A stretch of DNA of 64,000 nt from Trueperaceae bacterium (GCA_965213925.1 OZ243927.1:4256001-4320000), one strand, 5' to 3'; positions 1 to 64,000 are shown, counted from the stretch's first letter. The notes: generated by a model from the sequence alone, not told the origin. Numbers and translations: made by a program.

Positions 1-431
1 AAGTCCAGCAGAATATCCTTCGCCATAAGCGCCCCGATTTGCCCATGTGCGCTGCGGTTCACCACATTGCCGATGTCGTGCAAAAGCCCCGCTATCGCCG
101 CGAGTTCGACCTGCCGCTCTGAGAAACTCAGATGACTCAGCACGTTGCTGGCGATGCTACTCACTAACTTGACGTGCCGCTCGCCGTGCTCGGTAAAACC
201 AAGTAGCTTGAGGTGGCGGTTAGCCGCGCGAATATAGTGCTGCACGTGAGGATGCTCGCGTACTTGCTCTAACCTAACGCGATCTTTGGCGAGAGGTGCA
301 TCGCCCGTTACGAGGGCTTCTTGTCGCTCCGCTTTTTGGGGGGGTAGCTCGAGGGTGCCCTGCGCGCTTTTGAGCGACTGAACGACAGATTCATCCGCTT
401 TAGCTTTAATTTGTGTTGAGGTATCTCCCAT
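1..431 (-). CDS. HD-domain phosphohydrolase (5' part; runs off window start)
   Basis: Manual translation from ATG 431: MGDTSTQ...GFTEHGERHV...AGLLHDIGNVVNR..HGQIGA, an H...HD motif. Missing from the ORF track because there is no stop in the window. Confidence 0.8.
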   Translation of the reverse strand, partial: MGDTSTQIKAKADESVVQSLKSAQGTLELPPQKAERQEALVTGDAPLAKDRVRLEQVREHPHVQHYIRAANRHLKLLGFTEHGERHVKLVSSIASNVLSHLSFSERQVELAAIAGLLHDIGNVVNRSAHGQIGALMAKDILLD

Positions 432-604
432 AGGTTAGCTTAAAGGGCAATTGTCAGAGCTGTTGCAGCCACTTCAGGAAGAGCGCTGGGTCCAAGATGT
501 TGTACATTGTGCGTCGATGCGCGACCCCCTGACGAAAACTACTGCGTCTATCCAATATCGGTTGGCCTTTCTTTGTCGAAACCGACATATAATGCCGAGC
601 GTTC

Positions 605-2617
605 ATGTTTAAGCTCGGCCCATATGACTGGTACGTTGACGAATCGGCTGAGGCTAGCGGTGTCAGGGTCGCTGAGCTAACAGGCGAGCTGCTTGTGACC
701 CTACGGGCGCAGCTCTCGCAAACGGACTTTATCGCCGCGCAAAAGGCAGGGTTGCTCTATGACTGGACCGAACCGAGCGACGAAGGCGCGGGAGGGGTCG
801 AGTTGCGCTTCGGCGCGCTAGGCGTGTTACGCGATTCGACCGCGCCGAGAGGTCTGTTGGATATCAAAGACGGCAAGGAGCCGAATACACATAAGTATTG
901 CGACGTGCAGGGCGTCGACAGCAGCCTGCGCTTCAACGGCACGGTGGAATTCAGCGGCGATGAGGTTCGTTTTGCAGGCAGCATGTACGCCAGTTACGCC
1001 AAGCAGCGCAGCTTCGAGTTGACGGCGACGGTGCCCATAGACGCGAACAGTTTGGCGCTTGAGCACTACCGCTACACCAGCCTCGAGGAGGTAGCAAGCG
1101 CGCCGCCCGAGCGCGTGCGCAAGCTGGACACCGAGCGCGTCAACATCCCCGAGTTACCCGACTGGGTGCGGCGGTTCACCGGGCTGGAGTACCTGCGCCT
1201 AGCCTACCGCCATATGAATTCATACGGCAATTTGCGCGCGTTGCCCGATTGGATAGGCGAACTGCGCGAGCTACGCGGTCTGCTCGTTCAGGGATGCAAG
1301 CTGCACCATCTACCTGAAAGTATCAGCGCGTTAGAGAACCTCGAAAACGTTGCCGTTCATGCGTGCCAGCTCACCGATACCCCTGCCGGGTTGTGGCGAC
1401 TTCCCAAGCTCAAATACCTTACGCTCTCGCAAAATCAGCTCACTGCGTTACCAGAAGGCGTCAACCTCCCCGCCCTCGAGACGTTGCAGTTACAGCACAA
1501 TAAACTCCAAACTTTACCTGTGAGTCTGCTACAGGGCTGCCCACAGCTCGTGCGCCTCAACCTCAACAACAACCCCCTCGAAACCCTTCCCGCAGGGATT
1601 GAGCGCATAGAGCACCTCGAGATAGACCTAGCTATTCGGCAGCGGCTCGCTCCTAAGCCGGTTGCGAGCGGCGGCGGTGATTACGACCCGGCGCACTACA
1701 AGATAGACGACGACCCCGCACGTAGTGCGATGCTCGAGCAGCTACTCAGCGACCCAGAAGCTGGTCTCGCGGTTCAGACCTTCGTGCGTCTAACGGCGCA
1801 AGCGGCGGTAGGCTTTCGCCAGGAGGTTACCCCCGTAGATTACTCGCGCCTGGGCGTTCACCGCTTCGGCGGCTTACCCGACCTGCCCACGGGCGAGGCG
1901 TATCCGCGCTTCAAGGCGTCGTGGACGCAAGAGGAGCAACCCGATGACGGATACGCCTACGAATTCATCGCGCAACTCGAGTGCGCGGCGCTCGCGCCGT
2001 TGCAGCGGTACTTGCCGCGCACGGGCTATCTCTACTTCTTCCTCTCGACCTTTCACGACCTCTACAACAATGCTGAGGGGTACCGACCCGGTCTGGTGAT
2101 ACACCACGACGTGGGACGCGGAGCGCTACTCAGCGGTGACCGCTTCGAGCTGACGGACGAAGATTTCTTCGAAGCCTACTCGTCTACGGGCGAGGGGTAC
2201 GCCTACACAGGTTACGACGCTGAGGCTGAAACGACTCTAGGACTGCCCCCTCTCTACCCGCTAGGTCAAAACACCTACCTCTTCCGAGAGGCCCTGCAAG
2301 CTGCGGGGCTGACGAATGACCCAGATGACGGTTGGGACGATGACGCGCTCGGCGACCTAGACATCCGCCTAGGGGATGTCGGCTCGAGCTTCGACCACCT
2401 TATGGGCGACTACGGCTTCTCACAGCACGAACTGCCTCAAACGGAGGCGGCGCTCGCGCAGGGTGGCGACCCGGCAGATTATCTGGTTTTGCTCACTGTT
2501 AAAAGTCGGGGCGATATGCAGTGGAGTGATGCGGGCGACCTGTATTACGTCATCCACAAGGGCGACCTAGCGCGTAGCGACTTCTCGCAGGTGTTCGTGT
2601 GTATGTACAGCAGTTGA
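605..2617 (+). CDS. Leucine-rich repeat protein with C-terminal YwqG/DUF1963-like domain
   Basis: LxxLxLxxNxL repeats in the middle of the protein; C-terminal RFGGLPDLP...FIAQL...LPRTGYLYFF and WSDAGDLYYVIHKGDLARSDFS match the DUF1963 pattern. Confidence 0.8.
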   Translation: MFKLGPYDWYVDESAEASGVRVAELTGELLVTLRAQLSQTDFIAAQKAGLLYDWTEPSDEGAGGVELRFGALGVLRDSTAPRGLLDIKDGKEPNTHKYCDVQGVDSSLRFNGTVEFSGDEVRFAGSMYASYAKQRSFELTATVPIDANSLALEHYRYTSLEEVASAPPERVRKLDTERVNIPELPDWVRRFTGLEYLRLAYRHMNSYGNLRALPDWIGELRELRGLLVQGCKLHHLPESISALENLENVAVHACQLTDTPAGLWRLPKLKYLTLSQNQLTALPEGVNLPALETLQLQHNKLQTLPVSLLQGCPQLVRLNLNNNPLETLPAGIERIEHLEIDLAIRQRLAPKPVASGGGDYDPAHYKIDDDPARSAMLEQLLSDPEAGLAVQTFVRLTAQAAVGFRQEVTPVDYSRLGVHRFGGLPDLPTGEAYPRFKASWTQEEQPDDGYAYEFIAQLECAALAPLQRYLPRTGYLYFFLSTFHDLYNNAEGYRPGLVIHHDVGRGALLSGDRFELTDEDFFEAYSSTGEGYAYTGYDAEAETTLGLPPLYPLGQNTYLFREALQAAGLTNDPDDGWDDDALGDLDIRLGDVGSSFDHLMGDYGFSQHELPQTEAALAQGGDPADYLVLLTVKSRGDMQWSDAGDLYYVIHKGDLARSDFSQVFVCMYSS

Positions 2618-2626
2618 GGCGTGCTT

Positions 2627-3181
2627 TTAGAGGTGCGTGGGCTCGAGCCTGAACCCCGGCAGTGAAAGCATAATGACATCAGGCATCTCTAAGTTTTGCC
2701 AAAAGGCGAACACGTTTGTCTCGTTGTAATGCGCCACAAAGAGCGACATCACCGAGGCGTGCGTGACGATAGCGAGAGGTTCGTTTGGATATTCGTGGAG
2801 AACGTTCCGCACTGCTCCATCAAACCGCTGACGCGCTTGCACTCCTGTTTCGTCTCCGAGAATGAGGTCATCGGGATTGCTGAAGAAGGACTCGAGCCGC
2901 TCCAGCCATACCTCTTGCGTTATATAAGGAACGCCCGTCCGCTCATGTTCGTACAGGTTTGGCGCAGTATTCCAGGGAGTACGGAGATGCTCAGCTAAAA
3001 CACGCCCCGTCTCTTTCGCCTTGAATTCTTCGCTGGTGATGATGCGGCTTAGCCTGTATTCTCTCAACCTCTTGGCTAAATCTTCACAAGCTGTGTAGGC
3101 GCGTTCGGTTAGGTGCCATTGACTCGAGGGGACACTCGGATTTTGCTCTGTCTCCGCATGGCGAATGAGCAAGAGGTTCAC
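2627..3181 (-). CDS. Histidine phosphatase family protein (candidate phosphoserine phosphatase)
   Basis: LIRHAET N-terminal motif and AIVTHA; start overlaps the stop of the upstream aminotransferase. Confidence 0.8.
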   Translation of the reverse strand: MNLLLIRHAETEQNPSVPSSQWHLTERAYTACEDLAKRLREYRLSRIITSEEFKAKETGRVLAEHLRTPWNTAPNLYEHERTGVPYITQEVWLERLESFFSNPDDLILGDETGVQARQRFDGAVRNVLHEYPNEPLAIVTHASVMSLFVAHYNETNVFAFWQNLEMPDVIMLSLPGFRLEPTHL

Positions 3182-4314
3182 TATTCAGAAAGCACGCGGA
3201 GCGCCTGCCCAACTGCCTGACCATACGGAACCTCTCGCCCCAACTCGCGCAGCACATCCTCCAAAACCGCTACAATCGTCACCGCGTCATAAGGGTCGGC
3301 GTAGCCCATGACCGAAGGGCGGAACAGCACGGGCTTAGCGTGGTCTTGTCCGCCTGCGATGCGCACACCTCTTGCGGCAAAGCCTTTGACGATGGCGGGC
3401 GCGTCTACGCCTTCGGGCGCACGGAGCGCCGCGACTGCTGGGCTGACGCGCTCGGCGTAGGCGCAGCAGTCTAAAACTTTTGCCGCCTCGAGAATCGCCC
3501 TATTCATCCTTTCGCGCCGCGCCCAAACGTTTTCAATGCCCTCATCTAAAAGCATATTTAGCGCGACGTTCAGTCCGTAAACGAGGCTCACGGCGGGCGT
3601 GTAGGCGGTCTGCCCCTGCTGTTGACTCCTGCGCTCTTTATGCAAATCTAAGTAAAAAGTTGGCGTGTCGCCCCCTCGCGCCCAAGCTCGCTTAGAAAGC
3701 CACGCGAAGGCGAGACCGGGCGGGGTCATCAAACCTTTCTGGCTACCGGAGAATATACCGTCGAGCTTCCACTCTTTGGGTCTAAGCTCCGTCACACCCA
3801 AGCTCGTCACGCAGTCCACCAAAAAAAGGGCGTCTGGCGTGACCTCTTGGATGACCCTGGAGATTGCCTCGATATTATGAAGCGCACCAGTGGACGTTTC
3901 CGAGTGCGTGGTCATCACGGCGGCGGTGTCGGGATGTTCTTTTAGGAGGTCGCGGACCGCCTCGGGTTGGGCGACGCTGCCCCACTCGAGCCCATACTCC
4001 ACTACCTCATACCCGTAGTGCCGCGCCAGCTTCACCCAGCGCTCGCCGAACTTGCCCGCGCTGATGCCGAGCACCTTACTGCCACGCGGTACGGATGCGA
4101 GTAGCCCCGCCTCAAAGCCTGCCGTGCCGCTACCTGCGAGAATTAGCACGTCTTCACCAGGTACCTGCGCGAGCTGGGCTAACTTCTCCCGCACCTCTAC
4201 AAAGAGGTGTTTGAAAACGTCGGTGCGGTGGTGCATCACCTGCCGCGACGACGCTTCTAGGACTTGCGGTGGGACTTCGACGGGTCCGGGGGCGAGAAGG
4301 CGGGGTTTATACAT
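3181..4314 (-). CDS. Class V PLP aminotransferase (serine-pyruvate/alanine-glyoxylate type)
   Basis: LLAPGP, HSETSTG, VDCVTSLG, GSQKGLMTPPG motifs. Confidence 0.9.
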   Translation of the reverse strand: MYKPRLLAPGPVEVPPQVLEASSRQVMHHRTDVFKHLFVEVREKLAQLAQVPGEDVLILAGSGTAGFEAGLLASVPRGSKVLGISAGKFGERWVKLARHYGYEVVEYGLEWGSVAQPEAVRDLLKEHPDTAAVMTTHSETSTGALHNIEAISRVIQEVTPDALFLVDCVTSLGVTELRPKEWKLDGIFSGSQKGLMTPPGLAFAWLSKRAWARGGDTPTFYLDLHKERRSQQQGQTAYTPAVSLVYGLNVALNMLLDEGIENVWARRERMNRAILEAAKVLDCCAYAERVSPAVAALRAPEGVDAPAIVKGFAARGVRIAGGQDHAKPVLFRPSVMGYADPYDAVTIVAVLEDVLRELGREVPYGQAVGQALRVLSE

Positions 4315-5888
4315 CAGAGCCTCACGACGCTCAAGCTCCGCAGCACGTTTGGCAGACTCTGCAGCACCTCTAAGACCTCATCGCTAGGCGCTTGGTCGAG
4401 GGTGAGGGCAAAGAGCGCCAGACCGTCTTCACCGACCCTCGAGAGCTGCATCCCCGAGATGTTCACGCCCGCGTCGCCTAAGACCGTGCCGACTTTACCC
4501 ACCGCGCCGGGGCGGTCGTAGTTCGTGCAAATCAGCATCGTCCCTTCAGGGCGAAGCTCGATGGGAAAGCCGTCAATCGAGACGATGCGCGGGTCCGTGC
4601 CTAAAACCGTGCCGCCGACGCTGACGCTATGCCCGTTGGAGGTCGCTGTGACCATCACGTGACTCAGGTAGCCGCGACTGCGCGAGGCGGTCACTTTGGA
4701 GACGCGGATGTCGCGCTCTTTGGCGATGGCGGAGGCGTTGATGTAGTTGGGCGGCTCGTCCAGGATGGGCTCTAAGTAGCCTTTCGTCGCCGCCACCGCG
4801 ATGGGGTCAGGGTCTATTGGGAAGGTTCCTGAAAACTCGATTTGCAGCTCGCGTACGCGCCCTTTGGCGAGTTGGGCGATCATCTTACCCAAGGCTTCGC
4901 CGACTTGGAGGTGCGGTCCTAGTGCAGCGACGACTTCGGGTGCTAAGGCGGGCGCGTTGACGACGCCTCTCGAGAGGTCGCCCTGAAGCGCCAACGCCGT
5001 GCGCTCCAAAATTTCCGCACCCACTCGCGCTTGCGCCTCTTGCGTGTTCGCGCCTAAGTGCGCGGTTAAGACGACGTCATCACGTTGCAGAAGGGGATGG
5101 TCAACCGAAGGGGGCTCTAAGACGTACACGTCCAAGCCTGCGCCGAAGAGTTTGCCGCTCTCGAGGGCTTCTAAAAGCGCCTCTTCTTGAATGATGCCGC
5201 CCCGCGCCGCGTTCACCACAATCGCTTTAGCCGGCAAACAGCCGAGTTCCGCCGCGCCGATCATACCCGTGGTCTCGTCGGTCAGCGGTGTATGCACCGT
5301 TAAGAAGTCCGACTGAGAGAGCATCTCTTGAAGGTTGTCGAACAGTTTCACCTTGAGGTCGTCCGCGCGGTGGCGCGAGATGTAGGGGTCGTACGCCATC
5401 ACGTGCATCCCGAGCCCCTGCGCCCGTTTCGACACGAGCGAACCGATGCGCCCGAGCCCTACGATGCCGAGCCGCGCCCCCTTGACCTCTCGCCCTAAGA
5501 ACTTCCGGTCCCACGTGCCCGCGCGGATGAGCCTATCCGAGCGGCTCACCCCTCTCGCCGCGCTGAGCATGAGCGCGACCGCGAGTTCCGCCGCCGAGAC
5601 GTTGTTCGCCTCGGGCGCGTTGAGGACCAAAAGACCTTTTCGGCTGGCAGCGTCCAGGTCGATGTTATCCACCCCGACGCCGCCCCGCCCGATCACCTTG
5701 AGGTTTTTCGCCGCCTTAATCAGCGCCTCGTCCACCTGCGTGCGGCTCCTCGTGATGATGCCGTCGTAGTCGTGGGCGATGTCTAAGAGGTCTTCTCTCG
5801 AAATGCCCGCTTGATAATCCACTTCGATGTCTGGATACGTTTTGTCGCCGAGTTGAATGGTGTCTGTTACGAGTACCTTATACGCCAT
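4314..5888 (-). CDS. serA: D-3-phosphoglycerate dehydrogenase (long form with ASB and ACT domains)
   Basis: GRGGVGVDNID, GLGRIG, NAARGG, HLGANT, C-terminal DRPG ACT domain. Confidence 0.95.
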   Translation of the reverse strand: MAYKVLVTDTIQLGDKTYPDIEVDYQAGISREDLLDIAHDYDGIITRSRTQVDEALIKAAKNLKVIGRGGVGVDNIDLDAASRKGLLVLNAPEANNVSAAELAVALMLSAARGVSRSDRLIRAGTWDRKFLGREVKGARLGIVGLGRIGSLVSKRAQGLGMHVMAYDPYISRHRADDLKVKLFDNLQEMLSQSDFLTVHTPLTDETTGMIGAAELGCLPAKAIVVNAARGGIIQEEALLEALESGKLFGAGLDVYVLEPPSVDHPLLQRDDVVLTAHLGANTQEAQARVGAEILERTALALQGDLSRGVVNAPALAPEVVAALGPHLQVGEALGKMIAQLAKGRVRELQIEFSGTFPIDPDPIAVAATKGYLEPILDEPPNYINASAIAKERDIRVSKVTASRSRGYLSHVMVTATSNGHSVSVGGTVLGTDPRIVSIDGFPIELRPEGTMLICTNYDRPGAVGKVGTVLGDAGVNISGMQLSRVGEDGLALFALTLDQAPSDEVLEVLQSLPNVLRSLSVVRL

Positions 5889-5945
5889 ATGCAGCCAGGA
5901 TACCGCAAGGAGGCTGTGAAATCTCTCGCTTTGTAACGTAGGGGG

Positions 5946-6008
5946 AAGGACTGAGGAAAAAGGACTGAGGACTGAGAGAAAGTCTTTAACCTCAGTCCTC
6001 AGTCCTTT
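5946..6008. repeat. Heptamer (AGGACTG) tandem repeat folded into an inverted pair
   Basis: aggactgagg...aggactgaggactgag / ctcagtcctcagtcct; a related copy lies at 14707-14770. Confidence 0.7.
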
Positions 6009-6030
6009 AACCTTTTCTCTTTTAACTTCC

Positions 6031-6507
6031 CTACCTTCTCCGCCTCAAGTCTCCCACGCCTGGTAGCCTCGGCGACGGCAGCGCATACGCCCAGAGCGCC
6101 GCGCCGAAAAAGAGCGTGCCCCAGGCGAAAGCGACGGACGCTAGGGTGGTGCTGAGGGCGAAGGGGAGCGTGGAGGACCAAACCAGCAAGATAATCCCGT
6201 GCAGTATAGCGAGCACCACAGGCACAGCGGCGACGCGCACGTGTTGAGGTCGGTAAAAGCGCGGTGCGATGCGTAGAAGCAGAGTGGCGACGCCGATACT
6301 TAAGAGTGCAACGAGGACGACGCCGAAGCCGAAGCCGTCTATCAAACTAACGCGGCGCAAAACGTAGATGAGGTGAACCACCCAGGGAAGTAAGCTAGCG
6401 AGCAGCACTTCAGGGATGCGCTGCATCCCTAGAGCGCGGCGTGCGATGAGACCGGCGATAAAGCCGAATAAAAGGGCGAAGATACCGAAGCGGAGGAGGA
6501 GGCGCAT
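6031..6507 (-). CDS. Hypothetical integral membrane protein
   Basis: About 5 hydrophobic segments; shares motifs with 6512-7015. Confidence 0.7.
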   Translation of the reverse strand: MRLLLRFGIFALLFGFIAGLIARRALGMQRIPEVLLASLLPWVVHLIYVLRRVSLIDGFGFGVVLVALLSIGVATLLLRIAPRFYRPQHVRVAAVPVVLAILHGIILLVWSSTLPFALSTTLASVAFAWGTLFFGAALWAYALPSPRLPGVGDLRRRR

Positions 6508-6511
6508 AGGT

Positions 6512-7015
6512 TTATCTTAGCTTTAGATAGTATTTTAGGGTGTGGGGCTCGAGATACCTCGTCAGCGCGTAGCCGAAGAGCGCCGCGCTCGCCGTTGAAG
6601 AGGTCCAAAAGAGCGTGACATGAGCGGTATTGTCGAACAAGATTTCATGCCTCACAAGTTCTTGAGAAAATTGCTCCAAGGGAATCTCAAAGTACAGAAA
6701 ACCTAGAACGAGTGGCAAAAGAGGCGCAAGAAGTGGCACGCGCCACGTCGCAAAGAGGCTCGCTAATAGCAAAACACCTGCGAGAAGGGTGCTCGTTATG
6801 ATAAAAGAGGTCGGATCAACATGAGGAGCACTCGGCCACACCTCATTAATGTCTTTCGCATAGAAGAGGTGGAGCAGCCAGGGCAAAAGGCTCGGTACTA
6901 AAAAGATAAGCAGTGTGTGTCGCCAACCGCCTGTAAACTTCATCAAGATGCCAAAGCCAAAACCGAGTAGAAACATGAAAAGTGGGTAGATAACCACGGC
7001 GAAGAGAAAAAACAT
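6512..7015 (-). CDS. Hypothetical integral membrane protein
   Basis: Hydrophobic segments; TAAAAT -10 box 9 nt before ATG. Confidence 0.7.
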   Translation of the reverse strand: MFFLFAVVIYPLFMFLLGFGFGILMKFTGGWRHTLLIFLVPSLLPWLLHLFYAKDINEVWPSAPHVDPTSFIITSTLLAGVLLLASLFATWRVPLLAPLLPLVLGFLYFEIPLEQFSQELVRHEILFDNTAHVTLFWTSSTASAALFGYALTRYLEPHTLKYYLKLR

Positions 7016-7061
7016 GTACTCAACATTTTAAGCTAGAAACGCACGCTGTGAGGTTCTGTTT

Positions 7062-7339
7062 TCACGCTCGAGATTCCCTTCGCTGCAACGCTTCGGGAAG
7101 GGTGTCTCTCATGTGTTTTAGCAGGTTAGGGAGCGTATAGGCGAGAAGACAAAGGCTAACGAGCAGGTTTCCGAAGAAGGCAGCCCTAGGTCTCTCTCCG
7201 CGATCACAAATCCGTCCGAGTGCTTTTCGGTGGCACCTAAGCAGTGTTGTGTCTTCTTGGCGCGGTCCCACGCGACGAGTACGCAGAAGCTCTCATGCTC
7301 GTCCCGCCCGCGAAGAAGTTTCTCGCGCTCACCCTTCAA
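7062..7339 (-). pseudogene. Degenerate fragment resembling the RecG helicase C-terminal region
   Basis: LRGR..HESFCVLVA.DR.KKTQH.L...EKHSDGFVIAERDL resembles RecG motif VI and the TRG region (DGFxIAExDL), then the frame breaks. Confidence 0.5.
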
Positions 7340-7590
7340 AATCTAGGGTACATGTACTATCTGAGCACCATTTCTTACACTGTGAAAAATCCCCTAAGCG
7401 GCGTCACTCAAGCACTTGTGGTTTTTCGAACATTCACGTTCTACACGGTATTTAAGTACAAGTGTATCTATAGCGGGAGAGGGGTTTCGTGCTTCACTAA
7501 GTTCATGAACGCGTACCCGTGCTAGCAAGGCAGCGCGCGGTGCACCCACCCATAAGATGAGCAAGCTTGATAAGGAACATAGAGGTTACG

Positions 7591-7905
7591 ATGAGCATAG
7601 GGGTAGAATTCAACGAGTTGGAAAGGGCGTTCGACGTCGCGGCTGAGGCGACGGAGCATCTGCTCGGCGAGTACGCGCTTTTCGTGCTCGAGCACGAAGA
7701 GGTCACCGCATTCTTGCAAGACCATCTCTGCGCGCTCAAGCATGACTTTGGGCTCGCGCTTTACAATTTCGACAGCAAACGAGCCAAAGAACTTTTAGAA
7801 GACGTTCAGACGCTTTTCGGCGAAGCGCAGCTCAAGGTCAACCGGGGCGTCATCCCCTCGCCCCAGCAGGTGAGCCATACCACACTCAGCAAGACGGGCT
7901 GGTAG
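7591..7905 (+). CDS. Hypothetical protein
   Basis: ORF 7567-7905; AGAGG RBS before ATG 7591. Confidence 0.6.
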   Translation: MSIGVEFNELERAFDVAAEATEHLLGEYALFVLEHEEVTAFLQDHLCALKHDFGLALYNFDSKRAKELLEDVQTLFGEAQLKVNRGVIPSPQQVSHTTLSKTGW

Positions 7906-7914
7906 GCTCGGTCC

Positions 7915-8457
7915 CTAACCTGTCCTCACATACACGAAGCGGCTCAGCAGCGCGCCGAGTAGAAGGCTCGGCAGCGCGATGTAGACGAGCAGCGGGTCGG
8001 CTGTCACTTCGGGGCGGAAGAACTTGGCGAGTTCGACACCTAACGAGAGCAAGCCCCCTGTAACGAGCGCGATGACGAACGCTTGCGGCGTTCCCCTACG
8101 GAACAGCCAAGAGGTCAAGAAGTAGCCGAACGTCAGGTAGAACATCCCGTGAATCACCTGCGAAAACGTGTCCATCTCCTGCTCGGGTAAGATCGCCTGC
8201 AGCGCGATGATGACCACCGTCATCGTCACGTAGATACCTGCCCAACGCTGCTGCCGCCTGGCTTTCTCTGTAGGTTTCCCCGTGGATTTCTCTGTGGCTT
8301 TCTCGCTGCGCGGCTCGAGCGACTCGCGTTTTTCTTTCTTAGGCGCGGGTTTAGCGGTCTGCACTCTCTTCGTCTGCCGCGTCCCTCGGCGCTTATCGCG
8401 CTCCTTCTCACGCTTTTTATCTGACTTTTCGGTGGCTCTGCGGAGTTGCCTGTTCAT
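7915..8457 (-). CDS. Hypothetical membrane protein with basic N-terminus
   Basis: K/R-rich N-terminus followed by about 4 TM segments; TACAGT 6 nt before ATG. Confidence 0.75.
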   Translation of the reverse strand: MNRQLRRATEKSDKKREKERDKRRGTRQTKRVQTAKPAPKKEKRESLEPRSEKATEKSTGKPTEKARRQQRWAGIYVTMTVVIIALQAILPEQEMDTFSQVIHGMFYLTFGYFLTSWLFRRGTPQAFVIALVTGGLLSLGVELAKFFRPEVTADPLLVYIALPSLLLGALLSRFVYVRTG

Positions 8458-8511
8458 AAAGTTACTGTAACAGGTCTAGGGACGCGCTGCCGTTTGCTGG
8501 TACGGAACGGA

Positions 8512-8570
8512 TAAGTAATGAGTGAAAATCTTTAGACTCATTGCTCGGTACTCGTTGCTCATTGCTTACT
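8512..8570. repeat. Heptamer (GAGCAAT/ATTGCTC) repeat tract
   Basis: ctcattgctcggtactcgttgctcattgct; same family at 33259, 45121 and 48444. Confidence 0.65.
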
Positions 8571-8608
8571 CCCCTGTGCAGTAACTTCCCACCCTATGGG
8601 TGACTACC

Positions 8609-9964
8609 CTAATCCGACAACGCCACGTTCGCCGCCACTAGAAGCGAATCCCACACGCCACTAAAAGGCGGCGCGTACGCCATGTCGAGGTCGGCTAGGT
8701 CGGCGAGGGTGCCGCCCTTGAGGAGGAGCGCGGCGATAGCGTCCACGCGCTTGACGGCGTCGCCGTAACCCGCGAGCTGTGCGCCTAAAAGTTTCTGCGA
8801 GCCTTTCTCCCAGACGAGCGTGACGGTGAGGGGTGACTTGTCGGGGTAGTAGCCCGCGTGGTCCGTGTCTTCGATGCAGAGGCTTTCCGCGTCGAAGCCC
8901 GCCTCCTGCGCGGCTTTCTCGTTGAGACCCGTCGTCGCAAAAGCGCGCTCGAAGACCTTGGTGACGGCGGTGCCTAAAACGCCCTTGAACGACGCCTCTT
9001 TGCCCGCGATGACCGTGCCCGCCACGCGCCCCTGCTTGTTCGCGGTGTCGCCTAAGGGCAGCCACGTCGAGTTATCCGTGAGCATATGACGCACTGCCGT
9101 CACGTCGCCTACGGCGTAGACGTTCTCGACGTTCGTGCGCAGTTTCTCGTCCGTTAAAACGGCGTCGCTCGGTCCGAGGTCTACGCCTAGCCCCTTTGCC
9201 AGCTCGCTGTTAGGTTTCACGCCCGCCGCCATAATCACGAGGTCGGCGTCCAGCGTCTCTTTCTCCTCACCGGCTTTCATGACGACGCGCTCGACTCTGC
9301 CGTCCCCTTCGAAGCCGGTGACTTCGGTGCCTAAGTAGACATCCACACCGTTGTCTTTAAGCTCGCAGCGGGCGATTTCGGAGTAGTCGGGCGTGATGGA
9401 CGCCAAGAGGTGCTCGGACATCTCGACGACGCTCACGTGAAGTCCGGCTAGCGTGAGGGCTTCTGCCATCTCGAGCCCGATATACCCCCCGCCCACGATG
9501 ACTGCACGCGTCGCGCCCTCGGCGGCTTCGGCAATCGCCGCCGCGTCCTCCATGCGCCGCAAGGTGTAGATATTTTCCAAGGCTATGCCAGGTAAATCCG
9601 GTCTGACGGCTTGCGCCCCCGTCGCTAGCACCAAAACGTCGTAGGACGCTTCAAAGGTATCGCCCGACTCCAAGTTCTTGACCTCGAGCGTGCGTTTCTC
9701 GTGGTCTATTTCTGTCACCTCGTGGCGCACCTTGACCTCGACGCCCCGCTCCGCCATCTCCTCGGGCGAGCGCGAGACCAGCTTCTCCAGGTCGGGAATC
9801 AGCCCGCCGATGACGTAGGGCATCCCGCACGCCCCGTACGAGATGTAGTGGCTCCTTTCGAATACAGTGACCTCGAGTTCAGGATTCTCCCGCTTAGCCT
9901 TCGACGCCGCGCTCATTCCCCCCGCGACGCCTCCAACAATGACGACTTTTTTTGCGTTAGACAT
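8609..9964 (-). CDS. CoA-disulfide reductase / NADH oxidase family flavoprotein
   Basis: GGVAGGMSAA, SYGACG (single redox Cys), GGGYIGLE, YAPPFS. Confidence 0.9.
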   Translation of the reverse strand: MSNAKKVVIVGGVAGGMSAASKAKRENPELEVTVFERSHYISYGACGMPYVIGGLIPDLEKLVSRSPEEMAERGVEVKVRHEVTEIDHEKRTLEVKNLESGDTFEASYDVLVLATGAQAVRPDLPGIALENIYTLRRMEDAAAIAEAAEGATRAVIVGGGYIGLEMAEALTLAGLHVSVVEMSEHLLASITPDYSEIARCELKDNGVDVYLGTEVTGFEGDGRVERVVMKAGEEKETLDADLVIMAAGVKPNSELAKGLGVDLGPSDAVLTDEKLRTNVENVYAVGDVTAVRHMLTDNSTWLPLGDTANKQGRVAGTVIAGKEASFKGVLGTAVTKVFERAFATTGLNEKAAQEAGFDAESLCIEDTDHAGYYPDKSPLTVTLVWEKGSQKLLGAQLAGYGDAVKRVDAIAALLLKGGTLADLADLDMAYAPPFSGVWDSLLVAANVALSD

Positions 9965-10036
9965 AGAGATAAGTTTACGCCCGCGCCGAGCCGCGCGCCG
10001 TAGCGCGCCCTTTCTTTCGTGCTACACTTCGGGATT

Positions 10037-11224
10037 GTGACTCAAGATTTCGCGGAAGCTACTACCGAGAGATTGCTCGAGCTAGCCCAGACCTACGGCA
10101 CGCCGACGTACGTTTATAACTTGGACAAGGTGAGCGCTCAGGTGGACGCACTGCGCGAGGCGTTGCCCGGAGCCGACCTTCATTACGCCGTGAAAGCCAA
10201 CCCCTGCGGCGCGGTGTTGCGGCATCTGGCAAAAAGAGGGCTCGGCGCAGAGGTCATCACCTTGGGCGAGTTAGAGCGGGCGCTCCGTGCAGGCTTCCCT
10301 CCTGAGCATATCCTCTTGGGCGGACCTAAACAAGACGACGCGCTGAGAAGCCGCGCTGTTCAAGCAGGCGTCAAGCAGGTGAGCTTAGACAGTGTTTCGC
10401 AGTGGAGAGGGTGGGAGCAGGACTTGCAGCAGGACTTTGTAAGCCAAGAGGTCAAGGTGCGGTTTCTCGTACGCCTTAACCCCGCGCTCGACCCGCGTAC
10501 ACACGAGCATTTGGCGACGGGCGCGGCTGAGTCTAAGTTCGGGATGACGCTGGGCGAGGCGCAAGAGGTCGCCGAGGCGTTGGGCGATAAACTTTCAGGC
10601 TTTCACGTCCATGCGGGCTCGCAAATCGCCGACATGGGCGTTTACGACGAGATTTTTTCTACGCTCAGACCGCTTTACGAGCACTTTAAGGGCGCTGACA
10701 CGCTCGACTTAGGCGGCGGCTTCGTGGTGCCGAACTTTCCTCTGGCGCGGTTCGCGGAGAAGGTTTCGGGGTTTCTCGAGGATTTAGACGTGAAGCTGAT
10801 TTTAGAGCCCGGACGCTACCTCGTCGCGCAGAGCGGTGTGCTGCTGACAAAAGTCCTCCACGTCAAAGAGGGCGCACGCCGCCACATCATCGCCGACGCA
10901 GGCATGGCGGATTTGCTGCGCCCCGCCCTCTACGGCGCGGCGCACCCGATTCGCGTGCTCACTGGCGGACGAAAGGTGAAAGAAGTGGACGTAGACGGAC
11001 CGCTTTGCGAGAACGCGGACCGTTTGGGACGCAGTGTTTGGCTCCCCGAGGTGAAAAGCGGTGACCTCTTGGCGGTGGAGGAGGCGGGCGCGTACGGCTT
11101 CACGATGGCGTCGAACTACGCCTCGTCGCTGCGTACGGCTGAGGTCGTCGTTCAAAACGGTGAGGCGAGGTTGGCGCGGCGGCGCGAAGAGGTGGCGGAT
11201 TTGTGGCGGCTCGAGTGTGACTAA
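10037..11224 (+). CDS. lysA: Diaminopimelate decarboxylase-like fold-III PLP decarboxylase
   Basis: YAVKAN, SKFG, HVHAGSQ, EPGRYLV, GPLCE, GAYG..MASNY; start refined to GTG 10037 after TACACT. Confidence 0.85.
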   Translation: MTQDFAEATTERLLELAQTYGTPTYVYNLDKVSAQVDALREALPGADLHYAVKANPCGAVLRHLAKRGLGAEVITLGELERALRAGFPPEHILLGGPKQDDALRSRAVQAGVKQVSLDSVSQWRGWEQDLQQDFVSQEVKVRFLVRLNPALDPRTHEHLATGAAESKFGMTLGEAQEVAEALGDKLSGFHVHAGSQIADMGVYDEIFSTLRPLYEHFKGADTLDLGGGFVVPNFPLARFAEKVSGFLEDLDVKLILEPGRYLVAQSGVLLTKVLHVKEGARRHIIADAGMADLLRPALYGAAHPIRVLTGGRKVKEVDVDGPLCENADRLGRSVWLPEVKSGDLLAVEEAGAYGFTMASNYASSLRTAEVVVQNGEARLARRREEVADLWRLECD

Positions 11225-12068
11225 CCCTTCTGACCTAGACGCAACCTTGTCCCCTCTCGTTGACGCTTTCTCAGGGCAGGTCAGTATCGCCTTGCAGCGC
11301 AATTTGGACGGCTTCTCCTACACACATAACGCCACCCAGGCGATGAGCGCCGCTAGCCTTATCAAACTGCCCATCCTCGTTGAAACGCTCGGGCAGGTGG
11401 CGCAGGGGAGGCTCGAGCTTACAACCCGCTACGAACTCGAGGAGGACGAGAGGGTGAGCGGCTCGGGCGTCCTGCACGCGCTCCAGCCGGGACTACCTCT
11501 CACCTTGCGTGACCTCTTGACCCTCATGATCGTCGTCAGCGACAACACCGCGACGAATATGCTCATAGACATTGCGGGGCGGGCGCGCGTGAACGACTTC
11601 TGCGGACGCGCTGGGTTGCGCCAGACCTACCTCGTCGGCAAGCTGCAACTCCCAGAGGAGAAGCGCAATGAGGAACAGAGGCGCGGCGGTAACAACGTCA
11701 CGTGTGCGGCGGACATGCTCGGGCTTTTGACCTCTTTGCAGCGCGGCGACCTCTTGCCGCCAGAGCTTACAGCGTTAGCCGTAGAGATTCTTAAAAAGCA
11801 GCAATTCACCGAAGCGTTGGCGCGGTACTTGCCGACGGATGAGGCGCTTCACCCGGACGCTGTAACCGTCGCGTCGAAGAGTGGGTGCGTGCGAGGCGTG
11901 TGGCACGACGCGGGCACCGTCTACGACGTTTCGGACCGACCTCTCTACACGCTCGTGGTGATGACTTCGGAATCGGAGGACAGGTCATTTAGCTTCGAGC
12001 AAGAGGGGATGCTGCTGATTGCGGAGGTCTCGAGGCGTGTGTTCGAGTTCTTCCGGGAGGACACATGA
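11217..12068 (+). CDS. Serine hydrolase, class A beta-lactamase-like (cytoplasmic)
   Basis: AASLIKL (SxxK), SDN and KSG motifs; GTG 11217 overlaps the end of lysA; no signal peptide. Confidence 0.85.
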   Translation: MTNPSDLDATLSPLVDAFSGQVSIALQRNLDGFSYTHNATQAMSAASLIKLPILVETLGQVAQGRLELTTRYELEEDERVSGSGVLHALQPGLPLTLRDLLTLMIVVSDNTATNMLIDIAGRARVNDFCGRAGLRQTYLVGKLQLPEEKRNEEQRRGGNNVTCAADMLGLLTSLQRGDLLPPELTALAVEILKKQQFTEALARYLPTDEALHPDAVTVASKSGCVRGVWHDAGTVYDVSDRPLYTLVVMTSESEDRSFSFEQEGMLLIAEVSRRVFEFFREDT

Positions 12069-12454
12069 GCGAACGCCGTTTCATCACCCAGGGTCCGGGC
12101 TTGCCCCGCTGGAGCAACCCCATCAGCCACGCGGTTGTCGTCGGAAAGACCTGCTTTGTCAGCGGTCAGTTGTCCGTCAGCGAAGCGGGCGAGTACGTGA
12201 GCGGCACGTGCCGCGAAGAAGCCGAACGTGCTTTTGGTAACTTCTTCGCCGTCCTCCATGCGGCTGGATTTTCTCGAGACGAAGTCGTCTTTATCGACAT
12301 CGCCTTCGCGGACCTTACGCAACTCGGCGAGGTCAATGACCTCTTCATCGACCTCTTCCCCGAAGGACGCCGCCCCGCCAGAACGATTTACGAAGCGGCG
12401 GCGCTCCCTTTCGGCGGCAAGGTCAAGGTGACGGGCACGGCGGTCAAAGATTAG
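12065..12454 (+). CDS. RidA/YjgF family protein
   Basis: SHAV, VSGQ, PART, LP.G..V motifs; ATGA overlap with the upstream gene. Confidence 0.85.
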   Translation: MSERRFITQGPGLPRWSNPISHAVVVGKTCFVSGQLSVSEAGEYVSGTCREEAERAFGNFFAVLHAAGFSRDEVVFIDIAFADLTQLGEVNDLFIDLFPEGRRPARTIYEAAALPFGGKVKVTGTAVKD

Positions 12455-12506
12455 CGCGACCAACAACACCGCGTATACGTTATTGAGGTGTAACTGAACA
12501 AGTAAC

Positions 12507-12622
12507 GGTAGTGGCTCTATCTGGCATGACGCCAGTGTCAAAGCAAGGGGTTTCAATCCCTTGTTCATCGCATGGAGACGGCAGAAGGAGCGCGCGGCGG
12601 CATTCGACTTGGAACCACTACC
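12507..12622. mobile_element. 116-bp MITE with IS1-like terminal inverted repeats
   Basis: GGTAGTGGCTC...GAACCACTACC flanked by a perfect 8-bp direct repeat CAAGTAAC (12499-12506, 12623-12630). Confidence 0.8.
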
Positions 12623-12726
12623 CAAGTAACAGAAGAACCGTAGACGTGACTAAAGATGAAGAATCGGTGAGTCGCGCGTGCGCTTTGAACAGCCTCAGCG
12701 CGTAGCGGCTTGCTAGACTAAAGTTC

Positions 12727-13275
12727 ATGCTCCGACTTATTCTACTTAGCTTCACGCTGCTCGCCGTTCTCGCCGGGTGCGCACCGAGCACGTTTTCTAG
12801 CGTGCAGAGCGTTCCACCGCCTCAGGTAGACGCGGACGCCTGGGAGCGCCTTACTTACAGTATGGGGGACGACTTGACCTCCTCGAGCCTGAGCAAAGGC
12901 GCACTCAGCCTCCAGCCGGTACGCCGCGCCGATGAGGGCGACTACCGCCTGCGCGTGGACTACTGGGGCGACAACTGGCTCCTGATTCCGCCCGGATCCT
13001 CCTTGCGCCTCACTATAGACGGACGCCCGGTCGTGCTCTCGGGTTTAGGCAGCAGCGGCGGGCGGGGCGTGCGGGCAGTCAGCGCGTACGCCAGGCGCTT
13101 TGAACGGGCGGAGTATCCGGTTTCGCTGGATTTGCTCAGGCAGCTCAGCCAAGCGAACATCGTGGGCGTGACGGTGTCGGGCTCGAGGGACTTAGAGCGC
13201 GTTTTAGATCGGCGCGACCTGGAGCGTTTCGTCACCTTCTACACGCAGACCACCGCGACGCGCCAGCAGAGGTAG
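12727..13275 (+). CDS. Hypothetical lipoprotein
   Basis: Signal peptide with LAGC lipobox. Confidence 0.75.
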   Translation: MLRLILLSFTLLAVLAGCAPSTFSSVQSVPPPQVDADAWERLTYSMGDDLTSSSLSKGALSLQPVRRADEGDYRLRVDYWGDNWLLIPPGSSLRLTIDGRPVVLSGLGSSGGRGVRAVSAYARRFERAEYPVSLDLLRQLSQANIVGVTVSGSRDLERVLDRRDLERFVTFYTQTTATRQQR

Positions 13276-13435
13276 CGTTACCGCGTTCTTCGCGCGCGTG
13301 GCGGACTTTGAGTACACAGCGGCACGCCCAATTTGCCGAGTTTTTGCTATAGTCAGCTTTACGCGAACGTCTGCGACTAGAACGCATGACTAAAACAGTG
13401 CGAAACAGAGTAACGAAGCGAAGTGAGGTAGCCCG

Positions 13436-14692
13436 ATGACCGTAACCGAACCCAAACCCAACACCTTGCATATCAGCACCACAGAGCGCGACGATACGCT
13501 CTTCTCTCTCATCGACCAGGAGTTCGAGCGTCAGCGTGACGGCTTGGAACTCATCGCCTCGGAAAACTTCACCTCACAAGCGGTGATGGAAGCCGTCGGC
13601 AGCGCCTTAACCAACAAATACGCCGAAGGTTACCCCGGCAAGCGTTACTACGGCGGCTGCGAAGTCGTAGATGAGGTCGAGCGCCTAGCCATCGAACGCG
13701 CCAAAGAACTCTTCGGCGCAGCCTGGGCGAACGTGCAGCCGCACTCGGGCTCGACGGCGAACTTCGTTATCTTCCACACCTTTTTGGAGCCCGGCGACAC
13801 GATGATGGGCATGGACCTCTCGCACGGCGGTCACTTGACGCACGGCAGCCCGGTCAACCTCTCGGGCATCTTGTATAACGTCGTCTCGTACGGCGTGGAT
13901 GAAGAGACCGAGCAAATTGACTACGAGGCGGCGCGTGAACTCGCCAGAGAACATAAGCCCAAACTCATCATCTGCGGCGCAACCGCGTACAGCCGTGAGA
14001 TCGATTTCGCCAAGTTCCGCGAAATCGCCGACGAGGTCGGCGCGACCTTACTCGCGGATGTCTCCCACATCTCCGGGCTCATCGCGGGCGGCGTCCACCC
14101 GAGCCCCTTGCCGCACGCGCACGTCACCATGACGACCACGCACAAGAGCTTGCGCGGTCCGCGCAGCGCCATCATCCTCTCCAACGACGAGGAGATCGGC
14201 AAGCGCATCGACAAGATGATCTTCCCCGGTTCACAGGGTGGACCCTTGGAGCACGTCATCGCGGGCAAAGCTGTGGCGTTCTTCGAAGCCCTCCAGCCCG
14301 AATTCAAGACCTACGCGCAGCAGATTGTGAAAAACGCGCAAGCCCTCGCGAGCGCTCTCCAGGAGAGAGGCTACCGCGTCGTCTCGGGCGGCACGGACAA
14401 CCACAACTTCCTCTTGGACCTCACGCCTAAAGACATGAGCGGTAAAAAAGCGCAGAATATCCTCGACGAAGCGGGCATCACCGTCAACAAAAACACCATC
14501 CCCTTCGATACGCGCTCGCCTTTCGTGACCTCCGGCATCCGCATCGGCACGCCCGCCTTGACCACCAGAGGGATGAAAGAGGAGGAGATGCGCACCGTCG
14601 CAGACTTTATCGACCGCACACTCCAGGGCGAGAATCCTGAAGAGGTACGCGCCGAGGTTAAAGCGTTTGCGCAGCAGTATCCGATGCCTTAA
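13436..14692 (+). CDS. glyA: Serine hydroxymethyltransferase
   Basis: [38 protein letters not shown]. Confidence 0.97.
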
Positions 14693-14706
14693 AGACAGTT
14701 AAAAGC

Positions 14707-14770
14707 AAGGACTGAGGGCTAAGGTCTGAGAGAAAAGATTTTACTTTTACCTCAGTCCTTAGTCCTTTTC
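14707..14770. repeat. Heptamer (AGGACTG) inverted tandem repeat, possibly acting as terminator
   Basis: aggactgagggctaaggtctgag...ctcagtccttagtcctt immediately downstream of glyA. Confidence 0.65.
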
Positions 14771-14835
14771 TCTCAATCCTTTTACCCCTTTTGTAATTGC
14801 TCATTGCTTCTCCTCGTACGGAATGAGGATGTCTG

Positions 14836-15471
14836 ATGTTTGAACTCGACCACCTAGTTATTGCAGCAAGAGACTTGGATGAGGGGTCAACCTTCGTCCA
14901 AGACCTTTTAGGTGCGCCGTTAGAGCCCGGCGGCAAACACACCGCGATGGGGACGCACAACCGCTTGCTCAACTTGGGCGAGGGGGTATACTTAGAGGTC
15001 ATCACCCTAGACCCCGACGCGCCCGCACTCAATCGACCCCGCTGGTTTGGTTTGGATACTAGGGAGGTTCAAGAGAGGTTGGAGCAGGGACCGACGCTCC
15101 TACATTGGGTGGCTCGAGCGAAAAAAGGTATCTCTCTTCAAGATACCGACATTTCCGAGGAAGTCTTTGGACACGTCACACCGATGCAGCGCGGCGACCT
15201 GAGCTGGCTCATCACGGTTCCAGAAGACGGACACTTGCCCGCTGGTGGCGTCCTCCCAACCCTGATTGATTGGGGCGGTGCGCCGCACCCGACGACGAAG
15301 CTGCCGGAGAGAGGCTTGAAGCTCGTCAAGCTGCGCGGCTTTCATCCTGAGCCTCAGAAGACAAGATCAGTGCTTGCTGAGTTGGGTTTGGAAGAGGTCA
15401 TCGAAATTCAAAAAGGTGAGGTGGGGTTAGGGGCTGAAATCGAAACGCCGCAAGGAGCCGTTACAATCTGA
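14836..15471 (+). CDS. VOC/glyoxalase-like (Glyoxalase_3) protein
   Basis: LDHLVI, GGKH...GTHNRLL, YLEVI, LPTLIDW. Confidence 0.85.
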   Translation: MFELDHLVIAARDLDEGSTFVQDLLGAPLEPGGKHTAMGTHNRLLNLGEGVYLEVITLDPDAPALNRPRWFGLDTREVQERLEQGPTLLHWVARAKKGISLQDTDISEEVFGHVTPMQRGDLSWLITVPEDGHLPAGGVLPTLIDWGGAPHPTTKLPERGLKLVKLRGFHPEPQKTRSVLAELGLEEVIEIQKGEVGLGAEIETPQGAVTI

Positions 15472-15490
15472 AGTGCGCTGTTCATTAGGG

Positions 15491-15943
15491 CTACTTACCG
15501 GACTTTACAACGCTCCAATACGGGGTCTTCGTCATCACAAAGTGTTCTCGAGAAAATTCGCCGTTCACCTCGTACTCGGCTGAAGCTCTGTACACTTTAT
15601 CAAGCTCGCAGCGTATCCTGTCGCAAGGTCCCAGGGTTGAGAGGGTTGCGAGATAGTCGGGCTCGAGTTCTACTGCGGTAACCCTCACGTCGTCGTCATG
15701 AGTGGGAACAGAAAGATTATCCCAGGGAAATTCGACAACCTGCGAGGAGAAATAGTTCTCTAAGTATACGGCGGCTGAGCTTCGCAAGTCGTCCGTCACT
15801 CGCCCGAAACTCAGAATGAAAAAGAGCCACATCAACCCCACGAAGATGCCGACGACGATACAAGAGCACAAGATAAGGTGCAGAATGAATCCGCTACCAT
15901 TAAAGCTAGGTTGAGGCGTTTTCGTTTGCATGGAGCTTTGCAC
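15491..15943 (-). CDS. Hypothetical protein with N-terminal TM anchor
   Basis: ORF with one hydrophobic stretch. Confidence 0.55.
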   Translation of the reverse strand: MQSSMQTKTPQPSFNGSGFILHLILCSCIVVGIFVGLMWLFFILSFGRVTDDLRSSAAVYLENYFSSQVVEFPWDNLSVPTHDDDVRVTAVELEPDYLATLSTLGPCDRIRCELDKVYRASAEYEVNGEFSREHFVMTKTPYWSVVKSGK

Positions 15944-16130
15944 AAGGTATTGTAGACCTCCACCATTGACATACCGCCGCCAAAGTTCACAGCAAACCGT
16001 CCCTAAAATCCAAAAGTTAAAAGCTTGTCATCTGCGTGCCGGAACAGTCTTAACTAAGAAACTTTATACAACCTCTATCAAGGAACCTGCCTTACATCCT
16101 TTTACATCCTGCCTGGTACGATTGCAGGAT

Positions 16131-16694
16131 ATGGAACGTATGCACGGAACTACTATTGTCGCTGTCCACAAGGACGGCGTTTCAGCCATAGCGGGCGACG
16201 GTCAGGTCACGCTCGGCGATACGATTGTAAAGCGCGGCGCAACAAAGGTGCGGAGCCTAATGGACGGGCAAGTTATCGCGGGTTTCGCAGGCGCAGTCGC
16301 GGACGCTTTTACGCTCCTAGAAAAGTTCGAAGGCTACCTCTCGTCCGCGAAGGGCAACCTGCTCAAAGCCTCCGTCGAAACAGTTAAAGAGTGGCGTTCT
16401 GACAAGATGCTGCGCAACTTAGAGGCGATGCTCATCGTCGCGGATAGCGAGCAAATCCTGACCCTTTCGGGCGTCGGCGATGTCATTGCGCCCGACGAAT
16501 CAGTGATGGCGACGGGCTCGGGCGGCGCGTACGCACAAGCCGCCGCGATCGCCTTGATGCGCCATAGCGATATGGGCGCGAAAGAGATCGCGGAGACTGC
16601 CCTAAAGATCGCCGCCGACATCGACATCTATACGAGCGGTACGGCGACGGTGCTCACGGTAAGTGATAGTGACAAAGAGGAAGGTGACGCATGA
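16131..16694 (+). CDS. hslV: ATP-dependent protease peptidase subunit
   Basis: TTIVAV, AGDGQVTLG, GSGG; start refined after TACGAT. Confidence 0.95.
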   Translation: MERMHGTTIVAVHKDGVSAIAGDGQVTLGDTIVKRGATKVRSLMDGQVIAGFAGAVADAFTLLEKFEGYLSSAKGNLLKASVETVKEWRSDKMLRNLEAMLIVADSEQILTLSGVGDVIAPDESVMATGSGGAYAQAAAIALMRHSDMGAKEIAETALKIAADIDIYTSGTATVLTVSDSDKEEGDA

Positions 16695-18001
16695 CCTTAG
16701 AACTGAGCAAGCCCGCTTCGGGCATGAACTTGACGCCTTTGGAGATCGTCGCCGAGTTGGACAAGCACATTATCGGACAGCACAAGGCGAAGCGTTCGGT
16801 GGCGGTGGCGCTGCGCAACCACTACCGCAGACGGCAACTCTCCGAAGCGATGCAAGCCGAGGTGACGCCCAAAAACATCCTGATGATTGGTCCTACGGGC
16901 GTCGGCAAAACCGAAATCGCCCGTCGGCTCGCTAAGCTTGCCAAAGCGCCCTTTATCAAAGTCGAGGCGACGAAGTTCACCGAAGTCGGCTACGTCGGGC
17001 GCGACGTCGAGTCGATGGTGCGCGACCTCGTGCAAGCGGCGTACGTGATGATCGAAGAGGAGCAGTTGGAGGGCGTCCAAGAACGCGCGGCAAGAAATGC
17101 CGAGGAGAAGCTCCTGGATTACCTCCTGCCCGGCGGCACCGAAGAGGGGCGCGAGAAGATGCGGGCGCTTTTAGAAGCGGGCAAGTTAGAAGACCGCACC
17201 ATCGAGATCGAAGTCAAGGACGAGCGCCCCAATCAGATGATGATTCCGGGGATGGAAGAGATGGGCATGAACCTGCAGGACATGATGTCGAACCTCATGC
17301 CCAAAAAGCGCACGCGCCGCAAGACGAGCGTACGTGACGCTAGGGAAGCCTTGAAAGCCGAAGAAGCCGAGAAGCTTGTGGACTATGACGACGTGTCCCG
17401 AGAAGCCATCTGGCGAGCGGAGAACTCAGGCATTATCTTCATAGACGAGTTGGATAAGGTCGCAGGCAACGAGCAGGGCGGCGGCTCGGACGTGTCAGGT
17501 GAAGGCGTGCAGCGCGACCTCTTGCCGATTGTTGAAGGCACGCAGGTCAAGACGCGCTACGGACAGGTCAAGACCGACCACACCCTCTTCATCGCGGCGG
17601 GCGCGTTTAACGTCTCGAAGCCTTCCGACCTCATCCCCGAACTGCAAGGGCGCTTTCCAATTCGGGTAGAACTAGAAGAACTCTCCGCCAGCGACTTCCA
17701 ACTCATCTTGACGCAACCGCAGCACTCGCTCACCAAGCAGTACACCGAACTCCTCAAGGTGGACGGCACCCGCGTCCGTTTCGACGAGTCGGGCATCGAG
17801 GCGATTGCCGAGTACAGCGCTCAAGTGAATCAAGAGGTCGAGGACATCGGGGCGCGGCGGCTGCATACAGTGTTGGAAACGGTTTTAGAAGACCTCTCCT
17901 TTGGGACGCAGCTCGGCGACGTAACTGTGAACGGCGAGTACGTGACGAAGAAGCTCGAGTCTATCGTCGAAGATGAAGACCTGAGCCGTTACGTTCTGTA
18001 G
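16691..18001 (+). CDS. hslU: ATP-dependent protease ATPase subunit
   Basis: GPTGVGKTEIARRLA, GYVGRDVESM, GVQRDLLP, GARRL. Confidence 0.97.
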   Translation: MTLELSKPASGMNLTPLEIVAELDKHIIGQHKAKRSVAVALRNHYRRRQLSEAMQAEVTPKNILMIGPTGVGKTEIARRLAKLAKAPFIKVEATKFTEVGYVGRDVESMVRDLVQAAYVMIEEEQLEGVQERAARNAEEKLLDYLLPGGTEEGREKMRALLEAGKLEDRTIEIEVKDERPNQMMIPGMEEMGMNLQDMMSNLMPKKRTRRKTSVRDAREALKAEEAEKLVDYDDVSREAIWRAENSGIIFIDELDKVAGNEQGGGSDVSGEGVQRDLLPIVEGTQVKTRYGQVKTDHTLFIAAGAFNVSKPSDLIPELQGRFPIRVELEELSASDFQLILTQPQHSLTKQYTELLKVDGTRVRFDESGIEAIAEYSAQVNQEVEDIGARRLHTVLETVLEDLSFGTQLGDVTVNGEYVTKKLESIVEDEDLSRYVL

Positions 18002-18003
18002 AG

Positions 18004-18474
18004 ATGTCTGAGCTAGAACACTACGAAGAGGTCTACGGCGACGCAATCTACTATGCGAGCAATGGTGACGAGGAACTTGCTTTTGTTTTGAGCGAGCAAG
18101 AAACGGGCGCGACACTCTTTGGAGGTCGCGCCTTTACATTAGTTACGGCGCAGAATCCGCAGAGCACGCCGCTCTCGGAAGAGGAGAACAGAGAGAGGAA
18201 TGAGCGGCTCGAGCAACACCTCTTAGCGAAGAACTACGACTACGGACCCAGCCTCGGCAAATCGACTGACGGCAGTTGGGAAGAGGCGGGTTTTACCGTT
18301 TTTGACCTCACGTTGGAGGACGCTCTAGCATTAGGGTCTCAGTTCGGGCAACACGCGGTAGTTTATGGCGAAGGTGAGAAGGCCGCGCTCGCTTGGTGTG
18401 AGGATAGAAGGCTCGAGTGGTTCTATCCGAAACTCTTACCGCTTCAAGATGAATCCGCGCAACTCGAACGTTGA
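18004..18474 (+). CDS. DUF3293-like protein
   Basis: VTAQNPQS...EEN, W.E, FGQHAV pattern; starts 2 nt after hslU. Confidence 0.7.
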   Translation: MSELEHYEEVYGDAIYYASNGDEELAFVLSEQETGATLFGGRAFTLVTAQNPQSTPLSEEENRERNERLEQHLLAKNYDYGPSLGKSTDGSWEEAGFTVFDLTLEDALALGSQFGQHAVVYGEGEKAALAWCEDRRLEWFYPKLLPLQDESAQLER

Positions 18475-18557
18475 AGTGCGGCGTGACGCTCTAGCCTTTA
18501 CGCTCATACCACTTGCCTGCTAAGGTTGACCATGAGTTTATTCCAGCGAGCGACGTT

Positions 18558-19526
18558 ATGAAAAGCATCCTTATAAGCGAGTATGGCGGGTCTGAGGTGC
18601 TTACTTATAGAGACCTTCCCATCCCCGAGCCGAGCGTGGGTCAGGTGCGCATTAAAACAGCGTTTACGAGCGTCAACTTTGCGGACATCAAGAGGCGGCG
18701 CGGAGGCGCGTCTCAGCTTCCCTTTACGCCGGGGTTGGACGCGAGCGGTGTGGTGGACGCGGTGGGCGATAACGTTGACGATTTTGAGGTCGGGCAGCGC
18801 GTCGCGGCGTATGTGGCAGCGGGCTCTTACGCCGAGTACGTTCTCGCGGAGGCTGAGCTGTGCTATCCCTTGCCCGACGCGGTCTCGTTTGAGCAAGGCG
18901 CGGGCATCGGCATTTTGATGACCGCCTATAACGTGCTGACGAATGCAGGACGATTTCGAACGGGGGAAAGCGTCCTGGTTCACGCGGGCGCGGGTGGCGT
19001 GGGAAGCACATTGGTGCAACTCGCTAGAGCACTAGGCGCTGAGCGTATCTTTGCGACGGTTGGTAGCGATGAAAAAGCAGACATTGCGGCGCGGATGGGC
19101 GCGAATGAGGTTATCAACTACCGAGAACGCTCGTTTGATGAGGTCATTAACGAGAAGACGGACGGAGAGGGCGTCGACCTCATCCTCGATTCGGTGGCTG
19201 GACCCAACGCCGAACGTGGGCTGAACTGCCTGGCTGACTTTGGGCGCTTGGTTATCTACGGTCATACGGGCGAAGGGGGCGCGGCGTCTATCAGTAGCAA
19301 GTTGCTCCATAGGAGCAACCGCGCCGTGATCGGCTACAGCAGCGGTGGTTATAGAAAATCTCGTCCTGAAGTGTTGCGAGGGGTGGCGCGGAAGGGGCTC
19401 GAGCTTCTCTCTTCGCGTAACGTCAATATCTTGATTGGGGAGCGCTTCAAGTTAGAGGACGCTGCCGCCGCGCACGACTGGGTGGAGAGTCGGCGGAGCG
19501 TGGGGAAGGTGCTACTCGAGCCGTGA
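18558..19526 (+). CDS. NADPH:quinone oxidoreductase (MDR family)
   Basis: VNFAD, PG.D.SG, HAGAGGVG, GKVLL. Confidence 0.9.
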   Translation: MKSILISEYGGSEVLTYRDLPIPEPSVGQVRIKTAFTSVNFADIKRRRGGASQLPFTPGLDASGVVDAVGDNVDDFEVGQRVAAYVAAGSYAEYVLAEAELCYPLPDAVSFEQGAGIGILMTAYNVLTNAGRFRTGESVLVHAGAGGVGSTLVQLARALGAERIFATVGSDEKADIAARMGANEVINYRERSFDEVINEKTDGEGVDLILDSVAGPNAERGLNCLADFGRLVIYGHTGEGGAASISSKLLHRSNRAVIGYSSGGYRKSRPEVLRGVARKGLELLSSRNVNILIGERFKLEDAAAAHDWVESRRSVGKVLLEP

Positions 19527-19532
19527 GAGATA

Positions 19533-19605
19533 TACCCGCTTCGCAGGGCTTACGTAGTTTTGACCTCCGTCAAACAGGTCATCTCGTTATAAGCCCTAGC
19601 GGGTA
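19533..19605. mobile_element. Hairpin element with TAC...GTA termini (putative MITE)
   Basis: Nested arms tacccgct/agcgggta, agggctta/taagccct, tgacct/aggtca; flanks ata/gta. Confidence 0.45.
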
Positions 19606-19711
19606 GTATCCGGTTATCAACGCTCGCTCTGGATGATGCGTTGTGCAACCACAAAGCCTACGTCAAGCGTTGTTTTTTAGCGGTGTAACAGTAAAGGGTG
19701 AGATCACAGTG

Positions 19712-20428
19712 TCACCGAACGGTAACGAAAAGGTCCGCATACCGCTCTCGCAGCACACCCGCGAGCGCCCGAAGCCCCCACCGCTCACAGCGCTCGTGTC
19801 CTACCTCTAAAATGTTCATGCTTGTATTGTCCACCGCATCTTGCGCGTGGTCTCTGTATTGCCCCGTAATATAGACGTTCGCGCCGCGTTCACGCGCCTC
19901 GCGCACGAGCTTGTCGCGCATCGCGCCGACGACGCAGACTCGCGTGACATGCTCTTCTTCGGGTTCCGTCTTGAGATACGCTCCCTCTAAACCGCCGAAG
20001 ACCTCTTCGACCTGAACCCGGAACGTCTGCAAATCTGTACGCGGAACGTTGCCAATCATGCCGAGAGGTCTACCCTCTTTGTACCCTAAGACTTCTAACT
20101 CACTCACGAGCAGCACGTCCGCTAAACGCGGGTTATAGCCTGTGGTCAGCAGTTCATCGAACGCATAGTGGTACGCTAAAATGCCCACCTCTCCCTCTGG
20201 CGCTTTCACCTTCTCTAACTTCCAGGGTCGGTGGATGAAAAGGGCGTCGAGCTTATTCTTCTTCGTCCAGTCGGCGAGTTTAGGGAAAGGCTCGAGCAGG
20301 AGCCCCATACGCTTGACAGGTTTCTCCGACTTATCGGGCGCTCGATAAATCCCGTTTTGGTCACTGCCGAAGCGCTCAGCGGAGAAGTAAAGGCTCAAAA
20401 AATCATTAAGGTCGCTTAGGGTCGGCAT
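19712..20428 (-). CDS. Nif3-like (DUF34) dinuclear metal protein
   Basis: FIHRP, YHYAFD, YITG, GHERCE. Confidence 0.8.
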   Translation of the reverse strand: MPTLSDLNDFLSLYFSAERFGSDQNGIYRAPDKSEKPVKRMGLLLEPFPKLADWTKKNKLDALFIHRPWKLEKVKAPEGEVGILAYHYAFDELLTTGYNPRLADVLLVSELEVLGYKEGRPLGMIGNVPRTDLQTFRVQVEEVFGGLEGAYLKTEPEEEHVTRVCVVGAMRDKLVREARERGANVYITGQYRDHAQDAVDNTSMNILEVGHERCERWGLRALAGVLRERYADLFVTVR

Positions 20429-20496
20429 AGTGCTCCAACTTTACGTCGTCAACGCGAATGAATTCGTGAAGCTAAGAGCTATCGCAGGAATGAGGT

Positions 20497-21339
20497 CTAC
20501 AAATTCCAAAATTGGAGCTTGACCTCTTCACCTAAGCTCTTTGCCGCAAAGGTCGAGAGCCCGTCGCGGTCAGGCGGCTCTAAGTAGTAGCGGAAATTAT
20601 TCAGGTAGCGCTGAATGACGAGAGGCGACAACCCAAGGTGGTCGGCTTCGGCTGCTGCAACAGCGGCAAGCTGACCGAGCCCAACCTCTCTCACGCGGCG
20701 CAGCTCTGACACGAGCTTTTCCGAGGGCGGATTATCTTTGCGCGACGCCCACACCGCAAAGGTAAAAGGCAAGCGCGTAAGCGCGTACCAGGCTTCGCCT
20801 AAGTCGGTGACAAGGGGTCTCCTGCCGCGAATATCTCGAGGCTCCACCGCCTCAATCAGCGCACTATCCCCAATAAGCAATGCCGCGTCGCACTGCTCTA
20901 ACATCACGTCCAAATTCGGCTCCATCGGTACGAATTCAGCATTGATGCCCGATTCTTTGAGTAAAACTTTAAGAAGCTGCACACTCGTCGCGGAGTCTGT
21001 GGTTAAAGCGATGCGCTTGCCCGAGAGGTCGTCCCAGGGTTCCCAATGAAAGAGCATCACGCTGTAGACGGGTCCGAGGGTTGAGATGGAGAAATCCGGT
21101 AGGGCTTTGAGTTCGTCGCTATGGCGCAAGAACTCGTAGCTCGAGATAAGCGTCAAATCAATCTCACCGTTTAGGAGCATCCGGTTAAGCTCTGTCGGCA
21201 CGCCGCGCACGAATTCCGCCCCGCGCCAAGGCTCTAAACCCCAATGCAGCGGCGCGACGTTCGTATACGAGACGATGCCCAAGCGCTCCACGGTCTTACT
21301 CGTCTTCTGCGCTTCGGGTAGGAGGTTCGAAAGGTTCAC
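20497..21339 (-). CDS. mqnA: Chorismate dehydratase (futalosine pathway)
   Basis: SYTNVAPL, SATSV, LLIGD, DLGEAW, LPFTFAVW. Confidence 0.9.
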   Translation of the reverse strand: MNLSNLLPEAQKTSKTVERLGIVSYTNVAPLHWGLEPWRGAEFVRGVPTELNRMLLNGEIDLTLISSYEFLRHSDELKALPDFSISTLGPVYSVMLFHWEPWDDLSGKRIALTTDSATSVQLLKVLLKESGINAEFVPMEPNLDVMLEQCDAALLIGDSALIEAVEPRDIRGRRPLVTDLGEAWYALTRLPFTFAVWASRKDNPPSEKLVSELRRVREVGLGQLAAVAAAEADHLGLSPLVIQRYLNNFRYYLEPPDRDGLSTFAAKSLGEEVKLQFWNL

Positions 21340-21719
21340 GCGGCGACCTCTCGGATGATTTCATGTCCTGCGGATTCCAAGATGTGGATGGCGGACTCGA
21401 GAGACTCCGCTTTAACCAAGAGGTAGTCCGTATCGAAGGTTGATAGCGCAAAGATACTGATACCCACTTCGGCAAGAGGTGAGGCGAGTGAGGCTAGAAT
21501 TCCAGTGAGGTGAAACTCTAAGGTTCCCGCTACACGTAAACACCGCCAACCTCTTTCAGCTTGAACCTCTTCTGGTACGTCTGCCGCGTTGCAGATGATA
21601 GAAAGCTCGCTGCCAGTGCGCGTGACGCTTTGAAAATCGCCAGAAATCCATGTGGGAAGCTCGGCGTCGGCAGGTAGGCGGCAGACGGCGAGAGAGGTGG
21701 GGAGAAGCTCGAGGGTCAT
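21336..21719 (-). CDS. ACT-domain protein (CASTOR/ACT_7-like)
   Basis: SVTRT..ELS, GIL, SIFALSTFDTDYLLV. Confidence 0.85.
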   Translation of the reverse strand: MTLELLPTSLAVCRLPADAELPTWISGDFQSVTRTGSELSIICNAADVPEEVQAERGWRCLRVAGTLEFHLTGILASLASPLAEVGISIFALSTFDTDYLLVKAESLESAIHILESAGHEIIREVAA

Positions 21720-21726
21720 AACGAAA

Positions 21727-21856
21727 TGTCACCCTGAACCTTTAGGTGAAGGGTCTCGTCTTTCATTCTCTATCAGAGGAGTCAGCAAGGTCAGAGATTC
21801 TTTCTCTCCACTTCGTGGAGTCTATCCTATAGCTCGCTGTAGGGTTCAGAATGACA
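21727..21856. repeat. TGTCA...TGACA palindromic element (core of family C)
   Basis: tgtcaccctgaa...ttcagaatgaca; homologous cores at 40073-40176 and 61409-61587. Confidence 0.75.
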
Positions 21857-21878
21857 TAGTTCATTATTCACCCAGCGC

Positions 21879-23003
21879 CTAGGCGTGCACCTCTAACTCG
21901 TTATAAAGCGCGTCCCGCTTCACCGGCACTCTGCCCGCATCTTTAATGAGCCGAATCAGCTCCCCTTCGGTCATGCCCGTCTCCGTACTCGCCCCCGAAG
22001 CGTGCGCGATGCGCTCGTCTTTAATCGTCCCGTCGATATCCGAGACGCCCGCCGAGAGGGTCACTTGGGTCAGCTCGGGCGTGATCATAATCCAGTAGCC
22101 TTTGATATGCGGAAAGTTGTCGAGCATGATGCGGGCAACGGCCAAGTTGCGCAGGTCATCTAGTCCGGTGGTGAATTCGCTCTTGTTGAGTTCTTTGGCG
22201 AGCGGGTTGTTGTCGGGCTGGAAGGCTAGAGGGATGAAGGAGAAGAAACCGGGCGACTCGTCTTGGAGTTGGCGGAGGCGAATCATGTGGTCCATGCGGT
22301 CCTCGAGCGTCTCCACATGCCCGTAGAGCATCGTCGCGTTCGTCGGAATGCCGAGTTCGTGCGCGGTGCGGTGCACCTCTAACCAGCCTTCCGCCGTCAC
22401 TTTAGCGCGTGCAATCTTCCGCCTGACCTCTTCGGCGAAGATTTCCGCGCCGCCGCCGGGCATCGCCACGAGCCCGACCTCTTTGAGTTCGGACAAGACC
22501 TCTCTATACGTCTTGCGCGGGCGCGTGATTTTGGTGAAGTGGTGAATCTCAGCCGCCGTCCACGCCTTGACCTGATAGCCGCGCTCGGTGAGCCCGGCGA
22601 CGAGGTCTAGGTAGTAGTCCCACTTGCGCTTGGGGTGATGTCCTGAGGAGATATGGATTTCGGTCAGCTCGGGGTGGTGGTGCTCTTCCATGTACGCCCA
22701 CACGTCCTCTAGGTCCATGTCCCAGACGCCCGCTTCGCCCAACTTGCGCTGGAAGCCGCAGAAGGTGCAGCCGACGTAGCAGATGTTCGTTTGAGAAAGG
22801 CGCAAAGAGTGAACGTAGTAGGCTTTATCGCCCACCCTGCGCTCGCGTACGATGTCGGCTAAACGGGCGAGCGTGGGAAAGTCGTGTGTGTGGAAAAGGG
22901 TCATCCCCTCGTCGAACGTAAGGCGCTTGCCCTCTAAGACCTTGTCGGCTAGGGGCTCGAGCTTAGGGTCGCTGATGTAGAGGTCTTTAAGCGCGGCAAT
23001 CAT
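21879..23003 (-). CDS. mqnE: Aminofutalosine synthase (radical SAM)
   Basis: CYVGCTFC, MPGGGAEIF, NATMLYGH, HIKGYW; TATAAT 7 nt before ATG 23003; mqnA context. Confidence 0.9.
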   Translation of the reverse strand: MIAALKDLYISDPKLEPLADKVLEGKRLTFDEGMTLFHTHDFPTLARLADIVRERRVGDKAYYVHSLRLSQTNICYVGCTFCGFQRKLGEAGVWDMDLEDVWAYMEEHHHPELTEIHISSGHHPKRKWDYYLDLVAGLTERGYQVKAWTAAEIHHFTKITRPRKTYREVLSELKEVGLVAMPGGGAEIFAEEVRRKIARAKVTAEGWLEVHRTAHELGIPTNATMLYGHVETLEDRMDHMIRLRQLQDESPGFFSFIPLAFQPDNNPLAKELNKSEFTTGLDDLRNLAVARIMLDNFPHIKGYWIMITPELTQVTLSAGVSDIDGTIKDERIAHASGASTETGMTEGELIRLIKDAGRVPVKRDALYNELEVHA

Positions 23004-23075
23004 TAACCTCATTATAGTCTTGTGGTGCCAAGTCTGATGGTGCGCAGCTTGCACAACCTTTCACAAATAACGTTA

Positions 23076-23175
23076 TACGGAATTGCACGGTTTACTTATC
23101 CTTACCGAAAGCGTCGGAGCTTACCATCACAGATGGGCACGACATAGTTTGCAAACTATGTCGTGCAACCTCGTA
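23076..23175. mobile_element. MITE family B copy 1
   Basis: TACGGAATTGCA...TGCAACCTCGTA with 3-bp TSD TTA/TTA; homolog at 35842. Confidence 0.8.
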
Positions 23176-23270
23176 TTACTTGAAGTCAACAAATGTACAG
23201 CTCAGCGCTGAGGTGCCAGGGTAAACTCGACAAATCATCACATCGTTTCAACAACTTGAAGGGGTCAAGC

Positions 23271-23933
23271 ATGGTCGAATCATCATTTAAGGAGTCCAAC
23301 ACGCGCACAGCACAACGCGGAGTTTACTGGAGCTTCCTCGTTTTCAACATCATCACTGCTGTCGTTTTCACACTCTGGGTCATCTTCACCAAAGGACGAA
23401 TCGTCTTTGAAACGCCCATCATGCGCTATTTCTTCGAAATGCGCGGAGCCACGCTAACCGTATTTATGGAAGCCGTGAGCTTTATCGGCGGCGTACCGAT
23501 GAGCATTGCCATCGCTGCGGTGGTGCTCCTCTTGCTGTGGCGCTACGCGAAAGACGAACTGCTCTTTTTCTTCGTGAGCTTAGCCGGAGCCTCGGCGATT
23601 TCCGCGACGCTGAAGTTTGCCGTGGGTAGAGAGCGCCCGGGTATGTTTCCGGCGCTGCCCGGTCACTCGTCCTCGACGCCCGCGTATCCGAGCGGTCACG
23701 CGACGAGCGGGATGGCGCTCTATCTGGCGCTCTACTTCATCGTCGATAGAAAATTGCCGCGCTACCGCGTCGCTTTCGCGATTTTTAGCGTGCTGCTCTT
23801 GGCAGGAATTGTGATCTCGAGGCTCTACATCCAGGCGCACTACCCGACGGATATCTTTGGCGGCTTAGCGATGGGGATCGCTTGGGTGATGGCGGTGAAC
23901 TTGTTTTTACCCAGGGACACGGACTCGCACTGA
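23271..23933 (+). CDS. PAP2 family phosphatase
   Basis: K...GRERP, YPSGH, SRLY..AHYPTD. Confidence 0.9.
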   Translation: MVESSFKESNTRTAQRGVYWSFLVFNIITAVVFTLWVIFTKGRIVFETPIMRYFFEMRGATLTVFMEAVSFIGGVPMSIAIAAVVLLLLWRYAKDELLFFFVSLAGASAISATLKFAVGRERPGMFPALPGHSSSTPAYPSGHATSGMALYLALYFIVDRKLPRYRVAFAIFSVLLLAGIVISRLYIQAHYPTDIFGGLAMGIAWVMAVNLFLPRDTDSH

Positions 23934-24011
23934 TGCGCGTCGGAATAGAGCGAACACAGCTCGACCGTCTCGAAATCTGCGGCGGCGACCGGTCGCCGCC
24001 GCCCACAAATG

Positions 24012-24284
24012 CTAGTTCTGTTCGCCGCCCGCCCGTTTTGTAGGCTCCGCAATCGCGCCGTAACGCGCCTCGAATTTGCGCACGTTGTCCTCTAAGCTCC
24101 GCAAGAGCGCTTTGGCGTGCTGCGGGCTGGTGATGATCCGCGAATTCACCGTGGGCGACTGTCCGGGGTAGGCTAAAGCGAAGTCGAGGATGAATTCATC
24201 TTTGGTGTGCGCGATAATTGCGACGTTGGCGTAGCGTCCGAGGGCGGTTTCTTTGTCAACCTCGAGCTTGATCTCTTTTTTCAT
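24012..24284 (-). CDS. DUF3467 family protein
   Basis: YAN..II.H...EFILDFA, SRII.SPQHAK, FE.RYG.I. Confidence 0.85.
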   Translation of the reverse strand: MKKEIKLEVDKETALGRYANVAIIAHTKDEFILDFALAYPGQSPTVNSRIITSPQHAKALLRSLEDNVRKFEARYGAIAEPTKRAGGEQN

Positions 24285-24437
24285 GCTCTAGTCTAGCGCA
24301 GATAGCGAGTACGCTCTGGTTATAGGCACAAGCTATAGGAACGTTGAGCCGTAAAACGCAGCACGGTACCTGCGCCGCTCAACCCTTACGGCGTGCGAGG
24401 AGTCGAGCGCAGCCGCGCCCAATCCAACAAGATAGCT

Positions 24438-25676
24438 TTAGTTTTCACTCCCGCCCGCGCCCTGCTTGTAGCGCTTCGTTAGAGGCGTGGCAGTGACGCC
24501 GTGAAGGATAACGGACGTGAAAATGATAAGGCTTGCCGCTGCCCAAACCCGCTCATGCCCCGTCTCGCGAGCAGCGAGTGTCGCGTAGAAGAGCGCGGCG
24601 ACCCCGATAGGTCCGAACCAGCCGACGAAGAACGTGTCCGCGCGGCTTTGTAGCGGTTTAAGAAGGGGTGCGAGCGCGATGAGGACGGGTGGACGGCGTA
24701 ACAGGAGCACGAGCAGCGCCAGCGCAACCCCGTTCCAGCCCAGCGTGCCCCACGCAGCCCACGGGAGCGCCAGACCGAAAAAGACGAAGACCGGGAAAGA
24801 GGCGAGGCGGTTGACGGCTTCTTGCACGTTCTCCTCTTTGACCTCGTCCTTCTTTTTGACGACGCGGTTGTAGGCGACGCCTGCGGCGAACACCGCCAAA
24901 ATGCCGTCACTATTCATGAGCTTAACCGTGCCGAGCGTAAAGGCGGAGAGCGCCAGGGTTACGATCAGGAGCGAGGTCTCTTCCAGGAACTGCTGGCGCT
25001 GCGACCAGCGTTCGACGCGCCCCGTAACGTGACCGATGAGAAAACCTATGATCACGGCGGCCAAAACTTCCCAGAGGAGCGTCTGGAGGAGCCAAGTACG
25101 CCACGCTTGCCCTGCGGGATGCTCGAGCATGAGCACCGCTAGGAAAACCAGCGGATACGCGCCCCCGTCATTCGCGCCCGCCTCGGCGGTAATGAAGTTG
25201 CGCAGCCGCGCGGGGATGCTCCGCTCCGCAAGGTCGCCCGTCACGATGGTGCCCGCGAGCACCGGGTCGGTCGGCGTGACAACCGCGCCCAAAAGCATCG
25301 CGACCCAGAAGGGGAGCCCGAGCAGCGCATAGGCGAGCAGTCCGCTGACGAGCCACATGCCGAGCATCCCTAGACCGAGAATCACAGTGACCGAACGAAA
25401 GTTGGCGCGAAAGTAACCTTCGGGCAGGCGCAGAGCGCTCGCCATCACCGCGACCCCGACGGCGATGCGGGCGACCTGCTCGAGGATAACTTTTGAGTCG
25501 CCCCAGTTTTCCAGGCGGAGTAGCCCTAAACCTACCGGTCCGATAAGGACGCCTAGAAGCGTCGCCGCGAGGGGACCGGACATAAAGGCGATCTTGTTGA
25601 TGAAAAAGCCCGCTAACAGCCCGAAGAGCAGGGTGAAACCGCCGATAAAGAGGAAGGCGAGGTTAAGCTCGGACAC
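24438..25676 (-). CDS. Cation:proton antiporter (CPA1/NhaP-like)
   Basis: TPTDPV, EAGANDG, WFGP.GVA motifs; many TM segments. Confidence 0.9.
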   Translation of the reverse strand: MSELNLAFLFIGGFTLLFGLLAGFFINKIAFMSGPLAATLLGVLIGPVGLGLLRLENWGDSKVILEQVARIAVGVAVMASALRLPEGYFRANFRSVTVILGLGMLGMWLVSGLLAYALLGLPFWVAMLLGAVVTPTDPVLAGTIVTGDLAERSIPARLRNFITAEAGANDGGAYPLVFLAVLMLEHPAGQAWRTWLLQTLLWEVLAAVIIGFLIGHVTGRVERWSQRQQFLEETSLLIVTLALSAFTLGTVKLMNSDGILAVFAAGVAYNRVVKKKDEVKEENVQEAVNRLASFPVFVFFGLALPWAAWGTLGWNGVALALLVLLLRRPPVLIALAPLLKPLQSRADTFFVGWFGPIGVAALFYATLAARETGHERVWAAASLIIFTSVILHGVTATPLTKRYKQGAGGSEN

Positions 25677-25997
25677 GCCGCTATTATATACGCAAAGACC
25701 CTCTGACTAAAAAACGCTCACTAAACAGAACACTGACAAACGCACGCGCTGAACGAATGCCGCTAGCTCTAGCGGGCTGGGCGCAGAACTCGGATTTGGT
25801 ATGACGCTGAACTTGGGTCAGTTCCACGACGTACTGAGACAAATAAGCGCGGGGCTCATCCCTCAACATGTATGTTAAACGGAGTTTTCTATACTAAATG
25901 GGTCTCAAACCAGATGATGCCTGCTAAGTTATGTAGCTGAACACCTACATAGAACGTAAAACCCCCTCGTATCGCGAGAGGGTTTCCAGGGATGTGA

Positions 25998-26235
25998 TAC
26001 CAATTCCGATTGATTCGCTATGTTAGCGAATCAATCCGAGCGAGGGAGTCTTCAACAGCTAGCGGGAGCGGTCCACGCGACTGCGTATCATGCCGTTATT
26101 GACGCGCTGGCTCGATGACCAGATGCTACCTGCTGTCAAAGACTCTTCTGCGAGCAGGAACGAATATACGGATGGAGCGGTATGGACTATCACCGAGGCT
26201 TTTTCTCAGTGATAGGGAATTAAGCGGAATCCGTA
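25998..26235. mobile_element. MITE family A copy 1 (Deinococcus-type repeat)
   Basis: TACCAATTCCG...CGGAATCCGTA with TSD TGA/TGA; inverted homolog at 48742-49006. Confidence 0.85.
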
Positions 26236-26246
26236 TGAGAGGTAAC

Positions 26247-27350
26247 TTAACCTTCGCTACTGTTGCCTTCTGCGTTGCGGTAGACATAGTTCTGGTAGGC
26301 GTACTCGCTGATCCGGTGCCAGTCGCGGATGCCGTCGCGGAAGCCTAAGAAGTTTTGGTAGACCTGTCCGTAGAAGTCGTTGCTGGCAGCAGTCTCTTCA
26401 TGGATGGCGTTCATGGCGTCTTCCAGAGCGACCAAGACCTCGTCGGGGAAGTCGCGGAGCTGCGCGCCCGCCTCGACCAAGCGGTTCAGAGCGGGGCCGT
26501 TCTTCGCGTCGTAGTCAGCGAGCATCTGCAAGTTGGCGCGCCCCGAGGCCTTTTGAATCGCTTGCTGGATGTCGGCGGGTAAGCTCTCGTATTCGCTCAG
26601 GTTGATGTAGGTGGCGAGCGTCGGACCGGGCTCGTGCCAGCCGGGGGCGTAGTAGAACTGCGCGGCGGTGTTGAGCCCTAAAATCTCGTCGTCATAGGGT
26701 CCGATCCACTCGGCGGCGTCAATGACGCCGGTATCGAGCGCTAAGAAAATTTCGCCGCCAGGGATAACTTGAACGTTCGCGCCCGCGCGGGTCATGACTT
26801 GACCACCCAAGCCGGGGATGCGCATGGTCAAGCCTTGCAAGTCGGCGGGCGTGTTGATCTCCTTGTTGAACCAGCCGCCCATCTGCACGCCCGTGTTGCC
26901 TGCCGGGAACGCGATAAGGCCGTCTCTAGCGTTAAGTTCGTTGAACAGGTCCAGCGCGCCGCCCTGATAGAACCAGGCATTTATCTGCTGCGCGTTGAGG
27001 CCAAAAGGCACGGCGGTAAAGAAGGCGTGCGTGGGGTCCTTGCCGACGTAGTAGTACGACGCCGTGTGACCCATTGTGAACGCGCCCGACGAGACCGCGT
27101 CGTAGACCTCTAAGCCGCCGACTTGCGCGCCCGCCGGGTACACCTCGACGGTCACGTCGCCGTCGGTCAGTTCCTCTAAATACGCCGCCGTGTTGGTCGC
27201 GCCCCCGTAGATCGTGTCGAGCGAGGTGGGCCACGACGTGACCATCTCGAAGCTGAACGATGAATTTTGCGCGTTAGCGAACATGAGGGGCGAGAGTGAG
27301 GTGCTAGCAGCGACGACACCCGCTTTCTTTAGAAAATCACGACGTTTCAT
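26247..27350 (-). CDS. TRAP transporter substrate-binding protein (DctP/TakP-like), Tat signal
   Basis: MKRRDFLKK, GNTGVQMGGWF.KEI, MRIPGLGG, EWIGPYDD; GGAGG RBS before ATG 27350. Confidence 0.9.
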   Translation of the reverse strand: MKRRDFLKKAGVVAASTSLSPLMFANAQNSSFSFEMVTSWPTSLDTIYGGATNTAAYLEELTDGDVTVEVYPAGAQVGGLEVYDAVSSGAFTMGHTASYYYVGKDPTHAFFTAVPFGLNAQQINAWFYQGGALDLFNELNARDGLIAFPAGNTGVQMGGWFNKEINTPADLQGLTMRIPGLGGQVMTRAGANVQVIPGGEIFLALDTGVIDAAEWIGPYDDEILGLNTAAQFYYAPGWHEPGPTLATYINLSEYESLPADIQQAIQKASGRANLQMLADYDAKNGPALNRLVEAGAQLRDFPDEVLVALEDAMNAIHEETAASNDFYGQVYQNFLGFRDGIRDWHRISEYAYQNYVYRNAEGNSSEG

Positions 27351-27720
27351 CCTTACCTCCAAAGTTAGGTTGTGCAAGCAGATACCGAACAAAGCTCGAG
27401 CTTGGTTTGAGCCGGTCTGAGAGGTGCGTGCTTACGTGAGCGCACATCCTCGCTACTTGGGATAACTGCTTTTAGAACCGCTCTAGTATACGCGGAATGT
27501 GGATTTAATTACAAGCAAGTCGCGTGGAGAACGCCTTCATGAAATTCTCTTAGCCCTGAAGCGGTGTTTTCAGTGGCGTTTTCCCCAGCAGTGACAATTT
27601 TCACATCCAAATACGTGAATAAAGCGTTACATCTAGTAGAGAAGGTCTATAAATCCCTCGACTATCCCAACCCCCGGAGCGGATTGTTGTCGGCTAAGAC
27701 CTATCATTATAGGAGGCAAC

Positions 27721-28722
27721 ATGGATATTCAGAAACTTCTCGGAGCCAAACTGAACCGCCGCCGTCTGCTCGGCAACTTGGGCATGATGGGCGCGGGCGC
27801 AGTGATTACGGCGTGTGGTGGCGCAGTTGCGCAAGATGACGACCCCGTCGATTACGACGCTGCAATTCTCAACTTCGCGCTGAACTTAGAGTATTTAGAA
27901 GCGGCTTTTTATTTGGCAGCAGTTGGACGCATCGGAGAGATTAACACAGTTGGTGGAGACGCAGAAATCCAACTGCCCGACGGGTTTGACGGCTCGAGCG
28001 CCATTGAGGGGCTCAGCGAGAGCGTACTCGCTTACGCCAACGAAATCGCTAACGAAGAGCTTGCCCACGTCAACTTCTTGCGTGCAGCGCTCGGTGACGC
28101 GGCAGCAACGAGACCCGTTCTCAACCTCAATACCTCATTCCAAGCAGCGGCAACGGCGGCGCTAGCACCTATCCCAGAAGCGGACCGCCCCTTCGCTGGG
28201 GAAGACTTCAATCCCTATGCCAATGAAGTATTCTTCCTACACGGTTCGTTTATCTTCGAAGATGTCGGCGTAAGTGCCTACAAGGGCGCAGCGCGTTTCC
28301 TCACGAGCAAAGATAACTTAGAGGCAGCGGCGGGCATTTTGGCAGCAGAGGCGTACCACTCGGGCGAAATCCGCACCCTACTCTACGCCGCTGACCAAGC
28401 TGACGCTTACGAATTAGGCACAGGCACGATTGCCACTATCGTTCAAGCTATCTCTAACGCAAGAGATTCGCTCGACGGTGAGGGCGAGCAAGATCAAGGG
28501 ATTGCTGACGTTGACATCGCTACAGGCGGCGATGCGAACATTTCAGTGACTGACGCTAATGGTATCGCTTACAGCCGCACGCCTCGTCAAGTGGCTGCTA
28601 TCGTCTACCTCAATGCTGAAGTGACACCCGGTGGGTTCTTTCCGAACGGCATCACCATTCCAGAGGACCTCGCAGACCAGTTCGCAGCCCTACTCGACCC
28701 TACCTTCCCTGATAACCTCTGA
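27721..28722 (+). CDS. Ferritin-like desiccation-related protein with Tat-type signal
   Basis: NRRRLLG, LNFALNLEYLEA.FY, E.AHV, FEDVGV.AYKGAA, EAYH. Confidence 0.85.
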   Translation: MDIQKLLGAKLNRRRLLGNLGMMGAGAVITACGGAVAQDDDPVDYDAAILNFALNLEYLEAAFYLAAVGRIGEINTVGGDAEIQLPDGFDGSSAIEGLSESVLAYANEIANEELAHVNFLRAALGDAAATRPVLNLNTSFQAAATAALAPIPEADRPFAGEDFNPYANEVFFLHGSFIFEDVGVSAYKGAARFLTSKDNLEAAAGILAAEAYHSGEIRTLLYAADQADAYELGTGTIATIVQAISNARDSLDGEGEQDQGIADVDIATGGDANISVTDANGIAYSRTPRQVAAIVYLNAEVTPGGFFPNGITIPEDLADQFAALLDPTFPDNL

Positions 28723-28740
28723 CCCTTAGCGTAGTGAGCA

Positions 28741-28763
28741 GAGGGGTGCACGGCGCACCCCTC
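28741..28763 (+). terminator. Hairpin after the ferritin-like gene
   Basis: gaggggtgc-acggc-gcacccctc. Confidence 0.55.
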
Positions 28764-28852
28764 ACCTATTTAATGAACCCGTCAACAACGCACCGTAACG
28801 TTCGTCCTTAACGAAAGGTGCTAGACTTAATAACAAAACAGGAGGTTTCATC

Positions 28853-29131
28853 ATGCCGAACATAGGTCTACCCGAAATCATCATCATTTTGGTCATCGTG
28901 CTGCTCGTCTTCGGTCCGCGCCGCCTGCCCGAGATGGCCAAAGGTATCGGTCAATCCGTGCGCGAATTCCGCAAGGGTATCCGCGATATGAAAGACGAAG
29001 TCACCAGTGACGACGAGGATAAAAAGCCGAGCAAGGACAGCAATGTGAGCACCGCCAAGAGCGAAGCGGCGGAAACGGATACCTCTTCATCTTCAAAGAC
29101 TACCGAGAAGACCGAAGTTAAGTCTGCTTAA
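28853..29131 (+). CDS. tatA: Twin-arginine translocase TatA/E
   Basis: IG.PEIIIIL..VLLVFGP.RLPE...GIG..VREFRK. Confidence 0.93.
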   Translation: MPNIGLPEIIIILVIVLLVFGPRRLPEMAKGIGQSVREFRKGIRDMKDEVTSDDEDKKPSKDSNVSTAKSEAAETDTSSSSKTTEKTEVKSA

Positions 29132-29194
29132 TTTGTATAACTTCTTCAAAGCACCTCTTTGGTGCGTTGATCTAAACTATGAAGGACTCGTAGC

Positions 29195-29929
29195 GTGACC
29201 TTAATCGAACATTTTGAGGAGCTGCGCACCCGGCTTTTTATTGCGCTAGGAAGCTGGGCTGTCGCGGGCGGGGCGGCGTTCTATTTTCGTGACAACCTGC
29301 TCGAGTGGCTCAAAGCGCCCTTGCCCCCTACTGTGACGCTCAATGCGTTTCGGCTGCTCGAGGCCATCCTCATCAGCATGCAGATCGCGATTTTTTTTGG
29401 GCTCATCTTGGCGGCTCCGGTCATCGTCGGGCAACTCTGGGGCTTTATCGCGCCGGGGCTCTACCCCGAAGAGCGCCGCTGGGCGGTGCCTTTCGTGCTT
29501 GGCACTGCGCTCGCGTTTGCGGGTGGCGTCCTGTTCTCTTACTACGCCATTCTGCCCTTTGCCCTGCCCGTGATTATCGGCTTCTTGCCCGACGAAGTGC
29601 AGCTTATCTTGAGCATCGGCGACTATATTTCTAAAATTATTCTCTATCTAGCAATCTTCGGCTTTATCTTCGAACTGCCCGTGCTGAGTTTTCTCTTGGC
29701 GCGGCTCGGCTTTCTCTACGCGCCGATGCTGAGGCAGTACCGCCGCTACACGTTTGTGGGTTGCTGGGTTGTCGCCGCCGTGATTACGCCGACGCCCGAT
29801 CCTCTCAACCTTGCCCTCGTCGCTGTGCCACTTGTGCTACTCTATGAGGTTAGTATTATCGTCGTACGTCTATCACAGCGGAAGGTGCCCAGTGAACGAG
29901 AAGATTCAGAACTTACGAGACCAAATTGA
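29195..29929 (+). CDS. tatC: Twin-arginine translocase TatC
   Basis: EHFEELR.RL, FIAPGLY..E, FELP, ITPTPDP. Confidence 0.95.
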   Translation: MTLIEHFEELRTRLFIALGSWAVAGGAAFYFRDNLLEWLKAPLPPTVTLNAFRLLEAILISMQIAIFFGLILAAPVIVGQLWGFIAPGLYPEERRWAVPFVLGTALAFAGGVLFSYYAILPFALPVIIGFLPDEVQLILSIGDYISKIILYLAIFGFIFELPVLSFLLARLGFLYAPMLRQYRRYTFVGCWVVAAVITPTPDPLNLALVAVPLVLLYEVSIIVVRLSQRKVPSEREDSELTRPN

Positions 29930-30992
29930 CACGCTCAATTTACAACTTTTAGACCTGCTCTCCAAGCGCGCGGAACTCGCCGAGTCTATCGGCGAGATTC
30001 AGACCGAGCAGGGGTTATCGCACTACGATCCTGTTCGTGAAAAAGAGATGTTGGGGAGGTTGACCCAAGCTAACCGAGGACCCTTTCGCGACGCGACGGT
30101 CAAAGGGCTTTTCAAGTCCATCTTTCAGGCGAGTATGCACTTGGAACAAGAGGCGGACAAGATAAAATTCCTCACCTCGCGTAAGACTAAAGCGGACGAT
30201 ACCGTCGTGCAGGTTGGCGATATTCCGATTGGCAGCGACCACTCGCCCGTACTCATTGCGGGTCCATGCTCCATCGAATCGAAAGAGCAGATGGACGCCA
30301 CCGCAGCGTTTGTCGCAGAGCGCGGCGTGCAGCTCTTTCGCGGCGGCGCGTTCAAGCCGCGCAGCAACCCCTACTCATTCCAAGGTTTGGGCGAAGAGGG
30401 CCTTCGCATCGGGCGCGAAACCTCGGATAAGCACGGGCTCAAGTTCATCTCTGAAATCATGGACGCCTGCGACCTCGCGATGTTCGAAGAATACGCCGAC
30501 GTGATGCAAATAGGCGCGCGCAACATGCAGAACTTCACGCTCCTTAAAGCGGTAGGGCGCTCGAACAAACCCGTCCTCTTGAAGCGCGGTCTTTCGGCGA
30601 CCATCGAAGAGTGGCTCATGGCGGCGGAATACCTCCTCAGCGAGGGTAACAGCAACATCATCCTCTGTGAGCGCGGCATCCGCACCTATGAGACCTATAC
30701 GCGCAACACGCTCGATGTTTCGGCGGTAGCGCTAGCGAAGCTGGAGACCCACCTCCCCGTCATCGTGGACGTGACCCACTCGGGCGGACGCCGCGACCTC
30801 TTGGTCCCGCTGACCAAAGCTGGCTTAGCGACGGGCGCGGACGGCATCATGATCGAGGTGCATCCGAACCCAGCCGTCGCGCTCTCAGATAACAAGCAGC
30901 AGGTGGACTTCGAGGCGTTTGATAGCTATTTAGAAGAGACGGGCTACCACAAAAAGCTGTCGCAGAAGCGCCATGAGGTGTACGGGTTCTGA
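29892..30992 (+). CDS. Bifunctional chorismate mutase / DAHP synthase (type I-beta)
   Basis: N-terminal LRDQID...DPVRE (chorismate mutase); IAGPCSIES, GGAFKPR, IGARNMQNF, LKRG; GTG 29892 overlaps tatC. Confidence 0.93.
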   Translation: MNEKIQNLRDQIDTLNLQLLDLLSKRAELAESIGEIQTEQGLSHYDPVREKEMLGRLTQANRGPFRDATVKGLFKSIFQASMHLEQEADKIKFLTSRKTKADDTVVQVGDIPIGSDHSPVLIAGPCSIESKEQMDATAAFVAERGVQLFRGGAFKPRSNPYSFQGLGEEGLRIGRETSDKHGLKFISEIMDACDLAMFEEYADVMQIGARNMQNFTLLKAVGRSNKPVLLKRGLSATIEEWLMAAEYLLSEGNSNIILCERGIRTYETYTRNTLDVSAVALAKLETHLPVIVDVTHSGGRRDLLVPLTKAGLATGADGIMIEVHPNPAVALSDNKQQVDFEAFDSYLEETGYHKKLSQKRHEVYGF

Positions 30993-31007
30993 TCTAAGGA
31001 GAGGTGT

Positions 31008-31196
31008 ATGAAGCGCGCGCTCATCCTCGCAATGCTTTTGTCAGCCTTTGCAAGTGGACACAGAGGGCAGACGGGCGGTGGGGACACGGGTCAAAACACT
31101 GCTGAAACGCTCTCGGAAAGTTTGGTACTGCGCCTTCCTGACGAACAGGTGCAGCTCTTTTTCAGCGTCGCGCCAGAGGTCTCTGAAAGCGACTAA
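31008..31196 (+). CDS. Short secreted-type ORF, possibly a truncated remnant
   Basis: AGGAGAGG RBS and signal-peptide-like N-terminus, but only 62 aa. Confidence 0.35.
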   Translation: MKRALILAMLLSAFASGHRGQTGGGDTGQNTAETLSESLVLRLPDEQVQLFFSVAPEVSESD

Positions 31197-31464
31197 GCAA
31201 GAATAGCGTTCGAGTAACGTCGTTTGTGACGGGCTCGAGAACTCCCGTAGGGCGTACGCATGTACGCCAATTCTTTGAAAGAAGTCGCTGCGACCCTTTC
31301 GAAACGAAAACAGAGTTCGCTCGAAGAGGGTATAAAGCCGAATTCTGTCCCTTAAAAAGTTACATATCGAATGCGAATAGGACGTCACGAATCTACATGC
31401 GTAAGCCCTGAAACTCCCGAAGAAGTCGCGCCCCCTCTACGCGCTTGTCTGCTAAACTATAGTT

Positions 31465-31797
31465 ATGGCTACAGTAACGCTCCCTGATGACCTTGCCGAG
31501 CGCGTTGAACCTTTTAGACAGTGGCTTCCAGTCGTACTCGAGATAAGCTTGCTGAGTCTCCAAACCTCAGCAAGCCGCACAGCAGGTGAGATTATCGCGT
31601 TTTTGAGTACCGGACCTTCACCGAGTGAAGTTGCAGCGTATAGAGCCTCTTCGCGTTCGCAAGAGCGCATGAGCCGCCTGCTCGCGCTTAACCAGGCGGG
31701 GCTTCTAGGAGAAGCTGAGACTGCGGAGTTGGACGAACTTTTAAGGCTCGAGGATTTGTTCATTAGCCTCAAAGCTGGACTCACCGAAAGGGCGTAA
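31465..31797 (+). CDS. Small helical protein, antitoxin-like partner of the HNH gene
   Basis: TVTLPDDLA N-terminus; Q.R...LL..N..G.L...E.AELD pattern; leaderless TAAACT. Confidence 0.75.
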   Translation: MATVTLPDDLAERVEPFRQWLPVVLEISLLSLQTSASRTAGEIIAFLSTGPSPSEVAAYRASSRSQERMSRLLALNQAGLLGEAETAELDELLRLEDLFISLKAGLTERA

Positions 31798-31803
31798 AGT
31801 GGT

Positions 31804-32214
31804 GTGAGTCCACCTTCTGCCGCGACTAGACGCGAGGTCAGAGCGAGAGCTGAAGAGAGATGCGAATACTGCTTGTTACCCGAGGACATCGCACTCCATT
31901 TTCACCAGATTGATCACATTATGCCTATACAGCATGGCGGCAGCGATGACCTCTCCAACCTCGCGCTCGCCTGCGTCTTTTGTAACCGGATGAAAGGACC
32001 GAACCTCGCGACGCTCGATCCAGAAACAGACGCACTGGTTGCTTTCTTCCATCCACGTAGTGATACCTGGACCGAACACTTCAGTTTAGAGGAAGGGCGC
32101 ATTGTCGGAAGAACCGTTAAAGGACGAGCGACGGTGCGTATTTTCCGTTTCAACGATGACATGAGGATAAAGCAGCGCCTTACCCTCAAGCGTCAAGGTC
32201 GGTATTCTCGATAA
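31804..32214 (+). CDS. HNH endonuclease (zinc-binding)
   Basis: CEYC...IDHI.P...GG....NL..ACVFCN..KG. Confidence 0.9.
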   Translation: MSPPSAATRREVRARAEERCEYCLLPEDIALHFHQIDHIMPIQHGGSDDLSNLALACVFCNRMKGPNLATLDPETDALVAFFHPRSDTWTEHFSLEEGRIVGRTVKGRATVRIFRFNDDMRIKQRLTLKRQGRYSR

Positions 32215-32248
32215 CGACTGCGACCATAACTCGCAGTCTATAGACTAG

Positions 32249-33142
32249 CTACGCCGCCGTTTCCTGCTGCCGCGCCGACTCCTCTTGCCCCGCTTGGTCC
32301 AGCGCACGAAAATCCTCGTCACTAAGCTCTAAAGACGCCGCCGCGACATTTTCCTCCAGGTGAGACACGCTACTCGTCCCAGGAATCGGCAGCATGACCG
32401 GGCTGCGCTTCAAAATCCAGGCGAGCGCCACCTGTGAGGGCGAGGCGTCTAGGTGCTGTGTCACCTCGTCCATCACGCTGCCTTTTTCGGCTAAGCTGCC
32501 CGACGCGAGCGGGAACCAGGGGATAAAGCCGATGTTCTCCCCCTCGCAGTACTCCAAGACCTCTTCGTGCTGGCGCGTCACCAGGTTGTAGAGGTTTTGC
32601 ACGCTCGCCACTTCGAAGTGTTCGCGCGCCGCTTTAATCTCCTCTACACTGACTTCGCTCAGCCCGACGTGGCGGATGAGGCCCTCTCGCTGCATCGCGG
32701 CAATCTCTTCAAACTGCTCCTCACGCGGCACTTTCGGGTCGATGCGGTGGAGTTGCCAGAGGTCGATACGCTCGACCTTTAGGCGGCGCAGGCTCATCAG
32801 CACGCACTGGCGCAGGTATTCGGGGCGACCCACGGGCGGCCACGCGTTCGGACCGTGCCGGGTCAGCCCGCCCTTCGTGGCGATGAGGAGCCCGTCGTAA
32901 GGATGCAGCGCCTCATAGAGCAAATCTTCGCTCACAAAAGGACCGTAAGAGTCCGCCGTGTCGATAAAGTTGACGTCCAACTCGGGTAGACGTTTCAGAA
33001 CGCGTAAGGCTTCGTCCTTGTCGTCGGGCTGCCCCCAAATACCCTCACCCGTGACACGCATCGCGCCGTAACCCAAACGGTTAATTTCAATGTCACCACC
33101 CAGCTTAAAGGTGCCGCTCGCCTTTGCACTAACCTCGCTCAT
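32249..33142 (-). CDS. Aldo/keto reductase
   Basis: RLGYGAM, DTADSYG, IATKGG, HRID, PIPGT; start at ATG 33142 with GGGAG RBS. Confidence 0.92.
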
Positions 33143-33258
33143 AGACTTGCTCCCTTCGCAGGGGAGTGTAGCGCTGACCTGAAATCTTGTATGTAGGGAG
33201 CGTAACGATAAAGCAATCAGGAAAAAAGTTAAAAGCAACCTAGTCGAGCTGGGCGAAC

Positions 33259-33349
33259 GGCGAGCAGTGAGCCATGAGTTGAAAATCTCTGGTTTTCACT
33301 CACTACTCACCGTTCGTCCCCGAAAGGGGATTGCTCGGTACTCGTTGCT
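33259..33349. repeat. Degenerate heptamer repeat tract (GAGCAAT family)
   Basis: gagcagtgagccatgag...gattgctcggtactcgttgct. Confidence 0.55.
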
Positions 33350-33374
33350 GCCTTTTTGAGCTAAACTGGGAGGA

Positions 33375-34436
33375 GTGTTCGACAAACTTCTCAATTACAT
33401 TTCCAAAGCGACGAGCGTGCAGCCTCAGTACACCTCGGAGCACTGTCTCGTCGTGACGAGAGCGGTGGGCGGCTGCAAGGTCTGCGCCGACACCTGCCCG
33501 CACAACGCCATCACTATCAAGCGCCAGGTCGAGATTGACGACATCGACTGTACGGGTTGCGGGCTCTGCGTGCAGGCGTGTCCGTCACAAGCTCTGGAGA
33601 GCAGCGTGTCATATCAGCCGGGTGCGCCTCTAAAGTGTTCACAGGTGCGCGGCTCGGCGCAGAGCGTGCAGTGCTTGGCGCGGCTCCAACCCTCCGACCT
33701 CTTGCGACTCGCGAGCAAAAAGGGCAAGGTGACGCTGGTTCGAAATGAATGTGAGGGGTGTAAAATCGGCGCGGCGGCGGTGAAAGAGGCCGTTGACGCG
33801 CTGTTCGAGCGCGCAGAGACGCTGGCGCAACTTAAAGGGCTCGAGCTAGAAACGAGCGTTCTCGTAACCGAGCACTACGATACCACCGACAACCCCGACC
33901 CCGTAAGCCGCCGCGACCTCTTGCGCGGCGGCTGGCGCGGGGCGCAGCGCGGCGCTGCCGACGTGCTCGCGCCCCTAGAGGTCTTAAACGCCGCTGAGGA
34001 GGCGGAAAAAGGGCTCCCCACCGAACTCAAAAAGCACTACGGGCTCATCGAGGCGGCGAAGCCTGCGCCCGAGACGCCCGTTCCTTGGATCTTGCCCCGC
34101 GTCGCGGAAGGCTGCATTATGTGTCCGGTCTGCACGAACGTCTGCCCGACCGGAGCCTTTCACCGCGAGTTGGAGCCCGTGCAGGTGGGGGGCGGCGTTT
34201 TGAAGCTCGAGCCCGAACGCTGCAACGGCTGCAACGCCTGTGTGACCTCCTGTCCGGTCAAGGTCATTTCACTAGACGAAGAGGTGACGTGGGCGGAGCT
34301 TTCGGGCGGACCGGAAGAGGTCTACCGGAAGGACGGAAGCGCGGCGCAAGGAACCGTCGCGCGCGCGCCACGAGCTAGGAAACCTGCAGAGGATTCATCT
34401 AAAAATCCAGTAGACGACTCGTCAAATAACCCCTAA
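33375..34436 (+). CDS. Multi-[4Fe-4S] ferredoxin-type protein
   Basis: CKVCADTCP, CTGCGLCVQACP, CIMCPVCTNVCP, CNGCNACVTSCP. Confidence 0.88.
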   Translation: MFDKLLNYISKATSVQPQYTSEHCLVVTRAVGGCKVCADTCPHNAITIKRQVEIDDIDCTGCGLCVQACPSQALESSVSYQPGAPLKCSQVRGSAQSVQCLARLQPSDLLRLASKKGKVTLVRNECEGCKIGAAAVKEAVDALFERAETLAQLKGLELETSVLVTEHYDTTDNPDPVSRRDLLRGGWRGAQRGAADVLAPLEVLNAAEEAEKGLPTELKKHYGLIEAAKPAPETPVPWILPRVAEGCIMCPVCTNVCPTGAFHRELEPVQVGGGVLKLEPERCNGCNACVTSCPVKVISLDEEVTWAELSGGPEEVYRKDGSAAQGTVARAPRARKPAEDSSKNPVDDSSNNP

Positions 34437-34466
34437 CTTTTCATGCTAAGGGCGTAAGATAGCAGC

Positions 34467-34709
34467 GTGACGGTAGACACTTGGGTTTTAGAGGCGCTAA
34501 GAAGTGCTGGCAGTCGCGGTTTGACCCTGCGCGAAGTGCAGCGCTATATCGACGAGCACCGCTACGAAGAGCTTGCGGTGGATACGCTGCGGCGCTCACT
34601 CAATCACCTGAAAGAGCAGGGCAACGTCGAGCAGCAAGATGAGCGTTACGTCGCCGTATCAAAAACGAGTAAGGAAGACGCACTTAAAAAGCTATTCGGA
34701 GATGCTTGA
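34467..34709 (+). CDS. Small hypothetical protein (winged-helix-like)
   Basis: TAAGAT 6 nt before GTG; GLTLREVQ...TLRRSL..L...G.V pattern. Confidence 0.6.
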   Translation: MTVDTWVLEALRSAGSRGLTLREVQRYIDEHRYEELAVDTLRRSLNHLKEQGNVEQQDERYVAVSKTSKEDALKKLFGDA

Positions 34710-34883
34710 GGCTTCATACTTAGGACAAATAGTGAGTACAAACCACGTTTCGCCGTCTCTCGCGGTTTAGGCTACAGATATCCAGAGCATGGGGCGCGCC
34801 ATACATCGTTGTCTGGTCCATCCAGAAATGTGTGGCAAAAAAAGCGCCGCGGAAGGTACAAAAACCCGCAAGGAGGGGCAAAC

Positions 34884-35732
34884 GTGGCACAAACAGGCGA
34901 AGGAGCAAGGGACACCGCGGACAAAGCGTCATCCGGTGAGGTGGCGGCGTGGGTCAAAGGGCTCGCGCGGTTCGGTTACGCGGCGAAGGGAATCGTCTAC
35001 GCCATCATCGGCGTTTTAGCGGCACAAGCGGCGTTCGGCGGCGGAGGGCAGACGACCGGACAGTCGGGTGCGCTGCAACAGGTGGTGAGTCAACCGTTTG
35101 GGCGCATCATGCTAGGTGTCGTCGCGGTGGGACTTGTTGGCTACGCGATTTGGCGCTTAGTGCAGGCGATCATGGACCCCGAGCAAGAGGGGACGGATGG
35201 CGAAGGCATCGTTAAACGCATCGGTTTCGCGATTAGCGGGCTTGTCTACCTAGGTCTCGCCTTTACCTCGTATCAGATTATTCGCGGTACGGGCGGCGGA
35301 GGCGGCAGCAGCGCCGAAGACTTCACGGCGCGGCTCATGTCGCAACCGTTCGGGCGGTGGATGGTGGGCATCGTCGGGCTAATTATCATCGGCGTCGGCT
35401 TTTTTCAGCTTTATAAAGGGTTCGCCGCGAAGTTCCGCAAGGACTTAAAAATCAGCGAGATGGGCGACACTGAGGAGACTTGGGCGACGCGAGCGGGGCG
35501 TGTCGGGCTCGCCGCAAGAGGTGTCGTCTACGGTGTCATCGGTGTGCTGCTCATTCAAGCCGCGTTGCAAGCGAACCCGCAACAAGCGGGCGGGTTAGGG
35601 CAAGCGCTCAGTACGCTGGCGCGCCAGCCTTATGGCCCGTGGATTTTGGGTCTCGTCGCGCTAGGTCTTATCGCCTATGGCGCTTACGCCGCTTTAGTGC
35701 TGGCGCGGTTTCGTAAAATCGAGGTGCGTTAA
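34884..35732 (+). CDS. DUF1206 membrane protein
   Basis: Repeated ARFGYAAKG.VY / QPFG units; AGGAGG RBS before GTG 34884. Confidence 0.85.
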   Translation: MAQTGEGARDTADKASSGEVAAWVKGLARFGYAAKGIVYAIIGVLAAQAAFGGGGQTTGQSGALQQVVSQPFGRIMLGVVAVGLVGYAIWRLVQAIMDPEQEGTDGEGIVKRIGFAISGLVYLGLAFTSYQIIRGTGGGGGSSAEDFTARLMSQPFGRWMVGIVGLIIIGVGFFQLYKGFAAKFRKDLKISEMGDTEETWATRAGRVGLAARGVVYGVIGVLLIQAALQANPQQAGGLGQALSTLARQPYGPWILGLVALGLIAYGAYAALVLARFRKIEVR

Positions 35733-35764
35733 AGGTTTCGTCAAACGTTTTTTCGCATTCTGGA

Positions 35765-35809
35765 CATACAAAAGGCTCGAGTCAACACTAAAACTCGAGC
35801 CTTTTGTAT
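35765..35809 (+). terminator. Stem-loop terminator
   Basis: atacaaaaggctcgagt...actcgagccttttgtat. Confidence 0.65.
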
Positions 35810-35841
35810 CCTCTCCGCGGTGTGACGCGGCCGTCAAATAA

Positions 35842-35966
35842 TACGGAATTGCATGATTTACTTATCCTTACGGAGGGCGTTAGAGCTTTTCAGCGAAGCG
35901 CCGAGTTTACGTCCCACCACAGATGGGCACGGCTTAGTTTTGCAAACTAAGCCGTGCAACCTCGTA
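35842..35966. mobile_element. MITE family B copy 2
   Basis: Same termini as the copy at 23076; TSD TAA/TAA. Confidence 0.8.
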
Positions 35967-36036
35967 TAACAAACGCAAGTCAGCCTCCCTCACAAAATTT
36001 TGTCCAGCGGGAGCGAATAATAGAGAGGGAGGCTCT

Positions 36037-36291
36037 ATGCTACTCGTTCTAGGTATCATCTCGCTCGCCGCTGCCGCGCTCGGACTGCTCTGGTTTACAC
36101 GTGCAAGAAATAAAAGGGATCAAACCTCCACCGAACAGGCGGACTTAAACCGTGCCGGCAGCCTTATCTTCACCTTCGTCAGTCTTGTCGTCGGCGCGGT
36201 CTCGCTCGTTCTCTACTTCACGAATTTCCCGGACTCCGCCGGGCAACTTGACGGGGCAAGCCTATATATAACGTTCAGGTGGAGCATATAG
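36037..36291 (+). CDS. Small 2-TM hypothetical protein
   Basis: GGAGG RBS; two hydrophobic segments. Confidence 0.6.
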   Translation: MLLVLGIISLAAAALGLLWFTRARNKRDQTSTEQADLNRAGSLIFTFVSLVVGAVSLVLYFTNFPDSAGQLDGASLYITFRWSI

Positions 36292-36307
36292 AGGAGTCCA
36301 TAAGCCT

Positions 36308-37045
36308 ATGATCGTCGCCGTCGTGCTCGGCGGCTCGGACCGTGACGACTCGCTCGCTAGAGAGGCGGGCGTCGCCGCGAAAGCGCTCGTCCCCATTGGC
36401 GGCAGACCGATGGCGAGCTACGTTTTAGAGGCGCTGCGCGAGAGCGCGGCGATTTCAGCGTCTATTTATGTAGGCAGTGCAACGCCCGAGATACGCGCGC
36501 TAGCGGCACAAACCCTCGAGTCGGGCGAGAGCTTAACGGCGAGTTTGAGCGTGGGGCTGGACGCGGCGAAAGCGCTACGCCCGGAGCGCGTGCTCGCGGT
36601 TTCCGCCGATCTGCCCTGGCTTACGGCTGACACGGTCGATACCTTTATTAGCGATGCGCCCAAAGCCGCGGCCGTTTATCCCATCATTCCCAAAGAGGTC
36701 GCCGAGCGGCAGTTTCCGGAACAAAAGCGCACCTACGCCAAGTTAAAAGAGGGCGCGTTTACGGGCGGCAACGCGGTGCTTTTAGAGCCGCGCATCTTGC
36801 CGACCTTACTCCCTTTCGTCGACCGCGCTTACGAAGGACGCAAAAACCCGTTCAGCTTAGCGAAACTCGTAGGCGTTCGTTTTGCGCTTCAACTCGTCAC
36901 GGGCAGGCTCACAGTCACTGCCTTGGAGCGCCGTATAAGCGAGATTTTAGGGATGAGCGTGCGCGCTTTTCAGAGTCAAGATGCGGCGCTCGGCGCGGAC
37001 GTGGATAAGCCCGAACACCTCAAAACTTGGCGCAAACGGGTTTAA
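36308..37045 (+). CDS. MobA-like NTP transferase
   Basis: AVVLGG...KALVPIGGRPM, ADLP, DVDKP. Confidence 0.82.
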   Translation: MIVAVVLGGSDRDDSLAREAGVAAKALVPIGGRPMASYVLEALRESAAISASIYVGSATPEIRALAAQTLESGESLTASLSVGLDAAKALRPERVLAVSADLPWLTADTVDTFISDAPKAAAVYPIIPKEVAERQFPEQKRTYAKLKEGAFTGGNAVLLEPRILPTLLPFVDRAYEGRKNPFSLAKLVGVRFALQLVTGRLTVTALERRISEILGMSVRAFQSQDAALGADVDKPEHLKTWRKRV

Positions 37046-37184
37046 GGGGTAGTGATACGGGTCTTTCGAGACCCACAATGCGACGTGACGAGTGAAAGTT
37101 ATCGCAGTTTTACGCGGCAATCTCGAGCACAATAGACTCTAGGATTATGACGACGCTTCTCCACAACGATTCGGGTGACCCTTC

Positions 37185-37988
37185 ATGCGCGTTTTAGCCC
37201 TCTTCGCGGACCGTCAGCAAGGGCGCGCGCTGGGCGAGCGCTTTTACGCGCGCTTCGGCGACAAGCTAGACATGCACGTGCTACCTGACGCTTTCTCCGC
37301 GACGGAGAAGTTGGAGCGCTTTACCCCAGACCTCATCATCTGCGCCGCGAAAGTTGGCAAGATGAAAGGGCTGGACTTTCACGCCTTTATCCGCCGCGAT
37401 CCCAAGTTCCAGCAGGCCGCCTTTATCTTGCTCGACTCGGACGCGAAAGACAAACTCGCCTCGCCGCTCAGCGCCGCCTTACACACCTACGCGCCGCCCG
37501 AAGAGGTGTTGCGCGCGGCCTTTAAGCTGATGCTCAGTAACGGCAAGCTGCGCGACACGCGGCACGACTCGAGGGAGCACACCCCGGTCAACACGCCGCT
37601 ACGCGCCTCGGGACGTCCCGACATGACCTCTAGCGCCAAGGCGTCGGGCTCGTTCGAAGTGCTCACCCTCTTCGACCTCGTGACCTCGCTCACGCAGAAG
37701 AAAAATTCGGGCACGCTCCTCTTGCGCCTAGGTTTAACCAACGCCACCCTCGTTTTCGACGCGGGTCAGCTCGTTCACGCTCGCTTTGGCAGCGCATCTG
37801 GCGAAGCGGCGCTCATCTCGAGCTTCTTAGCCGCCGAAAGCGACCCCGATGCGAGCTACGAATTCGTTAAAGACAGCCCGCCCTTACCCGAGGAAGCGTA
37901 CACGCTGCACGCGCCCGTGCAAGAGCTGCTCCTCACCGTCGCCGTCAAACTCGATCATCACCGCTTGGGCGAACCCGAACTGAGCTAG
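37185..37988 (+). CDS. Receiver-like domain plus DUF4388 (PATAN) protein
   Basis: PDLII receiver-like N-terminus; LFDL...L......GTL.L...G.LVHA.....GEAAL in the C-terminus. Confidence 0.7.
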   Translation: MRVLALFADRQQGRALGERFYARFGDKLDMHVLPDAFSATEKLERFTPDLIICAAKVGKMKGLDFHAFIRRDPKFQQAAFILLDSDAKDKLASPLSAALHTYAPPEEVLRAAFKLMLSNGKLRDTRHDSREHTPVNTPLRASGRPDMTSSAKASGSFEVLTLFDLVTSLTQKKNSGTLLLRLGLTNATLVFDAGQLVHARFGSASGEAALISSFLAAESDPDASYEFVKDSPPLPEEAYTLHAPVQELLLTVAVKLDHHRLGEPELS

Positions 37989-38181
37989 GTACAAATGCGC
38001 TTAGAGAAGAGGACGGCGCTACCGGGCTCGTCACCCGGTCGAGGCGCACCCAACTATCTGGTCATCCGCCGAGCACGCCGCTGCAATAGCCGGGAAGCCT
38101 GCAACGTTTATCTTCTCTTGGTGTACACTATTCTCAGCATCACAATTTTATTTGAACGAATTTCAAATCAAGAGGTGTATC

Positions 38182-38700
38182 TTGCAACGAGTCGCTATTT
38201 TCATCGACGGCAGCAATCTGTATAACGGCATGAGGGAAAACCTCTCTAACACCAGAGTCAACTTGCAAAGCTTCGTTCAACAGCTTTTGAGCGAGCGAGA
38301 CTTAGTGCGTATTTACTACTACAACGCGCCCTTGACCGACGATTACGAGAGCGACCTGCGCGAAGGGCAGCAGCGCTTTTTCGAGTCGCTACGGCGCATT
38401 CCTTATGTGACGGTGCGTTTAGGACGTCTGCACCGCCGCCACGACGGGTCATTGGTGGAAAAAGGCATCGACGTGGCGATCGCCGTTGAATCTTTAGCCC
38501 TCGCTTACGAAGACGCTTACGACACGGCGCTCATCGTGAGCGGCGACGGCGACTACGTGCAACTCGTCGAGGCGATCAAGCGCAAAGGCAAGCACGTGGA
38601 GTGCGCGATGTTTCGCAATCAGTCGGCGGGCGTGTTGTTGGAATATGTGGACGTGTTTCACCCGTTGGATGACCTTAACTGGTCGAAGGTGCTGTTTTAG
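38182..38700 (+). CDS. NYN domain (LabA/DUF88) protein
   Basis: FIDGSNL, EKGIDV, SGDGDY; TTG start after GAGGTG. Confidence 0.9.
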   Translation: MQRVAIFIDGSNLYNGMRENLSNTRVNLQSFVQQLLSERDLVRIYYYNAPLTDDYESDLREGQQRFFESLRRIPYVTVRLGRLHRRHDGSLVEKGIDVAIAVESLALAYEDAYDTALIVSGDGDYVQLVEAIKRKGKHVECAMFRNQSAGVLLEYVDVFHPLDDLNWSKVLF

Positions 38701-39016
38701 GGAGAAGAGGTGTGTCGTACGGAGGCTCGAGCTTCCCCTACCCGCAAATATAAATATCGACCTCGCCAGACGAATGATTCAAGAGAGTGTTGCCGAACGC
38801 AAACTCAATGTCACACTACAAGACACTCTCAACGCTTTTCCAGGCTCTACTCACTGGCACCTCAAACGGGGGCGTCAAGTGGGTATTTTGGAAGTCACCT
38901 TTTGGTCTGAGCAGCGCCGCATCTGGTTCTCTGTTCACAAAAACCGCACAGCACCCTGGATTGAAGAAGAGGTAGACGCCTATGAGCTTTTGCGACGCCG
39001 TCTTGCCAGTGCTTAA
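38645..39016 (+). CDS. Hypothetical protein (start uncertain)
   Basis: Open frame containing FPGSTHWHLK..G.LEVT.W; no clear start codon next to the RBS. Confidence 0.45.
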   Translation: MWTCFTRWMTLTGRRCCFREKRCVVRRLELPLPANINIDLARRMIQESVAERKLNVTLQDTLNAFPGSTHWHLKRGRQVGILEVTFWSEQRRIWFSVHKNRTAPWIEEEVDAYELLRRRLASA

Positions 39017-39102
39017 ACCTTCGTTCTCATCTCACGAGTACATACAGCCTGCATAATCTTTCTTATCTCAACCTCTTGGTGCGATAAGAAAGGCGGTCAA
39101 AT

Positions 39103-39960
39103 ATGAGCAAGGTGTACCTCATCACTGGAACGAGTAGCGGCTTCGGGCGGGCGTTAGCGGAAGCTGCATTAGCGCAGGGCAACCAAGTTGTTTTGACGGC
39201 GCGTAGACCTGAAAGCGTCGCGGAGCTTGAGCAAGTTGGGGGCGAAAACGCACTCACCGTCAAGCTCGACGTGACGAGCGCCGAGGATAGACAAGCCGCG
39301 GTAGACGTCTCGGTAGAGCGCTTCGGACGCTTGGACGTTTTAGTCAACAACGCCGGACGCGGTAGCTTGGGCGCGGCGGAGGCGTTTTCAAGCGAGCAAC
39401 TTAGGGCTCAGATGGAGGTCAACTTCTTCGGCGCGGTAGAGATGACTCGCGCGGCGCTTCCCGTAATGCGTGAGCAAAAAAGCGGACACATCGTAAACAT
39501 CTCGAGCGTCGGCGGTCTCGCCGCTGTAGGCGGCTTCTCGCTCTACTGCGCGTCGAAGTTTGCGCTCGAGGGCTTCTCGGAGAGCCTCCGCGATGAGGTC
39601 GCGCCTCTAGGCATCTTTGTGACCATCGTCGAGCCGGGCGCGTTCCGTACCGAGTTCGCGGGCGACGCGAATATGCAACCCGAAGAAAATATCGACGCCT
39701 ATGAGAGCGTTATCGAGCCTATTCGTCAGTATCTTTACGGCAGCAGCGGTCAGCAGCCCGGCGATCCGCGTAGAGCGGCGCTCGCGATGATTCAAACGGT
39801 AGAGAGCGACACGCCCCCGCTACGCCTCATGCTCGGCGCGGACGCTTACGGGCTGTGGGAGAAGAAGCTTTCGGAGATGAACGAAGAGCTTGCGCAGTGG
39901 CGTGAGGTGGGCGAGAATACGGCGTTTCCAGATGCAGAGGTAGGCACCATCGGCGGCTAG
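39103..39960 (+). CDS. Short-chain dehydrogenase/reductase
   Basis: ITGTSSGFG, NNAG, YCASK. Confidence 0.92.
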   Translation: MSKVYLITGTSSGFGRALAEAALAQGNQVVLTARRPESVAELEQVGGENALTVKLDVTSAEDRQAAVDVSVERFGRLDVLVNNAGRGSLGAAEAFSSEQLRAQMEVNFFGAVEMTRAALPVMREQKSGHIVNISSVGGLAAVGGFSLYCASKFALEGFSESLRDEVAPLGIFVTIVEPGAFRTEFAGDANMQPEENIDAYESVIEPIRQYLYGSSGQQPGDPRRAALAMIQTVESDTPPLRLMLGADAYGLWEKKLSEMNEELAQWREVGENTAFPDAEVGTIGG

Positions 39961-40037
39961 AGGGGTATTTTGGCGCTCGAGAAGCGGTTAATACGGTTCT
40001 CGGTGATTCCCGTAAGAATTGACCCGAGTGTAACTAT

Positions 40038-40202
40038 TACACTGTCAACTAAGTATTGATACTTCTTACTGATGTCACCCTGAGCCGAAGGCGTAAGGGT
40101 CTCGTCTTGCAGTCTCGGCTGGTTGGGAATAAAAGACGAGATTCTTTCACTCCACTTCGTTGCGTTCAGAATGACATGATTCATCTTTTAGTCGACAGAG
40201 TA
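40038..40202. mobile_element. MITE family C copy 1 (outer TIR plus inner TGTCA palindrome)
   Basis: TACACTGTCAACTAA...TTAGTCGACAGAGTA with CTAT on both flanks. Confidence 0.75.
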
Positions 40203-40353
40203 CTATAGCGATTAACGCAAGTACTGAGTTTGAATCACGCTTACGAAGTTTTGCCTCCGGCAAAAGTATCATCACAACTAAGTGCGTGCTAGAGCGTGCG
40301 CTCTCCTCTCAGATTGGCTCAAACCAAATGATACTTGCTATAATTGAAAAGAC

Positions 40354-40443
40354 TACGGATTCCGATGAGCTTCACAGCAGTACTCCCGTCGGAAACGGAA
40401 CCAACTTTGCAAGAGTTTATGCAGTAATCAATCGGAACCCGTA
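40354..40443. mobile_element. Short degenerate family A-like MITE
   Basis: TACGGATTCCGAT...ATCGGAACCCGTA; TSD not conserved. Confidence 0.6.
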
Positions 40444-40523
40444 TAAGTGGAATGATAGATTCGTTGCTTTCAACCCACCTCTATTCTCACCCTACAGCGC
40501 CGCCGAACAGCAAGTAGATACGT

Positions 40524-41069
40524 TTAGAGACCCGTGTAAATATCCGAGAAAGCTAAAGAGGTCTTAAGACACCCGAACTCAACCTCATCCGTTTCACGCC
40601 ACACCTGCGCTTTCCAGCCCTCAGGCGTGCGGATATAGCCCTCGACATGTGGTGTCTGCGCGTCAATCATGATGTAGCTGGTCAGACTAGGCAGGGTAAA
40701 ATACGCCTCGGCTTTCTCGCGTCTATCTATACCAGATGTCGAGGGAGACAAAACCTCCACGATGAGACAGGGGTGTTCTTTGTAATAGGCGTCGTTTTCC
40801 TGTTCACAGGTGACGAGCAGGTCGGGATAGTAAAAGCGCCCTTCGGGAATACGCACTTTCATGTCGGTGGTGTAGAGTTGGCAGCCTTTTTGCTGGCTTG
40901 CGTCGTCCAAGCGCTTGATTAGGTTAATGATGATGCGAACATGTCTATCGCTTGCGCCCGCAAACGCAAAGAGCCGCCCACGAACGTACTCGTGCTTAAC
41001 TGGAGAGGTCTTTTCACCTTCCAAGTATTCCTCTATGCTCACGAAGTCGAGAACTTTCGCGGTGCTCAT
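40524..41069 (-). CDS. Uma2/DUF820 PD-(D/E)xK nuclease-like protein
   Basis: EEYL..E, KHEY..G, YYPD, VEVLSPST..D..EK..Y. Confidence 0.9.
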   Translation of the reverse strand: MSTAKVLDFVSIEEYLEGEKTSPVKHEYVRGRLFAFAGASDRHVRIIINLIKRLDDASQQKGCQLYTTDMKVRIPEGRFYYPDLLVTCEQENDAYYKEHPCLIVEVLSPSTSGIDRREKAEAYFTLPSLTSYIMIDAQTPHVEGYIRTPEGWKAQVWRETDEVEFGCLKTSLAFSDIYTGL

Positions 41070-41089
41070 AACTTTATTTTAGCGCTTTT

Positions 41090-42919
41090 CTACCGCCGCT
41101 TCTTCGTATACCCTGCCGGAACGCGCATCCTTCTCTCGGCGTCCCTTGCCGAGAGCATCGCGTTGATCTCTTTGAGTTCGGCGTAGTACTGCTGGAGCTT
41201 GTCAGTGGGCAAATTCGGGTCGGTCAGGTACGAGCTGACCTCTTGCATCCGCTCCAAGAGGCGCTTGCGCTGGTTCTCCTTTTCGCCCGTGAGGTAGAGT
41301 TCGCGTAAGCGTGAGAGCGACTTCTGAAGATGCCCGTCCACGTCAATGCGCATCTCCTCGTCGCGCCGCTCCGCGAAAAGCCGCTCGAAGAGGATGCGCC
41401 CTTCGTCGCGCTCGCGGTAGTGGAGTAAGACGCGCTGGTCGTCGTAGTCTTCAGCCTCACAAATCGCGTGAAATTCGCGCAGGAGGGAGTCGCCTTCGGC
41501 GGGTAGCGACGCCTCGAGCGTCAGCAACCGTTCGCGGAGGCGGTAGGGCTCTAGGAGCAAGAGGGCGATGGTCTCTAACTCGATGACCGCCACCTGCGAC
41601 GTGCTCCCCTGGCGCTGCATCCCTTTGACCTGCGTTTCACTCAAAGTATTACGTCGGCGCGTTCTCGAGCTGACCCACTCGTCTAAACGCGAGCCCTCAA
41701 TCTTCAAGTGGTCGACGACTAAGCGGCGCATCTCGGTGGCGACGGGGTCAAAGACATCGCGCGGTTGTAGCGCGGGTAAAAGGTCTTGCAAGATGGCTTT
41801 TTTGCCCTCCACCGTGTTTCTGTCGTACTTCGCCAACATGCTCTGAAAGCGAAACTCGACTTCGGACACGCCGCCCGAGAGCGCACCCCGAAATTCATCA
41901 ATGAAGCCGCCCAGCACCGCGTCGGCAGGGTCTTTGCCGTGGGGCACGCGCACCGCCCGTACCAAGAACTGCCGCCCGACGGACTGCTCCAAGCCTGATA
42001 AAACCGCCCGCTGCCCCGCCTCGTCCGCGTCGAACGCTAGGAGGAGTTTGGACACGTCTAAGCGGCTCAGTTGCGCGGCTTGTTCGGCGGTCAGGGTTGC
42101 ACCCAAAGCTGCCACCGCGTTTTCAAAGCCCGTCTGATGAAGCGCAATCACGTCCATATACCCTTCAACGACGATACACTCGCCCGAGTCGCGAATGGCG
42201 CTCTTGGCGAGGTCTAAGCCGTAGAGGAGTTCGCCCTTATTAAAAATGTCGGTTTCCGGTGTGTTCATGTACTTAGGCAGCGAGTCGTCCAGTACACGCC
42301 CCGAAAAGCCCACCGTCCGCCCGAGATAGTCCTTGATAGGAAACATGACACGGTTTCGGAACCTATCGTAGCGCCGCCCCGAGCCCGACTCGGCGAGGAG
42401 CCCTGCATCTAAGAGGTCCTGTTCGGGCACGCCTTTATTCAGCGCGTACTTTAAGAGGTTGTCCCAGCCTTCGGGCGCGAAACCGAGTTCGAACGTCTCG
42501 ATACTTTCCGGTGTCAGCCTGCGCTCTAAGAGGTAGTTTTCGGCGACGCCGGGCAAATGGGCGCGGAAGAACTCGAGCGCCACCTTGTTCACGTCGAAGA
42601 GGTCGCGGCGCTTATTAGTCTGCGGCGTGGCGGGCGTGACCTCGACGCCTGCGCGTTGCCCTAAATACGAGAGCGCCTCGTAGAACTGGACGTTCTGCGT
42701 CTGCATCACGAAATCAAAGACGTCGCCCTTCGCCTGACAGCCGAAGCAGTAGTAGAAGCCCTTATCTTGAAGCACGTGAAATGAGGGCGTCTTCTCGCTG
42801 TGAAACGGGCAGAGCCCCTTTAAGCGACCCTTGCCTGACGGTTTGAGGGCAACCGTCTCCCCCACCACCTCGGCGATGTCGAGGCGTTCGCGGATGCGTT
42901 CTTTAGCATCACTGGGCAA
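41090..42919 (-). CDS. dnaG: DNA primase
   Basis: CPFH.EKTPSF...CFGC zinc finger, EGYMDV, FDADEAG, KDPAD TOPRIM motifs. Confidence 0.97.
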   Translation of the reverse strand: MPSDAKERIRERLDIAEVVGETVALKPSGKGRLKGLCPFHSEKTPSFHVLQDKGFYYCFGCQAKGDVFDFVMQTQNVQFYEALSYLGQRAGVEVTPATPQTNKRRDLFDVNKVALEFFRAHLPGVAENYLLERRLTPESIETFELGFAPEGWDNLLKYALNKGVPEQDLLDAGLLAESGSGRRYDRFRNRVMFPIKDYLGRTVGFSGRVLDDSLPKYMNTPETDIFNKGELLYGLDLAKSAIRDSGECIVVEGYMDVIALHQTGFENAVAALGATLTAEQAAQLSRLDVSKLLLAFDADEAGQRAVLSGLEQSVGRQFLVRAVRVPHGKDPADAVLGGFIDEFRGALSGGVSEVEFRFQSMLAKYDRNTVEGKKAILQDLLPALQPRDVFDPVATEMRRLVVDHLKIEGSRLDEWVSSRTRRRNTLSETQVKGMQRQGSTSQVAVIELETIALLLLEPYRLRERLLTLEASLPAEGDSLLREFHAICEAEDYDDQRVLLHYRERDEGRILFERLFAERRDEEMRIDVDGHLQKSLSRLRELYLTGEKENQRKRLLERMQEVSSYLTDPNLPTDKLQQYYAELKEINAMLSARDAERRMRVPAGYTKKRR

Positions 42920-43184
42920 GGGAGGCTCCTAGAGAGGTGAGGGAGGGCGAGACAGGGTGGGAAGAGGCGAGACGAAGTGAGTAGGACATCATAGCATTTT
43001 GGAGTTTAGAAATTTCTCTACTTCACGAAGAGAGAAAGCCGCTTCAGTACACGCTTCACCATGAGAGAAACCCTGAGAACCCCGTCCTCATCGTGTCAAG
43101 GGGGTGAGTCTACAGTTTCACTTACTTGTGTACTACGCTTATTATGTGTAAGTTAGGCTCGAGAGACGATACGGTAAGCATTCA

Positions 43185-44363
43185 TCACGACTTCCCTTCA
43201 GCCGCCCGCGCCACCCGTATGACGGGTTGCCTTAAAAGCGCGAAGAGAATCGCTAACGAAATGAGCGACGCGCCTCCTACGACGTACATTAGCGCCAGCC
43301 CTACCTCATTCGCGAGCGGTTGCGTCGCGATGGGCGAGAGAAATTGCCCCAGGAAAAAGAACAGCGTCAGCCCGCCGAGCGCGCGTCCTTTGAGGCGGTC
43401 GGGTACGCGCTCCGAGAGCCACGTGTTGAGGTTCGGCATCATCAGCCCGAGCCCGACGCCGCCCAAAGCGAGACCCGTCATGATGACGAGGTAGCCGCTA
43501 CCCGCCCCGATCACCATGTAGCCTGCACCCATCACCGCGAGCGACACGACTAAGATAACGATGAAGCCAAAGCGCTTTTGGAATTTGCCGTAAAAGGTCG
43601 AAGCGATAGCACTGAAAACCGTTACGGCGGCGATGGCGAGACCGCTCTGGGTGGCGCTGGCGCTGAGGAGTTGCTCCAAGTAGAAAGGAAGCTGCACGGG
43701 CACGGTGTAAAACACCACTTGCATGACGAGCGCCACCCCGTAGATGATGCTCAGCAGTCGCCACGGGAGGTGTGAAAGAGGTGCGCCACTGCCGCTATCT
43801 GTTTGACGTTCTGGTTCGTACAGCGCGAAGGCGATAAAGGGCAAGAGGACAAAGGCGAAGAGGTAGATGAGAAAGGGAAAGCGCCAACTCAGATCAGCCA
43901 GCACGCCGCCCAAAGATAGAAAGAGGACGCCGCCCAAACTCATAAAGGTCGCTTGCAACCCCAAAAGCTGGGCGCGTTCGTCGCCCTCGTAATAGTCGGT
44001 GAAAAGCGTCGTGACCGTCGTCATGATGCCCGCTACCGCCAGACCTAGAAGCGCACGCCCGGCGAGGAGCGCCCATAGGCTGTCTAGCACAACCCCCGAC
44101 GCGCCTGCAAATCCGTAGAGGACCACCGACACGGTTAAAAGCCCTTTGCGCCCCCAACTATCCGTGAGCACGCCCGCGATAGGCGCACCGATGACGATAA
44201 AGAGCGCGGGCATCGTCAGCACCAAGCGCACCCAATAGTCAGCGCTGGGCACGTCCGAAAAAAACGCCTGAATTGCAGGTAATGAGGGAGAAATCGTCGC
44301 CCCCGACATCACCGTGAGGGTACTCGTTACGAGCAGCGTGCCTTTAATAAGGGCTGGGCGCAT
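43185..44363 (-). CDS. MFS transporter
   Basis: About 12 TM segments; D..GRK motif. Confidence 0.88.
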   Translation of the reverse strand: MRPALIKGTLLVTSTLTVMSGATISPSLPAIQAFFSDVPSADYWVRLVLTMPALFIVIGAPIAGVLTDSWGRKGLLTVSVVLYGFAGASGVVLDSLWALLAGRALLGLAVAGIMTTVTTLFTDYYEGDERAQLLGLQATFMSLGGVLFLSLGGVLADLSWRFPFLIYLFAFVLLPFIAFALYEPERQTDSGSGAPLSHLPWRLLSIIYGVALVMQVVFYTVPVQLPFYLEQLLSASATQSGLAIAAVTVFSAIASTFYGKFQKRFGFIVILVVSLAVMGAGYMVIGAGSGYLVIMTGLALGGVGLGLMMPNLNTWLSERVPDRLKGRALGGLTLFFFLGQFLSPIATQPLANEVGLALMYVVGGASLISLAILFALLRQPVIRVARAAEGKS

Positions 44364-44451
44364 GGCTTCTCCTTGTAAGCTAAGATGACGCAGAGATAGG
44401 TTTCAAATTCGCCCCTGCGCCGCTCGCTCCACCACACTTCACTCGTGCGGC

Positions 44452-44479
44452 GTAGGGGCGATTCATGAATCGCCCCTAC
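44452..44479. repeat. GTAG-type REP palindrome
   Basis: GTAGGGGCG-ATTCATGAAT-CGCCCCTAC; degenerate partner at about 44390-44419. Confidence 0.75.
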
Positions 44480-44483
44480 TGAA

Positions 44484-45026
44484 TTATTTGCCTGCGTCTT
44501 CGGGATAGAGCGGCAGATGCCCGAGCGTGATCACGTCATCGCGCTCATCGCCTTCGGTCAAGACCGCAAAGGTCGCCACGACTTTCCCGCCCATTTCATC
44601 AATCAGCTCGCTCAGCACGCGCAAGGTCTCGCCGGTACTCACCACGTCGTCCACAATGGCGACGCGCTGACCCTCTATCTGCGGCTTGTTCGAGCCGTCA
44701 ATCACTAGATTCTGCGGTTTGCCCGTGGTGATTGAGACGACGCTCTTACTCACCGCATCAATCATGTAAGGCTTCTCCGTTTTGCGAGCGACGACATAAG
44801 GAATGCCTGTGCGTGCACTCATCGCGTGGGCTAAAGGCACCGCTTTAACCTCGGGCGTCACAAACGTGTCCACGTTCTCGGGCATCTGCTTGAGGAGTTC
44901 GTCCGCCGCCGCTTCGGTGAGTTTGGTGTCACCCAAGAGGTTGAGAAGCGCTACGGAGACGTCGCCGACGTTGATGATAGGAAGGTCGCGCTGTTCACTG
45001 CCGATCGTCACGGAATGAGTGGGCAT
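44484..45026 (-). CDS. Purine phosphoribosyltransferase family protein (APRT-like)
   Basis: VARK and [15 protein letters not shown]-binding motif. Confidence 0.85.
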
Positions 45027-45120
45027 AAGTAAGGTCTCCTCGAGAGGTTACGTTAGTCATACCACAACCAGTGGAGGGCGTTAGGGACGTTGCGCTTAGC
45101 GAGAGTTTAGAGCGTCTAAG

Positions 45121-45218
45121 AGCAATGAGCAATGAGTTCCAAGCAATGAGTCTAAAGCCTTTCACTCGTTGCTCACCGTACCGTCCAGCTCGACTGGATT
45201 GCTCGGTACTCATTGCTC
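45121..45218. repeat. Heptamer (GAGCAAT) inverted tandem repeat
   Basis: agcaatgagcaatgag...ctcattgct. Confidence 0.7.
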
Positions 45219-45842
45219 CTACAACCTTCTCTCCTTCGCATAGAGCGCCGCTTGCACCCTGTCTTTGACGCCCAACTTGGCGAAAATACTGCTCACATGC
45301 ACTTTGACCGTCTTTTCCGCGATGCCTAAAGCTGACGCGATGCGCTTGTTACTCATGCCTTCAGCGAGATGATTTAAGACCTCACGCTCTCTCGAGGTCA
45401 AACTTCCTAGCGGGTCGTCAAACGGTTGTGCGAGCATCCTCGTCGCTTCTGGGTCGAGCGGCAGTTCACCTCTTAAAGCAGCGCGAAGGGCGTCCGCGAG
45501 CCTATCCGGTCCCGAATGTTTGACCAAAAAACCCGACGCGCCTAGACGAAGAGCCTCACGCAGATAATCCTCTTCTAAAAAGCTCGTCAGCATAAGGACT
45601 TTAGGAGGTGACGCTAAGCTCAAGAGTTTGGGCAGGAGCCGTAATCCGTTCTCGCCGGGGAGTTGCACGTCTAAAAGGACCAGTTCGGGTTGCGTTCTAT
45701 TCACCAACTCGAGCCCAGAAACCGCGTCCCCCGCTTCGCCTACGACTTCGAAGTTTTGCAGTTCCAAAAACGCCTTTAAGCCTTCGCGCACGATAGGGTG
45801 GTCATCCACAATCACGAGGCGGGCGTTGGGGGTCTCAGCCAT
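45219..45842 (-). CDS. NarL/LuxR family response regulator
   Basis: VDDH, LLDV, LTS.E..VL...G.SNK.IA..L.I...TVK.H. Confidence 0.93.
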   Translation of the reverse strand: MAETPNARLVIVDDHPIVREGLKAFLELQNFEVVGEAGDAVSGLELVNRTQPELVLLDVQLPGENGLRLLPKLLSLASPPKVLMLTSFLEEDYLREALRLGASGFLVKHSGPDRLADALRAALRGELPLDPEATRMLAQPFDDPLGSLTSREREVLNHLAEGMSNKRIASALGIAEKTVKVHVSSIFAKLGVKDRVQAALYAKERRL

Positions 45843-46986
45843 TGGGGAGTGTGACCTCGAGGCGCAACCCTTGAGAAGAGGTCAGCTCGAGCCTCCCGCC
45901 GAGCGATTCAGCCCGCATCCTCACGCTTCTGAGTCCGAGCCCATACTCAACCTCTTCAGATAACCCTCGCCCATCGTCCTCGATGCTCAATGTGACCTCT
46001 TGTCCATCTCGCATCAGACGAATCCAAATATTGTTTGCACCCGCGTGTCTGAGCGCGTTATGCAGCGCTTCTTGGGCGACGCGGTAAAGCGCTTCGGCGT
46101 GGCGTTCGCTTAGCGTGAGGGGTTCGGTCTCGAGGTGCACCTTCACCCCCGTCTCTTGCGTGCGCTGCGCCAACCGTGAGAGCGCACTCGGCAAGCCTTG
46201 CGAGAGGTCGGCGGGGCGCAGCACTTCGACCAAGCCGCGCAGTTCGCCTAACGCATGATTCACTAGTTCAGCACCTCTCGCCAAACTTCGTTCCTGCTGC
46301 TCGCCCCGTCCCTCTTGCGCGACCTTGAGAGACAACTCCGCCCCGAAGAGAAGCTGCGCCACCGAGTCGTGCATCTCGGTGGCGAGGCGTTGGCGCTCCT
46401 CCAAGGTCGCCGCGTACCGCGCTTCACGCTCCCGTTCGGCTTGAAGTTTAGAACGCTCGAACGCCGTGCCGAGTTGCCGCCCCACCGTCGTCAAAAAGGC
46501 CAGCGTGTCCGCGTCAAACCGCTCGCGCCCTGCCGCCGCGAGGTTGAGAATCCCGACCGGACCGCTCTGCCCTAAAAGCGGCATACTGGCGTGAATTTCC
46601 AAGCCCTCTTTATCCTCCGTCGCCGCTTCTAAGCGGCTGCAGTGCACGATGTTGACACCTCTATCCAACTTACCTTGCTTAAAGAGCCACTGACAGTCAC
46701 AACTGCCGCCGCAAAGAGGTGCGTTATCGTCGCGGCTCAGCGCGGGCGGCAAGCCCGTTACCGCAGCAACCCGGAAGCTCCCCTGGTGGCTGTCACCCTG
46801 CGAGACGCGGGTTAGAAAGACCCAGCCCGCCTTGAGGTCTAAGAGGTCCACGAGCCGTTTCAAAGCACGCTGAGCCGCCACCGAAAAGTCACCCTCAGCG
46901 TTCAAGATGTCACCGACGGCATTCAGGGTGGAGAGTTCGCTGAGGCGCTGTTCGAGGTTGCGAGCTGATAGGTCCTGTACGTTCAT
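45835..46986 (-). CDS. Soluble GAF sensor histidine kinase (HisKA_3) with Cys-rich GAF
   Basis: LCGGSCDC...HCSRL; EERQRLA.EMHDSVAQ; EAL.NA.RHA; DDGRG; no TM segment. Confidence 0.9.
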   Translation of the reverse strand: MNVQDLSARNLEQRLSELSTLNAVGDILNAEGDFSVAAQRALKRLVDLLDLKAGWVFLTRVSQGDSHQGSFRVAAVTGLPPALSRDDNAPLCGGSCDCQWLFKQGKLDRGVNIVHCSRLEAATEDKEGLEIHASMPLLGQSGPVGILNLAAAGRERFDADTLAFLTTVGRQLGTAFERSKLQAEREREARYAATLEERQRLATEMHDSVAQLLFGAELSLKVAQEGRGEQQERSLARGAELVNHALGELRGLVEVLRPADLSQGLPSALSRLAQRTQETGVKVHLETEPLTLSERHAEALYRVAQEALHNALRHAGANNIWIRLMRDGQEVTLSIEDDGRGLSEEVEYGLGLRSVRMRAESLGGRLELTSSQGLRLEVTLPNG

Positions 46987-47125
46987 GTGGCTCCTGCGGC
47001 GTGAAAGGGGTCAGGGATTAGAATCCAGCCCACACCTTCTACTGTCTACCGAATTCTGACTACTGTCTACTCTTTTTACCAAATTCTGCTACGCTGTCCT
47101 CAATTCAACCTGAAGGAGAACCACC

Positions 47126-48436
47126 ATGCGGCGACTCTCGAGCTTTTTTGTAACCGTGATGCAGCGCTTTTTACCCGACCCCTGGGTGCTGGCGATTATC
47201 CTGAGCCTTATCGTGTACGCTGCGGGACTCCTCTTAACGGGCTCGAATCCTCTGCAGATGGTGACGTTTTGGGGTGACGGGTTCTTCGGGCTTTTAGAGT
47301 TTTCCATGCAGATGGTCCTCATCTTGGTGACGGGCTACGCGCTGGCGAGTACGGCGCTCGTGAAAGGTGGGCTCGAGGCGGTCGCCAAACGCGCCGGGAA
47401 CGCGGGCAACGCGGTCATGATCACAACCGTCTTCGCCGTCGTCGCCAGTTGGCTCAACTGGGGCTTCGGGCTCATCGTCGGGGCGCTTTTAGCTAAAGAG
47501 ATGGCGCGGCAGGTCGAAAACGTGGACTACCGCTTGCTGATTGCGGCGGCGTACAGCGGTTTTTTGGTGTGGCACGCCGGGCTCTCAGGCTCAATCCCTT
47601 TAGTCATCGCTACCGAAGGGCACTTCTTAGCGGAGCAGATGGGCGTCATCCCGACCTCACAGACGATTTTCACGGTGTATAACCTCGTCATCGTTTCCGC
47701 GCTCCTCATCGCGTTGCCGCTCACCAATAGACTGATGCTGCCTGCCGAGGGTGAGCGGGTCGTCGTGGACGCGGCGAAGTTAGAGGAGGACGAGGTAGAC
47801 GCGGACGACCTGCGCGGGACGCCAGCGGAGACGCTCGAGACTACCCCCTGGCTCTCTATAATTATCGGCGTCGGCGGGCTCGCTTACCTCTTCAGCTACT
47901 TCGCGGCGGGCGGCGGGTTGGGGCTCAATATCGTCATTTTCATCTTTTTTATGCTGGGTATCCTCCTGCACGGCACACCGCGCAACTACATCGCCTCATT
48001 CATCGAAGCGGTCAAAGGTAGCTCGGGCATCATCTTGCAGTTCCCCTTCTACGCCGGGATTTTAGGCATGATGGACAGCTCGGGCTTGGTGGACATTATC
48101 GCGGGCTGGTTCGTGGCGGTCTCGACGGCGCAGACGCTGCCCTTCTGGTCGTTTATCAGCGGCGGCGTGGTCAACTTCTTTACGCCTTCGGGCGGCGGGC
48201 AGTGGGCGGTGCAAGGTCCCATCATGATTCAAGCCTCGGAGCAGTTAGGCGCAGACCTCGCCAAAGTCTCGATGGGTGTGGCGTGGGGCGACGCCTGGAG
48301 CAACATGGTACAACCGTTTTGGCTCTTGCCTGCGCTTGGGATTGCCGGGTTAGAAGCGCGGGATGTAATGGGGTTTTGCGTGATGGCGCTGCTTGTTTCG
48401 GGCGTCCTCATCACGTTGGGGTTGCTTATTCTTTGA
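47126..48436 (+). CDS. atoE: Short-chain fatty acid transporter
   Basis: LPDP, NWGFGL, WHAGLSGSIPL, QFPFYAGI, PSGGGQW, MVQPFW. Confidence 0.88.
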   Translation: MRRLSSFFVTVMQRFLPDPWVLAIILSLIVYAAGLLLTGSNPLQMVTFWGDGFFGLLEFSMQMVLILVTGYALASTALVKGGLEAVAKRAGNAGNAVMITTVFAVVASWLNWGFGLIVGALLAKEMARQVENVDYRLLIAAAYSGFLVWHAGLSGSIPLVIATEGHFLAEQMGVIPTSQTIFTVYNLVIVSALLIALPLTNRLMLPAEGERVVVDAAKLEEDEVDADDLRGTPAETLETTPWLSIIIGVGGLAYLFSYFAAGGGLGLNIVIFIFFMLGILLHGTPRNYIASFIEAVKGSSGIILQFPFYAGILGMMDSSGLVDIIAGWFVAVSTAQTLPFWSFISGGVVNFFTPSGGGQWAVQGPIMIQASEQLGADLAKVSMGVAWGDAWSNMVQPFWLLPALGIAGLEARDVMGFCVMALLVSGVLITLGLLIL

Positions 48437-48443
48437 CTTTGAG

Positions 48444-48518
48444 AAGCAATGAGCAATGAGGAACGAGCAATGAGTAAAAACCTTTAGACTCATTGCTCAT
48501 TGCTTTCAACTCATTGCT
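48444..48518. repeat. Heptamer (GAGCAAT) inverted tandem repeat between convergent genes
   Basis: agcaatgagcaatgag...ctcattgctcattgct. Confidence 0.7.
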
Positions 48519-48548
48519 GTTTTGTGCCACTGCTCACGTAATCCCTCT

Positions 48549-49158
48549 TCAAAACGTATCTTCAAGCGAAAGGGCTACGCGGAGCGCTTGACCGAGTTCG
48601 GACAGAGTATCCTCTCCCAAGTTACCTACGTAGTTTGTCAGCACAGATTTTGGCAAGCTGACGAGGGTGTCACAGTGAACGCTCGAGCTGCGCTTTAACC
48701 CCTCGTCAATCCCGACGGCAACTTGCGTGCTCAGCGCGTCATACGGATTCCGTTTAATTCCCTATCACCGAGAAAAGCGTTCGATGATAGTCCATACACT
48801 CGAGTCCGTTTCGCAAGGGCGAAAACTACGTAAATCTTTGTTCCTTCTCGCAGAGAAGCCTTTAGCAGCAGGTCTAGCGGGAGCGGTCCACGCGCGACGC
48901 ATCTGGTCATCGAGTCAGCGTGTTAATAACGGCATGGTACGCCCTGCTAAAGGCTCTTTTCCGCTCGGATTGATTCGCTATGTTAGCGAATCAATCGGAA
49001 TCCTTATCATAGCGTGAATAGACGGGCGCACAGATGACGGTGGAGTAGGCTGAGTCTAGCAGCACCTGACGGCTCACGACCACGTAAACTCGGTAGGCTC
49101 GGGGGTCTTTATCGGGTGTGTTGGGGCGCTTGACGCGGTAGAGGTCCCCGCGCTTCAC
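48549..49158 (-). pseudogene. mazF: MazF/PemK toxin gene interrupted by a family A MITE
   Basis: 5' part MKRGDLYRV...[21 protein letters not shown]; 3' part [31 protein letters not shown]...ALRVALSL. Removing the MITE and one TSD gives a 113-aa ORF. Confidence 0.85.
48742..49006. mobile_element. MITE family A copy 2
   Basis: TACGGATTCCG...CGGAATCCTTA with TSD TCA/TCA. Confidence 0.88.
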
Positions 49159-49178
49159 GGCTGCTCTTGACTCTCCTC

Positions 49179-49406
49179 CTAAAAAACCTGCCCGACAAGG
49201 CTCAGGGTGTCGTGTGCTTCTTCGTTCAGCGCGTCCGCGCTACCCTGCAAGCGTTCCGCGTCACGCGCGTCCCTCTTGGCGCGTTCGCGCTTTTGCACGA
49301 GCTGCCGCGCCGCATCGAGAAAGAAAGCGCTGCGAGACTCGCTCTCCAAAAGCGCGTCGTCAATACGGTTTAGAAGCTTAGCGTCCAAGGTGATACTGGT
49401 TTTCAT
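49179..49406 (-). CDS. Ribbon-helix-helix antitoxin
   Basis: [12 protein letters not shown]......SRS.F; lies upstream of the mazF remnant; leaderless TATACT within a taccgc/gcggta inverted repeat. Confidence 0.82.
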
Positions 49407-49445
49407 ACCGCGCAGTATACCAAAGTTTGCGGTACTATTGACCCT

Positions 49446-49817
49446 TCAGGATATGTCTTTATGCCACCACTCGAGCCACTCTCTACACAACCCTTCACGA
49501 TTGAATCTTCCGACGCTCACGCCGTTGACTACGGCTCGCTCTCTCGTCTTCGCGTCGGTGTAATGTGCTTGCCAGTTCACCACCGCCCGCTCAGCCGTCA
49601 CCGCTAAAACCTCAAACGATACGCTGACCTCTTCTTGCTCCGCGATCATCTCTCGCCAATACCTCTCGACCTCTTCACGTCCTCTAAGCGGTTCGCCAAA
49701 AGGATCCTCACGGTAAGAAACGTCCGTACTGAAGAGGTTAGCGGCTGCCTGGGCGTCCCGGTTCTCCCAAGCCTCACCCAGACGCTGCATCCAACTCGCA
49801 AAACTTGCTTCGGTCAC
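49446..49817 (-). CDS. NTF2/SnoaL-like protein
   Basis: AWE.RD.....LF..D..Y...PF..P..GR..V..YW. Confidence 0.82.
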   Translation of the reverse strand: MTEASFASWMQRLGEAWENRDAQAAANLFSTDVSYREDPFGEPLRGREEVERYWREMIAEQEEVSVSFEVLAVTAERAVVNWQAHYTDAKTRERAVVNGVSVGRFNREGLCREWLEWWHKDIS

Positions 49818-50620
49818 GGCTCAATCGCCCTGATGTAACGCTCCGCCGAACGTCGCACCGCGTCTTTCGCGTCCTCTTTCACCACTGCGTCCCACCACGC
49901 ACCGTAGATACGCTCGAAGGCAAGAGGTCGGACGCTCTCGGCGATGTGCTCGACCTTTCTAGCGGGAAGCGGGATGAGGTTGGGATAGCTGTACATGAAG
50001 CTGACGAACGTTCTGTCGGGGATGACTTGGATGATGTCACCTGTAAGAAGAGCGCCGCGTCCGTCTGCGCCGTCAGACCAGTGCAAAACCGTGCCCCCGG
50101 CGAAGTGACCCCCTAAGCGGAGAAGCGTCAAACCGCCGAAGAGGTCTTTTTGTTCGCCGTCCCAGAACTCAATCTCTGGACTAGGGCGCATGACCCACTC
50201 GCGGTCAGCAGCGTGGAGGTAGACCGGGGCGTTAAAAGCTCGAGCATACTCGATCACCGAGCTGTAGTAGTGCGGATGCGAAACCGCAACCCCTTGTACA
50301 CCGCCCAAGTCGTTCAGTGCTGTAACCGTCGCGTCATCAAGCAAGCTGACGCAGTCCCACAAGAGGTTGCCCTCGTCCGTTTGCACCAGAAGCGCCCGCT
50401 GCCCGATGGCGAACTTGGGCTCGGTGCCGACGCCTGTGAGGTTGGACCCCAGCGTCTCGATACGGTTGCGATGGTCTTTTCGCAGTTCGTCCAACGTCGT
50501 CCACTGCTGCCCGCCCTGATTGACGTACTGCCGCTCGTCTTCGCAGATGGGGCAGTGCTCGGGTGGCGCGTCCGTCGCGGCGAACTGCGTGCCGCAAGTG
50601 ATACAGATGAAGTTAGGCAT
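49814..50620 (-). CDS. MBL-fold metallo-hydrolase with N-terminal zinc ribbon
   Basis: CITCG...CPICEDERQY, SHPHYY, GGHF.G, TGD. Confidence 0.85.
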   Translation of the reverse strand: MPNFICITCGTQFAATDAPPEHCPICEDERQYVNQGGQQWTTLDELRKDHRNRIETLGSNLTGVGTEPKFAIGQRALLVQTDEGNLLWDCVSLLDDATVTALNDLGGVQGVAVSHPHYYSSVIEYARAFNAPVYLHAADREWVMRPSPEIEFWDGEQKDLFGGLTLLRLGGHFAGGTVLHWSDGADGRGALLTGDIIQVIPDRTFVSFMYSYPNLIPLPARKVEHIAESVRPLAFERIYGAWWDAVVKEDAKDAVRRSAERYIRAIEP

Positions 50621-50643
50621 TGCTTCTCCTCATAGCGTCAAGC

Positions 50644-51048
50644 TTACCAATGTGCTTGTCCCGCCTCTTTGAGCGCGTGCTCGCGCCAGCAGGTCACCTC
50701 TAAGAAATTCCCGTCAGGGTCGGTGAAGTAGAGCCCGGTGGCGGATTCACGCTTGAGCACGTCGAGGTCTTCCAGCTTAGGCTTGAGTTGTGTCAAAAAG
50801 CTTCTTGGCGCACGAAACGCGAGGTGGGCGGAGAGGTCGAGACCTGTTTTCTCCGCCAATACCTTCGGCGTCTGCTCGGGCGCGAGCGTCAGGTTGAGCG
50901 TTTGACCCGGACCGAAGTTGAGCCAGAGGTAGGAGGAGGTGAGAGGTCTCGAGTCCACCACCCGCATTCCTAAAACGTTGCGGTAAAACGCTACCGACTT
51001 CTCAATATCTGAAACGCAGATCGCCGCATGGTCGAGTCCTTGAATCAC
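50644..51048 (-). CDS. VOC/glyoxalase family protein
   Basis: LDHAAI.V.D...S..FY..VLG, HLAF, YFTDPDGN.LE; GTGA overlap at 51045-51048. Confidence 0.85.
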   Translation of the reverse strand: MIQGLDHAAICVSDIEKSVAFYRNVLGMRVVDSRPLTSSYLWLNFGPGQTLNLTLAPEQTPKVLAEKTGLDLSAHLAFRAPRSFLTQLKPKLEDLDVLKRESATGLYFTDPDGNFLEVTCWREHALKEAGQAHW

Positions 51049-52154
51049 GCAGAACCCCTTTCCGACCTCTTCTCCGGCAAGATGAGGTGACTGTCGCCAA
51101 ATTCGTGCCACAAGTAGCCCGCTTTCACCGCTTCGGCGTAAGCCTCCCGGATGAGGTCTTTGCCCGCTAGCGCGTAGAGCATCGCCAAGTGGCTCGCTTT
51201 GGGGTCGTGAAAGCCGCTCAAAAGACCGTCCACCGCGTCCACACTGCGCCCTGGATGGACGTAGTGGCGCGTGAACCCTCTTACCACTCGCGTCTTTTCG
51301 CCGTCCCATGCCGACTCCAAAGCCCGCACGACGGTTGTCCCGACAGCTATGACGCGGCGACCTCTTGCCCTCGTTTCGTTGACTGCCTCGGCGACCTCTT
51401 GTGTGACCTCGAACGGTTCGGCGAAGAGGGTGTGATTCTCGATATCGTTTTCAGTCATCTCGAGACTACTCACGCCTGTATGGAGGGTGATTTTTTCTAA
51501 CCCGACGCCTTTATTTGTCAGACACGCCAAGACTTTCTCGCTAAAAGGTCGCGCGGCGGAGGGCATCTCAGCGCTGCCTATATCTGTACCTAGGGTGTCA
51601 GCGAAAATGGTTTGGTACGTAGAAAGCGGATAGGGCTTCTCCACGTAGCCGTAGCGAATCGGCTTGCCAAGGCGCTGCATGGCGGCGGACACGTCACCTT
51701 CCAAGCGGACAAACCACAACCTCGGCATTCCGGGATGAGGTCGGAGCAGCGTGGCGTTCAAACCTGCGGCGCGAAACGTTTCGCCAGCTTTAAGAGGAAG
51801 AGGTCCCGCCTTGTCATAGCTCCACCTCGGCTCGGCAAGCCACACCTCTGCTCCATCACTTGCGTCACTCGTTCCGAGGCTGTAGCGCGTCGAGAGGTTG
51901 AGGATAAAAGGTCCGACGCTCCCCTCGGCGGGCAAACTCGCGGGCAGCGTGGCGCTGCGGTTCACCACGAGTAAATCACCTGTGTCTAAGAAGTTGGCTA
52001 GATTTGCGAAGCGGCTGTGGTGATGACCTCGTCCTGTTTCTTTCTGTGTGCTGACGAGCAGCCTTACCTTGTCCCTAGAACCTAAGCGGAATTCGGCGGG
52101 CTCGGCGGCTTGGAGAGATTGAGGTCTGGGGAAATCCAACTCCGCCAACTTCAT
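51045..52154 (-). CDS. Divergent QueA-family (SAM:tRNA ribosyltransferase-isomerase-like) paralog
   Basis: GDLLVVN, YQTIFA, LHTG, AVGTTVVRALES and FGD are present, but the canonical AAPTAGLHF is replaced by SAEMPSAARPF. Confidence 0.85.
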   Translation of the reverse strand: MKLAELDFPRPQSLQAAEPAEFRLGSRDKVRLLVSTQKETGRGHHHSRFANLANFLDTGDLLVVNRSATLPASLPAEGSVGPFILNLSTRYSLGTSDASDGAEVWLAEPRWSYDKAGPLPLKAGETFRAAGLNATLLRPHPGMPRLWFVRLEGDVSAAMQRLGKPIRYGYVEKPYPLSTYQTIFADTLGTDIGSAEMPSAARPFSEKVLACLTNKGVGLEKITLHTGVSSLEMTENDIENHTLFAEPFEVTQEVAEAVNETRARGRRVIAVGTTVVRALESAWDGEKTRVVRGFTRHYVHPGRSVDAVDGLLSGFHDPKASHLAMLYALAGKDLIREAYAEAVKAGYLWHEFGDSHLILPEKRSERGSA

Positions 52155-52894
52155 CCTAAAACCTCCCCGGACACCTCTTGCTCGGTTCTTTGTCGCGTCT
52201 CCCAACGCTCACCTTGCGCTTGGAAGCGCCCTCCACTGACCTCTTTGGGGTCTTGCCCCAACAGCCACGCCCAAAAGGGCAGCGTCACCTCGGGAAGAGG
52301 TCTATCTGAAATATCCTCACCCGGAAACGCCGCTTGGTGCATCGCGGTGCGCATGTCGCCGGGGTCTACGCTCACCGCACTTACGCCTTCGTTGGCGAGG
52401 GTTGCGCTCAAGAGGTCCAAAGCGGCTTTGCTCGAGCCGTACCCACCCCAGCCCTCGTAAGCGCCGACAGCGGCGTCCGAGGAGAGGTTCACAATCAATC
52501 CGCCATCTCTGAGTAAAGGCAGCGCCTTTTGGATAAGTCCGAGAGGTGCGAAGACGTTTGTGTGGTAGAGGCGCTCTAACCTCTCCAACGGATAGTCTTT
52601 TAGAAGAGGTTGCGGGCTCGGTCCCAAGTCCGAAGCGTTATTGACGAGCAAATTTAAGCCGCCAAGTTCTTCAGCTTTTTCTATTAAAGCGCTGCGATGT
52701 TCTGCTTCACTTACATCACCCGCGAGCGTAATCACGCGACCTCTTGCCGTCTCTCTAAGTTTGGCTGCGCTCTTTTCCAAAACCTCTTGGTCTCTCGCTG
52801 TGAGCACCAAGTCGTAGCCTTGCGCCGCCAAAAAGTCGGTTAAGGTCAAGCCTAAGCCGCGGCTCGAGCCGGTGATTAACGCGACCCGGCTCAC
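52151..52894 (-). CDS. Short-chain dehydrogenase/reductase
   Basis: ITGSSRGLG, NNAS, YGSSK; ATGA overlap with the QueA-like gene. Confidence 0.9.
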   Translation of the reverse strand: MSRVALITGSSRGLGLTLTDFLAAQGYDLVLTARDQEVLEKSAAKLRETARGRVITLAGDVSEAEHRSALIEKAEELGGLNLLVNNASDLGPSPQPLLKDYPLERLERLYHTNVFAPLGLIQKALPLLRDGGLIVNLSSDAAVGAYEGWGGYGSSKAALDLLSATLANEGVSAVSVDPGDMRTAMHQAAFPGEDISDRPLPEVTLPFWAWLLGQDPKEVSGGRFQAQGERWETRQRTEQEVSGEVLG

Positions 52895-52941
52895 GTGTGA
52901 CCTCTTCGTTGTTCAGAGAAATTGCTCATTCGATAAGTCAT
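52891..52941 (-). other. Putative 16-aa leader ORF (MTYRMSNFSEQRRGHT)
   Basis: AGGAGG 5 nt before ATG; its TGA overlaps the SDR GTG (GTGA). Confidence 0.4.
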
Positions 52942-53100
52942 GACGACCTCCTAGCTCGAGTTTAGACCCCTGCCGGAGAGGTTCCATCCGCCTTTGACCC
53001 CAAGTGTTTCTAAGACTTTAGACCTACAAGGACAGGAGGGACAGGTTTGACTTACCCCTTCACAGCGCCGCACCACATCTACATTTGAATACAGCGCTTC

Positions 53101-53128
53101 GTAGGGGGGATTCATGAATCCCCCCTAC
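53101..53128. repeat. GTAG-type REP palindrome
   Basis: GTAGGGGGG-ATTCATGAAT-CCCCCCTAC. Confidence 0.75.
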
Positions 53129-53226
53129 GCCGTCCGCGACACCTGCACTATCCCTTTACGTTTCCGTAAACCTCTCTGTAGCGGTACAACTAAGCCTTGA
53201 CCTCTTCACCGCCGTAGAGTGTCCTC

Positions 53227-54435
53227 ATGGCTTCCTCGAAATCCGCCACAAAATCCAGCGCAAGCCGCAACGCCGTCATCACGGGTACGGGGCTCTCACT
53301 CCTCTTAGTCCTCGCGCACAGCGCCAACGACGCCTTCGCCAACATCTTGTCGGTACTTTTGCCGACGCTCCAAGCCCGCTTTACCCTGAGCGAGACGGTC
53401 TTGGCGAGCTTCGTCGCGGTGGTCTCCATCTCCTCGAACGTGCTGCAACCCGTCATGGGTGCACTTTCAGACCGCTGGGGCAAGCGGCGACTAGCAGCGC
53501 TAGGTCTCATCGCGGGCTCGGTTTTGATGAGCCTCTTGGCGGTCGCGCCGAGCGTGTGGATTTTGGTGCTCCTCTTGGCGGTGGGCGGGCTCGGCTCGGC
53601 GGCGTTTCACCCGGCGGCGAGTTCGATGGTGAGAGCGGCAAGTCGTAGGGAAGGGCTGAGCGTCGGCATCTTTACGGCAGGCGGACCCTTCGGCTCGGCA
53701 GTTGCGCCCGTCGTTGTGCTAGCAGTCATCGCCAACTACGGGACGAGCGCGGTGCCTTACTTGGCGCTTCCGGGCGTGCTCATCGGGCTGGTGTTGCTCT
53801 TCTTCGCGCCGCCTCAAGCGAAGTCGCCCGCGCATCGCCGCCCTAAACTCTTCGACTTAGACCTCTTTATGGGACCCATCGGCGTGCTCTGCGCGGTGGG
53901 CGTGCTGCGCTCGCTCGCGTACGTGACCTTTCTCAACGCGATGCCGCTCTGGTTAGTGGCGCAGGGGTTCGCACGCGACAGCGTGATGATCGGCTGGACG
54001 CTAGGGGTTTACAACGCGGCGGCGGCTCTGGGCGTGGTGATTTCGGGAGCGCTAGACGATAAGGTGAGCCGCCGCCTGTTAGTAGTCGGGAGCATCCTTT
54101 TGGCACTTCCCTTGATGGCGACGACGCTCTTCGTGCCGACGGGTTCGGCGCTCTTCTTCGTCAACGTGGCGCTCGCCGGATTGATGGCGAACGCGGCGAT
54201 TCCACTTCTGGTCGTGAGCGCCCAAGACCTCGCGCCGCACGCGGTCGCCACCGCCTCGGGGATGTTGATGGGCTTGACCTGGGGTACGGCGGGCGTGCTC
54301 TACCTCGGGCTAGGCGCGTTGCAGAGTACGCTCGGGCTCACGCCTGCGATTTTAATCGGCTACGCTTTTTTGCTGCCTGGGGCGGTGCTGGCGTATGTCG
54401 TTTTGGGGAAGCATCGTTCAAAAGTCGAGGGATAG
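53227..54435 (+). CDS. MFS transporter (Fsr-like)
   Basis: H..ND, QP..G..SDR.G, AFHP, ASG...G..WG. Confidence 0.85.
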   Translation: MASSKSATKSSASRNAVITGTGLSLLLVLAHSANDAFANILSVLLPTLQARFTLSETVLASFVAVVSISSNVLQPVMGALSDRWGKRRLAALGLIAGSVLMSLLAVAPSVWILVLLLAVGGLGSAAFHPAASSMVRAASRREGLSVGIFTAGGPFGSAVAPVVVLAVIANYGTSAVPYLALPGVLIGLVLLFFAPPQAKSPAHRRPKLFDLDLFMGPIGVLCAVGVLRSLAYVTFLNAMPLWLVAQGFARDSVMIGWTLGVYNAAAALGVVISGALDDKVSRRLLVVGSILLALPLMATTLFVPTGSALFFVNVALAGLMANAAIPLLVVSAQDLAPHAVATASGMLMGLTWGTAGVLYLGLGALQSTLGLTPAILIGYAFLLPGAVLAYVVLGKHRSKVEG

Positions 54436-54454
54436 TGTGAATCTCACGGACGGC

Positions 54455-54551
54455 GCAGGGGGAATTCATGAATTCCCCCTACGGGACTGCGCTCTGTTAG
54501 GCGCATTTTCAGGTGGCGTTGTATAGGGGAGGGTTTCAAACCCGCCCCTAC
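54455..54551. repeat. REP doublet
   Basis: gcagggggaATTCATGAATtccccctac (54455-54482) and taggggagGGTTTCAAACCcgcccctac (54524-54551). Confidence 0.7.
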
Positions 54552-54586
54552 TGACGAGCGAGTCTCGCAAGACTACAATGAGCCCC

Positions 54587-55090
54587 ATGACCATCCAAGA
54601 ACTCATGAACACGGTGCCGCAAAAAGGTAGCCTCAAGCACATCACCCTCCGCACCGAAAGGAGAGGTCAGGTCGAGCGTGTGGAAGAAACAGAGGTCATC
54701 GCAGGATTAGGACTCGCGGGCGACCACCGCACGAAGCGCAAAGAGGTCAACATGCAGAGCAAGCGCCAGGTGACGCTCATCCAGGCAGAGCACTTCCCGG
54801 CGCTCTCCGCGATGATGGGTCGCGAGGTTGTGCCGGAGGACACGCGGCGTAACTTGGTCGTGTCAGGCGTCAACCTCTTGGCGCTCAAAGACAAGCGGTT
54901 CAAAATCGGCGAGGCCATCTTTGAAGGGTCGGGGCTATGTCACCCGTGCTCGAGGATGGAAGAGACGCTAGGCGAAGGCGGCTACAACGTGATGAGAGGT
55001 CACGGAGGAATTTTGGCGAGGGTTTTGCAAGGCGGCACCATCCGCGTGGGTGACGAGGTTGTTTTTCTGCCGGGTGAGCTTGCCGATTAG
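54587..55090 (+). CDS. MOSC domain protein
   Basis: GLAGDH, RQVTLI, RRN, CHPCSRM, GG..ARV..GG.I.VGD. Confidence 0.88.
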   Translation: MTIQELMNTVPQKGSLKHITLRTERRGQVERVEETEVIAGLGLAGDHRTKRKEVNMQSKRQVTLIQAEHFPALSAMMGREVVPEDTRRNLVVSGVNLLALKDKRFKIGEAIFEGSGLCHPCSRMEETLGEGGYNVMRGHGGILARVLQGGTIRVGDEVVFLPGELAD

Positions 55091-55521
55091 GGGCTGAGCA
55101 GTTCCGAAAGCTCCTCCATCCGCTCGCGGTTCACGCCGAAGTCGCCGTAGCCCCGCCGCGCCGCCGAGCGGAAGTGGATGAGGTTGTTTCCGGTGTCTAA
55201 GTAGAACTCCACGTCGTCCACAAAGCCGAAGATGCGGCTGCGAAATTCGGCGCGCAAGTAGTTGCCGTCCCGCTTAACGATGCGCGTGCGCGGAAGGCGC
55301 GTGACCTCTTGGACAATGCGGTTCATCACGTTGCTCGGCATGTCTTCGAAGGGAACGGGCGCGATGTGATGCGCAAGGTCATCTTGCGGCGCTTGCGTCG
55401 AGACGCAGTTCGGGCTATTCGGGCAGGGCGCAAGTTCGCCGTTCACGACACCTAAGTCCTCGGGTGAACGTTCTTGACTGCTCTGCACTTGCTCGGTTGG
55501 TTCGGACGTTTGCTCAGACAT
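55087..55521 (-). CDS. DUF1499 family protein
   Basis: CPNSPNCVS, FVDDVEF, RSA.R.G..DFGVNR.R; GGAG RBS before ATG 55521. Confidence 0.85.
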   Translation of the reverse strand: MSEQTSEPTEQVQSSQERSPEDLGVVNGELAPCPNSPNCVSTQAPQDDLAHHIAPVPFEDMPSNVMNRIVQEVTRLPRTRIVKRDGNYLRAEFRSRIFGFVDDVEFYLDTGNNLIHFRSAARRGYGDFGVNRERMEELSELLSP

Positions 55522-55682
55522 AGAGACTCCGTGAATAGAGAAGGTCAAAAGGAGTGCAAGGAAGACCTCTTTGGAAAATACAGACATAGTGAACGAGATG
55601 CGTAGAGAACGAAGTAGCGCCTAACAAGGTCGTGCGGCTGAGCGCTAATCACCTCTTTACGCCCCTAGCCTAACCCCCTAGC

Positions 55683-56672
55683 TTAACCCCCTAGTCTAAC
55701 TAACGTCTGCCCTTGCGTCTGCCCCTGCAAAATTACGTCCACCGCGTCGTCAAGCTCATTCAGCGTGATCTCATTCGTGATGGCGTCTAGGTCGGGCTTC
55801 CACTCGTCCGCGAGCTTCGCCCACACCTCTTTGCGCTTCGCCATCGGGCACTGCGCCGAGTCCACCCCTAAGAGGTTGACGCCGCGCAGGATAAAGGGGA
55901 AAACCGTGAGGTCGAGTTTCGGTCCCGCTACGAGCCCGCACGCCGCCGCCGCCGCGCCCCACTTGAGCGACTTGATGACGTTCGTTAGGGTCGTGCCGCC
56001 CACCGTGTCAACCGCGCCGCCCCAGCGACTTTTGAGCATCGGGCGCTCCTGCTCTTCTGATAACTCGTGACGGTCTATGACTTCGGACGCGCCTAATGAT
56101 TTCAAGAGGTCATGCGCCTCCTTCGTGCCCGTGCTCGCCACCGTCTCGAAGCCGAGCTTGCCTAAAAGCGCCACCGCGACGCTGCCGACACCGCCCGTCG
56201 CGCCCGTCACAACGACGGGTCCGTCCTCTTTCGTTAAGCCCTGCCTTAAAAGCGCGTCTAAACAGAGCGCGGCGGTGAGCCCTGCCGTGCCTAAGACCAT
56301 CGACTCACGTAAGCTCAACCCTTGCGGCAGCGGAATCACCCAGTCGGCGGGCACGCGAATCATCCCGCCAAAGCCACCGTCCGTCTCCATGCCGAGGTCG
56401 TAACTCGTGACGATGACCTCGTCGCCCTCGCCGAAATCGGCGACGCTCGAGGAAACAACCGTTCCCGCCGCGTCGATCCCTGGGGTATGCGGATAGTTTT
56501 TCGTCACACCGGGGTTGCCCGTGGCGGACAGAGCGTCCTTATAATTCAGCGACGAGTACGCGACCTTGACGGTCACGTCGCCTTCGGGTAGGTCGCTGAC
56601 GTTAAGCTCTTGCAACGAGCGCGTCGTCTCGTCGCCCTCTTTTTCCACGCGGTAGGCCGTAAAGTCCGACAT
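55683..56672 (-). CDS. YhdH/AcuI family oxidoreductase (acryloyl-CoA reductase-like)
   Basis: YSSLNYKDAL, GTAGLTA, TGATGGVGS, PFILRGVNLLG.DS. Confidence 0.9.
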   Translation of the reverse strand: MSDFTAYRVEKEGDETTRSLQELNVSDLPEGDVTVKVAYSSLNYKDALSATGNPGVTKNYPHTPGIDAAGTVVSSSVADFGEGDEVIVTSYDLGMETDGGFGGMIRVPADWVIPLPQGLSLRESMVLGTAGLTAALCLDALLRQGLTKEDGPVVVTGATGGVGSVAVALLGKLGFETVASTGTKEAHDLLKSLGASEVIDRHELSEEQERPMLKSRWGGAVDTVGGTTLTNVIKSLKWGAAAAACGLVAGPKLDLTVFPFILRGVNLLGVDSAQCPMAKRKEVWAKLADEWKPDLDAITNEITLNELDDAVDVILQGQTQGQTLVRLGG

Positions 56673-56859
56673 AAGTTTCACCTCTCTGGCGTCACTATAA
56701 CGGGTTTGAAGAGGTGGAATAGGCGGATTGTACTCCGTGACTTTCACTTTGTCAGGGCTTTTGGCTGTTAGCCATTGGCTTTTAGGTTTCGAATTTCGCT
56801 AATCGCTAACGGCTTCATCTATTCAATTTCTTCATATAAACCATGTAGAATGAACTACC

Positions 56860-57492
56860 TTGAACACCCCGTCACATGCACTCATCGGCGCGGCGCTCCG
56901 CAAAGGGTACGGCAAGCATTGGGGCGTGCCGCTTTCGGCAGTGCTCTGGGGCTCGGTTGCGCCGGATATTCCGCTTTACCTACTCTCGGTAGGAGGCGGG
57001 CTCTACTACACGCAGCTCATGGGGATGGAGGCGCGGGCGGCGGCTGAGCTGATGTTCGATGACCTCTTTTTCAACAGCTTGTGGTGGAAGGGGTTACATA
57101 ACCTCTTGCACGCGCCACTGGTCGTGCTGGCTGGGCTCGGTCTTACCTGGAGTTCAAGAGGGAGGGCGAGGCGAGATGCTGACCTTTCTACTCGAACGGA
57201 GACCAGGGCTACTCGCATTGGTCACTGGCTCTTCTGGTTCTTCGCCGCGTGTTTGGTTCACACCACCATCGACATCTTGACCCACGCGATGGACGGACCC
57301 CTTATCCTCTTTCCCTTCAACTGGGACCTGCGCTTCCAGAGCCCGGTGAGCTACTGGGACCCCGAGCACTACGGTATACCGTTCACAATTTTTGAGCTTA
57401 CGCTCGACGTCGCGCTACTCGTTTACCTCTTGCTCCCCCCAGCACGGCGCTGGTTAAGCAGGGGAAATGAAGGTCAAGCTCAGCAGAATTAG
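56860..57492 (+). CDS. Membrane-bound metal-dependent hydrolase-like protein
   Basis: TPSH, GS..PD, H...H, H...D..TH..D motifs. Confidence 0.75.
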   Translation: MNTPSHALIGAALRKGYGKHWGVPLSAVLWGSVAPDIPLYLLSVGGGLYYTQLMGMEARAAAELMFDDLFFNSLWWKGLHNLLHAPLVVLAGLGLTWSSRGRARRDADLSTRTETRATRIGHWLFWFFAACLVHTTIDILTHAMDGPLILFPFNWDLRFQSPVSYWDPEHYGIPFTIFELTLDVALLVYLLLPPARRWLSRGNEGQAQQN

Positions 57493-57510
57493 ATGCGTTA
57501 GTAGTTGAAA

Positions 57511-57549
57511 AGAAGGGGCGACGCTTTGGACTCGAGCGTCGCCCCTTCT
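57511..57549. terminator. Hairpin between convergent genes
   Basis: agaaggggcgacgct...agcgtcgccccttct. Confidence 0.65.
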
Positions 57550-57566
57550 CCGTCGCCGTTCGATGC

Positions 57567-57971
57567 TCAGTTCAGCACCTGCAACACCCTCTGACAGCTC
57601 TCCTCACAGCGGCGGCACGCTTCGGCGCAGAGGCGGCAGTGTTCGTGCATCTCGGCGTGCTTTTCGCACTCATCGCCGCACGATTTACAGGCGGCAGCGC
57701 ACGCCTCGACCTGAGTGCGCAGTATTTTCATGTCCGGCTCGGTCTGCCTTGAGAGCACGCGCCCGGTGGCGTTGCAGATGTCGGCGCAATCTAGGTCTTG
57801 CCGGATACAAAAGCGCAAATCCGCCACCATCTCCTCGGCGAGGCAGGCGTCGGCACATGAAGTGCAGGTCGAGGCGCAATCAAAACACGCTTTGACGCAT
57901 TCCGCTAAAGTCTGAGCGTCTAGGTTCATCGGTGCCGGATGCGTTTGGAGCATCGTTTGAACGTCTTGCAT
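57567..57971 (-). CDS. Cys-rich four-helix-bundle copper storage protein (Csp3/DUF326-like)
   Basis: 18 Cys in CxxxC/CxxC runs; no signal peptide. Confidence 0.88.
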   Translation of the reverse strand: MQDVQTMLQTHPAPMNLDAQTLAECVKACFDCASTCTSCADACLAEEMVADLRFCIRQDLDCADICNATGRVLSRQTEPDMKILRTQVEACAAACKSCGDECEKHAEMHEHCRLCAEACRRCEESCQRVLQVLN

Positions 57972-58168
57972 GGTTCCCCCTAAAGCGTTGAGCTAAAAGT
58001 CGGTTGTTGAATCCGTTGCGGCTGAGCTACTAAAAGCGACCTCCCCTCCCCCTAGCTTTATAGAGGTCGGTTGCAGTGCTACTCATAAAGCCGCGTTTTG
58101 CTGCGAGGCAAACCCACTGTCCCCGAAACGCTTGCTATAATCGGCGTAGTCTATTACGCTTAACAACC

Positions 58169-58185
58169 CACCCCCCCAGGGGTAT
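58169..58185. promoter_or_regulatory. Putative CsoR operator
   Basis: C-tract/G-tract pseudo-palindrome ACCCCCCCAGGGGTA upstream of copZ-csoR. Confidence 0.6.
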
Positions 58186-58199
58186 GTCAGGAGTATACA

Positions 58200-58424
58200 A
58201 TGCCAGAAAGAAAAATCAAACTCAACGTCGAAGGGATGACCTGCGAGCACTGCCAGAAGGCGGTTAAAGAGGCGCTCGAGGGCGTCCCCGGTACGGAAAG
58301 CGCCAGCGTAGACTTAGAAAATGGCACCGCGATGGTCGAAGGCTCACCCGACGTGCAACTCCTCATCCGCATGGTGGAAGAAGAAGGCTACAAAGCCACA
58401 CTCGACACGCAACGCGCCCTGTAG
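58200..58424 (+). CDS. copZ: Copper chaperone (HMA domain)
   Basis: GMTCEHC motif. Confidence 0.9.
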   Translation: MPERKIKLNVEGMTCEHCQKAVKEALEGVPGTESASVDLENGTAMVEGSPDVQLLIRMVEEEGYKATLDTQRAL

Positions 58425-58428
58425 CGAG

Positions 58429-58728
58429 GTGGCCGCCGGGGAGAACTGCTTACATCTGGACGCCGACACGCGCCAAGACGCGACACGCCGTTTGAAGAGC
58501 GCGAAGGGGCATTTGGAGGGGGTTTTGCGAATGCTCGAAGACCCCGACGTGTACTGCGTGGACGTCTTAAAGCAAGTCAAAGCCGTACAAGGCGCACTCA
58601 GCAAGGTCAACGACCAGGTCTTGCGTTCGCACATCCGCGATCACGTGGTAACAGCAGCGGAGCGCGGCGACGCGGAAGCGATCGTCGAAGAGTTGATGGA
58701 AGCCTTGAAGTACCAAGCGAGGGTGTAG
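58429..58728 (+). CDS. csoR: Copper-sensing repressor
   Basis: RRL..AKGHLEG..RMLE...YCVDVLKQ..AV.GAL...H..DH; start uncertain. Confidence 0.88.
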   Translation: MAAGENCLHLDADTRQDATRRLKSAKGHLEGVLRMLEDPDVYCVDVLKQVKAVQGALSKVNDQVLRSHIRDHVVTAAERGDAEAIVEELMEALKYQARV

Positions 58729-58772
58729 GGCTTCTCCAAAGGTTACGCAACTCGTTCATCCATATTCAAATT

Positions 58773-58818
58773 AGAGAACTCGAGCCACCTCTCGATTATA
58801 TTGTGGCTCGAGTTCTCT
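58773..58818. terminator. Long hairpin after csoR
   Basis: gagaactcgagccac...gtggctcgagttctc. Confidence 0.55.
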
Positions 58819-58834
58819 TGCTTAACAGCTTTTT

Positions 58835-58848
58835 TGTAACCGGTTACG
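58835..58848. promoter_or_regulatory. LacI-type auxiliary operator
   Basis: TGTAACCGGTTACG. Confidence 0.6.
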
Positions 58849-58947
58849 AAAACGTATTTTTCAGTTCGACGCTAGCCTCTACTTGTCTAAATTTAGAGCG
58901 AATAGCATTGCTAATTGGAAGAGGACCGCGCAAATTCGTTCAACCTC

Positions 58948-59006
58948 TTGACAAGTTGAACTGCAAAGGCGTAAGCTTCGCTAAAGCCAAATTGTAAGCG
59001 GTTACA
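58948..59006 (+). promoter_or_regulatory. sigma70 promoter with downstream LacI operator
   Basis: TTGACA-N18-TAAGCT followed by TGTAAGCGGTTACA (58993-59006). Confidence 0.7.
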
Positions 59007-59060
59007 AAAGTATAGAAGCGATAACTTCACCTCCCGATCGAGGATGGGCTCGAGGTTCAC

Positions 59061-60044
59061 ATGGCGCTACCCAAACCCAGCAAAACGACCATTGCCGACG
59101 TCGCTAGAGCGGCGGGCGTCTCGACGGGCACGGTGAGCCGCGTACTAAATGAGCGTCCTGGTGTAAAAGCGCAGACCAAAGCACAAGTGCTAGCCACCAT
59201 CGAGGAGCTTGGCTACAAGCCAGACGCCGCCGCCCGCGAACTCTCCGCCAATCAGGGAAAGCGCATCGGGCTACACGTGGCGACGGGCGAGCGGCGCATG
59301 GTCTTAATCCCTTACTTCATGCTCTTTTTAGAGCATCTTGTCGAGGAGCTGCAGAACGACGGCTTTCGGCTGCGTGAGATTCCCTCGAGGGCGGACGGGC
59401 TACCCGAATATCTCACCGACGGCGTGGTGCTTTTGGGCGCGTACGAGGATGACCCGCGTGTGGCGTATCTGCAACGAGAAGGCGTCCCTTTCGTCCTCAT
59501 TGGTCACAGCGACGAAGTGCGCTCGGTTGCACCGGACGATGTAGACGGCGGCAGACAAGCGGCGGCGCATCTGCTCAAGTTAGGACATAGAGACATCGTT
59601 CACGTAAGTGGATTTACGAATAGTCAAGCCTCCTTTGACCGTTATGAGGGGTTCAAAGAGGTGCTGGGGGAGGCGGGGCTCGAGTTCTCCAAAGACTACC
59701 TCTTGGACGGCGAATTCACCTCTTTAGGCGCGTACCGGGCGCTTCGCAAGGCGCATGAAAAAGGTCTGCGCTTTAGCGCGGTGTTCGCCGCGTCGGACGA
59801 GATGGCGTTAGGGGTCATTGCGGCGTTAGAGGACGTGGGTTTGCGCGTTCCCGCGGACGTGTCCGTCGTCGGCTACGACGACTTACCCGGTGTGGCGGAC
59901 AAGCTCACGACGGTGCGTCAAGACATCGCTCAGATTGCCGCTGTTGCCGTGACGCTTTTGCAAGAAGGTTTGCGGGGCGAAAACGTGCGCAGCCAAGTCA
60001 TGCCCGTGCAGCTCGTGGTGCGCAATACGAGCTGGAGGAGGTGA
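59061..60044 (+). CDS. LacI family transcriptional regulator
   Basis: TIADVARAAGVS.GTVSRVLN; VVGYDD; LTTV.Q. Confidence 0.95.
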   Translation: MALPKPSKTTIADVARAAGVSTGTVSRVLNERPGVKAQTKAQVLATIEELGYKPDAAARELSANQGKRIGLHVATGERRMVLIPYFMLFLEHLVEELQNDGFRLREIPSRADGLPEYLTDGVVLLGAYEDDPRVAYLQREGVPFVLIGHSDEVRSVAPDDVDGGRQAAAHLLKLGHRDIVHVSGFTNSQASFDRYEGFKEVLGEAGLEFSKDYLLDGEFTSLGAYRALRKAHEKGLRFSAVFAASDEMALGVIAALEDVGLRVPADVSVVGYDDLPGVADKLTTVRQDIAQIAAVAVTLLQEGLRGENVRSQVMPVQLVVRNTSWRR

Positions 60045-60112
60045 GTTTGATCCAACTGTAATGTCCACCCGTCCGCCCGAACTTCGCACTCTACCCACTC
60101 TGGAGGAACACC

Positions 60113-61336
60113 GTGAAACTTGCTGTAACGCTACTTTTGGGACTTTTAGCTTCAACTGCCTTGTGTCAAACGACCGTCCGCATCACCGGCTACGGCGGGC
60201 AAGACCCGGCCATCGTCAACCGCCTTATCAACGAGGTGATCGGTGAAGATTTACAGGCTGAGGGCATCACCCTTCAGTACGAGCCCGTCGAGGGTGACTA
60301 CAATGCGGGGCTCTTCAACGCCCTCTCCGCGGGCACGGCGGGCGACATCTTCTACATCCCCGCTGAGACCGCGCCCGGCATTCTGGCGACGGGTACGGTT
60401 CTTCCCCTCAACGACGTGGTGGATACAGAGCCGTTCATAGACACGCTCATGGAGCCCTTCACTCTGGACGGTCAGGTCTACGGCATCCCCAAAGATTTCA
60501 ACACCTTGGCGGTTTTTTACAACGAAGACCTCTTTGACGAGGCGGGCGTTGACTATCCGAATGAAAACGACACTTGGGAGTCTTTCGCTGAGAAGCTGCG
60601 CGGCGTCAGCGAACTCGGCAACGACGTCGAGGGCGCGTGCGTCGTCGCCGACCTCGCCCGCATGGGACCCTTCGCTTTCGCCGAAGGCTGGCAGACGTTC
60701 TCGGAGGACGGCTCCACGAACCTGCAAAATGAAGCTTTTGTAGACGCCTTTGACTACTACACCGGGCTGGTGCAAGAGGGCGCGGCCGTGCTCTCTACCG
60801 ACTTAGGTCAAGACTGGGCGGGGGGCTGCTTCGGCACCGGCAACACCGGGGTGGCGATCGAAGGGGCCTGGATTTTGGGCTACCTGCGCGATACGGCTCC
60901 GAACTTGCAGTACGGCACCACCTTTTTGCCCGTCGCGCCCTCGGGCGAAACCGGCAACTACACCTACACGGTGGCGTACGGCGTCAACGCCAACTCGTCC
61001 AATCAGGAGGCGGCCTTGACCGTGTTAGAGGCGCTAACGAGTGAAAAGGCGCAGCAGTGGGTTTTGGAGAACGGCCTCGCCATCCCCAGCCGCGAAAGCT
61101 TGGAGGACAACCCCTACTTCCAAGAGGACACGCCCGAAGCCCGAGCTAACCGCATCATCTACGAGGGCGCGACGCGCGGCAACGTCCAGAGCTATCAGTT
61201 TGGCTCGGTCGGCACCGACTTCGTGACGCCCGTCAACACCGCCATTAACGCCGTCGCCACGGGTCAAGCTCAGGTTACGCCCGCCTTGGAGCAAGCGCAG
61301 AGCGAGGTTGACGCGCTAGTCCAGCGGGCGCAGTAG
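60113..61336 (+). CDS. Sugar ABC transporter substrate-binding protein
   Basis: Signal peptide; YGIPKDFNTLAVFYN.DLF. Confidence 0.9.
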   Translation: MKLAVTLLLGLLASTALCQTTVRITGYGGQDPAIVNRLINEVIGEDLQAEGITLQYEPVEGDYNAGLFNALSAGTAGDIFYIPAETAPGILATGTVLPLNDVVDTEPFIDTLMEPFTLDGQVYGIPKDFNTLAVFYNEDLFDEAGVDYPNENDTWESFAEKLRGVSELGNDVEGACVVADLARMGPFAFAEGWQTFSEDGSTNLQNEAFVDAFDYYTGLVQEGAAVLSTDLGQDWAGGCFGTGNTGVAIEGAWILGYLRDTAPNLQYGTTFLPVAPSGETGNYTYTVAYGVNANSSNQEAALTVLEALTSEKAQQWVLENGLAIPSRESLEDNPYFQEDTPEARANRIIYEGATRGNVQSYQFGSVGTDFVTPVNTAINAVATGQAQVTPALEQAQSEVDALVQRAQ

Positions 61337-61382
61337 ACATTGATTCACTCGCTGTCGGACAGCTGAATGAAAGCAGGTTGAA

Positions 61383-61616
61383 TACACCGTCAACTAAAGA
61401 ATGAGTGATGTCATTCTGAGCGTAGCGACAGCCCTACGGCAAACCATAGGATAGACTCCACCCTTTACAGGATTGGCTTCGCCTGATGAAAGAATCTCTG
61501 ACCGCCTTCTCCTCTGGCAGAGAGTGAAGGGCGAGACCCCTCGACTGCGCGGAGTCTATCCTGTAAAGGGCTCCGCTCGGGGTGACACAGTGTTGTAAAA
61601 CTCAATTAACAGTGTA
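61383..61616. mobile_element. MITE family C copy 2 (inverted relative to copy 1)
   Basis: TACACCGTCAACTAA...AATTAACAGTGTA enclosing tgtcattctgag...ggggtgaca; flanks TGAA/TTAA. Confidence 0.7.
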
Positions 61617-61625
61617 TTAAACAAG

Positions 61626-61695
61626 CCGTTAGGTATTAGCGATTAGCTCTTAGCAAAGGCTTCTAGCTAATACCTAAGGGCCAACCGCTAACAGC
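61626..61695. repeat. Heptamer (TTAG-containing) inverted tandem repeat
   Basis: ttaggtattagcgattagctcttagc...gctaatacctaa...gctaacagc; similar tract at 56756-56812. Confidence 0.6.
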
Positions 61696-61774
61696 CTTTT
61701 GTGCGGCTTTCGTACGGCGTGACTTCGCCCATCAATGACAAGTTCGAATCCCCTAGCTTTGGAGGTGAGACCCC

Positions 61775-62869
61775 ATGAATCAGCGGTTCCGGGACGCGCT
61801 AGCAGGCTACCTTTTCCTCGCGCCCTTTCTGCTCACGTTAGGCGTCTTTTTCATCTACGCCTTCGTGCGCGCAGTTGTCTTTAGCTTTACCAACTACAAC
61901 CTCTTCAACATCAACAATCTGGAATTTATCGGCCTGCAAAACTACATCAATCTGTTTCAGAGTGACAACTTCTTGCGCGCGCTTTTCAACACGGTCGTGT
62001 TTGCAACCGTCGTGACGGCCTTGCAAACTATCGGCGCACTGCTGATGGCGGCCGTTCTCAACCAAAAGGTGCGCGGCTTAGGTTTTTTCCGCGCCGCGTT
62101 CTACATGCCGAGCGTGACCAGTAGCGTCGTCATCACGCTCATCTTTTTATGGCTCTTTCAGCGCACCGGCCTCATCAACTATCTCGTCACGCAGTTTCTC
62201 ACCTATCTACCGCTTATCGCCGTGTTCTTGACCGTTCTGGTCGTAGCCCAACTCGCGCAGGTGTGGTTTGAACGTGCCCGCAACCTGCCCGCCGGCTGGC
62301 TCGACCCCGCCCTCTTGGTCATCTCGATGTTAGTGGCGCTAGCCGGGACCTTTCTGCTCAATATAAGCGGCGTGATCGCGCCGAGAGAAGTTGCGCCCAT
62401 CGGCTTTATCTGGCTCAACACCCAACAGAGCGTCGGCTTGATCGGGCTGCCGCTCATCGTCATTATGTTTCAGAACATCTTCACGACCATGCCCACCTTC
62501 ATGCTGATGTTTTTAGCCGCGCTGCAAGACGTGCCCAAGTCCTACTACGAGGCGGCGTCCCTCGACGGCGCAACCGCTTGGCAGCAGTTTCGCCACATCA
62601 CGGTGCCCTCCGTGCAGCCCGTGACCTTTCTGGTGGTGACGCTCGGGCTCATCGGCACCTTGCAGATGTTCGACCAGGTCGCTATTTTCGGCGACGCAGC
62701 GCCATTGGAGTCGATCATCACCTTGGCGTACTTCGTCTATAACCGGATGTTCCCCGGCGGGCAACTGCCCGAGGTCGGCTTCGCGTCGGCGGCGGCGATG
62801 TTCTTGGCGGTCTTGACGCTTATCGTGGTACTCATTCAGCGCGTCTTCATCCCCTCGGAGCGGCGCTGA
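61775..62869 (+). CDS. Sugar ABC transporter permease (MalF-like)
   Basis: YEAASLDGA EAA motif. Confidence 0.92.
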   Translation: MNQRFRDALAGYLFLAPFLLTLGVFFIYAFVRAVVFSFTNYNLFNINNLEFIGLQNYINLFQSDNFLRALFNTVVFATVVTALQTIGALLMAAVLNQKVRGLGFFRAAFYMPSVTSSVVITLIFLWLFQRTGLINYLVTQFLTYLPLIAVFLTVLVVAQLAQVWFERARNLPAGWLDPALLVISMLVALAGTFLLNISGVIAPREVAPIGFIWLNTQQSVGLIGLPLIVIMFQNIFTTMPTFMLMFLAALQDVPKSYYEAASLDGATAWQQFRHITVPSVQPVTFLVVTLGLIGTLQMFDQVAIFGDAAPLESIITLAYFVYNRMFPGGQLPEVGFASAAAMFLAVLTLIVVLIQRVFIPSERR

Positions 62870-64000
62870 TGGCGGTTCGTAATGCACCACGGGGCGCAGG
62901 TTCCTTTGCCACTCGCGCCGACTTCGAACGCTGGCACGCCCGCCGCCGCTGGGCGCGGGCCGGGCTGGTCTACCTGGCGATGCTCTTTTTCGCGGTGGTG
63001 CTTTTAGGTCCTATTCTCTTCGCGGCGTTCTCGAGCCTCAAAACCAACCCCTTGGACTATCCTCCCACGCTGAACATCCCGCAGCTCTCCCCGGCTAACT
63101 GGTCGGCGGCGGGGCGTTTGGGCGCGGCGGGCGAGGGCGGACGCTGGTTCGGCGGCTTCGCGCCCGGCGCGGAGGTGCCCTTTAGCGTCACCTACTTCGT
63201 CCCCGAGGGTCAGGAGCCCGAAACGCCCGAAGTGGTCGTGTCGCGCCGCCGCAGCGGTGGCTTGCAAGCCGCGCAGCAGATCGAGTTCGCCGCCGACTAC
63301 GCCGAGCTGAGTGACGTTAGGGAAACCTCCAGAGAGCCCGGCAGCGGCGAGATACGCGGTGAGAGCGTCCAGGGGCAGATCGTGTCTTACGAATTCACGG
63401 TGACGTACCCAGGTGACGGCCCCGAGGTGGAGACCTTGCCGGTGGACATCACCGCGCCCGCCAATCAGCGCTACATTGACGCGACGCTGGCACCCTCGAG
63501 GCTCGAGCGCCGGGGCCGCGTCGTCTCCTACGACACCATCACCCCCGGCGCGATAGGCTACGTCTTCCGCAACTACGTGCGCGTTTTCAACGAGGTCAAG
63601 AGCGTGACCACCGGACAGAGCCTCTTCTGGGCCTGGACGCTCAACTCATTTTTCGTCGCCATCATGCGGGTGCTCTCGACGCTGCTGTTCGCGTCGATGG
63701 CGGGCTACGCACTGGCGCGGCTCGCGTTTCCGGGGAAAACTTTCATCTTCTTCGCGCTCCTTTTCAGCATGATGATCCCCGGTCAGGTCACCTTCATCTC
63801 GAACTACCTGGTCTTACGCGACGGCATCTTCGGGTTGACGCAGCTTTTCGGCGTGCAGACGCTCCTCAACTCCATCTGGGGGGTGATCATCGGCGGGGCG
63901 AGCGGCTCGGCTTTAGTCGCTGCCGCGATGGTCTTTCTGATGAAGCAGTTTTTCGAGTCCATCCCTAAAGAGGTCGAAGAGGCTGCCATGATCGACGGCG
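62869..64000 (+). CDS. Sugar ABC transporter permease (MalG-like, partial) with large extracytoplasmic insertion
   Basis: ATG overlaps the upstream TGA; frame is open to the window end; AGYALARL.FPG; FFESIPKEVEEAAMIDG. Confidence 0.88.
   Translation, partial: MAVRNAPRGAGSFATRADFERWHARRRWARAGLVYLAMLFFAVVLLGPILFAAFSSLKTNPLDYPPTLNIPQLSPANWSAAGRLGAAGEGGRWFGGFAPGAEVPFSVTYFVPEGQEPETPEVVVSRRRSGGLQAAQQIEFAADYAELSDVRETSREPGSGEIRGESVQGQIVSYEFTVTYPGDGPEVETLPVDITAPANQRYIDATLAPSRLERRGRVVSYDTITPGAIGYVFRNYVRVFNEVKSVTTGQSLFWAWTLNSFFVAIMRVLSTLLFASMAGYALARLAFPGKTFIFFALLFSMMIPGQVTFISNYLVLRDGIFGLTQLFGVQTLLNSIWGVIIGGASGSALVAAAMVFLMKQFFESIPKEVEEAAMIDG

Follow-up and report, generated by a model that had tools for sequence, protein, structure and literature searches.

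Does the QueA-like protein encoded beside an SDR gene in a Trueperaceae genome make queuosine, or does it put the chemistry of QueA to another use? Canonical QueA (EC 2.4.99.17) converts preQ1-tRNA and SAM to oQ-tRNA, adenine and methionine, and is to our knowledge alone in transferring and isomerising the ribosyl moiety of SAM, with a single known substrate. In the window, that is, the whole 64,000-nucleotide stretch analysed (C1:4256001-4320000), a sequence-only reading had described a five-gene operon around this protein. Gene calls and Pfam matches agree that all five genes lie on the minus strand: an SDR gene (52151-52894, 247 aa; adh_short, 124.9 bits), the QueA-like gene (51045-52154, 369 aa, ATG at 52154; Queuosine_synth, 255.5 bits), a VOC/glyoxalase-fold gene (50644-51048, 134 aa, GTG at 51048; Glyoxalase, 50.4 bits), an MBL-fold gene (49814-50620, 268 aa; Lactamase_B, 24.7 bits versus a cut-off of 22.7) and a SnoaL_2/NTF2-like gene (49446-49817, 123 aa; SnoaL_2, 64.1 bits). 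The 4-nt overlaps described for this operon could be read directly as ATGA at 52154-52151 (SDR/QueA-like), GTGA at 51048-51045 (QueA-like/VOC) and GTGA at 49817-49814 (MBL/SnoaL), and the VOC/MBL junction consists of a TAA, a 23-nt gap and the MBL ATG at 50620. At the SDR/QueA-like junction, a GGAGG lies upstream of the QueA-like ATG.

Also on the minus strand are genes for a cytoplasmic sensor kinase (45835-46986; Cys-rich GAF, HisKA_3 and HATPase according to Pfam) and a NarL/LuxR-type response regulator (45219-45842; Response_reg 93 bits, GerE 81.8 bits), the latter overlapping the kinase stop by 8 nt. A phosphoribosyltransferase gene at 44484-45026 is a single, unconserved neighbour. No riboswitch or RNA leader was detected in the window between 45000 and 56000 or in five loci scanned, and promoter and terminator scans gave site counts no higher than shuffled sequence. 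With the PADLOC 2.0 defence models, the QueA-like, VOC, MBL, SnoaL and kinase proteins gave no match, the SDR a 16-bit match only, and the response regulator weak generic CARF3 and SduA matches (18.6-30.5 bits).

Based on its full-length profile match (PF02547, profile positions 2-322 of 322), its AF2 model (pLDDT 89.9, pTM 0.91) and Foldseek, the QueA-like protein is a member of the Queuosine_synth superfamily with the two-domain fold of QueA. Foldseek returned solely 1vky, 1wdi and 1yy3 at E<=1e-22, and an ESM Atlas search gave QueA-named clusters only. Judged by its scores, the protein is not a member of the canonical QueA equivalogs, as all three NCBIfam cut-offs were missed (NF001140, 191 versus 324; TIGR00113, 162.7 versus 267.45; NF002398, 107.9 versus 588 bits). 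Canonical QueAs from the window's order score 403-453.

Alignments to 1WDI and 1VKY, and of 77 variant with 22 canonical sequences, bore out the earlier description of a retained scaffold (YQT, AVGTT..R..E, GD) with rewritten motifs (AAPTAGLHF to AEMPSAARPF, NFHLP to GFHDP, YRFxSxGD to YLWHEFGD). The canonical signatures PLPPYI, GSvAAPTAGLHF, TNFHLP and YRFxSxGD correspond to PIRYGY, GSAEMPSAARPF, SGFHDP and YLWHEFGD in the QueA-like protein. Throughout the variant clade, five canonical motifs are swapped for other, equally conserved ones. In an independent set of database matches, GSAEMPS occurred in 115 of 120 close homologs and the canonical motifs in none. The remodelled motifs introduce charged and His residues (E196, R202, H322, H350, E351), and the variants have lost three arginines that never vary in canonical QueA (positions 73, 179 and 348 of the QueA-like protein). 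Net charge and pI, considered as a proxy for tRNA binding, have overlapping ranges in variant and canonical proteins. Both clades share 36 positions that are at least 90% conserved in each (including YQT, GS, AVGTT..R..E, H316, Y339, Y347 and GD), and these residues suggest that the QueA-like protein uses SAM. We know of no ligand-bound QueA structure that separates SAM- from tRNA-binding residues. Since our set of 80 loci was chosen partly via the YLWHEFGD peptide, motif invariance and SDR pairing within it are subject to bias, and samples free of this bias show a variable motif, Y[LRFHQ][WR]HEFGD.

The proposal of a distinct, non-canonical QueA clade held: the QueA-like protein scores below the equivalog cut-offs and sits in a separate group of the tree, and the clade coexists with QueA and is found without TGT. 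In a tree of 99 rows, a single branch splits the 77 variant from the 22 canonical sequences (UFBoot 100/SH-aLRT 100), and the split was recovered in 100% of 200 bootstrap trees. The phylogeny that had been suggested as a check thus places the QueA-like protein outside the canonical clade, which was sampled from Deinococcales and Acidimicrobiia only; canonical QueAs of these two taxa cluster together, apart from the variants that these taxa also contain. Aquihabitans (G042) encodes a 364.9-bit QueA beside tgt plus a 155.4-bit variant. Among 151 sampled Acidimicrobiia genomes, 12 combine a match scoring 364 bits or more with another scoring 201 bits or less, and nine have the low-scoring type alone (20 Acidimicrobiia variant loci were verified). 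In a sample of 61 Streptomyces genomes, 40 carry PF02547 and all of these lack TGT, the source of preQ1-tRNA; TGT was found in one genome of this sample, and that genome is without PF02547. The variant clade also occurs in Thermoplasmata and Bathyarchaeota MAGs, that is, in archaea. In the window's own family (24 genomes), TGT is present in all 24, the variant in ten and canonical QueA in none; 14 genomes have TGT but are devoid of QueA-family genes. Within this family, the distribution of TGT hence does not follow that of the variant, and the other genomes of the clade show that it is independent of TGT and of canonical QueA. From its sequences, we regard it as a widely transferred sister clade of QueA. 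In the literature outside subscription-only papers, we found no study of a QueA paralog.

What travels with the QueA-like gene is the SDR gene, and its adjacency in nearly all loci sampled confirms it as a dedicated partner. It lies directly upstream in 76 of the 80 motif-picked loci (the other four end at a contig edge), in 17 of 20 HMM-picked Acidimicrobiia loci (two exceptions at a contig end, one degraded), in 19 of 20 HMM-picked Streptomyces loci and in all five loci of the own family, versus 0 of 22 canonical QueA loci. A homolog from Streptomyces (L137, YLWHDFGD) lacks an SDR gene within 3 kb. The 4-nt overlap of the two genes recurs in 44 of 69 loci, and their pairwise-identity matrices correlate with r=0.82, a value reached in 0 of 500 label shuffles. 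The SDR is 43-69% identical to partners from other phyla and 33-36% identical to its nearest paralog in its own genome. Its sequence marks it as a classical SDR, with both the cofactor motif and the N-S-Y-K tetrad present; TGxxxGxG (T8, G9, G13, G15), R34, N86 and N113-S139-Y152-K156 are invariant across 48 partners, and R34 presumably points to NADP(H) use. Eleven proteins combining PF00106 and PF02547 were also found. Most of the eight scanned have truncated domains and, since truncated matches are typical of frameshifted MAG gene calls, such fusions were not counted as evidence; in five own-family genomes the SDR and QueA-like genes are read in different frames.

The five-gene unit did not survive this comparison, as beyond this family VOC, MBL and SnoaL show no conservation. 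In the 80 loci, VOC was found in two (by HMM), MBL in none and SnoaL weakly in one, so these genes cannot be core pathway members, and the core roles envisaged for VOC and MBL had to be given up. VOC is present in G001, G005/L027 and L033 and missing from all 78 remaining loci of the set of 80 and from G002, which is of the same genus; its HMM recovers its own seed sequences only. Its best NCBIfam matches are Fos-type thiol transferases at 45.3 bits where 180 are required, which places it outside the Fos families, and it carries only the generic Glyoxalase Pfam assignment. MBL carries a Cys4 motif resembling a zinc ribbon at its N terminus (its rubredoxin-like match, at 17.9 bits, misses the cut-off) and matched no NCBIfam family. 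In G001, G002 and G012, its gene is found downstream of the QueA-like one. SnoaL is kept in G001 and G002, and a SnoaL_2 gene is also near the pair in an archaeal locus (L038). That is, VOC, MBL and SnoaL are add-ons limited to this genus and family. A Pfam analysis of 110 neighbouring ORFs in 24 diverse loci found no conserved third gene apart from recurring regulators; VOC, AlkZ-like, arylamine N-acetyltransferase and SnoaL genes are sporadic neighbours there. No third conserved gene, transporter or riboswitch near the pair offers a clue to the substrate.

Conservation of the GAF-kinase neighbourhood, which had been suggested as a check, was found in several phyla. The kinase-regulator pair adjoins the module in L022, L025, L027, L030, L032, L064 and L075, and the kinase directly follows SnoaL in the same-genus genome G001. 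Among the 24 own-family genomes, kinase and module occur together in nine, each without the other in one, and neither in 13, which links the module to the kinase. The cysteines of the kinase (GSCDCQW...CSRL) are shared with Chloroflexota kinases beside the pair. Archaeal and Acidimicrobiia copies are without the kinase. Stress-type regulators (GAF kinase, MarR, ArsR) adjoin the pair in different lineages. The conserved unit is hence not a five-gene operon but the SDR and QueA-like genes, often beside a GAF/HisKA_3 kinase and a NarL regulator. Expression of the module is probably under the control of the neighbouring NarL regulator and Cys-rich GAF kinase, which points to a redox, metal or small-molecule cue as the inducer.

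With a probability of roughly 55%, we propose that the QueA-like protein and the SDR form a regulated two-enzyme module that performs SAM ribosyl-transfer/isomerase chemistry on a non-tRNA acceptor, followed by NADP(H)-dependent tailoring, and that the protein is not a queuosine enzyme. The QueA-like protein would bind SAM, with an ylide forming at C5'; the ribose ring would open with loss of adenine, a nucleophile would add at C4', and carbocyclisation followed by loss of methionine would leave an adduct of the epoxy-dihydroxycyclopentyl (or a related C5) type. A soluble metabolite would take the place of tRNA-bound preQ1 as the acceptor nucleophile. With NADP(H), the SDR would then oxidise or reduce a ring hydroxyl or carbonyl of this adduct, or else it would prepare the acceptor. 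VOC, MBL hydrolase and SnoaL/NTF2, apparently gained in this genus, may process the product, because their superfamilies include epoxide-opening enzymes. SAM use, the reaction type, the acceptor class and the roles of the SDR and accessory proteins are what we infer here. More tentatively, the pair might make a free SAM-derived aminocyclopentane epoxide or diol resembling the queuine side chain, a signal or stress metabolite whose level the adjacent Cys-rich GAF kinase would sense or control, with the cassette having spread horizontally among soil bacteria and archaea; we consider this possible, though doubtful.

The own genome's gene content is where a case can be made for a fast-evolving genuine QueA that converts preQ1-tRNA, formed with salvaged preQ1, to epoxyqueuosine in this organism. 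In this 96.9% complete genome, the QueA-like gene is the sole PF02547 match and so not a second copy. The suggested check for separate canonical queA and tgt genes likewise returned one TGT but no other QueA-family gene. This single TGT match (G000:C1:487316-488500) is elsewhere on C1, in agreement with the reported lack of tgt in the window. Taken by itself, this gene content would be compatible with action on salvaged preQ1-tRNA, as would the fold and the 36 core positions common to QueA. Against it, QueG and QueF gave no match over cut-off in this genome and QueH no match at all, and QueC-like matches are partial only; the scores fall far below the equivalog cut-offs, the SDR linkage is missing from 22 of 22 canonical loci, and the 14 own-family genomes keep TGT without any QueA-family gene. 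Because the variant clade coexists with canonical QueA (in 12 genomes) and occurs in 40 TGT-free Streptomyces genomes and in archaea, it is unlikely to make queuosine, and we rate a genuine QueA in this organism as very improbable.

TGT-independent modification of a different amine-bearing base of tRNA, rRNA or DNA would fit the family's sole known substrate being tRNA, the retained N-terminal beta-barrel domain and overall architecture, and a pI overlapping that of canonical QueA. We nevertheless consider it unlikely, given the patchy, accessory-like distribution (10/24 in the own family, 40/61 in Streptomyces), a cross-domain spread with SDR and local regulators that would be unusual for translation-machinery enzymes, the loss of the three arginines and the lack of a conserved nucleic-acid enzyme nearby. 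If water were the nucleophile, the protein could be a lyase that degrades or repairs (damaged or wrong-isomer) SAM to adenine, methionine and a C5 carbonyl or epoxide, which the SDR would turn into a harmless polyol. Two enzymes would then be enough, in keeping with the lack of a conserved acceptor-supplying gene, with an SDR suited to carbonyl reduction and with the stress-type regulators across lineages. This option is about as improbable as the preceding one: the five strictly conserved remodelled motifs suggest a specific second substrate instead of water, and no link to methionine or adenine salvage was seen near the pair save the unconserved phosphoribosyltransferase gene. Finally, all signature motifs of the active enzyme are altered and the linkage to kinase and regulator is tight, as might be expected if catalysis were lost and the protein served as a ligand-binding or regulatory subunit of the SDR or the two-component system. 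It is hard to reconcile this with replacement motifs near-invariant over bacteria and archaea at 43-67% identity, the persisting shared core residues and the kinase-free archaeal and Acidimicrobiia copies, and we give it very little credence.

A two-enzyme module acting on a non-tRNA acceptor would matter beyond this locus. A second large, strictly conserved QueA branch would mean another biological use of QueA chemistry, present in Streptomyces (probably including S. coelicolor), other soil bacteria and archaea lacking the queuosine pathway. If the free metabolite proposed above were real, it would represent the first ribosyl-transfer/isomerase chemistry outside tRNA. Databases name the genes of this clade 'S-adenosylmethionine:tRNA ribosyltransferase-isomerase', and QueA is described as a unique enzyme in the available part of a review (PMC9092360). 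A survey of Streptomyces tRNA-modification genes, in the sections available, lists S. coelicolor SCO1804 and counts it as QueA (PMC4932002), and a comparative survey assumes the known function for detected homologs (PMC6063277). Since such surveys equate homologs with known function, QueA could be miscounted. With just two genes, the module is small and lends itself to experiments.

Among known systems, FosA/FosB/FosX VOC enzymes and NTF2 proteins of the limonene-epoxide-hydrolase type open epoxides. The product of a QueA-type reaction would carry an epoxide, the window's SnoaL_2 protein has an NTF2-like fold, and Fos families are the best NCBIfam matches of the window's VOC, but at 25-45 bits versus cut-offs of 171-310; epoxide processing by VOC and SnoaL, suggested by this superfamily resemblance, may occur here, whereas nearly all other loci are missing both genes. 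The kinase and regulator share the HisKA_3 and HATPase core and the NarL-type regulator with two-component systems of the DesK/NarL class and with the GAF sensors DevS/DosT, and the PDB matches of the kinase are DesK and DevS/DosT ATPase domains. Unlike DevS/DosT, the window's kinase has a single GAF with a CxC...C cluster, a sensor domain without a solved relative. Streptomyces kinases resemble it in the kinase core only (query residues 200-383), and a divergent arrangement of kinase and SDR-QueA-like genes was found in 18 of 20 Streptomyces loci. In the parts available of the respective papers, S. coelicolor SCO1803 appears as a dehydrogenase of the SDR type (PMC11272600), and SCO1802/SCO1801 are given as a kinase/NarL pair without a name (PMC9739842). 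By annotation and layout, SCO1803/SCO1804 are probably a copy of the pair; SCO1801-SCO1804 resemble the module, but VOC, MBL and SnoaL genes are missing there. The remaining comparison is with QueA itself (PF02547; NF001140/TIGR00113; 1VKY, 1YY3, 1WDI), with which the QueA-like protein shares the two-domain fold (Foldseek E 1e-22 to 2e-24, 28-29% identity) and the YQT, GS, AVGTT..R..E, H316 and GD positions, and from which it differs in scoring below the cut-offs, belonging to a separate clade that coexists with true QueA, carrying five changed motifs, being independent of TGT and being paired with an SDR.

Five genes run head to tail on the minus strand, and gene calls, Pfam assignments and direct reading of the junctions bore out the order and overlaps described in the sequence-only reading. 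According to Pfam they encode an SDR (52151-52894), a QueA-family protein of 369 aa starting from the ATG at 52154 (51045-52154), a VOC/glyoxalase-fold protein (50644-51048), an MBL-fold protein (49814-50620) and a SnoaL_2 protein (49446-49817). The SDR and QueA-like genes overlap in ATGA at 52154-52151, GTGA joins QueA-like to VOC (51048-45) and MBL to SnoaL (49817-14), and the MBL start is preceded by a 23-nt spacer with AGGAG. The QueA-like protein scored 255.5 bits against Pfam, with the whole model covered. Its AlphaFold2 model, based on 48 homologs, reached a pLDDT of 89.9 and a pTM of 0.91, and a Foldseek search with this model retrieved only three QueA structures at E<=1e-22 (next match E 0.1). 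All three NCBIfam QueA equivalogs stayed below their cut-offs (191, 162.7 and 107.9 bits versus 324, 267 and 588).

In a maximum likelihood tree of 99 sequences, one long branch separated 77 relatives of the window protein from 22 canonical QueAs, the latter taken only from Deinococcales and Acidimicrobiia, groups that also hold the variant. This branch was present in 200 of 200 bootstrap trees (UFBoot 100, SH-aLRT 100), and variants from the two groups did not cluster with the canonical QueAs of the same groups. The phylogeny agrees with the earlier assignment as a paralog, placing the protein outside the canonical clade across a 100/100 branch. It has the QueA fold, but lies outside the QueA orthologous group by every membership test.

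Alignments with 1WDI and 1VKY and the comparison of the two families also upheld the rewriting of QueA signature motifs. At a conservation of at least 90%, 36 positions are identical in both clades (77 variant versus 22 canonical sequences), among them YQT 180-182, GS 193-194, AVGTT..R..E 270-280, H316, Y339, Y347 and GD 353-354. Another 20 positions are conserved within each clade yet differ between them and group in five motifs: canonical PLPPYI is replaced by PIRYGY, AAPTAGLHF by AEMPSAaRPF, VGxGTF by TGVsSxE, TNFHLP..T by TGlHeP..SH and YRFxSxGDAM by YLWHEFGDsH. The variant gains E196, R202, H322, H350 and E351 and loses three canonical arginines (positions 73, 179 and 348 of the window protein). 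In a set of 120 database homologs collected without use of the motif, 115 had GSAEMPS and 107 YLWHEFGD, and none the canonical QueA motifs. From these alignments, the shared residues read as a putative core for SAM and the chemistry, the exchanged ones as a candidate new acceptor site, possibly a metal site. To our knowledge, no QueA structure with a bound ligand exists.

The most constant feature of the neighbourhood is the SDR. We kept 80 loci of 590 relatives returned, a set biased towards YLWHEFGD because this motif was among the search peptides; in 76 of them an SDR 43-70% identical to that of the window lies directly upstream of the QueA-like gene, and the remaining four are truncated at a contig end. 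The 4-nt stop-start overlap recurs at 44 of the 69 loci with both ORFs delimited. Unbiased, HMM-picked samples gave the same pairing: in Acidimicrobiia at 17 of 20 loci (of the remainder, two are truncated at the start of the contig and one is a degraded copy with an internal TAG), in Streptomyces at 19 of 20 and in the own family in all 5 genomes. The 1.5-kb flanks of canonical QueA contained no such SDR (0 of 22 loci). The best same-genome paralog of the SDR is 33-36% identical, versus 43-69% for partners in other phyla and archaea; the SDR is an orthologue dedicated to the QueA-like gene. Pairwise identities of the two proteins correlate (r=0.82; 0 of 500 shuffles as high), to which shared ancestry contributes. 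TGxxxGxG and the N-S-Y-K tetrad are retained in the SDR, as is an arginine typical of NADP(H) users.

The own genome (96.9% complete) contains one PF02547 match, the window gene, and one TGT, the enzyme supplying preQ1-tRNA. The latter lies far outside the window, in line with the remark that no tgt is found there; of a separate canonical queA and tgt elsewhere in the genome, only the tgt was found. Profile searches of this genome returned no QueH, no QueG above the cut-off (six matches, 53-59 bits versus 200), QueF at 25.7 bits, under its cut-off, and two partial QueC-like matches only (profile positions 1-61 of 210, frames of 477 and 656 aa), which would be other PP-loop enzymes. The six QueG-model matches are ORFs of 424-465 aa, matched only in the Fe-S/cobalamin core and arranged in three tandem pairs (G000:C1:2967704-2969296, C1:851081-852664 and C6:2365-3945); they are probably reductive-dehalogenase-like proteins. 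Of the 24 genomes of the family, every one encodes TGT, 10 carry the low-scoring variant and none has a canonical QueA; the four sister families have canonical QueA in 16 of 16 genomes (403-453 bits). In 20 of the 24 family genomes, the TGT profile match breaks in two near position 91, as an insertion would cause. Taken together, TGT without canonical QueA and the state of QueH, QueG, QueF and QueC in the own genome fit a direct salvage of queuine with TGT as the sole enzyme, or a different use of TGT.

Beyond the family, Aquihabitans encodes both types, a 364.9-bit QueA adjoining tgt and a 155.4-bit variant 2.2 Mb away. Among 151 sampled genomes of its class, Acidimicrobiia, 12 combine the two types and 9 have the variant alone, and all 20 low-scoring loci retrieved there were of the window type. 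Of 61 sampled Streptomyces genomes, 40 contain the PF02547 family; the only one with TGT lacks the family. Relatives of the variant occur in Thermoplasmata and Bathyarchaeota MAGs, and one archaeal genome has the variant only, plus two TGT-family (PF01702) matches. In hosts without TGT a preQ1-tRNA substrate cannot exist, and we are highly confident that the variant clade does not make queuosine. The top-scoring PF02547 homolog of the Streptomyces sample (L137, G242:C25:679-1671; 240 bits) has YLWHDFGD, lacks GSAEMPS, shows no SDR or kinase within 3 kb and may be a further sub-branch of the family. An alphaproteobacterial MAG carries a variant (L031); its canonical queA-tgt region (G044:C13:104529-106721) matched only as numerous short fragments that lie in different frames and contain TGA stops, reflecting either a pseudogenised queuosine pathway or assembly errors.

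Downstream lie a GAF/HisKA_3 kinase (45835-46986) and a NarL-type regulator (45219-45842), both assigned by Pfam. Conservation of the GAF-kinase neighbourhood was confirmed for several phyla: a HisKA_3 kinase accompanies the pair at 44 of the 80 loci and at 18 of 20 Streptomyces loci, but archaeal loci have MarR-type regulators in its place. An ArsR-type helix-turn-helix lies downstream in a Dormibacteria locus (L086) and is fused behind the SDR and QueA-like domains in P0129. Similarity to the kinase spans the full length in Chloroflexota, Acidobacteriota and Bacillota, but in Actinomycetota it is restricted to the kinase core. Of the 24 family genomes, 9 have both the kinase orthologue and the variant, 13 have neither, and each of the two stands alone in one genome (G007 and G003, the latter a 620-contig assembly with no pair within 8 kb of the kinase), counts which, as the genomes are related, are not independent observations. 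The GAF domains of Trueperaceae and Chloroflexota kinases, compared in the window and at five loci beside the pair (L022, L025, L026, L027, L032), share a GSC(D/Y)C...(I/T)CSRL cysteine cluster, with PLC also in Trueperaceae. This cluster, absent from the Streptomyces kinase, suggests redox or metal sensing; no solved relative of the sensor domain was found.

In G001, of the same genus, the kinase directly follows SnoaL. Relative to it the window carries about 2.5 kb of inserted DNA (46987-49445), with a gene for a short-chain fatty acid transporter on the other strand (47126-48436; SCFA_trans, 488 bits) and an apparent decayed toxin-antitoxin pair. The pair consists, both on the minus strand, of a 75-aa ORF without a Pfam match, read from sequence alone as a ribbon-helix-helix antitoxin (49179-49406), and a 55-aa N-terminal PemK/MazF-like toxin fragment (48991-49158; 21.9 bits versus a cut-off of 23.1, profile 1-48 of 109). 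Just downstream of the response regulator lies a phosphoribosyltransferase-domain gene (44484-45026; Pribosyltran, 60.6 bits). Adenine is a by-product of QueA; since Pfam detected no such gene among the ORFs lying up to ~3.5 kb from the pair at 24 other loci, we take this proximity as coincidence.

Of the proposed five-gene pathway a two-gene core of SDR and QueA-like remains, to which a regulator is added; VOC, MBL and SnoaL are confined to this lineage. Among the 80 loci we found VOC at 2, MBL at none and SnoaL at 1, which contradicts a conserved VOC neighbourhood. All five genes and the kinase are contiguous in G001. In another genome of the genus (L158, G002:C2:123000-133000) VOC is missing, the kinase orthologue lies 1.25 Mb from the module and tblastn aligns the QueA-like gene in two segments (residues 1-329 and 313-365). 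This points to a frameshift near residue 320, and the module in that genome may be in decay. Of the accessory genes, G012 has MBL only, and G005 (L027) has two VOC genes. The nearest named relatives of the VOC protein are Fos epoxide-opening transferases, far under the NCBIfam cut-off.

The mechanism of QueA was reportedly worked out in studies of the Iwata-Reuyl laboratory, one of which is listed as reference 59 in PMC5699537; the QueA reaction yields an amine-linked epoxy-dihydroxycyclopentane, adenine and methionine. We propose that the QueA-like enzyme would perform a QueA-type reaction on a soluble nucleophile as acceptor, and that the SDR would modify either this acceptor or a hydroxyl or carbonyl of the ring; in the window's genus, VOC and the NTF2-like SnoaL could open the epoxide. 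We give this model as a whole a probability of roughly 55%, and any particular acceptor far less. A true QueA would explain the fold and could draw on the TGT of the own genome; the equivalog scores, the TGT-free hosts and the SDR linkage, absent from canonical loci, make it highly improbable. Just as improbable is a non-catalytic protein, compatible with the changed signature motifs and the linked kinase and regulator and at odds with near-invariant replacement motifs and a core shared with QueA. Another nucleic-acid acceptor would stay closest to the tRNA substrate of QueA, but the patchy occurrence, the spread together with an SDR and local regulators and the loss of the three arginines speak against it. 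A SAM lyase or SAM-repair enzyme with water as nucleophile would fit an SDR that reduces a carbonyl, but the conserved replacement motifs point to a specific second substrate. We consider both unlikely, in equal measure.

Literature searches on QueA paralogs, Streptomyces coelicolor SCO1801-1804, QueA structure and actinobacterial queA/tgt found no study of the QueA-like clade. A tRNA-modification gene table gives SCO1804 as QueA, with no Tgt in the part of the table shown (PMC4932002). In excerpts of other papers, SCO1803 is an SDR-type dehydrogenase (PMC11272600), SCO1802/SCO1801 are an unnamed kinase/NarL pair (PMC9739842) and SCO1801 appears in a transcriptome table (PMC3897704). QueA itself is termed a unique enzyme in an excerpt of a review (PMC9092360). 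By our analysis, the clade is real and well defined, a sister family to QueA that is obligately paired with a reductase.
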